DNA of 63,998 nucleotides, the filler included, from Basidiobolus ranarum (lineage: Eukaryota): assembly GCA_040143965.1 (NCBI GenBank). It is 3 parts of 3 records of this genome, joined end to end, with 100 filler letters (N's around TTAATTAATTAA, not from the genome) between each part and the next. Parts side by side here need not be neighbours in the genome. Positions count along the whole stretch, not along the records: positions 22,933 to 45,698 come from JASJQH010007054.1; 2 more parts are not named here. One strand, written 5' to 3'. The notes beneath the pieces were generated by a model, which did not search any database, was not told the origin of the DNA, and saw nothing but the letters and a program-made list of their open reading frames with translations. The translations under genes were made by a program, and so were the position numbers. The first letter of the stretch is position 1. Each line of letters begins with the position of its first letter. Shown piece by piece: positions 1-63,998 of this stretch.

Positions 1-150
1 ATAGCAATTATTCCCTATAAATAAAAAGAACTTGACTAAATCCTAGGTGTTTGTTACGTGTGAACAAGTACAACCTTACTTGGTAAAGATTATTTAGGGA
101 ACATTTGTGTGCGAAACCAGTTTCTAATAACGAATATTAAGGTTACTGAA

Positions 151-381
151 TGTCACAGTGGTTGCTCTATATGTTCCATTTGACTAGAGAAATTTTGAAG
201 TGCAAAGATCACAAACCCACCCTTACCCTTACCACTCTCACACGCTAACCATGGCCTCCACAACCATAAATCACAGCGCATTCTTGTTTCCAAACAATGA
301 TCAAATGTACAATCCAAACTTGGCAAAAAACTGTAACTATCCTTGATTTACGGTGTAACTTCAAAAGGGCACCTGGTGACA
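151..381. mobile_element. Possible solo LTR (about 231 bp)
   Basis: Starts TGTCAC and ends GTGACA (inverted termini, TG..CA). ACTGA lies on both flanks (145-149 and 382-386) but is offset by 1 nt on the left. No second copy in the window. Confidence 0.3.
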
Positions 382-932
382 ACTGATCATGTTCGATCAT
401 GACAAGTAATCTCTAGCCAATTAAACCCCGGCCGTATCTGACAAATGAGCGTTGAGGAGGCTAACCTTATTTCAGCATACTTTAATCTAATCTCGCTGGC
501 AATGCATGCTGATAATTACCCATTCACATAACAGTCTTGCAACAAAGAGAATTGAAGTCTACACTAAAAGTTTGTCATCACTGCCCAGGATAAACCATGG
601 CTTAATCTAGACTCTACTTCCCAGAGACTCCAATAGAGGCTTCTCACTCTGGAAGTTCGTAGCCAACACACAAAACCGGCTTTGTATTACATTCCAAAAG
701 GACGGGAGACATAATATAATATTAAGCATATCACCTCAGAATTGGAGAAAACGTACCGATTGTTTAATTAATTATCAAATTTATTGATTCTGGAAAAGTA
801 AAGAAATGATATATGTCGGCAGCACAGGAGTAAACAAGTGTATCGTTTATTTCGGCCTCATTCTATATACATTTGGTCTTTATATGCCTTTATTTCGTGT
901 TTTCGGATGATATTAGTTATATTTTCTATTCT

Positions 933-1985
933 TTACTTTCTAGACTTCTTGATAGCTTTAGCAACATTGAGAACACCTTCGTTTCCAACAACCTTTTGCA
1001 AAATGTTCATAGAAGACTCCTTTTCTTGCTTGACATCAGAAATGGCGGGAGCAAACTTTCTCTTGACTCCCTTCACCTTAGGCTCATGCTGAAGTTTCTT
1101 GTCGAATTTACCTAAACTAGCAGTAGATGTCTTGGAAAGGCGAATCTCGCGCTCAAGCTCTCCCTTACGAACATCACGAGGGTTCTTGCCTTGACTAACG
1201 GCAGCAGCTTCTTCCAAGTTACGACGTTGACGGGCTTCGTTCTTGGCAACACGCTCCTTTTTGGCGGTTTTACGAGCGGCGTATTGATCCTCCAGAGGAT
1301 CGGCCTTGTCAGGTACTTCAATAAGCCAGTCACCTTGATCATCATTGATACCCTTGTAGCCATAACGAGGCTTGTATTCCCCAGTGGCTTCGTCCATAAC
1401 CATTCTTGAACGCTTTGTCTTCTGAATACCCTTGGCCTTGGCGAATTTCTCCCATCTTGTGAGAGGCTTACCTTTGGGCAACTATAAAGTAATAAAAATT
1501 AGTAAGCAATCAATATTTGGCATAACTACATAAAAAAATACGTACAGGCTTCTCACGAGGAATAACAGTCTTTTGTTCAGGAAGCTTGGCAACGACTCCG
1601 AGATCGTTAGACTCTACAGGAAGTTTGAAAATCTCGTTGATAAGAAGCTGAGTTCCTTGTCTGGTATAATCTTTCAAAAAGGAGTCAATTTCATCGTTGT
1701 TGCCACTAAAAGGTAATGAGAAATAAATCAATTTTCTGGTTCGACGGAAATGGCTTTGATGTCAAGGAAAATAATACATACGAAAAGCTACTATCTTCAA
1801 TAGGATTCTGATCGAAAGTGGCTAATAAAGCGAGATCAAAATCTACGGGAAGGAGTCTCTCGACCTCGATGGTCTTACTGCGAATAACAAATGTATTAGA
1901 GTGTATTCATAGACTTTACAGATATGTTAGCGTATAAACGTTACAATTTGTTCTTATGAGCCTCAAGAGCTTCAGTAACATCCAT
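933..1985 (-). CDS. RRS1: Ribosome biogenesis regulatory protein Rrs1 (4 exons)
   Basis: Spliced product MDVTEALEAHKNKFKTIEVERLLPVDFDLALLATFDQNPI...TRQGTQLLINEIFKLP...PREKPLPKGKPLTRWEKFAKAKGIQK...YKPRYGY matches RRS1 family motifs. Introns are GT-AG. Confidence 0.93.
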
Positions 1986-2384
1986 TTTGGTGAAATATGT
2001 TTAGAGAATAGCAAACTAGAAATTGATGGTCCTTGTCTAATTCAAGTTAACTTGAATTTTTTTTTCTTTTTTTTTCTTAATAGTTTCATTTTACGGGACT
2101 GATTTCATATTTCTCCTTTTTTTTTCGTAGAAGCTATACTGCCAAACTCTAAAATGTGAAAGATTTTGGAATGAAGTATGATCGAATCTCCATGATTTTA
2201 TAAGCCAATGATCGGTAGGAATGGAAATATTACTACGGAGAAAATTTTTGAGTGTTTAGGATAGGAGTGAAGATATTGATTTCTTGTAGAAAAAATAGCT
2301 CAAGTGCGGACTGCCTTTGAATCATTTTTACCTTGTAGGCTCTAACGTATATTGCCCTCGACAACCAAGAAGTTTTATTTCCAA

Positions 2385-2777
2385 ATGTCCATGTATCCTT
2401 CCGCCGCCAACGTTGCCCAACATTTACTGGCAAAAAATGGTCCACAGACTACCAAACAAATTTACTCCAACTTCAGCCAATTTCCTCAGCTTACTTCCGT
2501 TCATTTCCTGAAGAAAAAGATATTACGTAACCTTCAGCTTCAAGAGCGTATTGTCAAGCGTAAAACTATGGCTAACAAAGATGCCAAGCCTGTTTGGTTG
2601 TGGTCTATTGAGAAAGAAGAGCTTGTCAATCAATATAAGGATCCCAAATTTAGTGAATTTAAGCCTACAGTGAAACCCATGTTTGTTAATCCTTTCGCTA
2701 CTTGGCAAGCTGAACAAGCCAAGAAGTTGGCTACTATCAGGAGAAATGCTCCCAGCAGTGACAAACGTTCCAAATAG
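2385..2777 (+). CDS. Small basic hypothetical protein (130 aa), possibly winged-helix-like
   Basis: Intronless ORF with an ATG in AAA-ATG context and codon usage like the neighbouring housekeeping genes. Divergent from RRS1. No family recognised. Confidence 0.7.
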   Translation: MSMYPSAANVAQHLLAKNGPQTTKQIYSNFSQFPQLTSVHFLKKKILRNLQLQERIVKRKTMANKDAKPVWLWSIEKEELVNQYKDPKFSEFKPTVKPMFVNPFATWQAEQAKKLATIRRNAPSSDKRSK

Positions 2778-3105
2778 ATGCTCTTTGCTCTTTCGTTACT
2801 CTTACATCATACAACACAACTATTTATGCGATTTCTTTCGCCTCTGCATATTACATTAAAAAGAACGGTCATTGCTATTAAATGTACACAATACAATTGA
2901 ATCCACTTTATCATATTTCTTTGTTTTTATAAACAATGTCTGCTTGATCAAGAGCAACAAACTCAGGTATACCCGTGATTAAGAGCAATAAAATACGTCC
3001 CCATGGAAACATTCAAAGGGTAGACGTCAAGTGGTTGTTTTTGTAAAATAATGCATAGACTAAGCACGGCTTCTATAGTACATACCTGTGATTATAGGAT
3101 GAAGC

Positions 3106-4908
3106 TCAACTTTTATGCTTTTTACTCGCGGGCCCGTCCCCATATTTATCCTCCATAATTCGATTGACCATTTGAAGTTCACGGTTGAATTTCTGGCTTC
3201 CATTGGCCTTCTTCTTGGCAGGACGCTTCTTCTCGTCATCTGAATCCATGTCCCAACGAGACATTTGGCTGCGTTTTGCCCTAAGTTCCGCCATAGTAGC
3301 TTCGTCATCGGAAGCTGAGTGTTCAGAATCAAACGCATAATCCAAAGTAGATGCATTGGTGTCTCCACCTAATCCAAAGGTGGAGTAATCGCCTTCATAT
3401 GCATCCTTTGGGGATTCGGCCTTTGTGATGGCTTTATCGGATTGTTCATCAGCTAGTGGTGGAGGTTGAGAGGTTGATGCTGAACTAATTTTGTCGATGA
3501 TGGCTTTGACAGATGTGACTCGCTCGTTATTTTCTTTATCTTCATTCGATGAGTCGGCAAACATATCTTCAGCATCTTCAAAGTAAGAAGGCTTGTGTGC
3601 TGCTGTGCGCTCAGCTTTCTCTTCTTTTTCCTTTGCTCGACTTTCCTCGTCCACTTCTAATACATAGTCTCGACCAATACCTTCAAACATGTCATCATCA
3701 TCATCCATCCCAACAATAGGCTCTACCTTCACCTCTTCTTTTACTTTCTTTTTGGTCTTTTTCACGCCACTTTTTGCTAAGCCTCGACTACCCTCTCGAG
3801 CATATGTAAACACTTGACAAATTTTCTCAAGAATAATATTATTAGTCACCACTTTCTCTTTATCTGTAGCAGCAGATGGTAAATCAGCGATACTCCTGAC
3901 AGCAGTAGTAGGAATGTAGAATGGATCCCTATACTCGCCTTCTTCCTCCAATTCGAATACAAAAGCCATCCGTCCAGGGATCATAAACTCGTTAATTTTT
4001 GGATGTTGTGGTTTTGCCGTGGCATATTTGTACACATCTTCACCGAATTTAGTTATGAATTTAGGTGGTCCCTCGTCATCTTTAATGGAAGCTAATACTC
4101 GTTCAAGTTCAGAATCGGTCTTTTCGCTTGGTACGTCTGTGGTCTTATCACGGCGTACTTTTTCCAGCAATGCATAATCCAAGCCTTTGACTAAATGTGT
4201 ATGTTCTGCGTCTCCACCCAGATACTTGGATTTTTCATATGCTAGGTTAGGATCTTCTGAAGCTTCTAAAGTGGCAAGAATTTGCTCAGTTTCTACATAG
4301 TCAGGATTTTCACCTCGACGACGTTCCCGTGCTCTATCACGGTATTTTTCTGAATTAGCGGCTTCTTCATCGTTAGGGGCCCGCCATCTAAAATTTAAAC
4401 ATCAATAAATCCACTTTCTTATCAACTATTATCAATGAAGCTTCATATAATTTCCAAAAGATTTTTTGAGGGAGTATATATAAAGACCGGTATCATTTCA
4501 AAGGTGTACTTACTTTTTCTTAGATTTAGTGAATATAGGAGCAGTTGGATCGGCACTATTATTCCACCATTAATAGATAAGTATTTTCCTTAATTTTATA
4601 TTACCAAGCTAAGGGGAGTTTTTTTAAAGAAATGCTTTCCATACCCTAATCGAGGAGTTCCTGGAACGGTTCTTCTAGGAGTGAACATTCCAAAGTTTCC
4701 ATTACCTCTGGGGGTTGCTGCTATGTTACTACTACCTCCAGGACGTGGGGTGGAAAGTAATTTTCGAAAATCATCTTGTGATAATCTAGAAATTTAGTTT
4801 AATAATTCATTGACAGTTTGTGTCCAAGAAAAACTTTAATATAGTCTACCCTTTCTTATTGGGGTCTTCTGGTGCAACGAAACCAGAAGGAGCGGTTGGA
4901 TTTGACAT
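3106..4908 (-). CDS. RED/IK-like spliceosomal B-complex protein (RED N-terminal domain), 4 exons
   Basis: Motifs LSQDDFRKLLSTPR, KYRDRARERR, YLGGDAEHTHLVKGLDYALLEKVR and INEFMIPGRMAFVF are RED_N signatures. Three GT-AG introns restore the frame from the ATG at 4908. Confidence 0.9.
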
Positions 4909-5114
4909 ACTACTCTCGTTGTTTAGCAGAATTCAAGGATAAAAACTGTAGTCACGTCAGGATATTCTGAAAATAGGATAATAAGCCATATAAAAAAAAA
5001 TTCCATCAAAATCAGTATATTTTATATTTATTTCTAGCTGAGTTGAGAATATTAATAGATGGAGCACAACATAAAAAACGATATCTGTATGTATTCATTA
5101 TGCTAATTGTTCTT

Positions 5115-5771
5115 TCAAAAGGAATTGAATACAATGATAAAGCCTAGCATTGCCCAATATCCATTTAAACCATTTACAGCACCTATACTTCTATGCCCAG
5201 GCTGGGGGCTGGGCTTCGATGTAGGAAAAGTGTTGCTAGACTGACTTGATCCACTTTTCCGCGAAGAGAATGGATTGAATGATTGTGTTACAGTTGGACG
5301 ATAGGTTGGACTGGAACTGGTAGTCGGTCCAGGTGTGAATCCCATCTTAGTTCCGGTTGGAGAAGCGGTCACATGCAGGGTAGAAGTAGTTGGCGAGGGA
5401 ACAGGAAGTGGCTGATTAGGTGGATCAACCATCTTTTTATCATTATTCTTGTCATTATCCCATGTGGCCTCTTTCTCCTTCTCGTCTGGATTTTCAGATT
5501 CGAAATACTCCTCTTTTGATGATGATTCCCCGGTTTCTTCAGCATGGTCAGTAACGTTATCCACAGAAGTGGGATGTGAATCATGAATGGATGTGAACAT
5601 AATTGACGTGGTTTCCAACTCAGTGTAGGTACTGACAACTGTAACTGTAGGAGTGGGGGCACCCTGCTTACCCAAAACCCTGCCCTTCTCTATTCCTCCT
5701 TGCGGCTTACCCTGGATCTCATCAAAATAGATCAAGCTGATAAGAAATACTAACCGCCGAAGAAACCTCAT
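5115..5771 (-). CDS. Secreted Ser/Thr/Pro-rich, probably GPI-anchored surface protein
   Basis: N-terminal signal peptide (MRFLRRLVFLISLIYF), low-complexity S/T/P body, and a hydrophobic C-terminal tail (YWAMLGFIIVFNSF) preceded by small residues. Confidence 0.75.
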   Translation of the reverse strand: MRFLRRLVFLISLIYFDEIQGKPQGGIEKGRVLGKQGAPTPTVTVVSTYTELETTSIMFTSIHDSHPTSVDNVTDHAEETGESSSKEEYFESENPDEKEKEATWDNDKNNDKKMVDPPNQPLPVPSPTTSTLHVTASPTGTKMGFTPGPTTSSSPTYRPTVTQSFNPFSSRKSGSSQSSNTFPTSKPSPQPGHRSIGAVNGLNGYWAMLGFIIVFNSF

Positions 5772-6632
5772 TTCTTTATTCGAGAGAGAGAGCCGGTTGA
5801 GTAGAAAGCTCAGGATACCTGAGAAATATAGGGAAGTGAGTTTAATATATAATCCAAGACTTGGCTGTTGAAACAGGAGGTTAAGAAATCAAAACCCGAG
5901 GTTTTGTAATGAAAGCAACGAATACATTGATTGTAACGTCGTTTGGATTCCATTAACTCTCCGTCCTCTGTAGATTAGATCTCCATACCCTAGCACCAGG
6001 AGTTTAAAAACCAGACTACGCTATCATTGAAGCATTTCCCTTAGCATAAATCACCTTTAACTATAGAGATATTTATAAATATACACTGAAGAGGGAATAT
6101 GTATATTTGGATACGCTAGGTATATTATAAATTCTTCTACTTAAAGGAAATCTGGGATAAAAATAACAGGTAACGTTCATATCTGGGGATCCCATGATAC
6201 GGGTTCTGTGATTGAAGCACCATTAATGGAATCTTCTGGCTATCATGTTCTTTATATGCTAGTGACTATCTCGACGCCTCTCGAAGCATTCCACAGATCT
6301 AACTAGGGGTCAGATTTCAGTGATGTCAGCGATTTTCCAGCCATTAGCTAATCATTGGTACCGAAAGTTTAGCGCTTAAATAAAAATAGATGACCATTCA
6401 GATCGCGGCTTACCTTCCATTTGGTCAGCATAATCCTTGAAATGACTGGATAGTATCGCTTCTGTCCCAACTTGGCGGAATGTTTCCATTTTAGTAAATG
6501 AAGGAATTATTTGCTATTCGTTCTATAATTATATTTTCCAATTTGACGAAGTGTTACTTTCTTATAAATGGTATCCATGGGCTTGGTCAACTAACTTTTG
6601 TTTCCCTTTTTCTATTAGATACTCTTGCAGAC

Positions 6633-8254
6633 ATGGGTTGCTGTTGTGGTGGTGATGCCAAGTGGAAAAGAGAAGTAATCAATGATCACAAATTCGACTA
6701 CGTTGATGTGGATGAGTTTCGCGACGAGTCTTTCTTCTCCAAATTTAAATACATGTTTGTATTTATATTCACTATCAAGTCTGTGCTTATCTACGTACTG
6801 GATATATATACAGCAGTGATGCTTATTGCATTCAACTCTTGGACCTCTTCAGTTCACTCCCAGATTAGTTTCAAATATACTCGTTGGATTTTCACAGCCT
6901 CTATCCTTGCTTCCTATGTTCTAGTATTTTTTGAGTTCAAAAAAGCACGTGCTATCATCCGCTCAAGAGATATCTCGTTCGCATTTACTTCTATCATTGC
7001 AAACCGCTATTACACCCTTCGTTCTTATCCACACTACTGCTTTTTCAACCAAATCCATAGCCAAAAGAGATTCAAGGATGATGTGGCTTTCTATGTTTTC
7101 TTTGCTCTCAAAGGTATTTTAATGCTTTGCTAGGATGTGCTTTACCAGAGTTAATCTAACATGTGTGTACCTGTATAGGTTGGAAAAGATTTCTTTTTGC
7201 CGAAGCTCCTCGTCAGGTGGTCAATGGCTACACCCTAGTTCGACTATTTATGAAAGGGTTTTACGACTTTCACAACTTATATATACCTGAGAATATGTTG
7301 GCAAATATCTCTCTGATAACCATGGGAGTGCCGTTTGTTTTGTTCGTTATCTCAGCTATCCTCACCTTCATTGCTGGATTGTTATATATTCCTTTGGTTT
7401 GCCAAATTCGAGGTAACCTCAAGGAGTATTGTTGCCATAAAATCGATAAACGGTATGTATTTTTGCAATCAATCCTCACTGAGTTTCTTATTGACAACGA
7501 TGTTTTTAGTGTTGCTGAGTTATTACGTATCAGATCTCAAAAAAGAGTATTACGTGACCAGATGTTGAACGGCACACTCCAGCCAACTAAGCCTACTATC
7601 GCAGGAATTGACGAGATAATAATGACCGAAAGTATTGGGTCCGCTGGCGGAGCCACAATCGTCGAAGTTGAAAAACAGAATATATCTTCTACCTATTCAG
7701 CACCTGTAGAGTCTAAATCGGCGGGTGCACGAGCTCGTCGTCTGAGTCAATCATTCCTACTGTCAGATGTAGCTAATGCTTCAGATCAGCGCAGCTACAC
7801 CATTGCTGTCAATCGTGAATATCGTGCTGTTCAGCAGCAGCAATCTCGATTAGCTAATCAAAAACCAACGCTGCCGAATATTAATCAATTATTTTCTGAG
7901 ACTTCTGAAGGAACTGGTGCTGTAATTGATGCATCTCATCGCACTTACATATCCTTGGACAGCCGATCTGCATCCGGCTCTGATAATTACTCCGACCACA
8001 GCTCAAATCCCTCTGAGCATCCTACTTCTTCAACCTCACATAGCCATGAGACCAGTGACTACCGAAGAAATGCTCGTCCGTCATCACCTTTGAACGAATC
8101 CTCAGGTTATGCCGCATATGATCTTGATGAATTGCCTAACAGATACCAAGACAAGGCGAATCGACCTAGCCGGACTCATAGACCTGTAGCAACAATGCCA
8201 AACCTATCCGATAGCGTTCCCAAGGTTGCACACAAGGGAGCAGTCAATTTCTAA
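6633..8254 (+). CDS. KCH-family fungal K+ transporter (Kch1/Prm6-like), 3 exons
   Basis: MGCCCGGDAKWKREVINDHKFDYVDVDEF, IIRSRDISFAFT, ALKGWKRFLFAEAPRQVVN and GNLKEYCCHKIDKR match the KCH family. Several TM segments. Introns about 7113-7178 and 7453-7509. Confidence 0.85.
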
Positions 8255-8808
8255 TTATTATTGTATTATGCTAGATATGCTTATAGCCTGTGTACATTTT
8301 TAGCATTCGTAAGACTTAAAATCTTTGTAATCTATAAATCAAATTATATGACCAAGTAGATAGATTATTGGTGACAATAAACTCTGTTAAATGTCAATTG
8401 CGCGCAAATATCTATGTGTTCTCTTCTGGCGAACTTTGAGAAGGAAAGTGATAGCTGTACCAAGGTGATTGGTAATTTTGGACTGCTTTATGTTGAAAAT
8501 TCCCAACACTTTATTGATGCTGAAAACCTATTCGAAAATCTAGTGAAAAATACAATACATGCTTTGTAATTTCACAGATTAATGACCCCTGTTTCTGATC
8601 AGTCTAGGTACAATCACCGTCGTCATTCATCGTTAGTGCTCAAAAGTAACGTATTTTGGGTCCCCTTTTTGAAATCTTTCTCGCCATTCAATACTCTCTT
8701 TACCGAGTAGCTCACATTTTCTCCTCTGCATTTGTTTATATTCCCCTTCTATTTAAGTAGTAAAGAGAAATACAGTTCAGTAATCCCTAAAATATTTTTT
8801 ATGTAAAT

Positions 8809-11382
8809 ATGGCATTTTGTGCGGATGAAGCCTGTGCCCCCAAAACAAAGCAACCTGAATCGCAAGAAATCGATGAGCAAGTAGTCCCAAGTGAAGAACG
8901 AGTCGAAAATAGCCTACCTGAAACTTTCACTACCACACTCGACAATCACTCAAACCAAATTACTAAAGTTAACAATCTTGATAAAACTAATGGACACACA
9001 ACTGAAAACCAAACCTTAAATCCAGCCACAGATTTAAATGCAAAAATTGAAATCCTACCTCTGTGTATTGAAGAAAATACACAGACAACCAGTAAAACTT
9101 CCGATAATGCAACCACCCAGTATTTAGAACGATTGGATCATGATGTAGGCCCCTCTTCGGAAATTGAACCCGCCATAACTACCGGGACACTACGCAAGCG
9201 CTCTTCGAGCTTCCTTCAGAAAAATATTGAGCCGATAACTATTAATGGTGTGAAAGATAAAACACCAGCTAAAGATAATCAGAGTCGAGAGAAGTTGAAA
9301 GAGGAATTTGACATCCCTGAATTTACCTTTTCCATTTGGTCTTACTTACGCTCAGAATTAACAGCTGGGGACTTTGATCAATCTTACGAAATCAAAAGTG
9401 AACGGATATTAAACTTTCTCCATATTCCTTGGGAGTTTGAGAAGTGGGTTTCTTTCGGATATTTCATCTGTCTGGACTCTTTATTACATACCTTTTGTAT
9501 CTTGCCTGGACGTATTTTGATTGCAATTTGGGGATTATTTTGCAGAATCTTTGGTAAAGCAAGGTACTTTTTTCCATATTTATGGACTTAATCAGCCATG
9601 GTATTTATTATTACATTATTTAGTCAAATGAAGCAAGCACAAAAAAGCGATCTTTACAAAGGGGCTTTGATTGCGATTTGCTGTTATATGCTGACCTATA
9701 TCGAGCCATCCCGGTTATATCATACAATTCGTGGTCAATCGTTTGTCAAGTTATATTTCATTTTCAACTGCTTGGAGGTTCGTTCCCTTTAAAAGATATA
9801 TTAGTATACAACAGCCGGACTTAGCATTTGCCAATAATAGATTTTTGACAAACTCTGCTGCTCCTTTGGTCTAGATATATTAGATTCTTTATTCTCGAGA
9901 GATGTTATGGGCAGCTCTAAAAACAGGAAGGGGGTAGAACATATACGACCTTTCACGCATTTCTTGCTTGGCTTAGTATATACATGTATCCTTGCGCCTA
10001 TATTGATCCCAAACATTGTTTGCCTTACTTTTCCCAAGAATCCTTGACCATATATTTGTAGTTGTACATTCGATGGTGTTGTTCTACCAGGTGATAACGT
10101 TAAATGTAGCTGTCAATTCGTACAACAATGCTCTACTATCGCTTCTCGTTTCCAATCAATTTGGCGAAATCAAAAGCAATGTTTTCAAGAGATTCGAGAA
10201 AGAAAACCTATTCCAACTGAGTTGTAGTGGTAATTAGCGAATACCCTTGACCTTGATTAAATCAAGTAACTAATTCATTCGACATCAGATGTCGTAGAAC
10301 GTTTCCAGCTGTCAATTTTCCTGATGATAATTACCATTCGTAATATCATTGAGCTTTCCGGATCCTCCAGCACCCTTTTACCGACTTTCTTCTTCCCCTT
10401 GTTTCCCAATACCGGCTCACTTTTTGACTCTGTCATAACACCCGTATTGGTCGTTTTCTTTACTGAATATATGGTTGACTGGCTAAAGCACGCCTTCATT
10501 GCAAAATTCAACCGGATTAGACCTACGGTCTATGCCAGATATGTCGATGTACTGGCGCGTGATCTAGTATCCTCGAAATCCCCCGAAGCCGCTAATAGCA
10601 AAGAAAACCCAGCTAATGTATTCATCGAATTTGCATCAATGGCTTTTGCACTTCCTAAATTAGTACTGACTTGGAACCTTTTAGATTCTTGTCGACCGTA
10701 CTACGACTGTATCGCGAAGAATCGGCTTTGCTAATTTACCCATATGCTGTTTGGTAATAAGACAATGGAGACTGACCGGATTATCTTCAACTCGCTAATC
10801 CATTTCATTAATAGATTATCCGTATGATTTTGCACTCTCTTGGATCATTTGGATTCTGGGAGGAGATGAAAAATGGTGGCGGTGTTAGACTGGAAACCTT
10901 ATTCAATCTAAATAATGGGGGAGATGTACTTCAGTTCTTCATTGACTTGTTGAATTTTCACCCTTGGTCTGAACAAGTCGTTTACTATGGATTTTGGGTT
11001 CTGATTGTTACATTAATCTATGCTTGGTAAGACCCCCACTCTCTATGCGCACCTCACCTAACGTTAATAACACCTTGCCATTAGTCTTGTAGCCATAAAA
11101 CTTATCATTGGGATCAATTTGATATCATTCGCTCTTCACCGCCATACTGGGATGCTAGAACGTGAACAAGCAGCCCAGACAATAGTAAAGGATCCATACG
11201 AGACCGTAAGTCTATCCGACCTTCCATAATCTTTCTAAATGCTCATGAGTCTTTTGGTATAGGCATTCAACGAGAAACTTAAGCAGACTCTAGATGATTC
11301 CGATCTCATCACACCTTTACCAAATAAGCTTACGTTGGAGACCCTTGATAGATACACTCTATTCAAAAGCCGCATTCCCTGA
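8809..11382 (+). CDS. TAPT1: TAPT1/Emp65 (DUF747) ER membrane protein, multi-exon
   Basis: ERILNFLHIPWEFEK, CLDSLLHTFCILP, YHTIRGQSFVKLYFIFNCLEIFDKL, LNVAVNSYNNALLSLLVSNQFGEIKSNVFKRFEKENLFQL, VDWLKHAFIAKFN and C-terminal DRYTLFKSRIP. Confidence 0.93.
9986..10061 (+). other. U12-type (minor spliceosome) GT-AG intron in TAPT1
   Basis: 5' splice site GTATCCTT and branch site TCCTTGAC at 10041-10048, 13 nt from the 3' end. Removal gives in-frame LVYT-F-VHSMVLFYQ. Confidence 0.88.
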
Positions 11383-13162
11383 AGCGTTCGCACTTTTCGA
11401 TTCTCTTACACCACTTGCATAATATGTACAGCATCTATAATCAAGCTGATATTGCATCTTATCTATCTCCTCTCCAACTCATTTAGTACCATGTCAATCT
11501 ACGTTCGAACTCATTAACTCTGGATTCGCATATCATCCATTCTTTAATAGAAACCAAATCGATTAAAAGCAAGTTCATTAAACCACCAATAAAGTCCTAA
11601 AACACGAAAGCTCGTGCCCCTTCTCGTGCTTCACTCCACAAATGAGATCAAATCTATAAATCCAACATGTGATTAGTAGAAGATATTTCCTGCTTGAAGA
11701 ATGATTTGTAGCAGCAACGAGCATGGACTCGAAGCCACAGCAAAATTAGCCACATATCAATGACCAGTTGGCATAACCGAAGAAAATGGAATGTGATTGA
11801 CTAGAACACTACCCGATCCACATGTATCTGAAATAAGCATGTTGTGGATCTGATTCTCAAATAATACATGGTCGATTTGGCAATATATCAACGAGATCTT
11901 CTAAAAGCGTAAATAATTACCATCCATACGTAATCGTATAGATGCATGCCAAACAATGTTAAAATCAAGGATCACCATTGCATGGTTGAGCCACAACCGA
12001 CGCGCGGACCTGTGCCATATAACAAACAATAGATTTTTATGGGTAGTAAAAACATCCCAATTGGAATTCCGACAATTAATCAGCGGAGTTTCTCCACAAA
12101 TGTCACAGTACACTGTTATCAACTAATCAAATGTTTCACTAGCCAAGTGGAGACGAATAAGGAAAATTGTCAGAAAAGGAAGATAATTGATTGGTCAATT
12201 AGAATTGTGCAACCAGATAGGCCATAAATAGAAATACTTTGAAGATTGTGTCGATGTACATACTCATACCTGTTACTAGTGCTGGGATCAGGTTGGGGAG
12301 GATTTCGTTTGAATACGAACTCAAAGCATAGAGTGTGGTTTCCAGTTGTGTGAATACATGCTTGTATAAAAATCCGCTTTCCAAACGAACTGATTGGTCT
12401 ATGTGGAAGAATGTACCAGTCGTCACCATTACCTGTGGCGAACAAATAAGAGCCTGTCTGATCCAGGCTCAATGACATTGACCAAAATGAGTAAACAAGG
12501 AGTAGGGAACAGGGATATAACTAAATGCTGATACTGATACTGATGGCGATGGTGATGCTGATGTTGGTTCCATCTATTAAACGCTTTTGGAATCACCAAA
12601 TAAAATTTTCTGATTGCCTTTCTTGAATTTTATGCATGTTTTGGCAATAAGCTGGGGGGCTGTGAGCGACTATTGGTTGAAAATTAGTGGATATTTCTGA
12701 TGCATCCAAACAGCAAACCCTTCCACATGGCCCATTTTCTTATGCAAAATGGAAAAGTTGGTTGACTAGCGTGAACAGGCTCTGGCCGGCTAGGGCAGAA
12801 AAATCATGTATCTCCTGAGTCTTCTCTATCTCCGTGAATCGATTGGCTGCTGCTCCAAATATCCCATCTGTGCATACAGCATGTTTGGTTTGAGTGGGAA
12901 TTCCTAATCGGTCATCCGTCTCGTCTTTCTATGAAATAAGAAAATCAACTCGTTCATTGGGCTGCATGCCAATCAGACGAATCAGTTGCCAGCTAGACTT
13001 ACAACATTGAAAACATATGATTTCCCAATTCCTTTTTTTCAATTCAATATAAGCGCATCCATGTCGACCTTCACTGAGCCTCGATTTCGTTATTGATCGA
13101 ATTTCTTCATTTCGTTTTCGTTTGTTGTAATCTCCCTTGCTCAGCCCCCATCCACGTAGAAA

Positions 13163-13372
13163 ATGGCTCTTACAACAGGCACAATTTCTATTGCGAAAAC
13201 GGTGAATTCCAACCAGCAAGTGGAAATGACTCGATGTAAGAAGTTGGTACGTTTCAGTCGCTTTGAAAAAGTTTTCCTCACCCACTCTGCCGACGACTAC
13301 GACCGCCGTTCTATCTTTGCCACCCAGCTTCCAGTTCAGCATTCGCAACTGTACTCAACCCAGTGTTTTTGA
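13163..13372 (+). CDS. 69-aa microprotein with a neurabin/Bni4-type PP1-binding string (RVxF-PhiPhi-R)
   Basis: KKLVRFSRFEKVFLTHSADDYDRRS parallels the neurabin/spinophilin RKIxFS...VFxTYSNEDYDRRN motif. Start context AAAATGG; TATAA at about 13048. Confidence 0.7.
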   Translation: MALTTGTISIAKTVNSNQQVEMTRCKKLVRFSRFEKVFLTHSADDYDRRSIFATQLPVQHSQLYSTQCF

Positions 13373-13761
13373 ACGATCATCGTAAGCTCTCTTTGCTTGG
13401 TTGCGTGGCTACACTCAAGATTTATTTGCATATATATACCCAGCTAATGCTGCCAACTTATTTAATCATCTTTTGTAAACTATTTTCACTGCTGGGTTCT
13501 GCCTAATGCCCTGTTCTTGTAACATATGTAAATAATCCAATAATACATCCCACCAATATATCCTAATACATAAAATCGCTTTCTATTTTGCAAATTCAGT
13601 CATATGTGCCGTTAATTCTACTAACTCTGAGAGCCATTCATGTTAATTATGGTGAATGAGATAGGGCCTTAGGGTTGACCATAAATAGTACCAATAAATC
13701 AGGGGAATCGGTAGTGAGTTTGTATGTTATCATCTGAATCTGACTGTGCCATTTTTTTATC

Positions 13762-14175
13762 ACGACTACCGCCAAAGTTACTCCATCAACAGTACCCCCT
13801 AAGCCAAAGATACAAGTATCTAGGTGCCCACTATGTACTTTATTTCTATTTTGAATATTACACGAGGCCAATCATAAACCTTGTGTAGAGAGGTGGTTCT
13901 CAAGTTGGCCTTTATTATGAGCATCTTAGCTACCTTGCCTGCATATTAGAGTATGTTGAAGGTATGTATGTCATTATCTCTAATACGAAGTGTCGTCTTT
14001 CCTTCACGAAGGTTAAACCTTTCACGCCAATATTTATCCCAATTAGTTAGCTTTTATTTTTCTAGGCTACAAAGTTTATAGTGTGCTAACGTCAGTGTGT
14101 TTGGGGGTTTTTTTGGTCGCAGTGTTTGAAGATATTTCAGACCGAAAAGCCACCCTAAAGGTCAAGCAATCTTAG
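13762..14175 (+). pseudogene. VMA21: VMA21 pseudogene (duplicated, intron-containing)
   Basis: Start ATG changed to ACG, deletions in the coding exons, and a premature TAG (gcatattag). Confidence 0.88.
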
Positions 14176-14490
14176 TCAAATCTTGATAGCTTCAAATATT
14201 ATATTGAATAGCAAAGACTCCATAAACATATATAAATAATCCAACAACACATTCCACCAATATATCCTAATGCATAAAAGCGCTTTCTATTTTGCAAATT
14301 CAATCATCTGCGCCGCCAATTCTACTAATTGTGTCCGGGTTATTTAACCCTGAGAGCCATTTCTGATAATAATGGTGAATGAGAAAGCTTCTTGGGGTTG
14401 GGCATAAATAGTATTAATAAATCAGAGGAATTGGTAGTGAATTTGTATATTATCATCTGAACCGGACTATACCATCTTTTTACCACCATC

Positions 14491-14960
14491 ATGACTACCG
14501 CCGAAGTTACTCCATCAACGGTACCCGCTCCAAAGCCAAAGATACAAGTATCCAGGTGCCCACTATGTACTCTATTTCTATTTTGAATATTACACGAGAC
14601 TAATCATAAACATTGAGTAGAGAGGTGGTTCTCAAGTTGATCTTCTTTGTGATCATCTTGGCTGTCTTGCCTGTTACTGCGTATTACAAGGCATTAGCGT
14701 ATTTTGAAGGTATATATTTTATTACCAACACGATGAGTTCACTCATTTTTGATACCATATGTTATCGTTTCTTCACGAAGATTGATCCTTTCACACCCAT
14801 CTTTATCTCAATTAACGCTTTTATTCTTTTAGGCAACCAAGTTTATAGTGTTGGAGCTTCTGTTATTGTTGCTAACGTCATTGTGTTTGGGTATGTTTTG
14901 GTCGCAGTGTTTGAAGATATTTCAGACCAAAAAGCCGAACTAAAGGACAAGGAATCTTAG
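14491..14960 (+). CDS. VMA21: V-ATPase assembly factor Vma21 (3 exons)
   Basis: MTTAEVTPSTVPAPKPKIQVSREVVLKLIFFVIILAVLPVTAYY...GNQVYSVGASVIVANVIVFGYVLVAVFED...KDKES: two TM helices, the ANV..GYV..A..ED motif and a KxKxx ER-retrieval end. Confidence 0.9.
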
Positions 14961-15582
14961 TCAAATCTTTATAACTTCAAGCAAGCACTCAATAAATGTA
15001 CCACTGATTTTACAACATATATTCTCTACGCGTGCATTTGTGAATGGACGGTTCGTAATCAAATGTTTGGGAATGTACTATCCTCAAGCGAACATGGAAC
15101 ATTTACATTACTGAATATTATGGGTGAGATCAGTATATAGAAATTAGATCGTAAGCTTGACTAAATAGGGAAGTGTAGTACTATAAAATGCCTAAGTGTT
15201 ATCAAAATATAGTAAGTTTCATTCGTTACAGAATAGGAAAAGAATTTAAGAAAATGGAAGTTTCGGTCGAATTGCTCCATTCACCTATGGTAACCTTTAC
15301 ACATGATAAGCTTTATAGTCGTTTGTTGAGAGCTTGTATGCAAGTCTCACTCGGGGTCCCCTTTTTTTCCGCCGACGCTTTAAAGCTCTTGATTTCTCTA
15401 CCTAAGCACATTTTCTTCTTTTCACTTTATCTATTTCCACGTTGGTATTATATTGTCTGCTTATTTCTTTAGGGCTGTGTACTTGGTCACTTTTTGTATA
15501 AACTTATTCATATTTGTCAATCGACACATCCTTCTTCCCGTGTCCGAGTTTCACTTTATTCTTACATTATTTATCCGCTATT

Positions 15583-16758
15583 ATGGATACTGAACAAGAC
15601 ATACAACCAATGAATGTCACTGCAAGCCCTGCCATCAACACACCAGGGGCACTAGATATACCGAACTTTAATCCTGCTCAGAATCTCTCCGCTTTTGCTA
15701 CACCTCGTACCCTGCGCCTACCTTCAGCCCCTTCAATTATGACAACTGTAGAAGCAAACAATCCAGAATCATCAGGTGTTCATGTTTCGGGGCGTACCGA
15801 GCGTCTACCGTCAGCGCCCTCCATTATGGCGAACACATTGGAAGTTCCTGGACTCAATGTTCCACAAAGCTCTAGCTCCACTTCTAAACGAGCCGCTGGT
15901 CGAAAACTTAGGGCGTATAGTTTTGATGACTCCATTAGAGAGTTTCGTCCAGATAAACTTTACCAAACGAAAGATAGTAGGAAACGTGAATCATATATGG
16001 TTCATGGGGTTAATATTTTGAATAGAGACGATGTTGACAGTTCAACTGCTATCAACCGTTTACAAAAGCGTCGTGAGCAACATAATCGGGTAGAACGGCG
16101 TCGCAGAGATTTGATTAACACCTCTATCGAGGAACTATCAGAAATCGTGCCTTTAGCTCAGTTGGAAGGAGTTAAATTCGCTCGTGGCAATGTACTTCGT
16201 TTAACCATCGACTACATTAAAGAGCTTCAGGATGAAATTCAATCCCTAAAGTTAGAGAATGAGAGTTTACGTAATTCTTCAACTCAAATACCCCGGTTGG
16301 ACCCTACTAAGCGCCCTCCAACGATTGTTATCAACCAGGCCGGAAATCTCCCAGTTAACACCACATTCCCTTCACCTAGCTCAGCTGGTTGGGAAAGTGA
16401 AGTAAGAACACCAACCGATGGCCAAGATTTCACATCCTCTATTGGTTCCAATTATACTGGTCAATTAATTAGTCCCGTCGGTTCCTCTCCTTTTCCCTCA
16501 CCGTTCCATTCACCCATACATTCGCCTATACACCCAAGTAGTCCTATCAACGAAAACCCCATTTCCTTACCACATCCTTCTCTTCCCGAAATTACACTCA
16601 CAACCGCCTCATCTCAAGCATCCTCACCTATCCCTAATCCAGGTAATCTTATGCATGTCTCAAGTCCACCTTCTCCAGGACCTTCATCCCCAACATCTCC
16701 ACTGCCTTTGCAAATGAGTAGTTGGCAACCTTTCTCCAACTCCTCCAGAAATATGTAA
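15583..16758 (+). CDS. bHLH-leucine zipper transcription factor (E-box binding)
   Basis: KRREQHNRVERRRRDLINTSIEELSEIVP...RGNVLRLTIDYIKELQDEIQSLKLENESLR. The H-E-R basic residues predict CACGTG binding. Confidence 0.92.
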   Translation: MDTEQDIQPMNVTASPAINTPGALDIPNFNPAQNLSAFATPRTLRLPSAPSIMTTVEANNPESSGVHVSGRTERLPSAPSIMANTLEVPGLNVPQSSSSTSKRAAGRKLRAYSFDDSIREFRPDKLYQTKDSRKRESYMVHGVNILNRDDVDSSTAINRLQKRREQHNRVERRRRDLINTSIEELSEIVPLAQLEGVKFARGNVLRLTIDYIKELQDEIQSLKLENESLRNSSTQIPRLDPTKRPPTIVINQAGNLPVNTTFPSPSSAGWESEVRTPTDGQDFTSSIGSNYTGQLISPVGSSPFPSPFHSPIHSPIHPSSPINENPISLPHPSLPEITLTTASSQASSPIPNPGNLMHVSSPPSPGPSSPTSPLPLQMSSWQPFSNSSRNM

Positions 16759-17673
16759 ATGAATACTATAAAAATCGGAATGAATGTATCCTATGATAGA
16801 TATTTGATATGTGCACAAGCAAACGTTCTCTAAGCGAATATAATGACGATTTTATCCAATGATAAGTATGAACAATCAGCAGAAACGTGATATATCTTTC
16901 ATATATACACAACAAATATCCTTAGATTCATTGAAGCATCGCAGTATCGAATAGACCGTTTGTAGATATTCGAAACCTCGTGTTGATCAATGACACATCC
17001 CCCTTACCTTGAACAATATCACCGATTTAGTAGAATATTCTTTATAGAAGAGGGGTATCGGACTCTAACTTGGGTGATACTAAATCTATACAAGGAATAG
17101 TCTGAAATCGTCTATTCTCTTCTCTTCCCTTCCCCTACTCCCTCAAATACATTGATTCGTAAATAACTAGATTGTTTATGGTAGTAGTTAACGAATACGT
17201 TGTTAAAGCTTGGCAGTGTTCAGATTCGGAGATATTCAGTACTCGATTCATCTATAATTAACAGGTTTTGTTATTTAGAGTAGAGTTGATCACGTTCTCC
17301 ATATTACCCTTCTCCTAATTCCTCTGACCCATACGGCTACTTGAAATTGTTGCCATCTATAGTAAGCCCAAAGCATTACTGTGTGAACATGGGACTATGA
17401 ATGAATCTAGGATATTCCGATATGGATCATTGGTCTGGATTATTTTGGAATGGAGACGGATTCAATTTAGTATACACTGTTCGTATTCTTACGAGATCTC
17501 AGGGGATATGTATTGCATTCATATTGAGATTGGTGTATGCAATAACGTAGAATGTGATCACTTGGAACAAAGAGCTTTAGCTTTATTTCATACATAATTC
17601 CAATGTCTCGAATAACAGATCCATTGGTGAAGAGAATGATTTGGGGGTGGGGGGGGGGATGGGATAAAATTCA

Positions 17674-19023
17674 TTACATATTGGCAATGTTGTTATAGTT
17701 GGCGGGGTTAATTGCTGGATTTTTATCCGGATTCTCTGAGGTAGGCATGAATATAATTTTGGTACTTCCATGCTTACTCATCGCCTGAAGTGTTTCCAAA
17801 TAACGGATTTGCATTGCAGCGGGAATATTTAATATCTCGGCTGCTTCTCTCATAAGTTTAGCGGAATCCACTGAAGATATACACATTAAATAAAGTTAGA
17901 TAATCAATTGAATGATACTCTATATCAACAGTTCATACAAACCTTCTGCTTGTGCGGCTATAACTTTAGCCTCACCAATTCGTTTCTGGGTAGCAGCGCT
18001 AGAGAGTGATTCCTGTAGATCTTTAGAGAATTCCAGATCTTTGATAAGAATAGATTCCACCTGGAAATTATATAAAAGGAATATTTAAGTAATGTAGACC
18101 ATAAACATCCATGTGAATCGTCCCCTCAAACTTACAGTAACTCCCCACGCTCTGGCAGGAACATCGATCATATTACGAATATCTAAATAGTATGTTGAAA
18201 TTAGGACAAGTTAATATTCATGTAGTCCATCGAAAATATATTCACCGTTAGCAATGGTCTCTCGATTTTCGATACAATCTTGAAGGACTCTAGTTCCCAA
18301 TACACCTCTAAGAGTAGTTTGAGTTCTTTCCACCAGTGCTTGGCGTACGTTACTTATTCCAAAAGTAGCCTGATAGGGGTCTACGATATGATAATAGATG
18401 ACTGATTCGAGAATGATACTGACGTTATCCTATCAATAGTTTACATTATTAAGAAGGACTGTAGGTATATTCAGGAATAACCTATCCACGAGTAAAAGTG
18501 TAAACTAACCTTAGTGGTAATACGAATATTGGGAATTGCTGCTATTTGAATTTTTACGTCGACTTGAATTAACTCTTCAGTGAAGGGATTCACTCGAACC
18601 AGACCAGGGTCAGTGGTCTTGTATACTTTACCGAACTTGGATACCAAACCGACATGACCTATGAAACCAATTTAGTTACTTATCGATATCAATGGAAGGT
18701 TGGAGAAGGTAGATAGATAGAAGTGTAAACTTTAGTAAAGTAATACCTTGACTAATTTGCTCATATGGGTTGGGAAAGCAGAATAACCCAGGAACCTTAG
18801 TCAAAAAAAAGTAAGTATCCCCATACGTAAGTAAATTAGGAAGTCATAAACTCACAGTCCCCAAGGAACCCAATAAGTTGCCCAAGCCGTTCATCCACCA
18901 ATAATAAAACCCTTGGGGTTCATCAGCAGGAGCTTCATTTGCGAAAGAACGTCGCATACTAAACGGTTGTGGCTCTTCCGTTGTTGCTGAAGTACTGCCA
19001 TAATTTTTAATAGGTATGGACAT
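17674..19023 (-). CDS. Stomatin/SPFH (band 7) family protein, multi-exon
   Basis: CFPNPYEQISQGHVGLVSKFGK, ITTKDNVSI, ERTQTTLRGVLG, WGVTVESILIKD and AEVDSAKLMREAAEILNIPAAMQIRYLETL. Confidence 0.93.
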
Positions 19024-19821
19024 GTTGAAAAGATAGTATTTATTATATCAGTCTTGTGTTTGTTAACCAACGATGAGAAATAGGACTACAACAGAGCTGT
19101 TGAAGTTACTAAATTACGAATATTTGAAATGAGCTGTACTTTCTTCCTAGATTGTACAATGCATATATCCACTTACGATCATGTAACAAGCTACACTGAC
19201 ATTCCAAGAGTTATACAAGTTAAATTTTCATATTAAATATAAATCATAAATCATAAATTCATCTATTGCAATGTACACACATAAATGGTCAGAGCATAGT
19301 ATTTCGTTGATCAGGGGTTTACCCTGGTCTGTCCAACAAGTAGTTGATGTCTGAAATGTATGGTTAATGCTGGATGTGGAAAGACATGATTGGATTACGT
19401 GAGAAGTTGTAGGTCTAGGTGGTAGTAATTATATTATGGACATCCAGATAGTCGAATTATTATTTCTAAATTGAAGGCTATGTAAATAAATCTATACGGA
19501 CATGTACAAGGAGGAGCCATCCCTTTCGATATTTATTGGTCTTTCGAAGATTCTTTTTTGTCCAATCATATTCCTTCACAAGAATCAATAACCAAACTCG
19601 ACATTCGTTTATCATAAAGAGTGAGAAACTGATAAGCTGTACTAGAAACAAGGTAAACCAAAATACGAACCTTTCTTCGTCGTAGTACTATCCTGTTTAC
19701 AAAAGGGTTCTTTATTCTTTCCGGTATTGTCATCTAAAGTAGTTATTTGAAGTTTAACTGAAGTTCTAACCTTTTCAACCATATAGTTACTACTTTTTAG
19801 ATCACTTCTGGACTATCGGCT

Positions 19822-22800
19822 ATGGACTCAACCGGCTTTATGAACTCTCTTCAAGATTCTACTCTTCCTTCTTCTGTTCAATTGCAGATGCTCCACTCTC
19901 AAGTTCTTGACGAGGAGTATGCTCAGCAACATATTGAAGAGCCTCAGACCGATTTCCCCGTCCCTAAAAGAGGACCCGAAATTGACTTAGACTCGGAATC
20001 TATGTTCCCATCTCTTACCGCTTCTACTCCCGCCACTCCTCTTGCTACTTCTGCCTGGGGAAGCGACTCTCGTGCCAAGGTTGACAGAGCCTCGGAAGGT
20101 TTGAAGAAGTCTGGAATTGTGACCGAAATCTACCAACTCCAAGCTACTCAACAACAGAGACAAAGAGAGTTCGGTAACAAGAATGCTACCGGAGATATCA
20201 TCAAGCAAATCATGAAGAGCACCAAGACTCAAATCGATGTTTCTACTTCTAGAAATACTGGTACTACCACTTTTCTCATTAAGGGTAAAGTTGAAGATGT
20301 TCAAAAGGCTAAGAAAGAAATTACTTCCGCTTTTTCTCTTAAGGTAAATCTTTCTGAATATTTATTGTTACGTTAAAATCATGCCACTAACGCTCTTATC
20401 ATAAATTATCTAGGTAACTACCACCGTGACTATTCCCTCATTCTGCCGCAGATTCATTGTTGGTGCTAGAGGAAAGACCCTCCAATCAATTATCGATCGT
20501 TCCGGAGCTCGTATTCAACTTCCTCGTCGTGAGGAAGATGACGATCACTCGGATGAAGAGGACTCTTTCACTGACATCACTATTACTGGTGACGTTGATG
20601 GAGTCAAGATGGCCAAGTCCGAAATTGAAAAGATCGTTTCTGAAAAGGTAAATAGTTGCTATTAAGCTCTTCTCTTTAACTACAATGCTAATCAGCCGAA
20701 TTGATTTCTCTAGACTTCCAAGACTACCATGCGTATCACTCATATTCCTTCCGAATATTATCCTTTGATTGCTGGTCCTCACAACAACTTCATTCAAAAC
20801 CTTACTGAGCAAATGGGCGTCAAGGTTCATATTCCTCCCTTCATTTCGTCTGAGGATGAAGAAAGCAATGTTGACAAAAGTATCTTGGTAGCTGGTGATA
20901 AAAGCATCATCCAAAGTGTTGTAGATATCATTGGTAATTTGTATGAAGATTTACAACGTACTACCAAGACAATGTTGGTAAACATTCCCAAGAGACAACA
21001 CAAGTACCTCATCGGCCCTAAGGGTGCTAATCTCCAAGAAATTTTGGAAGTTACTGGTTGTTTCGTTGAGCTTGCACCAGCTAGCGATCCTTCAGAGGAA
21101 GTTACTATTCGTGGTCCCGAGGCTAAACTTGTCGAAGCTTTAACCTTTGTTATGGATAAAGCCAACTCTACTCATGTTGATGTCATTGACTTGAGCAAGA
21201 TGCACGTTGTCGATAACCCAGTTCAATATGCTCGTAACGCCCTCAAGTACTTCCTTAACAGATCTAAGCTTCGCAAGATCGAGAGCGATTGCCACGTTCA
21301 AATCATGTTCCCCAAGGCCAACCAAATGGATAAAAATGTTACACTTGAACTTGTCGGTAAATACCGTAGTCATGTTGAGAAATCTAAGCAACAGGTTATG
21401 GAGCTTGCTATCGCTTTACTCCCTGCTTATATCTCAACATGCAGAATCCCTGCTCACCTTCACAGACATATTGTTGGTCGTAAGGGACAGAACATCCAAC
21501 GTATCAAGGAAACCCATGGAGTTGATGTTATCGTCCCTGATGAACAAAATGACAGTGATGAAGTTCTTATCGTCTACGAGAGCAATCCTGAAGTCGAAGC
21601 TGCTCAAGATAAGAGATCCAAGATCCTTGCTGTTCAAGAATTGTTGGATGTTGTTAGCAAGGAATTGGTAAAATCTGCCGAAGATGCTAATGATTTTACT
21701 GTACAAAATCTCAACATTCCTTCTCGTTTCCATCGCTTGATTATCGGTTCCAAGGGAGCTACCTTGTCACAAATCATGGGATCTGATTCTCCCGCTTCCG
21801 TTAAAATCGGAAGCTCTAAGAAGGGTGAAGAGAAGCCTGCTGATGTTGATGAGAACTCTGTCATCGTCAAGGGTCCTAGTGAAGAAGTCTCTAGAATTGT
21901 CAAGGAAATTAACACCATTGTCGATGAGGCCAAGCATCATGAGATTATGAACTCTTTCACTGCTGAGTTCACTATTCCTGCCGCTTACTCCGCCCATGTT
22001 ATTGGTAAAGGTGGATCTAACATTACCAAATTGAAGGACTCTTTGGATGTCAAGATCGACATTGACGGCAAGAACGAGGAAGATGAGACACCAAAGGAAA
22101 AGGTCAAGGTTCTCATTCAAGGTAGTAAGAAGGGTGTTGATCAAGCCAAGAAGCAAATCATGGAGATCGTTGACAAATTGTCCGACCAAACCGAGATTCG
22201 TCTTACCATCGCTCCTCACTTGCACAGATCTCTTATTGGTGTCGGAGGTCGTTATGTCAAGCGTCTTGAAGATACTTACAATGTTCGTATCAAGTTCCCC
22301 CATTCTGCTGAAAAGAATGGCGATAATGATGAAGAGGAGACTCAGAGACCTGATGAAGTTATCGTCAAAGGTAACAAAAAGGATGTCGCTGAAGCCAAGA
22401 CTGAGATTCAACAACTTATTGAATTCGAACAAGAGCATGGACATACTCTCAACTTTGATATTCCTGCACGTTGTCTTCCTCATGTGGTTGGTCGTAACGG
22501 TGCTAAGATTAACGAAATCAAGGAAGATACCAATACCAAGATTGACCTTGGTAGACCTGAGGATGAGAATGATGATGATGCCATGGTCCCTGTTGTTATC
22601 CAAGGTACCAAGCAAGGTATTGAAGCCGCACGTGAAGCTATCATGGCCGTTGTTGAGGATCAACAATCTCGTGTCTCCATCACTATGGAAATTGATCCCG
22701 ATCACCACAAATTCCTGATTGGAACTGGTGGTTCTCGTATCAAGGAACTCATCACCAAGTTTGGTGGTGATCCCGATGCTGAACCTTGGCAAAGAACTGT

Positions 22801-22832
22801 CCGCTTCCCTAGAAGTGAAAGCACTTCTAGCG
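19822..22832 (+). CDS. SCP160: Vigilin/Scp160 multi-KH-domain RNA-binding protein (3' end truncated by assembly gap)
   Basis: Repeated KH motifs (HKYLIGPKG, HRHIVGRKG, HRLIIGSKG, AHVIGKGG, HRSLIGVGG, PHVVGRNG, HKFLIGTGG), an N-terminal FPSL..AWG motif and two introns. Confidence 0.93.
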
Positions 22833-22932
22833 NNNNNNNNNNNNNNNNNNNNNNNNNNNNNNNNNNNNNNNNNNNNTTAATTAATTAANNNNNNNNNNNN
22901 NNNNNNNNNNNNNNNNNNNNNNNNNNNNNNNN
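22833..22932. other. Artificial contig linker/assembly gap
   Basis: N-run + TTAATTAATTAA + N-run, 100 nt. The vigilin frame does not resume after it. Confidence 0.97.
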
Positions 22933-24013
22933 TTGGAACAATGCTCTGTTCAATGACGCAGCACGAAGAGTGGGTTGTGAGAGAAAACTCATTATTCCTC
23001 TAGTAAACTGTAATATGCCAGGAATGCTGGTTATGCCAATGATCTCGGACCTACTTTATATCATTGTTAGTACCACTTCACCATATCTCTTGAGGGAAAA
23101 TACAGCCAGTATCGTAGTGGATGATTGGTGGTAGAATATGAAAAGATAAAAATTAACCGAAGCTTGAGAATATAGCTTATTTCCTTTCGTGTAATATTTG
23201 TTTCAAAAACTTTTTATACACCCATACTACTGGTTAACTAACTGTCATTTTTGAAAATTTCAAGTCAATTATGTGACTTCTATGTGCCCCGGCTAGTGAA
23301 GTTGAGTTGAATGTTCCCAAATACCAACGAAATATATAAATTATATAAGATTCACTCAGAAATATACTCAAATAATACGTCAGCTATTAAAATCAATGGT
23401 TACTCATGTCTCGGGTCATTGTAGCTTCTCATGCATTTTCCATTCGGATAAAATATGTTAGATGCCGAGTAAATATTGTTATTTCCTGTACAACAGGACT
23501 CATCCTCAACCAGATTCATTCCCCACATTCATGTACTTTTATAGGCAGATCGAATCCAGCACCGGTTCTCGCTAGATATTCTGGAATGAAGATCGGTCAT
23601 CTGTCGGTGCTTTCCATCTCTATTCGGTCGGCCGCTTTCATAAACCTCATGAAGCTATTGGTTTAAGTAACTACATACTGACGTCAAAATAGCTTATTTT
23701 CTGAGATTTAATACATATTTAGACAGGATGTGCTTTTGCTCCAAGAAATTTATAGTTGAACTGATTTGAACAATGGCAGTCTACACCATACATTCAGCTG
23801 ATTATTTGGATAGAGTAAAAGACGTAAGCCATCGATATCAATATAAATCGAACCTATATATTCGCAATGCAACTTTACTTGTGGCTTGATATGGTTCTCG
23901 TAAATGGACTTGAATAAATTGTATCAACAATCTTTATGGACATAAGGAAACATTGTCACTGATTTTTACTAATAATTTGATTGATTGGTAGGTCTCATAT
24001 AATAAAGGAGAGG

Positions 24014-24176
24014 CAGGAGGCGGCGCATAGCGCTCACCTCCCACTAACAAAAATTTAACAGTCGAGACACCCCGAAGGATGTTCGCGTCAAAGACCCTGA
24101 GACGCTGTGCAATGCTCAAGTTCTAAGACGAACAGCTTGCCTACTTGATCGCAAACTGCCCCTGCCAGGTAAGTAT
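24014..24176 (-). ncRNA. U1: U1 spliceosomal snRNA, copy 1
   Basis: Minus strand begins ATACTTACCTGG. It has loop I GATCAAG (U1-70K site), loop II ATTGCAC (U1A site), Sm site AAATTTTTG and a terminal GC-rich stem-loop; about 163 nt. Confidence 0.96.
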
Positions 24177-24240
24177 GAGAAACTCCGAAGGCGATGCTTA
24201 CTCTATATAGTAGCTCATGGAAAACTTACAATTATGGGAT
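24177..24240 (-). promoter_or_regulatory. U1 promoter, copy 1 (TATA-like at about -30; ATCCCATAATTG at -64 to -53)
   Basis: 61 of 64 nt are identical to the upstream region of U1 copy 2, and identity drops sharply beyond -64. Confidence 0.7.
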
Positions 24241-24430
24241 GAATTGATTTTTAAGATAGTATTAATGCTGGTTGAAATTCGATTTGCACTAAATCTATAT
24301 GTACCGATGCTAAACTGGTTTGAAGGAGAGCATATGAAAGGCCTCATATATCTTTTAATTTAATAAATAATTAAAAAAAAGTACCAAAGTTCCAAATTAT
24401 GGAGATATTTCTTCTATTGAGTGGTTTGAT

Positions 24431-25283
24431 TTAGTAGTCACTCTTCTGTCTGTCATAGTTGGCACCTGAGGCTTTTCTTAACAGAAGGCTAACTTCTTTT
24501 TCATCAAGATCATGAAGATCAGTAGCAGATATTTCAATTGCGTAACTTCTAATTATTTGTTTAACTCCCGATACGTGTACCTGAAAGAATTGATATTAGA
24601 AAAGGCACCATGGCTCATAAATAGCACCCCCACATCCAAGCAATTAATTGACTTACGCTCAATTTAGCTTTACGCATGACCTTTACGGAAGGACCGCACC
24701 AAGAGACAAAAACAAACTTTACGCGTTGAGATAATTCATCATTAGAGATGACCATACTGAAGAGTTGAATCAAATTGAGTATGATAAATAAAAACTCAAC
24801 TGTATATAAAAACTTAAATACCGGAGGTAACCAAAAGCGGCTTGGTCAGGTTCCAAATTATCGACAAACTCCGCGAGACCTCCTGTACCTAAGATTCATG
24901 AATAAAATATAGATAAACATCTGTGTCGCTATAATACAAGATGGTTCACAATTTACCTGTGGACTTTACCTCGAGTACATCCCGTTTATTCTCGGAATAT
25001 GTCAAGAGAAGCCTGAGTACACAAATAAAAGTCAACAAGAGGTAATTGTTTTAGGAATAGTAATATCAGGCACACCAGTTAGTATCAGTCTTGTCTACAT
25101 TGAAAATACTATAGTTAGAATATATATACCATGTTTGATGAATATGTTGGCTACTCACCATTTCTGACATCCTCATAGGCAGCTTCAATTTCGGGATCCT
25201 GAAGTTTAGAAGCCACTCAAGTTAACAGATTATTTAAACCGGAATTCATATTGATATATAGAACTTACAGATACGAGAGGCAT
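24431..25283 (-). CDS. Coactosin-like ADF-H actin-binding protein (7 exons, including a 19-nt micro-exon at 25076-25094)
   Basis: MPLVSDPEIEAAYEDVRNDKTDTNWLLLTY...GTGGLAEF...QAAFGYLR...RVKFVFVSWCGPSVKVMRKAKLSVH...LRKASGANYD. Confidence 0.9.
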
Positions 25284-25873
25284 TGTTGATATAAGCGGGA
25301 AATAATGGCAAGGAAATGTTCTTGTTGACAAATTATAATATCACTGTCCACTCGAACCCTGAGTAAAAAAAGCCCGCCAAGCCTTGATTCGCAAAGAGCT
25401 GGAAATGATCGAAATGCTGGGCACTCTTTAGAAGCTACACTCAATCATGAGTGAAATGATCTGAACACTTCAACTCAATAAAGAGTCGGTAATTAATAAA
25501 TTACATCACATATCCAAACGCACCATAATGCTACAATTTACAATAGTAATATATTTGATTGCCCTTACGCTTGCCTTAGTTAAATTGATGACTCTTCAGA
25601 GAGATTGATTAATTTGGCAGAGATAAGCAGAAGTAGCTATCTAAATTAAACAAGATCTTCGAACTGGATCCGAGTCACCTCTGATTTCCAACAAATCAAG
25701 GAATGTTAGGAGGATATCGCAGAAGTAAACAAAGAGGGCGTAGGAGCATAAGCTAAAAAGTGTAAAGATGATTATTTTGATCGCGTATCAATTTAAAAAC
25801 GATAAAAAAATCCACTTCCCCATTTAGTGAAAACAAACAGTATTACAATAACAATAAGGATACTTTGGAAAAG

Positions 25874-27231
25874 ATGACTTTAAACGTAGAGGCGAGCTTA
25901 CTCACTGACAATACAAAAAGGCCAGTTCAAGCTTCTGGAGTTTCTTCAAATAACATACTCAACAAGGTATGATTTCCTAGAAGCAAGCTGTTGACATTTC
26001 CTCTGTTAAATTCTTATTATTGACATTATTTTACCAGTCTAGTATACAGCCCTTGAGGGATATTACTGGTCCTGAAATTTCAAAGGTACATATATGTGTG
26101 ATTACAGCTCAACAAAACATTTTTCCTACGTTCGTACCCTGTACTTCATACTGACAACCCTTTCTTGATAGCAATCAACAGCTGCCCTAAACAAAAGACG
26201 AACTAAAATCGCCTCCCCTTCGAAATACGTCATTGTATGTTTAACACTATCCAATGGTTAACTCGGTATCACAAGTATAACATAAATAACATACATTCAC
26301 CTTTCAGAGATCTCAAATCAGTCCTCTAAGGCGTCAACATCCATACATATCAAACACACGCTTATCACCTCTTACTGCGAAAATGTATAAAAAGATGGAG
26401 AGCTGCAGACTTGAAAAGGTCAGTAGACATAGTTTTGAAATAATACTCTTATATCCGTCTATGGACTCTATTTTAACTCTTTATTACATTAGGAAAACTG
26501 CAATCCTCAAACACTACCCAAGGATAGAGGTTCGAAAAAGAAACAGCTAGTGGAGCGAAACCTTTTAAGCTATTTCAAGCCTGATCCAGCATTGGAAGCA
26601 CTTACCAATGTTACCAAAGATTTAGGGGAAATTAAAACTCTTCTACTGGAGGTAAAAGAAGGCAACTCCACAGCAACTCAAGTGCAGCGACTAGATAGCG
26701 TGATCGGACAATTAGAGTCTAAATTGCAAAGCTATCAATCCAAAGAAGGCAAGGGTCCTACAAAGACAGTCGTCAGTAACGTGTCAGGGAAGAACGAGGT
26801 GGAGGGTAATGAAATCAAAGAAAAGGCTAATCTTATAGAAGAGTTAGAAAAAAAACTAGCTGAATTCGAAGAGAACCACATCCCCAAAGCCGAGTATGAC
26901 CGCTTGAAGTGTGAATTGACCGAAAGCCAGGAATTGATAGATGAGTGTAAAGCTTGTCTTGAAGAAATTGACTCTACTAAACCACAAGATATGTCAGAAC
27001 TACAAAAGAGAATTGCCGAGCAGTCTTTACTTATTGAAGGGTTGCAAGACCGACTAGCGGTTGCGGAATTCCACAAGGCCAACTACGAAAGAGCACAGCA
27101 AGAAATTGCAGAATTACGCTGCGCACTCGAAGATCTCATCAACGAAAATGAAATGGTTGGTCTTGATTTTGTTGTCTTGAAAATGAAACATACTAACAAA
27201 TAGTTGTTTACTGTAGCTTCATAATAGTTAA
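25874..27231 (+). CDS. Uncharacterised coiled-coil protein with a KEN box and CDK consensus sites (6 exons)
   Basis: Five GT-AG phase-0 introns give a continuous frame. The N-terminus is basic and disordered (SPSK, SPLR, KENCNP) and the C-terminus is E/K/L-rich heptads. Confidence 0.75.
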
Positions 27232-27650
27232 ATACCTTCTCTTACCTGTAACTTTACTATTCTCTCGCTTACAATGTTCAGCCATGGACTTGTCTCTTCC
27301 AAACTTTTGTGATAATCCCATGTAATCCGCCTGCCTTCACTTAAACACTTGTACTAAATACATTAAAATCACAAGCTTACTGGTGCGCTCCTTTTCAACA
27401 AACTTGCTGCTTAGGGTGAATGTAATCGACATCAGAACAATCTGTGACTAGATTAAAACTTTTATTTGTTTTTGGTTGACAAAGGAAGATTTCAAAAATA
27501 CTGACGAAGAGAAAGGCAATAAAGTAATAAAACTTTTGTTTGAAAAAAAGGAAAGTGGGTGAACCGAGGATGAGAAATTGGGTGAAAATCAAATAGGTGT
27601 ACTTTGGCTGTCATTTGGATATGAAATGAGTAATACTAGGAACTAAATAA

Positions 27651-28534
27651 TTATACAGTAAAGCGATCTTTGTTACAAGAAGCGCTCTTGGCGGCATCCG
27701 CATGAGATTGGAACTCAATGGTTTGGTTGGGATTGAGCGAGAGGGAGTTTTTAAGGTGTTGACTACATACAAATTCGTGAGTAAAGGTGCTTCAGATTAT
27801 ACAGGAAAAGTAACAAATTACCCAATGGATTCGCAGATCTCTTTGCTATCAGAAACGCGGGTCCATAGTGAGATACGGTAGAATCCTTTACGGATGGACA
27901 CTACGCCACCACAAACTTCGCTTTCAAATTGGAATCCTTCGCCAATACATTCAAGCATCTATAAACATAAGTACCGTTATTGAGTATTGGCCAACTAGCT
28001 GCTGATTTACAAAATCCACTCACTGTGTACAACCAGAGTGTGTTGATGTGCTCGCCAGTTTTCTTAGGAAACTGTATCACCCACTTCCCACCCTTGGCAT
28101 TCGATGGATCTTCCCACATTGGCTTGATACCAGCCTTGAACAAATGATAGTTGGAGCCAGCCGACAAGTCACTAGGGCGAACAACGTTGTTGTATATTCT
28201 GGCAAATTGTTTGGGGTTAATTCCAATGATTCATCGAATGGTAGAAAAAGTCGGACATGACTTACCCCCAGAAATCCTCCACTGTATCAAAGGTAACGAC
28301 TTCTTTGAGGTTTTGGGACCAGCTAGCCTGATTGGCCTTTTTACCTGGATTATCATACCACATAGTCCATTGGCTATGAAGTGGGTGCTTAACGTTGAAG
28401 TTGACAGGATCCGAGAATACGGTGACCATTTCTTGTTCTCCTTCCAATACTTCGGGAGTATTCTGGCTACTCTCCAATTCGGTGACTTGAGTCTCTTGAG
28501 AAACAACTTCGGCTTCCATTTGATCAGCGCTCAT
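27651..28534 (-). CDS. eIF4E: Translation initiation factor eIF4E (class I), 4 exons
   Basis: KHPLHSQWTMWYD, FDTVEDFWG, YHLFKAGIKPMWEDPSNAKGGKW and VRKGFYRISLWTR. Confidence 0.96.
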
Positions 28535-29274
28535 TATTTCGGTGTGGTGCTAGGGAAAAGAGTAGTCGATTAATGTATAGGTCAAACACAACTGTAGCTA
28601 AAGGTAGACGAGGTATTGTAGTTGTTTTGAAACAACTTTTGCTTTACCAAGGCTTAGACGTAACAGTTACCTAGTATACGATTGTCGAATATATTGAGTG
28701 TACGGTGGTCTAGATTCTATCTTTGTTTTTCTTCGAAGAATATAGAAAGGAATAACAAATAAGATAAAATTAAGAAAGGAACTACAGATAAAAGTAGATA
28801 ACAGAGAAGGTTGTGAAATAATAAAAAATATTTTTAACACTAAAAAAATACAGGCTCTCTAAGGGAATGTATACTTTCAAATTCTTAGTGTTAGGCTAAG
28901 AAAAAAAGATTAGTAACCTTTTGGAATAGAGAACTATAAGGAGCTTGAAGTTGTTGAGAATACGTTGGTAGATGCCTTAATCCTCAAAAAAAAACCCAGT
29001 CAATTTTCGAGAAAAAAAATTGAATCCCCGTATGTAAAGATCTTTTTTTCGATCTCCAATTCATCTAGTTCTCTCTGAATAATCATTGGCATTCTTTAAA
29101 CTAGGCTAATTTTAACCATCAGCATCGTGAATTATGCACACATATAATAGGTAAAATAGGCAAAATAGATTGAGGTGTATTTATATGATCAGCATTGACA
29201 ACAAGGCGGTCCATGAATAAATGACTATGTATGAAACAAGCAAAATGAAATTTTATAAACTGAATAGGCTTTCT

Positions 29275-30421
29275 CTAGTTACGCTTGATTTTCGCGTCAA
29301 CTCTCCACAAGCCAAAAATATAGTTCAACCGAATTACCAACAGATCAGTTGCCATACGAATAGAGTCTCGGATCAATGAGATTTTGGATCCATCCACTTC
29401 GTGCCAATTCACGGACACTTCAGCAATGGGAATACCGAGATATTCAGCAATGAGCAACACCTCGATGTCAAATATCCACCCCTCTACGTGTGTATTGGGG
29501 AAAATAGATTGAGCAGCAGTACGTGTGAATAGCTTAAAGCCACACTGTGTATCGGCGATTTTCCGTATACCAAGCAAGTATAAAACTTTATGGAAAGAGT
29601 GCATCAACAAATTTCGAATCAAGGAGCGCTACATTGTTGAAAAGTATCATTGTAAAAATGGTGCAGAATACAATCTTACTACAAGCTAACATACCTTAAC
29701 AACTGCTTCGGTTTGAACCAAATGAGCTCGTGATCCAATGGCAATTCCTAAGTCATTCTTGGTGATTTTATTCAATTCAACCTCAAGTAACTGCAAATCC
29801 GAGAATCTTGTAGCACCATCTGCATCTGCGAAAAGTATGTACTCGCCACGAGCGGATAATATTCCCTTAAAAATCGAGGAGCTTTAGCTTTACAGAAAGG
29901 CTTGCGCTATATTTCAAACTAAACTTACCTGAGTTACAGCCCCACCCTTTCCTCTATTTTTTTCAAGTGTTAAAACTCGGAGGTTTTTGACATTGTTCTT
30001 TTTACCAAACTCCAAAGCAATCTGAGTTGTCTTATCTTTGCTACCGTCATCAACGACTAATATTTCATACTTGAACTCGGGATTTTCCAAAACACGTTTG
30101 TTCAGGAACTCTACACTTTCGGCTAACATGATGGGTAGTCGCGCTGTTTCATTATAAGCAGGAACTACCACTGATAATGTAACACTAGGCTCATCGAATA
30201 GACTAGGGAGTAGTTTTTTCTTTTCTTCGAAGCTCTCGCTACAATAGCGCTCATTCTCCGTTCTTTGACGTGGTTTTGGGCTGGCTACAGTAAGGAATAC
30301 CACAACCTAAGTATATAAACATAGTTAAAGGACAAAATACTATACACAAAAGAGTAAAAAAAGTACGTACGCATGCAATGAGTAATACCACACTTAGTGC
30401 TAATAAAGTTATAACGGCCAT
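29275..30421 (-). CDS. ALG5: Dolichyl-phosphate beta-glucosyltransferase Alg5 (GT2), 4 exons
   Basis: N-terminal TM segment, [60 protein letters not shown] and WHEVDGSK. Confidence 0.94.
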
Positions 30422-31236
30422 TTCGCTTGAAAATTAGGTGGATGGTTCAGAGGAGACGGCGTTTAAAAAATGAAATATATGTTGGAGGAAATCGACACTA
30501 TCCCAGCAGTATATCAGCCAGTGATTCACGCTAGATGTTACAAAGGGTAGAATCTATATGTTTATTGATGCCAAGAGGTTCCAACAAACGACTATTATCT
30601 CTACGAATTAACCAAAATCAAATTGTTCCTATAAGTTTCCTTTCACAATCCTGAAGGTATTGTAGTCGTTAACTTCCATCACTTGGCTTCTACATATCCA
30701 AATATTATTGGTCCAATTTTGTGATTTGTTCTTTCTATAAAACGAGTGTTGTAACCCTCGGATTCGAGGAAATATTTCAAATGGATACATTCCATCTCGT
30801 CAACTGACAATGATTGCCCATATTTATACATATGATCAATCAAATTCGTATGAACCATGCGTTTCTCTGAGTATCTGAGCATTCAGCCAACAACTGAGAC
30901 TGCCTGATGAGAGTTGTAAGATCACAAAAGTGATTGGACCATTGGCAATCTTCATCGCCTATGACCATACATACATCATACAGGGGTTGATCAAACACCA
31001 AGTCTTGTTGACATCTAGTTCACATTACACCTACTATTAATTGCATTGGAAGAGTTACACGCCAAACAATCCATACTTAAGAGATAGGACGACTAGGGCT
31101 TTTTGCAAACTTGATAAAATCCATCCACAACTATTCAAGGCTGTTGTAAACAATAGTTTCCGACATGGACTTGCCATATATATTATGAATAAATTCTTTG
31201 AGGTTAATTGATTGGTTTGAAATAGTAAAGGAGAGG

Positions 31237-31399
31237 CAGGAGGCGGCGCATAGCGCTCACCTCCCACTAACAAAAATTTAACAGTCGAGACACCCCGAAG
31301 GATGTTCGCGTCAAAGACCCTGAGACGCTGTGCAATGCTCAAGTTCTAAGACGAACAGCTTGCCTACTTGATCGCAAACTGCCCCTGCCAGGTAAGTAT
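31237..31399 (-). ncRNA. U1: U1 spliceosomal snRNA, copy 2
   Basis: Identical by eye to 24014-24176. Confidence 0.96.
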
Positions 31400-31463
31400 G
31401 AGAAAGTCCGATGGCGATGCTTACTCTAAATAGTAGCTCATGGAAAACTTACAATTATGGGAT
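31400..31463 (-). promoter_or_regulatory. U1 promoter, copy 2
   Basis: Near-identical to 24177-24240; TATTTA replaces TATATA at about -30. Confidence 0.7.
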
Positions 31464-31512
31464 ATAAAGATTTTCAAGACTGGAATATTAACAATCAAAT
31501 TGATGTATTACA

Positions 31513-33278
31513 TTAGGTCAGTTTCATTCGCTTGGTTTGCTGTTTGCTTTCATGGAATTTTGCCTGAAATATCGTGTGGATCAATTAAGAGTTGACGGAA
31601 GTTTGGATTTGTTCATGACATACCTTTAAGCTCTTGAGTTCACTGATAATACTTTCCGATTTGACTCGTAATTCAGACGCTAGAAAGAACAGAGGGATAT
31701 TTGGTACAAAGGAATTGATGAGATTTCTACATAAACTACTTACCCGTGCTAAGCAGTAACAGATCTGTATCTTCAACCGGACCATACTGCAAAACAAGCT
31801 TTTCAAAGGTTTCAAGCTTTCGCCGCAGGACGATTACTTCGTTCATTACGCCTTCAACATCCACACTACGGCGCTTATTGAAAGCTTGCTTACTAAATAA
31901 ATACAAATTACTTTGTTCAGTGGTGATTTTACAATATCAATCATTACGAGTAGCTTACTCTGATAGACTGGTCGACAATCTTTGTTGTAAACCATCGATT
32001 TTTTTGCCATTTAGATTTTCACGTTCTCGCAGCATTTCCTAAAGATCAAAGTGGAGTTATGGTTAGAGGAATATCATCGTAGTAATTTAGTAAAACAATG
32101 TGGATAGTTCACCCTCAGATTTTCAATTTCTGCCGTTTGTTTGGCAATTAATACGTTGTTCTCCTTTAGGTTAGCTGTTAATCTAAGAGTTTCTTGACTG
32201 GATGATGATTCCTTGTTTGGTCTCTTCACTTGTTCGAGCTCGCATTTAAGTTCATAATACTGATCCATATATTGTCGCTCTTTCGACATGTGCAGCTTTT
32301 TAATCATGATAATATCTAAAATGATCGAATTCAATATACACGATGCTCTTCTGCCATGTTATAGAAAAGACATACCTCGGGTATTATCACGTGTCAAGGC
32401 TTTCAGGTGCTTAATTTTATCCAAGAGGTCCTCTACAGTGGAGGTAAATCTCCCTCTGACCGTCTCTTCTTCATGTGCACGTTCATCGTGAATAAGAGAT
32501 ATCTGGCGACTTAGCTGAGTATTTTGTTGTTTCTTTGAGAGGTTGGTTAGTCCCTTTTTTCCATTGGTCCCATCTAGTATATCGTTTACCTGCTCTTCCA
32601 GTTGTCGCTCTAAGCTTTGTGTCTTTTCGCGAAAATATATAATCTCGTCATTCTCTGATGTATTTACTAGATCCTAATCGAGTTTCCCATAAAAATTAGT
32701 CTATATGCCAATGCATCAGTTATCACAAGGCCATATACCTCACCAGAGTCAGACTCAACATCTTGTGCATACGGGTTTTCTATTCTTTTCCCACCAATCA
32801 TATCATTTTGCACTAACGAAAGTAGGTGTCGTATCCTTCTATTCTTCCTCATGTTTTCGACTAGGGAATGAGTGACACCGTTAGTAACTGCATGTAATAG
32901 AGTTTTCAGAACTATGAGTACGTTTCAATTGATCATTCTCAGCTTTGATTTCTAAGGCTTGTTGTCTCTCCTTAAGGAGTGTAGCTTGAATACTTTCGCA
33001 GTTTTCTTGAAGGAGTGATATCTCTTTCAGTCCCGCAACTACTTTCCGGTTCAATATTAGTGTGTCTTTTTCTAAGGGCTTATAAACTTTATCCATTCTA
33101 TTTATAATGTCATTGATTTCTTCGTTGAAAGAGCCTTGAGAGAAAAATATATATCAAAATTCGAACTTGAATTGACAATGGTAATTTGAAGTAGCATACC
33201 GACGCGTTTTTTATAGTATTCTAGCAGCTCTTTCGAAGGAGGCAACTGGTCAATTTCTTTTTGTACCTCATTGTGCAT
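31513..33278 (-). CDS. CCDC77: CCDC77-like coiled-coil protein, multi-exon
   Basis: [59 protein letters not shown] and KRRSVDVEGVMNEVIVLRRKLETFEK parallel recalled human CCDC77 blocks ([54 protein letters not shown]) in the same order. Confidence 0.78.
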
Positions 33279-33842
33279 GGCTTTTTTGAACTAATGTGAA
33301 GCGAGAAGTGACAATCGTAGCGTAAGACTTAGATATCATACAGCGGAATCTTGGATTTTCTGCCAAATATCAAGATGTAAACAAAGCATGTTTCTTATGT
33401 GTAATGAAGTCACAATTGTGTCAAAGCGGTTTTCGGCTTAAGCCTAATATCTCGGTTCCCGTCCGTATGCCGATACATGGAAGATTAATTGATCATGTGA
33501 CTAATAACTGACAAATCCATCGAGAAATGTGATAACTCAAGGCACGAAATATATTTAAAATAAGATATTGCATATTTGTTGGAGCTGAAGGTTTTATTCA
33601 ACTAACTATAGCATAGCTATTGATCGATGCATCAAATATTTAGTCCACATATTCTGTATCACAACCAACTTTTTCATGAAAGGCAATGATCTCGAAAACA
33701 ATAGTAGCTAAAGGGAGATGCTTATAGAAATGTAAATTGAAGACTACAATTCATAGACATAACACATAGGTGTATGCTGTTAGATACGAACGAGACTGCA
33801 TGCGTTACTCTAGATGTGATCTTATAAAGAGTCTGTACAGGC

Positions 33843-36003
33843 CTAAATAAGACTGTTGTCTGCAAATATACGTTGGTTAGTTCACGAACAGAAATAGATT
33901 GAAAATACGTATTAATAGACATACCATTTGAGTAGTAATTGCTACCATTAGTCTGCAGCGTAGACCCTCTAGAGTGCTCTTGAGCCTGTGGCCGCAAAGC
34001 CTGTAATCCTGGCGATCCATTAGACTATCGAACACAATATAAGTAATTGGATTAAGATTAATTCAAGGTATTGAAAGCTCCTTGCCTCAAAAGAGATCCC
34101 TAATAAGTCATCCAAAGGATTTCCTGCGTGATAGACCTCAGTAAATAACTATGTAAGATGCTCAAAAATGAAGAGAATACGAACCAAATGTTTGTTTGGT
34201 ATCTTCTTCTGATGAATGATTTGTCAATGAAAGTTTGTCAATATCTTCTAGATCGATCAGTGAAATTTCACGCTCTGCTTGGATATCAGCGTTGTTGGTA
34301 TGTGCGTTAATACCAGGTAAACTAAGTAGTGAATGGGCAAAATATGAATTCACAAATTCCATCAGACAAAGTGTGACATATATTACCTTTCCTTGGTATA
34401 GATTCCCTTTCGAATATTACTAAAGCGTTCGATTGCTTGTGTAGCTCGGTCATTTAGAGTAAGCAAGCGATCTAATTCATGTTATGTAATGAATAAAATG
34501 CTGGACTAATGCATTTACAATTAATGGTGAGAGTACCTAGTTCTTCCTCCTCCTCGTTCTCGTGAATCAAACGTTGAACTTTCGGAAGTGTGGCTTTACA
34601 CATATCATGGAATTCCTACATTGGTTATAGATACGAGTTCAGTAACTATTTTAGAGCAGCCATGTAATAGGGATAATCGCACCATCACAGTTTCGGAGAT
34701 TTTTTCCTCTGGATGCAAGTTGTTAAGCATATCTATAAATAGTTGAACATCCCCTTCAATTTTCTCCAATTCTCTGTTTACTTCTTCTTTGTAGTCTGGT
34801 TTGGAGCTAGTATCCTGATTATACAATATAGTGTTAGTATGGCAAGTCATACGGCAAGCAAATAAACACTAAGCTCATACATAACCAGACATGATTTTCA
34901 TCAATTCGTTCGCTTCAGCCAAATCTTCCGGTCTACCTCTCCTAATCAATTCTTGTAGTTTCTATAAAGAAACGGATATTGTTCAATCTGCAGATCGTTT
35001 ATATTATTGATGTGACAGTATTTTTACCGCAGATTGTGCTAGCCGATCTTCTTCCTCCAACTCATCAGCAGATTTGAGAACCTACAAATTGCAGCGACAT
35101 AGTGAGTAAGCTTACTATATTTTCTACTATTAGTTACTTAGTGTATACATTAGTAGGATTCATGACTGCAGTTACATCTCGCTTTAGTCTGGGGAACCTA
35201 TAGCCTAATGTAGAATTTATACAGCGTGAGTGTGCTAGACTTATATGTCTTATTGTAAAAGAGCTTTCAAATCACCTTTTGAGCGAAGAAGGCTAAACAT
35301 ATTCGAGATATTAGTAAGATCTTCCTTATGGCGAGAGTAAACACAGATAGTCTTCTTCCATTCCTTAATTAACTCCAAAATCTTCAATTGGACAGAGCTT
35401 GGATTAGTCTGTCCATCAAATAAGATTAATCTATGAGTTTTCAAATGTGCATCTACTGAATGTCGACTTAAAAATGCTTACACTTTGTTGTTTAGGAAAA
35501 TACTTGACCAAGTCATTTAGGAAATCTTTAGAAGCGATTTGTAAATGAAACGGATGGCCGCAGTTTTTAACACAATTATCCAGAAGCTAAATATAACGAG
35601 AATCGAAGTAAGTATCACGGTTTCCTCATTCAAAGTTGGAAATCTACTACCTCAAGACCCAACAAGCCAACGTGAGTATTTCGAGCGTTAATGTAATCAA
35701 GAATGGTGAACGCAGCCAATCTAGGGCTAAAGATACAGGTAAGATGTTGAGTGAATAGAAGAAACGAATTATATTGCTTACTAATTCTTTTGTTTCTCAT
35801 TAATCAAATCGCATATTTCCAAATTCAAAGCTAGATCAGGATCCATTAAGCCAGGCCGACAAGCACGTTCTTATCAATGAAATAAGTATTACTTAACCGC
35901 AGCTTAAAGGTGAAGAGAAAACCATTGAAATTTGGAACTAAAGATTACCTATCATGGATTTTAAACGCTCTTCGGTTTCATTAAAAGATGGCACTGAAAA
36001 CAT
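33843..36003 (-). CDS. GGA-like VHS-GAT adaptor, apparently lacking the GAE ear domain
   Basis: IERACRPGLMDPDLALNLEICDLINEK and CVKNCGHPFHLQIASKDFLNDLV (VHS); LKSADELEEEDRLAQSAKLQELIRRGRPEDLAEANELMKIMSG (GAT); LIDLE clathrin box. The 3' exon model, which includes a GC-AG intron at 34025-34085, is less certain. Confidence 0.85.
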
Positions 36004-36479
36004 TGTCAACAATTCCTAAAGAGATGAATAATAAAATGGTAACAAGCAATAAATGTATATATGTTTGTTGTCGTTCCCGAGTGAAGCACAAATCTGTTAC
36101 TCAATAGCTATGCTGGACTGCGTGGCGCAACCTTTCATTTACTTAATATAGATCTCGGAAATGCATACATTTCCGCCAAAGCCAGATTCCATTTTCCGCT
36201 AAATATTTAATAAGTGCTCTTCTTAGTATATTAGTACTAAAAATAGATACATGCGAAAAGTAAGGCACAAAAGAACACCACATGAGCATCAGCTAAGTGA
36301 AAGAAACTACAGTTTAACCAAGAAAGGATAGAGAAAAATCAAGAACAGTGATGTTTGTGTTAATGTAGTTTTATTTGCCCATGAACAGGCCAAAAAGTAA
36401 AGCAATTCAAACGACAGTATTACTCCTAAAGTGGCCGTCTAACAAGAACATATCTACTTATCAGCTCCAAAGAGACAGT

Positions 36480-36815
36480 TTATTTGTCGGAAGTAGGAGC
36501 AGGGTTCATTCTGCGCTTGCCACCAATGAGGTTGGTGACGTTAACGAAACGACGATTGTATTGAATTCTCTTCTTGGCACGACCAGTCTTCTTCTTTTTC
36601 TTTTCTTGTGCCTCTACCTTGGGGCATTGAGACTTGACTTTACCGGCACGAGCGAGGGAACCGTGTACTTTACCCTACATATAATTTACAGGAGTTAACC
36701 CACTTGTATAATGGTGCTTGACTTAACAAAAAGACCTAAACTAGCAAATTCTACATCCGAATTGATGGATGGTTGCCTGAAAATAGGATGCGTGAGTTGT
36801 GAAGTAACATACCAT
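36480..36815 (-). CDS. RPS30: 40S ribosomal protein eS30 (no ubiquitin-like fusion); intron directly after the ATG
   Basis: [47 protein letters not shown]; intron 36675-36812. Confidence 0.97.
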
Positions 36816-37080
36816 GTTGAGCTGACAACAATAGATGAATTGGGAAGAGGGATACGTCGATCTCCTCTACTAGCCTATATTACTATAGAGATCAGATTTG
36901 TGATTGGTCAAATCATTTTAGTCCAAGATGTCCCGAGCCAATACAAGTATTTTGAATTTGAAAAAGACTATGTATGCCTCTAAGGGCCTTCAAAATTGAA
37001 CGATTTATTTATTAAAAATCACAAGTAGAATAGACTGAAATTTCTTTGAATGCAGAAAGCTGTTCTAAAAAGGTTATGCT

Positions 37081-37774
37081 TCAAGAGTTAAACCCGAGTC
37101 CACCGCGACCTTTGAATTGCTGTTTGCGAAGCTTGAGTCCATTTTCGAACTGTTTTTCTAGAGCTGAGTTGACTTTCTTAGCATAATCTGCATCGATGGC
37201 TGAATTTGCGGTATCGTCTGCTGAGCTTGAGGGAAGCTTACCCAAAGAACCAAACAAACCTTTCTTCTTGCCCTCTTTTTCACCACTTTTTTTGGCACCT
37301 AGAAGTCTTAAGAATTTATCCTTACGTTCGTCGTTCGCAAAACTGGCAGCTGACCAATTGTTCCAGCTACCTTCGCTGACAGCTTCACTTGATTTCTAAG
37401 TTAAACAACCCTAGAATTAGAGCCAAATAGAAGTATGATTATATGTAAATATGTGTTACCGATGGTTTTTCATTGATCGATTCATCTTCAGAGCTAGATT
37501 CAGTAGAAGAGTTTGACTTGTGTTTCTTCTTTGATCCTTCAGTTTTTGATTTGCTCTTTTCTTTTTGTTTTTTTTTGCTCTTCTTATCCTTCTTACTTTC
37601 TACATCCTCCTCCTTTTCTTTCTTTTCCTTTTTTTTATCTTTCTTGTCCTTCTTCTCTTTCTTATCCTTCTTTTTCAGCTTTTCCTTTTTCACTTGCTCC
37701 TCTCCTGTCGTTTTTGGGCTGTCTTCCTCTTCGTGCTTTCTCTTCTTTTTTATGGTATGCTCTTTGCTTGTCAT
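37081..37774 (-). CDS. Lysine-rich nucleolar protein with a SMAP (small acidic protein) domain, 2 exons
   Basis: KKD/KKE-repeat N-terminus, then WNNWSAASFANDERKDKFLRLLGAKK...VNSALEKQFENG...GRGGLGF. Confidence 0.88.
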
Positions 37775-39185
37775 TTGTTGATTTGGCTTGCGAATTGATC
37801 GTAGTCAAAGAAGAAGTGAACTTCCAATGATCGTAGTAAATAAAAAATAAGCAGTCTTTTTTTTGAATATCAAATAGAAAATTCAAATTTTACCAAGATT
37901 TTGGATCAATAAAACAGGATTCTCTAGGCTTATTGAAACTATGTCTAATATTCCCAAAGGTCATTAAAGTTTATGTTCAGATTACTTGGTTTTTGCAGAA
38001 ACTATACACATCTTCAATACTAGTAGTAGGAAACAATTCAGAGATTATTGAGCATATATTGTACTTCTAAAAATTTAAATTTATATAAACAGCAAGCAAG
38101 TATTGAATCACCATATATGCTCCTCAACTTCCTTTTCAACTCTACTCACTGGTAACATCATATCAGAAAAGTTAGTTGAAGAGGCAGCCACGTGATACAG
38201 ATTAAATACGCGGTTAACTTAGTGATTCTAATCATAAATAAATTCATAAAATATTACACCAGAATTCCTTTAATAGGTTACGCTGAGAGTCATGTAATAG
38301 GCTGGATTGTGACCAATTGGTTACGTGGGTTGCTGCGACTAATGGCAATCTCTCATAACAGGTTCGATTGGTATACAGTTCGTATTACAGTTCAACCAAA
38401 GCATAGTAGTTACGTAAAGTATACGGTTGCGTATTGGCATGGTCAGTACTTCGCATCCTATGGCCAGTATCAATGGCCAGTATTTCACACCCAAGCCCAT
38501 GGGATGTAAGATAATTAACAGTCCAAAACCCACGATTTTGGATTTCTCTGGATTTCTCATACAATCATCAAGTTGCACCAAGTCCTAACCCTTCATTTCC
38601 TTAACTGCACAAATAGTTAGTGTTATACTAACTAATAACCCTACGAACTTATCCTGACACTTCAAGTAGTTCTCTAATATGAATAAACTTATCCATGAGA
38701 GATCCATCCCGTTTTGGGAACACCACTTCCTAAACAGTAAATAAGCCCTAACCCAATCCCAAGGTGAGTTTCCATTTATCCCATCCATCCCATCCGGCGT
38801 TCCCTGATGTAGCTATGGGTAGTTTTGTCCGAATCTATAATTACCATTGCTTTCTTACCAAGTCTTCCTTTGACTATTTTTGGCAATCATATGCTTTTGC
38901 CATTGGTTAGTGCAAGAGTAAAAATTTCCCCACGGATCAATCTGATGGATCAAGTTCATTCCCGTGCCCATGGCCAACTTTTTTAAAGCCCCAAACCCCA
39001 TATATCTAGCCAACTGAATACTTGTCTTCAGTCGACTCCATTCCTGGTGATTTCACAGCTTGCCTTTTTGTTACTTATTGGTCACACCTTGTCAAACGAA
39101 TTTTTCTACCTAAGCCAGCTTTTTCGTCTATATCATCTTTGCAGCTCACAAGCTCACTTCCTCTTTGCTTTTCTGCTAATATCTC

Positions 39186-41230
39186 ATGACCGTCATGATG
39201 CAAGAAAACAAATGGCCTGTTCAAACTCAACACTTACAACCTATGTCTCTTCCTCTTCAGCCCATTCAACACACCATGACACCAATGCATTCTCAAAACG
39301 AAAATTTCGTTGATAGTTATCAGTATTCCGACCAAACACAGCATATACCTTCCAATAATATGTACGTGTTCTTTGACAACTTCCGTACCTAGAACTTTTA
39401 GCTGAACCATTTCCTGTTTGTTATGTAGGTCCTCTCAGCAGTCTGACCAGTCTGCACCTCCAATGTTTCTTGCTCCGTTGCCTCAAAAACCTGATATGGA
39501 CCCTGTGAGGTCAGCATATCAAAGGTTAGTTGTATCTTGTTTCTGAATCGCTTGGATTTCTACTTAAGCTCTTTTGATCAATTAGTGCCAGCTACATGTC
39601 CAACATGCCTATGAATCCGTCGGCTCCTCGCCCTATGGATATGGCCAAACCCCGGTTGACAGTCCCACCTCATTTTGATCGTAAATACTCGCTGGACAGC
39701 TCTCTAGCCACCATGTCATATGGTGCTCCATCTTTCCATCCCACTCTGCGTAAGCGTAGATCCGATTCCCTTGGTTTCCCGAATGAGGCTGGACCTTATT
39801 TCACACAGACCAAGCAGCATTGTAGTTTATACAGCACGGACAAGACTAATAGGTAAGTGATCTTGCAAGCATGTTTGTTCACAGTTGTACTGATCAGTTT
39901 TAATTGCAGTTACTCCATTCGTGTTGACTCTAAATTTGACCGAGGTTTCTTCTTGGCCGATAATGATTGGACCTGCTACCGTCGTAATTATTTCCAAGTT
40001 AGCACCGCCTTCTCCCTCATTGGTTCGAACCATCCTCCTTCAGATCCCGAATGTCCATGTATCGTTGATGTAGATGGAGTTCAACACACTGTGATTCAAT
40101 TTTCATTGGGAGTTGTTGCTCGTGTCTCTAACAGCGATAAGAAAATCGACCTGATACAACACACACCAAAGAGAGATAAAGGCCCTCAAACTACACCAGC
40201 AGCCAGGCCAATCAGAGCTGGAGGAAATGTAAATCTCAGCTCTGTTGGTTCCAACCAAACTATTGTCACATTTGAACGTATTCAATTCAAGACCGCTACG
40301 GCCAATAACGGCAAAAGACGTGCTGCTCAACAATACTATGTTCTTGTAGTGGAGCTCCTGGCCGAATGTGACAACGGTGAACAGTACAGGGTTGCTTCTA
40401 CACAGTCTGCTCCATTGGTTGTTCGCGGTCGTAGTCCCGGTCATTATGCTGACAGTCACGAGCGCTTCAATCCGCTAGTCACTGGGCCCTCATCAGATAA
40501 TAGATATTTTACTCCTCATAGGATGTCCAATGATATGGGTTCTCCGTACTCGAACTTTGCTCCATATGCACCATTCCCTACGCATTCACCATCTCAGATG
40601 ATGATGACCCCACCCACTCCAAATACTGGTAATACCTTCCAAAATCCTTCGCCATACATGATGTCGGGTATGTCTGAGAGCAGCAACGCCACTCCAGAGA
40701 TGTTCTCAAATGGAATGAATTCTGCTATGAACTCCGGAATGAACTCGCCTAATGCCAATGATGTAGGATCTCAGGGCCAACTTCCTCAAGGTGCTTTACC
40801 AAGGATGAGTCAACTTCCCGTAGGCTTGAACATTCATAATGCACAACCTGAGGGAGATGACGTGTGGTCGAGATCACGCAACAACTCGGCTGCCAGTGTA
40901 GGGACGTACCATTCTGGCAATGCGTACAATACCGAAGATAGCAACGGATATCATAATCCTGGATCAATGGCCAACTCTGCCTTCAACAACTATGACAATA
41001 GTGAAAATAAGTCACAAATCAACTCGATGAACTCCGACCGTTTTAATGGCCATGACAACTTGGGTAACCAAGGCATGGGTGCTCCATATCAGACTCAGGA
41101 TTACTCGAACAATCTCCAGTGGCAAGGACATCATTCCAATGGATATTCACACGAGACCGAGCGTCAAATGCCCACTCATCCTATGCAGCCACATCACTAT
41201 TCTTACAACGCACCACATCAAGCGAAGTAA
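39186..41230 (+). CDS. NDT80/PhoG-like transcription factor, 4 exons
   Basis: KFDRGFFLADNDWTCYRRNYFQVS, LIQHTPKRDKGPQ, FERIQFKTATANNGKRRAAQQYY and VVRGRSPGHY. Confidence 0.95.
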
Positions 41231-44200
41231 ACCAAGTCAGCAATCTTGGCATACTCTTTCCCGTCTATAATTCTTTTTGGAATACTCTGTACATGATCCA
41301 CTGCATCCTTTCTATTACCTTTCAAAGCACTTCACTATACTTTATACTTCCTCAACATTCATTTACTTTCTCTTCTTGGTAGGTCCACTTTATTACTACT
41401 AAATAATCTACATCCTTCATTATGTACACTTTTTCTTTGGTCTAATAACTGGTTGTCAAGAAAGAGTTTCTCTATTTTTAATGTAATGAAATGACCACTG
41501 GAATTAGACCAAGAGAGGAACCGGTTCGTTTTTGAGTATATCATGAATTTACATGCAAGAATAAACCCAATTTTGTACAAAACAACCAGATGTAGTTTCA
41601 TCCACTTTGTTATTCTCCGACTGTCTAACCCGAAAGTTGTACCAGTTGTCTTGTAACAATTGATATAAGGAGAGGGGAATTAACTTACCACCAAACAAGC
41701 GAACATATTAGATTTCAATCGGTTACAATACGATTGAACCACCACCAACTCTTCGGTTACGAATGAGTACTATGAATTACAACATCCCTCTGATGTTATC
41801 TCCAACAGGGAAGAAATCCATTTCCAATATCAATATGAATACCCAGAGCCACATGTAACAAAATCACTTGCTTTCGAGAAATGAATCTCACACCGACGTG
41901 AGATCTTAGTTAAACTTCACACGTTTCTCGATCACAAGTGGATCCCTCCTCTAGCCATTTAAGCCAATAACCTAGCGGTAGGGTGGAGTTTGATGATTCT
42001 TGCGACCATCATTGGCCATTAATGATAAGAAACTTCGGAGAATCTTTGATAATTAACGTCTCGTAAGAATGGCACAATTCCTACAGTGATCTTTTATTCA
42101 ACTTACACGCGCATGGATTGGCTCAGGGATATTTCCGAAAAGAAACGATGGGAAGATTTGAATGACTAATTTTGGTAATATAGAGCTCACATTGGATAAA
42201 TTGTGTATGAATTTATCGATTTCCACCTACTGCCAATAGTCGCATTCGCAAGTAAATTGTGTGGGCTTCCATATAGGATGAGACAGCAGCTCTTCATTGG
42301 ACTTGGCAGCGCAAACCATTACAGCAAACCACTAGGATGGCTTCAGTATGTCATAATTCACCTTGCAGATCTTTGTGTATGGCCGTTACAGTTCCAATCA
42401 CGCACACTCTAGACAGCCTTGTTCATATGAATTTGCTTCGTGGCTATGAGACACAAAGGGTTGTTTCAACTAAGCTACCAAACTGAACACAATCGAAAGA
42501 GATTTGACACTGTCCAGTGAGCACAGGCGAATCCAGAAAGGCCATATCGACGGTACTTACCCATTCCCCGACTACCGGTCATGATATGGGTATGGGTATG
42601 TTGGATCTAACCTTAAGCTTTGTAAAATAACCATTCTAGATCGATAACCAATGAGTGCGGCATGGTCAGAGATGGGGTAGATTTATTTTTAGTTGGTGGG
42701 GTGGAGGGTGAATGGTGTCGAGCCTATATTTGTCACTGTATGCTAACATGCTTACCTTGCTTTCAGTTCTCATAGGATGTCACTACCATGTGATGATGCG
42801 GAATTGCCCCACTCTCATCGTATCTGGCATATAGCACCTCATCTGGATTCAGTTCAATGGATAACCATATCCGTTCTAGTAGTTTACCCTTGTCTCTGTC
42901 ACTGCCACTGCCACCACAAAATTCCCTCTCCTATTATCGTGATTGTCGAGCGAACTCTCGATCTTCGATTTCGTGCGCGATATTTTCGTGCTAGCAATAG
43001 GGTATCATCGGTCTGGTGTAGATTCATCTTAATCATCATTACGCCATAAATAGATGGTCAATGATTAATATGCCTATTCGTCACCATAATTAGATAGCCA
43101 ATTACTGTCTACCCATCTATTCGCTGAATTCATATATTGTTGATTCAGACTTATTCCATCCAAGCTCACTTGATTGCGGTGATGAATGGGCAGTTGACAT
43201 TCACGGTATTGAATAAATAAGAACCCACATCGAAAGATCACTCGATGACTGTATATTACGTTGGGATAAGAGTATGGGTAAGGGTAATGGAAGTGAAGGG
43301 AAGGGAGAGGATAAGGAAGGTATATCGATAGAATCCTGTTTGCTTCCCACTCCCTCGTCTTAATGGAGTAGAAGAGGTTGCTGATGGGAAAGCCTCCAAC
43401 ATCACATGTCAGGTTGAGGTGATCCACACCCTGGGGACGATGTTGCCTAGACCCGCAAACACGCAAATGTAATGATTAATAATTATAAGAGATAGATAGT
43501 AGCACCACCGAAATATATTGTTTTAAAACCTGGCTAACAACTGTACCACTACTGGTTAACCATGATCCAAGGAATGGAAAGTACTAGTAATGGTAACGGT
43601 AACGGCAACGGTAGAGGGTCGGTTGAGGATTGAGTGTCGAGGGCTGATGGCTGATGGCAAATGGAGGTCGATGCTTGTTTGACGCTTGTGCTTGATCTAA
43701 TCTGTGTGAAATGGGTGTGTTAATTGGTCAACAACTATATCCATTCTAATGCCTCACCAACCCCGAATCATCAAAATCTCTGTTTTCAGCAGTAACACAA
43801 ATAACACCGAACCTTTCCGCTTCATTGGTAAGGTTTTGCTTTGGGTTTTACTCTATCTCATGATTTGGGATTTTCTGCGAAACGGTGCACATTAAACAGC
43901 ATTTATCCACCGCATTTATCCTTTCTATCCCACTGCGTGTTTACACTCCATTACCAATTTATTCCTAATGAAGAGCCAATAGAATATCCGGAAACTACCT
44001 GTTATGCGCTTAAACCAAACGAAATTAATATGAGGCTCTGGACCCTATCAATCGCCACTATCATCCGCCATCCACACTGCTCTAATAATTAGATAAGGAC
44101 GAAGGTGAGAGTGCGAATGTGGTGCCTGGGTGTGTTAATAAGATCGACAAAATGAAATACAAACACTGATATTTTCAGAATGGAGGAATGTGTATGCACC

Positions 44201-45063
44201 AATTTGGTGGCTTTTATTCCCATTTATTCCATTTTTATCCAAATTTACTGCACATGTATCGAGGTCGTGAAAGGAAAGAGTGGGGTTGCTTGGGAATTAG
44301 TGGATGAGACTCACTCTTCGTAGCATAAAGGGTTTTATTACTTGGCTTTTATTACATTCGATTACCCGACTCTATGTCGATTGTTGTTGGTTGACACACG
44401 ATTTCGTACAACAATCAAATAAGAATGTAAGGGCACTTTAGTTTCTCTTTAAATAGCGATCTTGGAGTTTAACTGTAAATGGTGGATTACCGGCTTGTTT
44501 CTAGCAGATGTATCATTTTATTCGGTTAAATTACCCTAGCATGACTGTATAGCAGTGTGGATGAGGATGTGGAATATTCTTTATTTGACACGTAGCTTAA
44601 AGTTTTAATAAACACGATAGGTGTTATTAAAGTATGGATGGAATCCCATTGGCCCATTACCACCGAAGCTTCGGCTCCATCGGTTTAGCCGGGTAGAAGA
44701 TCCATTGGGTATTAAGGTTAGGGTGATATGTAGAGTGCAGAGGAGAGGGAACACAATGGGTAATAAGAGCATCTGCATCTGCCTATCTGCATTTAGCCTC
44801 TATCGTTAATCCAAACATTCAATTTCTAGATTCCATTGCGATCACTAGATGTGATTATCTGAATCCTGAGTTTGTGTGTTTTAAACAATTTAATCAACAA
44901 GGCTAGATTAATTTTTGTAAGAGGTCAAGGCCGATTGATATGAAAGGATAGCTCAAAGTGACTCAGCTTAGCGTACATACAGGTGAAGAGAGCTTCAGAG
45001 TTACACCGTCAAATCTGGATCCGATAAGCATGGTCCTTCTACGCAAAACAATTAGCACTTTGA

Positions 45064-45095
45064 AATATGTTACGGGCAATATGTTACGGGCAATA
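45064..45095. repeat. 14-bp tandem duplication
   Basis: AATATGTTACGGGC twice, followed by AATA. Confidence 0.85.
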
Positions 45096-45368
45096 CTTCA
45101 AACGTTGTAACTGATAAACCTATGTATCACCGATAATGTGCAATTAGCGCAACCTTAAAGCATACTAACGATTTGCTCATATTATTCAGTGAGTAGATCT
45201 GGTGAACAATATTGAGCGTGACTGAGCTAACTCTAACCCTAAGTATAGTATTAAATGAGCGTCACTAAGATTGAATGCTATCAAAGCAAGTACACTTTAA
45301 TATATCCATAGGTGAAATGCAGTAAAATAACTTTCCCCTTAACATTCACTATCGGTATTCCTTAGCTA

Positions 45369-45698
45369 TGTTGAAATTAGCGTTGCCTAAACACTAGCTT
45401 AGTATTTAGTTATCCTATATTGAACTAAGATATTACCCATTCTTCGATATCAGAATTTACTTAGAAGTTTGAAGATATATAGATTTTGATAACTTGTGCT
45501 AGAAGCCCTAAACTTTGCATACATGTTCCTGGGACCTTCCTTAATGTTGAAATTAGCATTGCCTAAGCACCTATATAGTCATATATGGCTTAGTACTTAG
45601 TTATCTTGTAATTCACTAAGATATTATCAATTATTCTCAATCGGAATTTACTTAGAATATTTTTACCAACTTAGAAGTTCTCAGATATATAGATTTTT
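45369..45698 (+). mobile_element. Two head-to-tail LTR-like repeat copies (45369-45544; 45545 to the gap)
   Basis: Both start TGTTGAAATTAGC and are homologous to the reverse complement of 56679-56887. Confidence 0.7.
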
Positions 45699-45798
45699 NN
45701 NNNNNNNNNNNNNNNNNNNNNNNNNNNNNNNNNNNNNNNNNNTTAATTAATTAANNNNNNNNNNNNNNNNNNNNNNNNNNNNNNNNNNNNNNNNNNNN
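45699..45798. other. Artificial contig linker/assembly gap
   Basis: N-run + TTAATTAATTAA + N-run, 100 nt. Confidence 0.97.
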
Positions 45799-46693
45799 CT
45801 GATAGAAACCTGTCTCCGAAGATCAATCAGGTAGAAAACTCAATTAGTCCAGAGAAAACCTACTGCTGATTGGCAGGCTCCCGATGCCCGCAGATTTTGT
45901 TTTCCAGTACTACAGAGTCGCTATTGAAGCTCAAGTCACAGCACTGCATATATGGCATGATCTATAATTTGTTAAATGTAAGCCAACTAGACACATGGCT
46001 AGTGCACAGCGCTTCCAAATTCAGAGAACTGGTGGATAATACCCAGGAGCAATGGCAATCATAAAAGGTAAGCCAAATGGTATCTTGGAATCTTATGGAA
46101 GGTGTCGGGATATCTGTCCTTTTAATATGCCTAATTTAGTTAGAAATTGATCTGAATCTGAATCTTAGCACATTTATTATTTCTACCCCGAGTTTATGGC
46201 TGGCTGCTTACTTAAGGCTACTGACATTTACCACATTCTGTGGAGCCAATCAACTTTCCGGATCGCACTTGGGTCAATTTATTTCATCGTCTCCATTTAC
46301 TCTAGGTTCAATTCAAATTTCTCTGAAATACATGTTACCAATTTTTCCAATTAAACTTGATTTGTTAACTTTCTTTCATCCTTGCTTACCTCTTGCTTAA
46401 ACACTAACTTTCTTTAAACTGTTAACTCCTATTAATACTCACTTAGAATAGACACTTGGTCTGGATTTACTATTTATTTCATTCCGTTAGTTGCTTTGAC
46501 TGTCATTGTCAAAGGTTAATAGACCTACCCTTGATTTAGCTTCCTTCGCGAATCGCTTGGCCTGTATATATTTATATATATATATATTTGTTAGTCACAA
46601 TTTTGATTTCTGTAAGCCGTTTTGAGAACTTCATACCAAAGTTTTCAAGGAACTCAAGTCCTCAGAGATATTGGTTCGTTCAATCGAAGCTTG

Positions 46694-49600
46694 ATGACGG
46701 TCCAACCTTTTCCGCCCTCAACTGAAAGAAGACAATCAGTTGCCTTCAAGAATCGGTACAGCCAAGGCCATCGAGATACCATGGTATTGTCTTCTGACGC
46801 TGAAGGCTCACTGATTAATTATGTTGGCCATACGCAAGACAATAATAATACCCAATCTTGGGATTCACTTTTGAATCAAGTTATCTTATCTGTTCTAAAT
46901 CTAGAGAAGTCCAGTGGTCTTCAACAGGCTCGTAAAGTTCACGCCAGTATCTATAACTTATTAAACGCAACCGATTTACTTTACTGGAACTCACCGGCTT
47001 TTAAGATTGGTGGACTGGTTGGAGTCTTACATCAACTAGTAGGAGAAATCAACTGGCTTATTGTGGTTTGTAAACTCCTCGAAAGTCCTTGGCCACCTAA
47101 AAACTTCACTCCAACTCTAAGGGCACTATCTAACAACTTCCTACAAACGTTAAGAGACTTTGCTCTTAAAGCCAAGGAAAATGAAGTGGAGGTTAGGCCA
47201 CCCCACGTAGCACATCCCTTCTATCAATTGAACAATAATTCCAGTGACTCTATCTTCAGACGACAAGTGGATCTTCAGCCCGCAAACTACGATGAATCTA
47301 GCTTTATCCATCTCTTCCATCAATTTTCCCAGGGTTTGCTTTCGGAAGTGGTAAAAGTTCAAGATATAGATATCACCAGTCCGGAAGAACTCGTGAATGG
47401 AATATTGCTATGTATTGATTCATTTGGGGTACTATTGTGCTTGATCGAATCACTTAACTTGGTGAGATCTTGTGATCCCCTATTGTCAGAGATATCGGAG
47501 GAGGCGTTTGCTGCACATCATAACTTTATTCAAAAGAGCATTGCGTTATACGCGGATGTTAATGAACTCATCACCAGTGCCAGAGCAATCTTATTTAGTT
47601 TTGTGCAAGATGACAGTGGATTAAGCTTATATGAATATACTTCGAATGCGACTAACTCAACACAAGAGACGATCCATGCTGTGTGCCATGTATTGGCATT
47701 TCAGGAGATCATTAGAACAGTCAATCTATTCGAAACACGAGACTATTCAATAGAGAGCGAGTTCGATCTATTCAGACGTAGAGTTACGGATCTGAAGGAC
47801 TTTCGTGAAAAGAATGACTTTTTGTCTAGCAGTTCCGACTCAGAATCCGATCACCCGAAAGAGATTGATCGTGAAAAGTTGTCAATTGAAGATGACGTTA
47901 AAGAGATCAGTGCGCGAACATCCTTTTCCTCTACCAGCTCCATGTGGAGCTGTAACACCCAAGAGGAGACCGAGGATAATATTAAAGACGAACCGGATAC
48001 ACCGGTTAATGATTTGGCACGTTTACTAGAGGAGAAGGTTCGTCTATCCTCGTCTTCTGAGATATCTGAATCCAGTTTCCAAGTAACCGATAGCAAACAA
48101 ACAAATGACGAAATTAGAAATAACCAGGATGCTAAGACGTTGACTTTGGATGGACCAGTTGGGAGTGCTTCGAAATTAAATAAGAGTGTACATGATTCAC
48201 TTAAATCCAAAGTCAGAAAGAGATCTGTGTTTGACCTGACTAGAACAAATAGCTATAAAGATGGTTCTCCCACTAGCGTTGCAGCCAAACTAAGCTTGGC
48301 CTTGGGATTCAGTACATCAAGAAGGCCCTCACTCCCTGCTGTACTCCCATCTAATGCTTCGTCTGATGGAGAGAAGCCAATTAAAAAAGGTATGTACAAA
48401 TAGTGCTCAGAGAGGATGGATATTACTAGTCTCTGGTTTACTGATAAGAAACCAATAGGCTTTTTCCGTAAGAAATCATCGATTGATCAACCATCAGAAA
48501 GGAGAAGTCAACTTAATAACATCGTGGAAGAAAGAGGAGGTCTGATTGAGGTAGCTTTGATTACACTGGGCAATATTCCTTTGAAAGCAACTTAGTTGAC
48601 GTTGATTTGATTTCTTTTGCTGTTGACCTAGAACAAAAATGAAGAATGGTACTTGGACTATGACTACGACCCAGCGGATGTAGCGTTCAATTCTGAAGGT
48701 CAACTTATCGGCGGTACAATTGAGGCTTTGGTTGAACGCTTGACATTGCACGATACCACAATCGGTACACTCCAAATGCTACAAATAAGATTGATCATGG
48801 AAATACATACTAACATTCCTGCAAATTCCACAGACTCCGATTTCGTCAATGTTTTCTTACTCACCTTTCGAAACTTCTCTACGCCCGAAGTTTTTTGTAA
48901 TCTTTTGTTGGCTAGGTTTAATATCCAAGTACCTGACGGGTTATCAGAAAGCGAGCATAAAAATTGGAAATTAAAGAAGCTAACCCCTATTCGGCTAAGG
49001 TAAGTTTGTCACCAGCGAATACTTGTTAAATGGACTCATTTTTACACTGCATTCTTTAACCACTGAGTCCGATTTGTACAGAGTACATAATATACTGAAA
49101 ACTTGGCTCGAGTCCTACTTTTATGATGATGAGGATTATGAGTGCCTACAGCCTATGCTTTCCCTTGCTGAAGGGGATATGAAAGAGATGATGGCTAGTT
49201 CTGCTGAGCGTTTAGCCAATATTGTCAAGCAAAAGGTACTACATATTTAGTATTTAGGGTGCTCACATATTTTTATTGACATGGTATATTCCTTTATTTT
49301 ACTAGATGGAAGCTTTGCAGCAAGAATGTCCAGAGGATACCAAGCCTTCTTCATTACGCCTGGGCACCTCGAAGTCAGTGGATCGACTGATGGCTGCTGC
49401 CATGGCTCTTGTGCCTGACACACCGCCACCACCATCAATTCTCTCCAAAGCTGTACTAGACTCTCTGGCGGATGGAGAAAGAATCAACATCATTGATATT
49501 GAGCCTTTAGAGGTTGCCCGTCAATTAACCATTGTAGACAGTAAACTCTTTCGGGCTATTCGTCCCCATGAATTAATTGGCCAAGAGTTCTCCAAAAAAG

Positions 49601-50619
49601 AAGAGAGTCAGTCTGTTAATGTTCGAATGATGTCTAAGATTAGCACTCAAGTAAGTGCCCGTCATTATAGTGCGACATATCTACTATCATAGTATTCAGC
49701 TTTAACCGCTCCATCTAGATCACAGAATGGGTTGCTCACACAATCTTGCAAGAGGAAGATATTCGCAAACGATCATCCGTGTTAAAGCACTTCATCATGA
49801 TTGCTGAGGTAGGGCGACACTTTCTTGTTAAATATAAACGGAGGAATAACACCTGTTGATCCAACTTTTAGAAATGCTACACTCTTAATAATTTCAACAC
49901 ATTGATGGCTATTATGTGCGGGCTCAACTCCTCGATGATTGCCAGACTTAAGAAAACATGGAGCGTAAGTTCCTTAATACACAGCGTTATCAACTAAACA
50001 TCTTATTTACAGTGATTGTCACAAATAGCTCCTACCTGGGAAACATGAAACTTTGACGGAAAATCTTCGACGAATTACCGACCATTCACGGAATTACTCA
50101 GAATACCGCAAGCAGCTGAAAGAGAGCTCGCTCCCATGCTTACCTTTCTTAGGTTACTACCCCTTCATCTCTCTACTTTGAACGGACTTATCTAACGTCG
50201 TGAAATTTTGAATAGGAATTTACTTAACTGACTTGACATTCACTGACGATGGCAATCGTTCATTTCGGCGAACTAATCAAGTTATCAATTTCAGCAAGCA
50301 TGTAAAAACAGTTCGAATCATTCAAGAGATTCAGCAATTTCAAGTTCCGTATAATTTGGTAGACGTTGCAGAATTACAGGAATGGTTGAGTAAAGATATT
50401 GAAGCTTGCTCTGGATGGGATCCAAATGAACTATACGAATTAAGTTTACAACGAGAGCCAAGACAGGATTCAGGAACAGCACCAGGTCTTCGTAGGACCA
50501 ATTCATTTTGTGACAATACGACACCCCAAAGCGCCCCGCCGTCACCCTCCATAGTACCATTATCCATGCCTGCATCTCCTCTGGCCAACTCGAGTATCAC
50601 TAAAGACCAATCCAACTAA
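46694..50619 (+). CDS. Ras guanine nucleotide exchange factor (REM + CDC25 domains), multi-exon; start codon uncertain
   Basis: GQLIGGTIEALVERLT, FLLTFRNFSTPE, PIRLRVHNILKTWLE, IEPLEVARQLT, LNNFNTLMAIMCGLNSSMIARLKKTW, PCLPFLGIYLTDLTFTDDGN and INFSK. Confidence 0.93.
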
Positions 50620-53303
50620 ATAATCATCGGTAGTAGATCTGACCCTTTTGGACTACCTGTATACTGATAGTTATTTGTTTATTTCCCTTATAAACCTGAT
50701 AGAAACTTTCGAATAGCAAATGTTGAGAATCTATTCTCTTTGCTCAACTGTTTCATGCGGATAATTCATTTGCTCCCTTCCCTCCTTTTCCCCTTAAACT
50801 TCTTTGAAATTTTGCCAGGAAAGCCTCGTAAATTGATTATCTTTGGTCAATCCTTTTTCAATTGTTTGATATAATTCTTCCATACTTCCAGAGAACTTGT
50901 ACTGTTTAATTATTATACCAAAGTATGAGAGGGATCGATTTCTATGGAGAAATTGAAACCACCTTTATTAAATTGACTTAACAGTATTTCATGACAAATA
51001 TTGGATTTTGCTATACCCCATCTCCCATAGAGGAGTACACAATTAAGAGGATGAACCTGGGAAGGATGACAACAAACATACCTTATTCCCATTCTACATT
51101 GTAATAAGAATGTATGGGAGAGTGACAGGCAATAATATGTTTAGAGTAACAGCCTCAAATTACACATTTGATCATATTTCTGTTAATGGAAATCAATCAG
51201 ATGTAGCTCAACTAAGGCTTGCTATACGAATATACAGTTGTATCAGGCAGCGGAGAGTACATACTGATCTGGAAATATCCCACCTGTACAGCGTTACTTT
51301 TGAGAGATATATACCGAATTACTTACATCATGAGAATGTTACGATATGACTACAGGACTAGATTAGAGCTGAACGATTAGATTCCTTCGAGAAAAGTAAT
51401 GGTTTCAACTTATCAGTGTGATACCCAATGCCTCGATAGCATTAGTAAATCCAATGGCAAAGCCACTTGTACTTGGCTTATTCCTAATTATAGCTCCACC
51501 TCCTTTACAAAACTGAGTACGGCTCAGAAGGCGTAACTGAAATTGTGGCACCAATAGCTTTGTAGTGGTACTGGATTGAAGTATTCCCGGCACTATCAGT
51601 TTAATGTATCCATTACTGAAAATAACCTCACTTCTAAACATCTAATGATTTCAAGTCCTCATGTAGATAGTATTTTATATGCGTACATTTTAAAGATTAG
51701 AACCGACTTTGCAGGTTTTTAATCAAAAGTGGGCGTTTATTGGCTATTGTCATTCAAAGGACTGCTATTATGTATCAAAAGAGTACCAAAAGCAGATAAA
51801 CCGTCTTTCTATCTACCCACTGCTCTCAGTTCCCAGGTACCTTTGCCTTCCCGATGATTATATGTTGCAATGTAATATACATACAGTATGAATTCGCAGG
51901 TAATGGAAAATGAGTTCTGTATCATTCATGTGCTACCGGACAGAACACTGTTTACTTTTAGCGTATAAATCTCACAAGTACAAGATGAGTCGAAATTCGA
52001 TTTTTTGAATTGAGGGAAATATGATCTGAAGGTGAGTAATGGTCTGCGTATTGTTTTACCCGCAATGGAGAGGACACGAAGTCAGAATGTAAAGATTAGC
52101 AGAGCATTGGTTGATATTAGAATGATCTATTTATGCTAGTAAATATGTTTACTTGATTAAAATATTAACTAAAATACTTATTAAGTCGAGGTACATCAAC
52201 ACTAAACTTGGCAGAGGATTTTGATACTGTTGCGAATGAATATTCTAATGTTTGTTGGGAACTCATGCTCCCTAATTGTAACTTCTACTGACCAGTGCTT
52301 TCGACGAACTCACCAAGTAGCAAGCAGGTGATCAAAGCATATCTTTCCACGCTCTCTACCCCTGAGATTGTCAGTTGAGATCCAAGTGTTCCATCAAGGT
52401 CACACTAGGCAAGTACAATTGGTAGTCCGGATTAACAAAGTGTATGATTTAATGTTAGACGTTTCATAGCTCGATATCCACTCTAGTTCTGGGAAAATTC
52501 TGTAATAATCGATCCGTAATCTAATAATATAATTCATGGATATTTTTGATTACGAATGGTATGAATTATATGCTTACTCTGTGGGTACTTTATATCCTGG
52601 ATTACTCACAAGGCCTTGTCAAGGTTGTCATGGTCATGAGGTGTCAAAATCTTCCCAGATTCACAAATTTGATTGGAAGTATAGTATATTCACATTGTTA
52701 CCAACTAAGTACCTCCTAAATTTGCGAATGCTGTATTCGCGACTTTTGCATGCATTGCTAGTGACGCTGGAAAGAATGTCTGTCCATTTACTCGAGCTCT
52801 TGCCATCCCTTGTTAAAATAATAGCATATTGTGTGTGACCTATGGAAAGACCCCGTATACAATGGTTGATGAAGATGCAAAAGTTCAATCACCTTGTGAA
52901 CAGAGGCTTGCTCATACCTTGGCCGGATATTAATATGACAAGCGTCACTGACCAATCTGAAACTCGATCCGTAAATACTGTTGAGAACTCAGTAGGCTCA
53001 AAGATATTGTTACACGCCTTTGCATACTATACGCTCAAGTTGGAAGAGTGCGTAAATAATTCAGAGACGTTGTTGTTTGTGGAGTTAGAAATTGTATCTT
53101 ATTTCTTCAATATATGCCCCAATCCTAACCCGTGTGACGTGACCTTAAGCCGTTGACTGGTACTGCTTATTCAGTTATTTGATAACGTGAGAATGAATCC
53201 ACATTTAGCCAATAGCTCCCTTTATAACCACCCAACTTCTCTCACTTCAACATATCCATTCCCTAATATTCAAACGACAGTTCTATCTTTACATTCTTAA
53301 CAA

Positions 53304-55288
53304 ATGTCTCTTAGACTTCTCAACCGTGTTACCAAAGCTGCCTCTAACAATGCTTTGTTGAAAAACTACCAAGCTATACGTTGTATGGCATCTAAAAGCT
53401 CTTGTAAGTTTCACTAACTACTTATGCTCTCTTCAAAACTAACCTCTTTGTCTTGGTCATAATAGCCTTTGTAAAGTACGACTGGACTGATCCTTTGAAT
53501 CTCGAGTCTTTGCTTACAGAAGAAGAACAAATCGTACGGTTCGTACTTTTCTTAGTTTGCACTTTATGGCAAAGGAATCTGATTTTCGAACTTTTCTTTC
53601 ACCACGAATAGGGATTCCGCTCATTCATACTGTCAGAGTAAACTTTTTCCTAGAGTACTAGAAGCAAACCGTAATGAAGGTTAGTATACGTCGTTGATAA
53701 ATTTATTTTACTAGTATGAAATTTTTTGTAACACTCTATGAAGTTTTCCACAAGGAAATTATGCAAGAGTTTGGTGAGATGGGCATGTTGGGAGCTACTA
53801 TTGAAGGATATGGCTGTGCTGGTACCTCTTCTGTCGCCTATGGACTCATTGCAAATGAAGTTGAGAAGTAAGCATATTCCTCACTTACTATATTTAATTA
53901 CAAATATACTGATTTGAGAACTTTGTCATGTAGAGTGGACAGTGGTTATCGTAGTGCCATGAGTGTTCAATCCTCTCTTGTTATGCACCCTATTTATGCT
54001 TACGGTACCGATGAACAAAAGGAGAAATATCTCCCTTCATTAGGTACATTCACTTCTGACACCATTCCTTAATGAATTTACATGATAATAACCTCGTCAT
54101 AGCCCAGGGTAAAACTATAGGATGCTTCGGTCTTACTGAGCCCAATCATGGAAGTGATCCTGCAGGAATGGAAACAGTTGCTCGTAAAGAAGGCGGAAAG
54201 TATATTTTAAATGGATCCAAAACCTGGATCACCAATTCCCCTATCGCAGATGTATTTATTATCTGGGCCAAGAATCTTGAAGAAAATGGAGCTATTCGTG
54301 GTTTTATTTTGGAGAAGGTAATACTTTAATACAGTTGGATATTATTTGCAATACTGACATCTATCACTTCTCAGGGAATGCCCGGACTCTCCGCTCCTGC
54401 AATCAAGGGTAAATTCTCCCTTAGAGCTTCAATTACTGGTATGATTATGATGGAAGATGTGGAAGTACCAGTTGAAAACATGCTCCCTAATGTCAAGGGA
54501 CTAAAGGTAATCTTCATTTAGAAACTCCACCTAATCCAATTTACCTCCAATTGCTAACTAATTCATACATAGGGACCCTTTGGTTGTCTTAACAATGCAA
54601 GATTTGGAATTGCCTGGGGTGCATTAGGAGCTGCCCAATCTTGTTTAAATCAAGCCCGTGATTATACACTCGAAAGGTAAATCTCATTAAGACTCTACAA
54701 ACTAATACAGTGTATTAACCGCTGACCACGCGGCCTCGCCTCTTCAGAAAACAATTTGGTGTTCCTCTAGCTAGATTCCAATTAATCCAGAAAAAGCTTG
54801 CCGATGCCAATACTGAGGTATTTTGAGCCCTCTCCACTTGCCAATATTTAGAGATTGATTCTAAAGTTTCAAAAATTAGATTGCTATTGGCCTTCAGGCT
54901 TGTCTCCAAGTTGGTCGTCTTAAGGATGCAGGAAAGATTGCACCAGAAATGATCTCATTGATCAAACGAAACTCTTGCGGTAAAGCTCTTCAGATCGCTC
55001 GTGAGGCTCGTGATATGCTTGGAGGTAAGTACATCTCAATGTTTCATTTTTGTACGATCCTAAACCGCAATCTTCATGTAGGAAACGGAATCAGCGATGA
55101 ATACCACATCATTCGTCATATGATGAATTTAGAAGCAGTCAACACTTATGAAGGTAATTGGATGAATTCACCTCGATAAACAGTTCTTTCTTTAACATGT
55201 TAATTATTTATAAGGCACACACGACGTTCACGCCTTGATCATTGGTCGCGCCATTACCGGCATCCCTGCCTTTGACGTAAAATCATAA
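53304..55288 (+). CDS. GCDH: Mitochondrial glutaryl-CoA dehydrogenase (about 11 introns)
   Basis: Presequence MSLRLLNRV, then [75 protein letters not shown] and [20 protein letters not shown]. Confidence 0.96.
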
Positions 55289-56678
55289 AGTTCCACACTC
55301 CTGGCATTTAGAGTATTTCCATGATACGATTTCACATTCTATCGTTGTCTTCTCATCTCTTCACTTCGTAAAAAGAACCCCTGGCTTTCAAATAAACATA
55401 GTTTTATAAGTATATTCTTGGATTGCGTCCCACGAGCATACCATTGTGTAGGATTCGCTTATAAACCAGAAATCTGTACCCATTGGGTAAAAAGAATGGT
55501 TGATCGTTCTCATGAATGAATAGTAGCGGTTGAATAGATGTCCAGGCAAAAATTTATGCAATCACAACTCCGATACAAGTTCGCACATATACGTCATTCC
55601 TCGTGTTCGGAACTCCATGCTAAGCATATTGTATTACTCTTGCGATAAAAGAGAGAGGTGGGAGCTGCCCATGATTATATTGAAAATCAATACTCTATCC
55701 ATTTACTTTCACGTAAGACCTGTTATTCACCAAAAACCAATACTGTAACGATAGTATACATGAAGTGGTACGTCTAAGTGAGTAACTGTGGGTGGGATGC
55801 CGAGTGAAATACTTTGTTAAAAAGGAAGGTGACACGTATTTATGGATCTAATCCACATTAACATAACACTATGAGGGGATGTTGGGGTCATCATAAAATC
55901 CTTCGGATCTATATATATGACTCCTTTGCTGTCATCACTTCCCTGCCAATGCTGCCATTACTTTCACTAGGTGGATTAAAGAGCCACCACAGTAAAAAAA
56001 CACTATGATTCTATTTCAGTTCTGATGGCTTGATCAAGATAACCCTAAATCTACCATAGTTTATCAATGTTTAAGACGGAATTCTGAATATAAAAGATCC
56101 GAATATTTACAATAGGTAGATTTTAAAGTCATGAATTTATTCAGCCTTTCAGTAACAGATTTCTACTCACCATGTCATGAAAGATCAGACAGGTAATCAG
56201 GCTGAAGGTGAGCTACCAGTTTGATATGGACACTGCTCATGTTTTTAGTATCTACTTTAATATATTTGCTGAGATATCTCTGCACTTGAACTATCTGTTG
56301 GCATTTGATTGGAACTAGCACATTACAAGGCATCTGTTAAGACTTGCTGTAGACTTCTCGTAATAACCCAGCTGCAAAACATAACATCATACTCTATACT
56401 TGAAATAGCATCCTACTTTATTCCTTAAAGTGATATGCAATATATGATCATAGCTCTGTGCTTAGAGTCTTGTATGGAAATGCTTTAGACATTAAGAGAC
56501 AGTTAATACCATGAGAGAAATTGTTTCTTATAGATATCATTCTGTTAAAGTATTTGGGAGCCTGTTGGAAGTAGTTTGGAGAATTAGAGAAATCGGTGGT
56601 TTTCACTTATTGATTTATTGAGTATTCAGTTGACATTTATAGTTTTGTCCAGATGTAAGCAAACTAGCGCGTAGAATG

Positions 56679-56887
56679 TGTTAAGAAAGGTCCCAGGAAC
56701 ATGTGTGCAAAGTTTGGGGCCTCTAGCACAAGTTTGAAAAATCTATATATCTGAGAACTAAGTTGGTGTCAATTTTCTAAGTAAATTCCGATATCAAATA
56801 ATGGGCGATATCTTAGTTCAATACAAGATTACTAAATACTAAGCTATATATGACTATATAGGCGTTTAGGCAATGCTAATTTCAACA
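56679..56887 (-). mobile_element. Solo LTR-like element (about 209 bp)
   Basis: Minus strand reads TGTTGAAATTAGC...CTTTCTTAACA (TGTT/AACA termini). Same family as 45369-45698. No clean target-site duplication and no primer-binding site seen. Confidence 0.7.
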
Positions 56888-59400
56888 AATATTTGACTAT
56901 GAGGTAGGTTTGAACTTCTAAAATAGTAATTGTGATGGAGTATATTTCTTACTCAAACATTGATTATAATATATTAATTAGAGTAATCCTTGGTTATGAT
57001 GTTAGAGCTTTCATCTCTCATTATTCTTCCATGAAACTAGCTATTGATAGTTGATCAAGTTGGCCTAAAACCATGACTGCACCCATCACCTCATACTCTG
57101 CTTACTTTCTCCTCTGATCAACTTGGATATCACTTAACGGATGAAGATCAGGAGAGAGCCTCTAGCACTAACCATATCAATACCAAGTAACATTAGATTG
57201 ATATACAACCTCATAACATGTTTGATCTGCCATCATCCTCTTAAACTTCTCCGGTATGCATTGATATTGTTGGCCCTCTTTGCTGCTTCCAATTAGCCAC
57301 TTGGTTGCCTAATCAGCATCCATTACTCTTGATTTTGTATGGTTATATGATACTTTTCCTGGTTGAGATATGTTCGATCTTTATGCTTATGACGAAACAG
57401 AAATATAGTTTGATAAGTTTGACCACTTGAGACAGCACACTCATACTAATAGTTTAGCTAGACTCTATGAAGTAACTTGAAAGTCTTTAACTCTCACCAG
57501 TATTCTGGATAAATTCCAACTGGTTGTCTGAATATTGGTTAGTTCAATATTTAATGGTTTTTATTGCATCGGATGGGGTACCATGTATCTCTGTAAGAAC
57601 AGTTTGCTTTTTGGAATAGATAGATAAGACATTCTCAATCATCGAACAATGCAAGATTAGATTAGACGTGGGAAGCCGATCCGTTTGCAGTAGAATCCCC
57701 TTGTGAGCGATCTCTTTTAATGTTAAGTTTTGAAGCCACTTCAAAGATAGAATGGAATTGGTCCCAATCAAAAATCACGTTTATTATGAAATGGTAGAAT
57801 GCTGCATTGTATTTGAAGGCAAATCCAAGATTCTTCTCAAAAAAGGTAGAACTTTATTCAGGATTTTTATGTAGCAAATCCCGTTGTCTTTACAAGTGAA
57901 AATGAAACTGGTGTTGATCAGTGAAAGTTTACCCTCTGATCTCTGAATTTTCTTGGGATCTATATTCAGTTAATATCGTTGTTGGCCACAGAGGATTGAT
58001 TATCCACAAAGCAGTGCTTCATTTCGTATTTGCATATTTAGATTAAACATCAAATTAGGTGGGTATCAGTGATCAAGTATGCAGGTGAAGCAGGCAATCC
58101 TCCCAATCGGGAACCATATCTATATTACATATACTTGCGTATTCTTGTATCATTCAAGGACAAATTACCAACGCACGAACATGGCGCCTTTATATTGAAT
58201 CATTTTCACATGTAGTTTAGAATCAACCTCCAAATTACTAAAAAGGGAGAAGAATGTTTAAGATAAGCAATGTTCTACGTAGGTTATGTTAATCTGTGAA
58301 TGCTGGAAAGCTACGAGAAAGTACCCAATTGTAGTAGTAAACCAAAATCTTCGAATTAAATCAAAGCAGTTTAGACGTTAACGAGCGCTATCATAAAAAT
58401 ACTCTACATATCCACGAAACCGATTAAAGACATGCCAATCATGGTGAATATTAACTAACTTTGTGAAGCCTATCAAACAAACAAACTTCGTAGTTATTGC
58501 ACTTATGATTAAGAGATTCCGGTGGCCGAACAAGTTAACACCTATTGGGTATAGGTTTGAAGAGTTTTAACTTGTTAAGAGTGCCTTTCAACAAAAAAAT
58601 TCCAAGCCGTGTAACCATTGCGTTGTACCAAGAGATTCGAGGTCATTTGACTACTGATGTCCGGACAAAACCCATTAGCCACATTCTCATCAAGATAAAG
58701 AGTAAACCTCAGCTATCCAAGACTCAGACTCGCCCACGACGAGTAAGGTTTTTCGTAAAGATCCATCAGATGATTTCATCCACTTCATTCCTTAATTGTT
58801 TATTCCGATAGCTTGTGTCTCATCACTCAAACAGCCAGCACTCCACTCAATCGCATTGTTAGACGTGCGAAGTGGGGCTCGATCATCAGTGGTAGGCCCC
58901 CATTCTACATTAGAGCTGGTGCCTTCATATATTTTATTTTACTACTTTAATATCTCAAGTCGTTCGGTACTTTGCCTCAGTTTTGGGGTTAAACAAGTGG
59001 CCAATAGGCTCCTGTGGTGGATGGGTTTTTTTCATCGAATGGCTGAATAATGGATAAGGTGACCAAACTTTCCCAAACCAACGAGGGCATGACTTCATAT
59101 TAGATTTTCCCGAAATATTCAATAATTTACCCTTTCGGTTCTCATTAAATGCAAGTCAAGAATCAATTGTCCCTCACAAAGTCCTATTTATAACAAAAAA
59201 ACCCATATTATTGGGCGACACAATTAAATCCATACAAGAGGAAAAATTACAACGAACTTAATAAAATCGAGCGCGAAGCCTATGGGAATGGAAAACAAAG
59301 TGAAATAACTCGTTAAAGACTATATTCCCAGAGGCATTGTACGGGATTAGAACACTTCGAAAACGGGGTTCTATGATTTCTGGCAGATGTTGAGTTTTCA

Positions 59401-60397
59401 TCAATAGCTAGAGGCAGATACAATGTATCCCTTATTGGCAATCACTCCACGAGTGCGAATGACCGAGGAGTATTTAAGAACCCATCGAGGTGTGAGTTTC
59501 GCTTCTTCGATAGAAGAAACAATCCCGTATTTTGCCAACAACGCATTAAAACTAGAAGCTGGAAGTATATCTGAGGAATCTTGATGGGTAAGCAGTTGTA
59601 TGTTATTGGCGGCAGCGTATGCAACTATATCCGCTGATACTGAGGAGTTGTTACCAAGGTCCACATGGTTGATCTGAGGAGTAATCTGCACTTTCTTTGA
59701 CAAGTTACAAAGCTCACTGGGTGAAAACTCGCTGACACCTAGATGTTTGATTGCTCCGTCTTTGTAAAAATGCTCCATTTCATTCCACGCAGGAACAACA
59801 TCATTGACATTTTCTTGAAAATTATGTTCTGGGAACGATAAAACAAAATCATGAACATGTTCTACGCCTAAATGACGCTTTATGTATTCTAGAGACTCGG
59901 ATACGTAAGAGGCCGGGAAATGAGACGTGCCAGTTGTGTCGGGCAAATAGAATAATTTTACTGCGGAATAAAAGAATTAGTATCTAAATGTATTGAGGTA
60001 AAACAAGCACAAGTATATGTTTACCAGAGACTTCAAGGTCGTTTAAATCCTCTTGATCAAGTGAGTTCCTGTGGCGAGTATCAGGAATCTCCAGATAATC
60101 GTTTTCAGGAATATAAAAGCAAGAACCTTGCTCCCGAAGAAAGACTTTCAGGGTTTCATCCAGGGAGGATATCAGCTTCATTAAAGTCAGTCAACGGTTG
60201 CATACTAAAGAGAAGAAGTCATACTTGTTACTTACCTCATGTTGCGAGTTGCGCAAAGTACTATTGCGGATTCCAGAAGCACCAACTCTCATGAGGTTTC
60301 CCGAGTATAGAAGACATTTTTTGATGGAGCATATAGGAGTAGTTTTGGTTCGGTTAGCACGGCTTTCAGGATAATTCAGCAAAGCGGTGGTCAACAT
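59401..60397 (-). CDS. GCLM: Glutamate-cysteine ligase modifier subunit-like protein (AKR fold), 3 exons
   Basis: LLYSGNLM, LEVSVKLFYLP, AWNEMEHFYKDGAIKHLGVSEFS, PQINHVDL, IQLLTHQD and PRWVLKYSSVIRTRGVIANKGYIV. Confidence 0.85.
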
Positions 60398-63300
60398 AGT
60401 ATATTTACAATTATGGGAAGTAAAGGCGGAGCTTTATGGAAGTATGTATGTTTTTGTGAAGTCAGAAATATAGGAATTGAGCAAAAAGGAAGACAGATTG
60501 TGCTGTCAGCGAATCCAAACCCTCTTTTAAATAGTTTCATTAAACTACTAGTAACCATATTATCTGATGATGAAACATACACTAAATCAAATTGAGGTAG
60601 AAAAAGAAAAATCTAACTGGAGGACCAAAAAAAGACTCGACATTGTATCATGAGAAGTATTGATTAGTAATGATCGAGCCTGCAAGCATTGATTGGCTAA
60701 TCTGCATAGATGGATGAATCTTCGTTGACTCATTGAGCTAAGAAAAACGTAGATTAAAACAAGGAGCGCCCATTTTTGGTTAAGTCGGAAAAGACAAGAA
60801 CTTTGATCTCTACTATCGCAACCAATCATCATTGCAGGTATTGCCATATGTTACTCTCCAGTACAACCATATTCTGGCAAGTTGAGGTTTTTGGCTGTGG
60901 CTAACAATCCTCACAGTTTCATATGGGATGCTTGAAACAACTGGAAAGCGCCTGAAAACACAATGCCATAAGGGAAGCCTGTCAAGGGCCCGCCATACTC
61001 GACATGATATCTTCACCCAGACGTGGGCTCTTCCTATCGAGGCTAGATCACCGGCCATCCTACCTCACGTCTCAACACCATTGTGAAGGCAACTGTGTAT
61101 GGCATACGAATGAAACGTGAAGCCACATGCTTTCTTTATGATCCCTTGTGAATGCTGATTGAAGAGCTTCACCGAGGGTTCAATACCTGCTCACTGTGTG
61201 TATGCATTCATGCTGTGCATTATCACAGGGCCGGAGTGCATCTGTCATATGCTTAAGATAACTTGAACTTACGCCTGCATCGGGTATTATGAACTAGTGC
61301 CATTCCACCATGGCCAAGATGGTATCATAGTGGCAATATCTTCGGAATTCCAGGAGTCTATTCTTTCCCCTTGATTAGAGATGACAGCATACTCAGTTAG
61401 TGACATCAGAATTGAGTGTAACCGATATTTCATTTGAAAGATGGATTCCGATGGAAGGAAACAACGAAGATTTCTTCGACTCAAATTCCCATTTGACAAA
61501 TCAACGACAACGATGAACCTGACTATTTTCGGGGCAGCCCTTTGGAAATCCAATTAACCTTGATTCAGTCTCCGGGGAAAGAAACCAACGATGATGCCTT
61601 CAAGCTCTTGATTGGCCACTAGATCTGTAACTGTCTATGCTCAGTACGAATTACTAGAGCCTGGGTAGCCTTACCAACTACCTTTTTTGATGGTGATCAG
61701 TTACGCATATTGTTCATCTGAAATGGTAACGCTGAATGCATCTCTGAATGCTTGGGAAGGGCCTCTAGGTGGATTCTTTGCTTGTAGCTTGGAGTATGTC
61801 CGGAAATTCTGGTGCACTTCCTGTCCTTTGTTTGTTTGTAAGTCTCAACGAGCATCTATTATGTTGAAGGTTATGTGAGATGTAAACCTATATTGTTGTC
61901 AATCATTTACTAACACTTGGTGCATCAACAAGGAATCCAACTCTAGGCAGTGATTGGTTACCTTTGACTGCGTATTCTTTCAGTCTCGATTGTTATTGAA
62001 ACTCTTTTATCTGCTCTTCCATCATCAGTAATATTACACACATCTCCTCCAGGACTCAAGAACTAAACTTTAGATTATTTCTGCGGCGTTTGAAAGCATC
62101 AGTGAAGTGTGAGTCTACATTATCTTTACTCGTGGCGAGATGTAATGTATGAAACTAAATGTATACCCTGACAACAATCATGAATTTAATAAAGAAATAA
62201 GAGATACATTTGTCATATATATGATCTATGGGAGCTAGTTATTTTTATCAGTACTTTGAGAATGGCCTTGGAAATTATCTATATGCTTAGGAACAACATA
62301 TTCCAGCTTCAGCTAAAAGCGTAATGCTAACCATATAAATGGTATATTTAATACAAATCCACAACAATGGATGGTGTTCTAAAGTTAGGTTACTTGTTCT
62401 ATATTATTTGGACACTCAGGAGTACAATTTTCACTTTCACTTGATCGAGAAGGTTGATCCTTAATTTCCTCTAAACAATAGTAGCTCGGCTAACCATATC
62501 GTCAACAATATTTACTAGAATCGAAAAAAAACTCAACCTTAACTTTGCTATACACTAGCACCCTAGTTTTGAAAGGAGAACCATCAGATAATATCTCTCA
62601 AAAGTACATGAATATAAGTCATTGTTACTGAATTACGCCTGTGAAAAAACTCTTTCTTGCGATGCTCTTATGTATATACGTTCATCTATCGTCTGAAGAA
62701 GTCATATTTCCTGGAACCCTTTGTTTTGTTTTCTGAAGGTAAGTTGAAAGGCAGATTCCTTTACAAATCGACTCCCCACTCTTGGTGCTCACGAATACAA
62801 AGTGCACTTCCCGAAAGAGTAAAAGTAACTTCGAATATATATTAAAATGCCACTCTTATATCTTCACATTCAACTATGTATTCTTCAACTGGCACTATTG
62901 TCGGTTGTTCTCACTTAGAATTAAACATAGCGGCCTCCCAAAACGTCAAGGCTAGTTGAACCAGCTTTACAAGGTCTATATAGTTTTGTAATAATTGTCA
63001 GTACGTATATATATATGTAGGTAATGGTTGAAACATTCGCTTGTACTTCTGTTGGAGAACTCAATCCTCAAAGCATCACAACATAGGCCTCGAAATGAAG
63101 GCAAACAACCGTTGTGATTGATATTTTTGTAACTGTAGTTTATCGAGACGTGTGTCAAAATCCACTTGAAATATTAAGGAACTCCCAATATATGAAAATA
63201 TTATTGAACGAGGACATTCATGGCCGCACTTCAGTACACACTTGCTAGGTACTTCCTTAATCAACAACATCCGCTCAAGTGGCTACTGATACGCGTCTAA

Positions 63301-63998
63301 TATTTATGAATGGCTATAAATATGACATTCTTAAAAATACTCGGAGCAAAATAGCAAGCGGTGCCTTCATAATGAAAGCGACTGTTGCTAGCATCATTTT
63401 AAACTTACTTCACTCCTATGTAGCTCTTATTAGCTATATCACATATCTTTCAATGTTGGGTTTGGCTAATGTAAACTTCTAAGCCTAGTGTCTATACAGT
63501 TGAAGTCAATAGAAGTGTTCAAAATGGAGGTGAAACTTGAGACAAAATAGGACTGATAACCAACCCATTCTTCGAAATAAAATTGTAATAAATAATCCCC
63601 AGCTTAATTGATTGGTACAAGTAATTTACGTACTTCTCTTGTTAGTAGATGTCGACTCGCGTTGACAGCTAATCAATTTAAGTCACGTGATTCAACTACC
63701 ATCGTATTGCAGTAGAAAGCGGGATATTGAAATCATACTAGCACGCTAAGTTGTTAAAAACTCGTATTGACTCTATCCTAAGTCAGTGCAAGAACTACTC
63801 TGTGAGTTACTCCACTTTTAACAGCTATAGTTTGTACCATATCGAATTTACGGCCACTTATTCAATCCTTGTGCCATCTGGATTCTTCCTCTCCCTCTCT
63901 CAAACATACCAAAGAAGTTGATACAACGCGATGGGCATCTTGGTTCAAGCATCACTTGCCCAAGATGCTGTGTTCTTTGCGGGAGATAAAATATCTTG

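Follow-up and report, generated by a model that had tools for sequence, protein, structure and literature searches.

A probable orthologue of the centriole-wall protein CCDC77 encoded by Basidiobolus ranarum, a non-flagellated fungus

CCDC77 was reportedly presented by Hodges et al. in 2010 as a conserved centriole protein. The centrioles of Caenorhabditis elegans and Drosophila are singlet or doublet structures in which the triplets have been lost. In humans, CCDC77 and WDR67 (TBC1D31) are placed in the microtubule wall between the triplets, at the A-C linker of the proximal third of the centriole (PMC11060037). A second study describes human CCDC77 as a long coiled-coil protein that decorates microtubules when expressed alone and that moves WDR67 and MIIP, its companions in the linker, onto them (PMC12290023). 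That study equates CCDC77 with POC11 and with InterPro IPR037696, and records homologues in vertebrates, Chlamydomonas, Trypanosoma cruzi, Paramecium and Tetrahymena, the protein being “not detected” in C. elegans and Drosophila (D. melanogaster); in its table MIIP is given for vertebrates alone (PMC12290023, Supplementary Fig. 1a for CCDC77). Among fungi, the closest relatives of the protein described here are the CCDC77 proteins of zoosporic species (Spizellomyces punctatus SPPG_09420, Borealophlyctis nickersoniae, Allomyces spp. and Gonapodya spp.), whose hosts, unlike Basidiobolus, build flagella and true centrioles.

The nucleus-associated organelle of Basidiobolus contains a ring of single microtubules. 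B. ranarum is described as having neither flagella nor centrioles, its nuclear-associated body contains microtubules, and Basidiobolus is among the few non-flagellated fungi reported with microtubules inside the spindle organelle (PMC3281927; PMC6492006). A cylinder of nine microtubules is present in the spindle pole body (SPB) of a related zygomycete, Coemansia reversa; a 2018 review, in which the composition of this cylinder is stated to be unknown, remarks that the structure “might be a degenerated centriole”, orthologues of SAS-6, CPAP and CEP135 not having been found in that species (PMC6070874). The Coemansia SPB ring and the Basidiobolus organelle are the structures to which a fungal CCDC77 outside the flagellated lineages may belong, with the difference that those three proteins were not detected in Coemansia whereas a centriole-wall protein is detected in Basidiobolus. 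In the open-access literature we found no publication linking CCDC77, or any other centriole-wall protein, to Basidiobolus, and the main text and two supplements of a 2026 atlas of fungal flagellar proteins, whose genomes include B. meristosporus, make no mention of CCDC77, WDR67, TBC1D31, SASS6 or MIIP (PMC13358043). If a flagellum and triplets are both absent, what could a protein of the triplet wall be doing in this fungus?

The gene lies on the minus strand of the window, by which we mean the whole stretch of DNA analysed, 63,998 nucleotides in length (Table 1). An earlier reading from sequence alone had described an intact multi-exon gene at this position, and both its limits and its integrity proved exact: the eight introns measure 60-74 nt each, all are GT..AG, several have yeast-like branch points, and the spliced coding sequence of 1251 nt specifies 416 aa. 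An in-frame stop stands four codons 5' of the ATG. A search with the translation of exon 4 retrieved the public counterpart, NCBI “hypothetical protein K7432_004893 [Basidiobolus ranarum]” (297 aa), to which exons 3-9 are letter-identical from residue 101 to the end, minus 19 residues within exon 4. This identity also upholds the earlier supposition that the host is Basidiobolus, placed by NCBI taxonomy in the Basidiobolomycota, and not a flagellated chytrid or blastoclad. The protein is already deposited, but in truncated form and labelled “hypothetical”, the public model beginning at the methionine of exon 3 and lacking the first 100 residues, those of exons 1-2. Inclusion of these exons raises the score against a CCDC77 profile (described below) by ~59 bits, to 178.0 from the 119.2 of the public form, and this gain, together with the N-terminal family motif, argues that they are real. 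Truncated by 100 residues and so labelled, the CCDC77 of B. ranarum is likely to be overlooked in ordinary orthology surveys. Removal of the 57-nt stretch that the NCBI model splices from exon 4 gives 397 aa instead of 416 aa, and the profile score is 178.0 bits without the stretch against 165.1 bits with it; since the frame is kept either way, the stretch may represent an intron that is retained or used alternatively.

Table 1. Positions of the CCDC77 gene, its parts and neighbouring reading frames, counted along the window
Feature	Position	Strand	Remarks
CCDC77 gene	31513-33278	minus	intact; 9 exons, 8 introns
ATG	33278-33276	minus	
Exon 1	33200..33278	minus	encodes N-terminal family motif L-P-x-S-x-E-L-L-x-Y-Y; missing from public 297-aa model
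Exon 2	32922..33134	minus	missing from public model
Exon 3	32739..32860	minus	conserved ENDxL..R(K/R)IR.LLS block; its Met is the public model start
Exon 4	32376..32673	minus	
Optional ninth intron within exon 4	32533..32589	minus	57 nt, in frame, GTAAAC donor, ACTAAC branch point, AAG acceptor; spliced out in the NCBI model
Exon 5	32113..32315	minus	
Exon 6	31959..32038	minus	
Exon 7	31744..31892	minus	best-conserved family block, RR..-.EG....-LR..L...E....YGP.ED..L.LL
Exon 8	31624..31679	minus	
Exon 9	31513..31563	minus	includes TAA stop
TAA stop	31515-31513	minus	
KCH, two adjoining open frames	6498-8254	plus	profile positions 1-145 and 142-251; presumably one gene divided by an intron or frame change
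Multi-KH-domain vigilin/Scp160-like large gene	19801-22888	plus	724-aa frame with seven KH_1 stretches; a Vigilin KH domain in a frame upstream of it
bHLH transcription factor	15502-16758	plus	<20 kb from CCDC77; no link evident
NDT80/PhoG-type transcription factor	39857-41230	plus	<20 kb from CCDC77; no link evident
Long open frame, 595 aa	46616-48403	plus	no Pfam match at E<=0.01
Long open frame, 236 aa	26493-27203	plus	no Pfam match at E<=0.01
Long open frame, 266 aa	8791-9591	plus	no Pfam match at E<=0.01
Long open frame, 257 aa	5115-5888	minus	no Pfam match at E<=0.01

Several searches make it highly probable that the encoded protein is CCDC77. A test profile of 12 proteins that carry the name CCDC77 at NCBI or UniRef, all of them from zoosporic fungi and none from Basidiobolus, scored the spliced 416-aa protein at 165.1 bits (E 1.2e-46 at a nominal Z=1e6), with profile positions 17-434 of 436 aligned to residues 3-413 of 416. 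Neither 200 composition-matched shuffles nor the reversed sequence yielded a single reported match to this profile at E<=1000. When 1.84 billion representatives were searched exhaustively with phmmer, 45 matches were obtained at E<=1e-3, 13 of them at E<=1e-10, the best (E 5e-18) having 30% identity and being co-linear to the C-terminal end of proteins of 400-580 aa. All 45 also fit the profile of named CCDC77 proteins at E<=1e-14 and none is a myosin, kinesin or other coiled coil; the Basidiobolus protein therefore retrieves the CCDC77 family alone. The signature blocks of the family are all present and in order (LP.S.ELL.YY; ENDxL..RKIRYLLS; RRR..E.EGF..D...LR..L..LE....YGPLED). Two expectations of the sequence-only reading are thereby borne out, namely that CCDC77 blocks run along the length of the protein and that a reciprocal search returns CCDC77, every significant HMMER match belonging to the family that bears this name at NCBI, UniRef and JGI.

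A second profile, made from 11 of the phmmer matches and the query, recovered 32 proteins among the 8000 candidates sharing most words with it, and within this list, whose restriction to the word-richest candidates means that the absence of animals and other fungi proves nothing, all 26 of the other organism-named matches are from zoosporic fungi. They belong to Gonapodya, Spizellomyces, Borealophlyctis, Allomyces, Synchytrium, Batrachochytrium, Polyrhizophydium, Gorgonomyces, Cladochytrium, Irineochytrium, Globomyces, Nowakowskiella, Physocladia, Clydaea and Lobulomyces, six of these genera having been checked in the taxonomy. For eleven of the 26, NCBI or nr gives the name “Coiled-coil domain-containing protein 77”; for a further two the beginning of that name comes from UniRef, and the name is also on two unnamed JGI entries. 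Two family members are probably merged gene models: P0006, a predicted fusion with an unrelated, membrane-protein-like N-terminal part, and P0009, a 766-aa Irineochytrium protein with a long extra N-terminal region. B. ranarum itself, described as lacking both centrioles and flagella, stands apart from the usual hosts of the family, which have centrioles or basal bodies; this is a matter of distribution and not of sequence membership.

The tie to animal CCDC77 is less direct, running through the source names, one weak language-model match and three further matches. The latter (P0033, P0041 and P0043; E 6e-6 to 2e-4) are unnamed and form a separate outgroup clade, which presumably represents animal CCDC77. 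In the Atlas language-model search, a chordate cluster labelled “CCDC77 isoform X1” stood at rank 2 with a score of 0.94. It took the exhaustive HMMER search to bring the family into view: in word-indexed searches neither exon 4 nor the public protein of 297 aa retrieved anything beyond the self-match, and a sequence profile search of the PDB gave nothing relevant (two bacterial four-helix proteins, E 0.03-0.05). As judged by sequence, then, the locus encodes a full-length, vertically inherited orthologue of CCDC77 (Chlamydomonas POC11, InterPro IPR037696) in a non-flagellated fungus, a host in which the family was not to be expected.

How far has this member departed from its relatives? Like the zoosporic-fungal proteins it is co-linear from LP.S.ELL.YY to the C-terminal helix and of similar length (mostly 403-545 aa in those fungi), and they are the top matches in all family-level searches. 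Unlike them, with their 34-55% identity to the reference P0014, it reaches at most 30% to any family member. A quick maximum-likelihood tree, with SH-aLRT support alone, was computed from 41 rows chosen by hand (20 named and 20 unnamed longer sequences and the spliced Basidiobolus model, to the exclusion of short fragments and near-duplicate Batrachochytrium rows). In this tree the Basidiobolus end branch, which measures 3.14 changes per column where the median is 0.38, is the longest in the family, and the protein falls at the base of the fungal side in an unresolved position, joining no chytrid, blastoclad, monoblepharid or animal-type clade, the placement of so long a branch being unsure. 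Of the 79 columns in which 28 other full-length members show at least 85% identity, 46 are unaltered in Basidiobolus and 33 are changed, 12 conservatively and 21 non-conservatively, whereas retention in the 28 others is 65-100%. Of 15 columns invariant in those 28, ten are kept, two changed conservatively and three radically. The “divergent CCDC77” of the earlier reading is well described by these figures; the protein is the most divergent member of the family, its rate of evolution being far above that of the orthologues in flagellated fungi.

With human CCDC77 and Chlamydomonas POC11 the protein shares its family, as indicated by the source names of its closest relatives, although its sequence is the most divergent of that family. 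The lengths are comparable (416 aa in Basidiobolus, 488 aa in human), and the long coiled coil of the human protein has its counterpart in a Basidiobolus protein predicted to be almost wholly long alpha-helix. AlphaFold2, run with a 31-row alignment on the 297-aa form, placed helices at residues 2-16, 41-249 and 254-296, with residues 16-42 unstructured and acidic and with the helix break coinciding with the conserved YGP.ED motif. The mean pLDDT of this model was 83.9 and its pTM 0.32, as expected for a rod.

The flanking genes in the 64 kb are ordinary fungal or eukaryotic ones: RRS1, RED, the fungal K+ channel KCH, a bHLH transcription factor, vigilin, eIF4E, a glycosyltransferase of family 2 (GT2), SMAP, NDT80/PhoG and an aldo-keto reductase (AKR). 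GC content is even across the stretch, and the GC3 of the CCDC77 coding sequence (0.39) is the same as that of neighbour genes. The codons chosen differ, CCDC77 favouring A- and G-ending codons and its neighbours T- and C-ending ones; RSCU correlates between CCDC77 and its neighbours at r=0.21 and among the neighbours at 0.48-0.78 (31513-33278 against 933-48403), a rough comparison in which the neighbours are stop-to-stop frames and not curated models. The weak codon bias reads as that of a low-abundance protein.

By analogy with human CCDC77, the Basidiobolus protein would most likely be an elongated, rod-shaped coiled-coil microtubule binder. Its likeliest site would be the short microtubule cylinder of the nucleus-associated organelle, where it might tie neighbouring microtubules to each other or to the matrix; this task would have descended from that of the A-C linker and been adapted to a triplet-free organelle. 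We propose this role as a microtubule binder in the cylinder tentatively, giving it somewhat less than an even prospect. The further step, that the organelle is a true remodelled centriole retaining part of the ancestral wall linker, with a fast-evolving CCDC77 cross-linking single microtubules, seems to us on the unlikely side. The suggestion of the earlier reading, that this divergent CCDC77 may be the relic of a centriole-derived organelle repurposed without triplets, is plausible but meets contrary evidence. In Coemansia reversa, another zygomycete whose spindle pole body has a centriole-like ring, orthologues of SAS-6, CPAP and CEP135 were not found (PMC6070874). The canonical function, moreover, depends on A- and C-tubules, and a ring of single microtubules has neither: with no flagellum and no triplet centriole in Basidiobolus, a canonical A-to-C bridge is not possible.

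The failure to detect CCDC77 in C. elegans and Drosophila weighs in the same direction, since these animals lack triplet centrioles and triplet loss thus seems paired with loss of the gene and not with its retention. It favours instead a true CCDC77 orthologue that serves microtubules elsewhere than in the nucleus-associated organelle, the centriolar role having been lost with the flagellum. Such a protein could bundle or anchor microtubules of the spindle or the cytoplasm, or help to position the nucleus in the very large cells, each of which has a single nucleus. The high divergence of the Basidiobolus copy is as would follow a change of function, and the 33 altered columns may reflect a new function unrelated to the organelle; human CCDC77 alone, moreover, binds ordinary cytoplasmic microtubules (PMC12290023). 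Set against this, all 26 organism-named holders besides Basidiobolus found among the 8000 word-sharing candidates are flagellated, and the gene therefore normally vanishes with the centriole, whereas a general microtubule role would predict wider retention in other non-flagellated fungi. That Basidiobolus should be one of the few such fungi reported to have microtubules in the spindle organelle also speaks against it. We regard this explanation as a sizeable minority possibility.

A decaying relic, free of selection and merely unbroken so far, would account for the longest branch in the family and for the weak codon bias. It is hard to reconcile with 416 codons open over nine exons (a random frame of this length would be open by chance with p ~2e-12 at the base composition of the window), with GT..AG at all eight introns and with signature blocks kept at both ends of the protein. 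One dating study puts the split between non-flagellated and flagellated fungi at more than 600 Myr ago (PMC7865070), far too long for neutral survival of the frame, and we consider decay very unlikely.

Still less credible is that the protein is not CCDC77 at all, being a generic coiled coil matched through its heptad composition. Pfam has no family for CCDC77, a Pfam scan of the exons and of 12 family members returning sub-threshold coiled-coil noise alone, and in the language-model search clusters of Spindly and CCDC89 score about as well as the CCDC77 cluster (0.93-0.94). This explanation is rejected on the whole-length co-linear match, on the empty shuffle control, on the 45 matches that all fall in one family, and on shared residues that owe nothing to heptads, the P.S.ELL.YY start, RR...EG and the YGP.ED helix break. 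Contamination or recent horizontal transfer from a chytrid or animal host might be suggested by codon usage unlike that of the neighbours and by the habitat of Basidiobolus, since both chytrids and host DNA are to be encountered in the guts of amphibians and in dung. This explanation is the least plausible of all and is rejected on the position of the gene mid-way in an ordinary fungal stretch of even GC, on its equal GC3, and on a top identity of 30% with no donor clade, where a recent transfer would have left a short branch beside its donor.

A few zygomycetes have spindle organelles with microtubules, and the question whether these are degenerate centrioles is as old as their first electron microscopy. 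The intact CCDC77 gene of Basidiobolus, coding for a protein of the centriole wall, provides a first molecular handle on it and makes the question of a remodelled centriole directly testable. The protein thus bears on the fate of the centriole in terrestrial fungi. If Basidiobolus CCDC77 works on single microtubules, the core activity of the family would be linkage of microtubule to microtubule and not recognition of triplets. If, further, the organelle should prove to be a remodelled centriole held by this protein, it would mean that a centriole linker can hold a triplet-free cylinder together, and that fungal spindle pole bodies arose on a persisting remnant of the centriole and not by its outright replacement.
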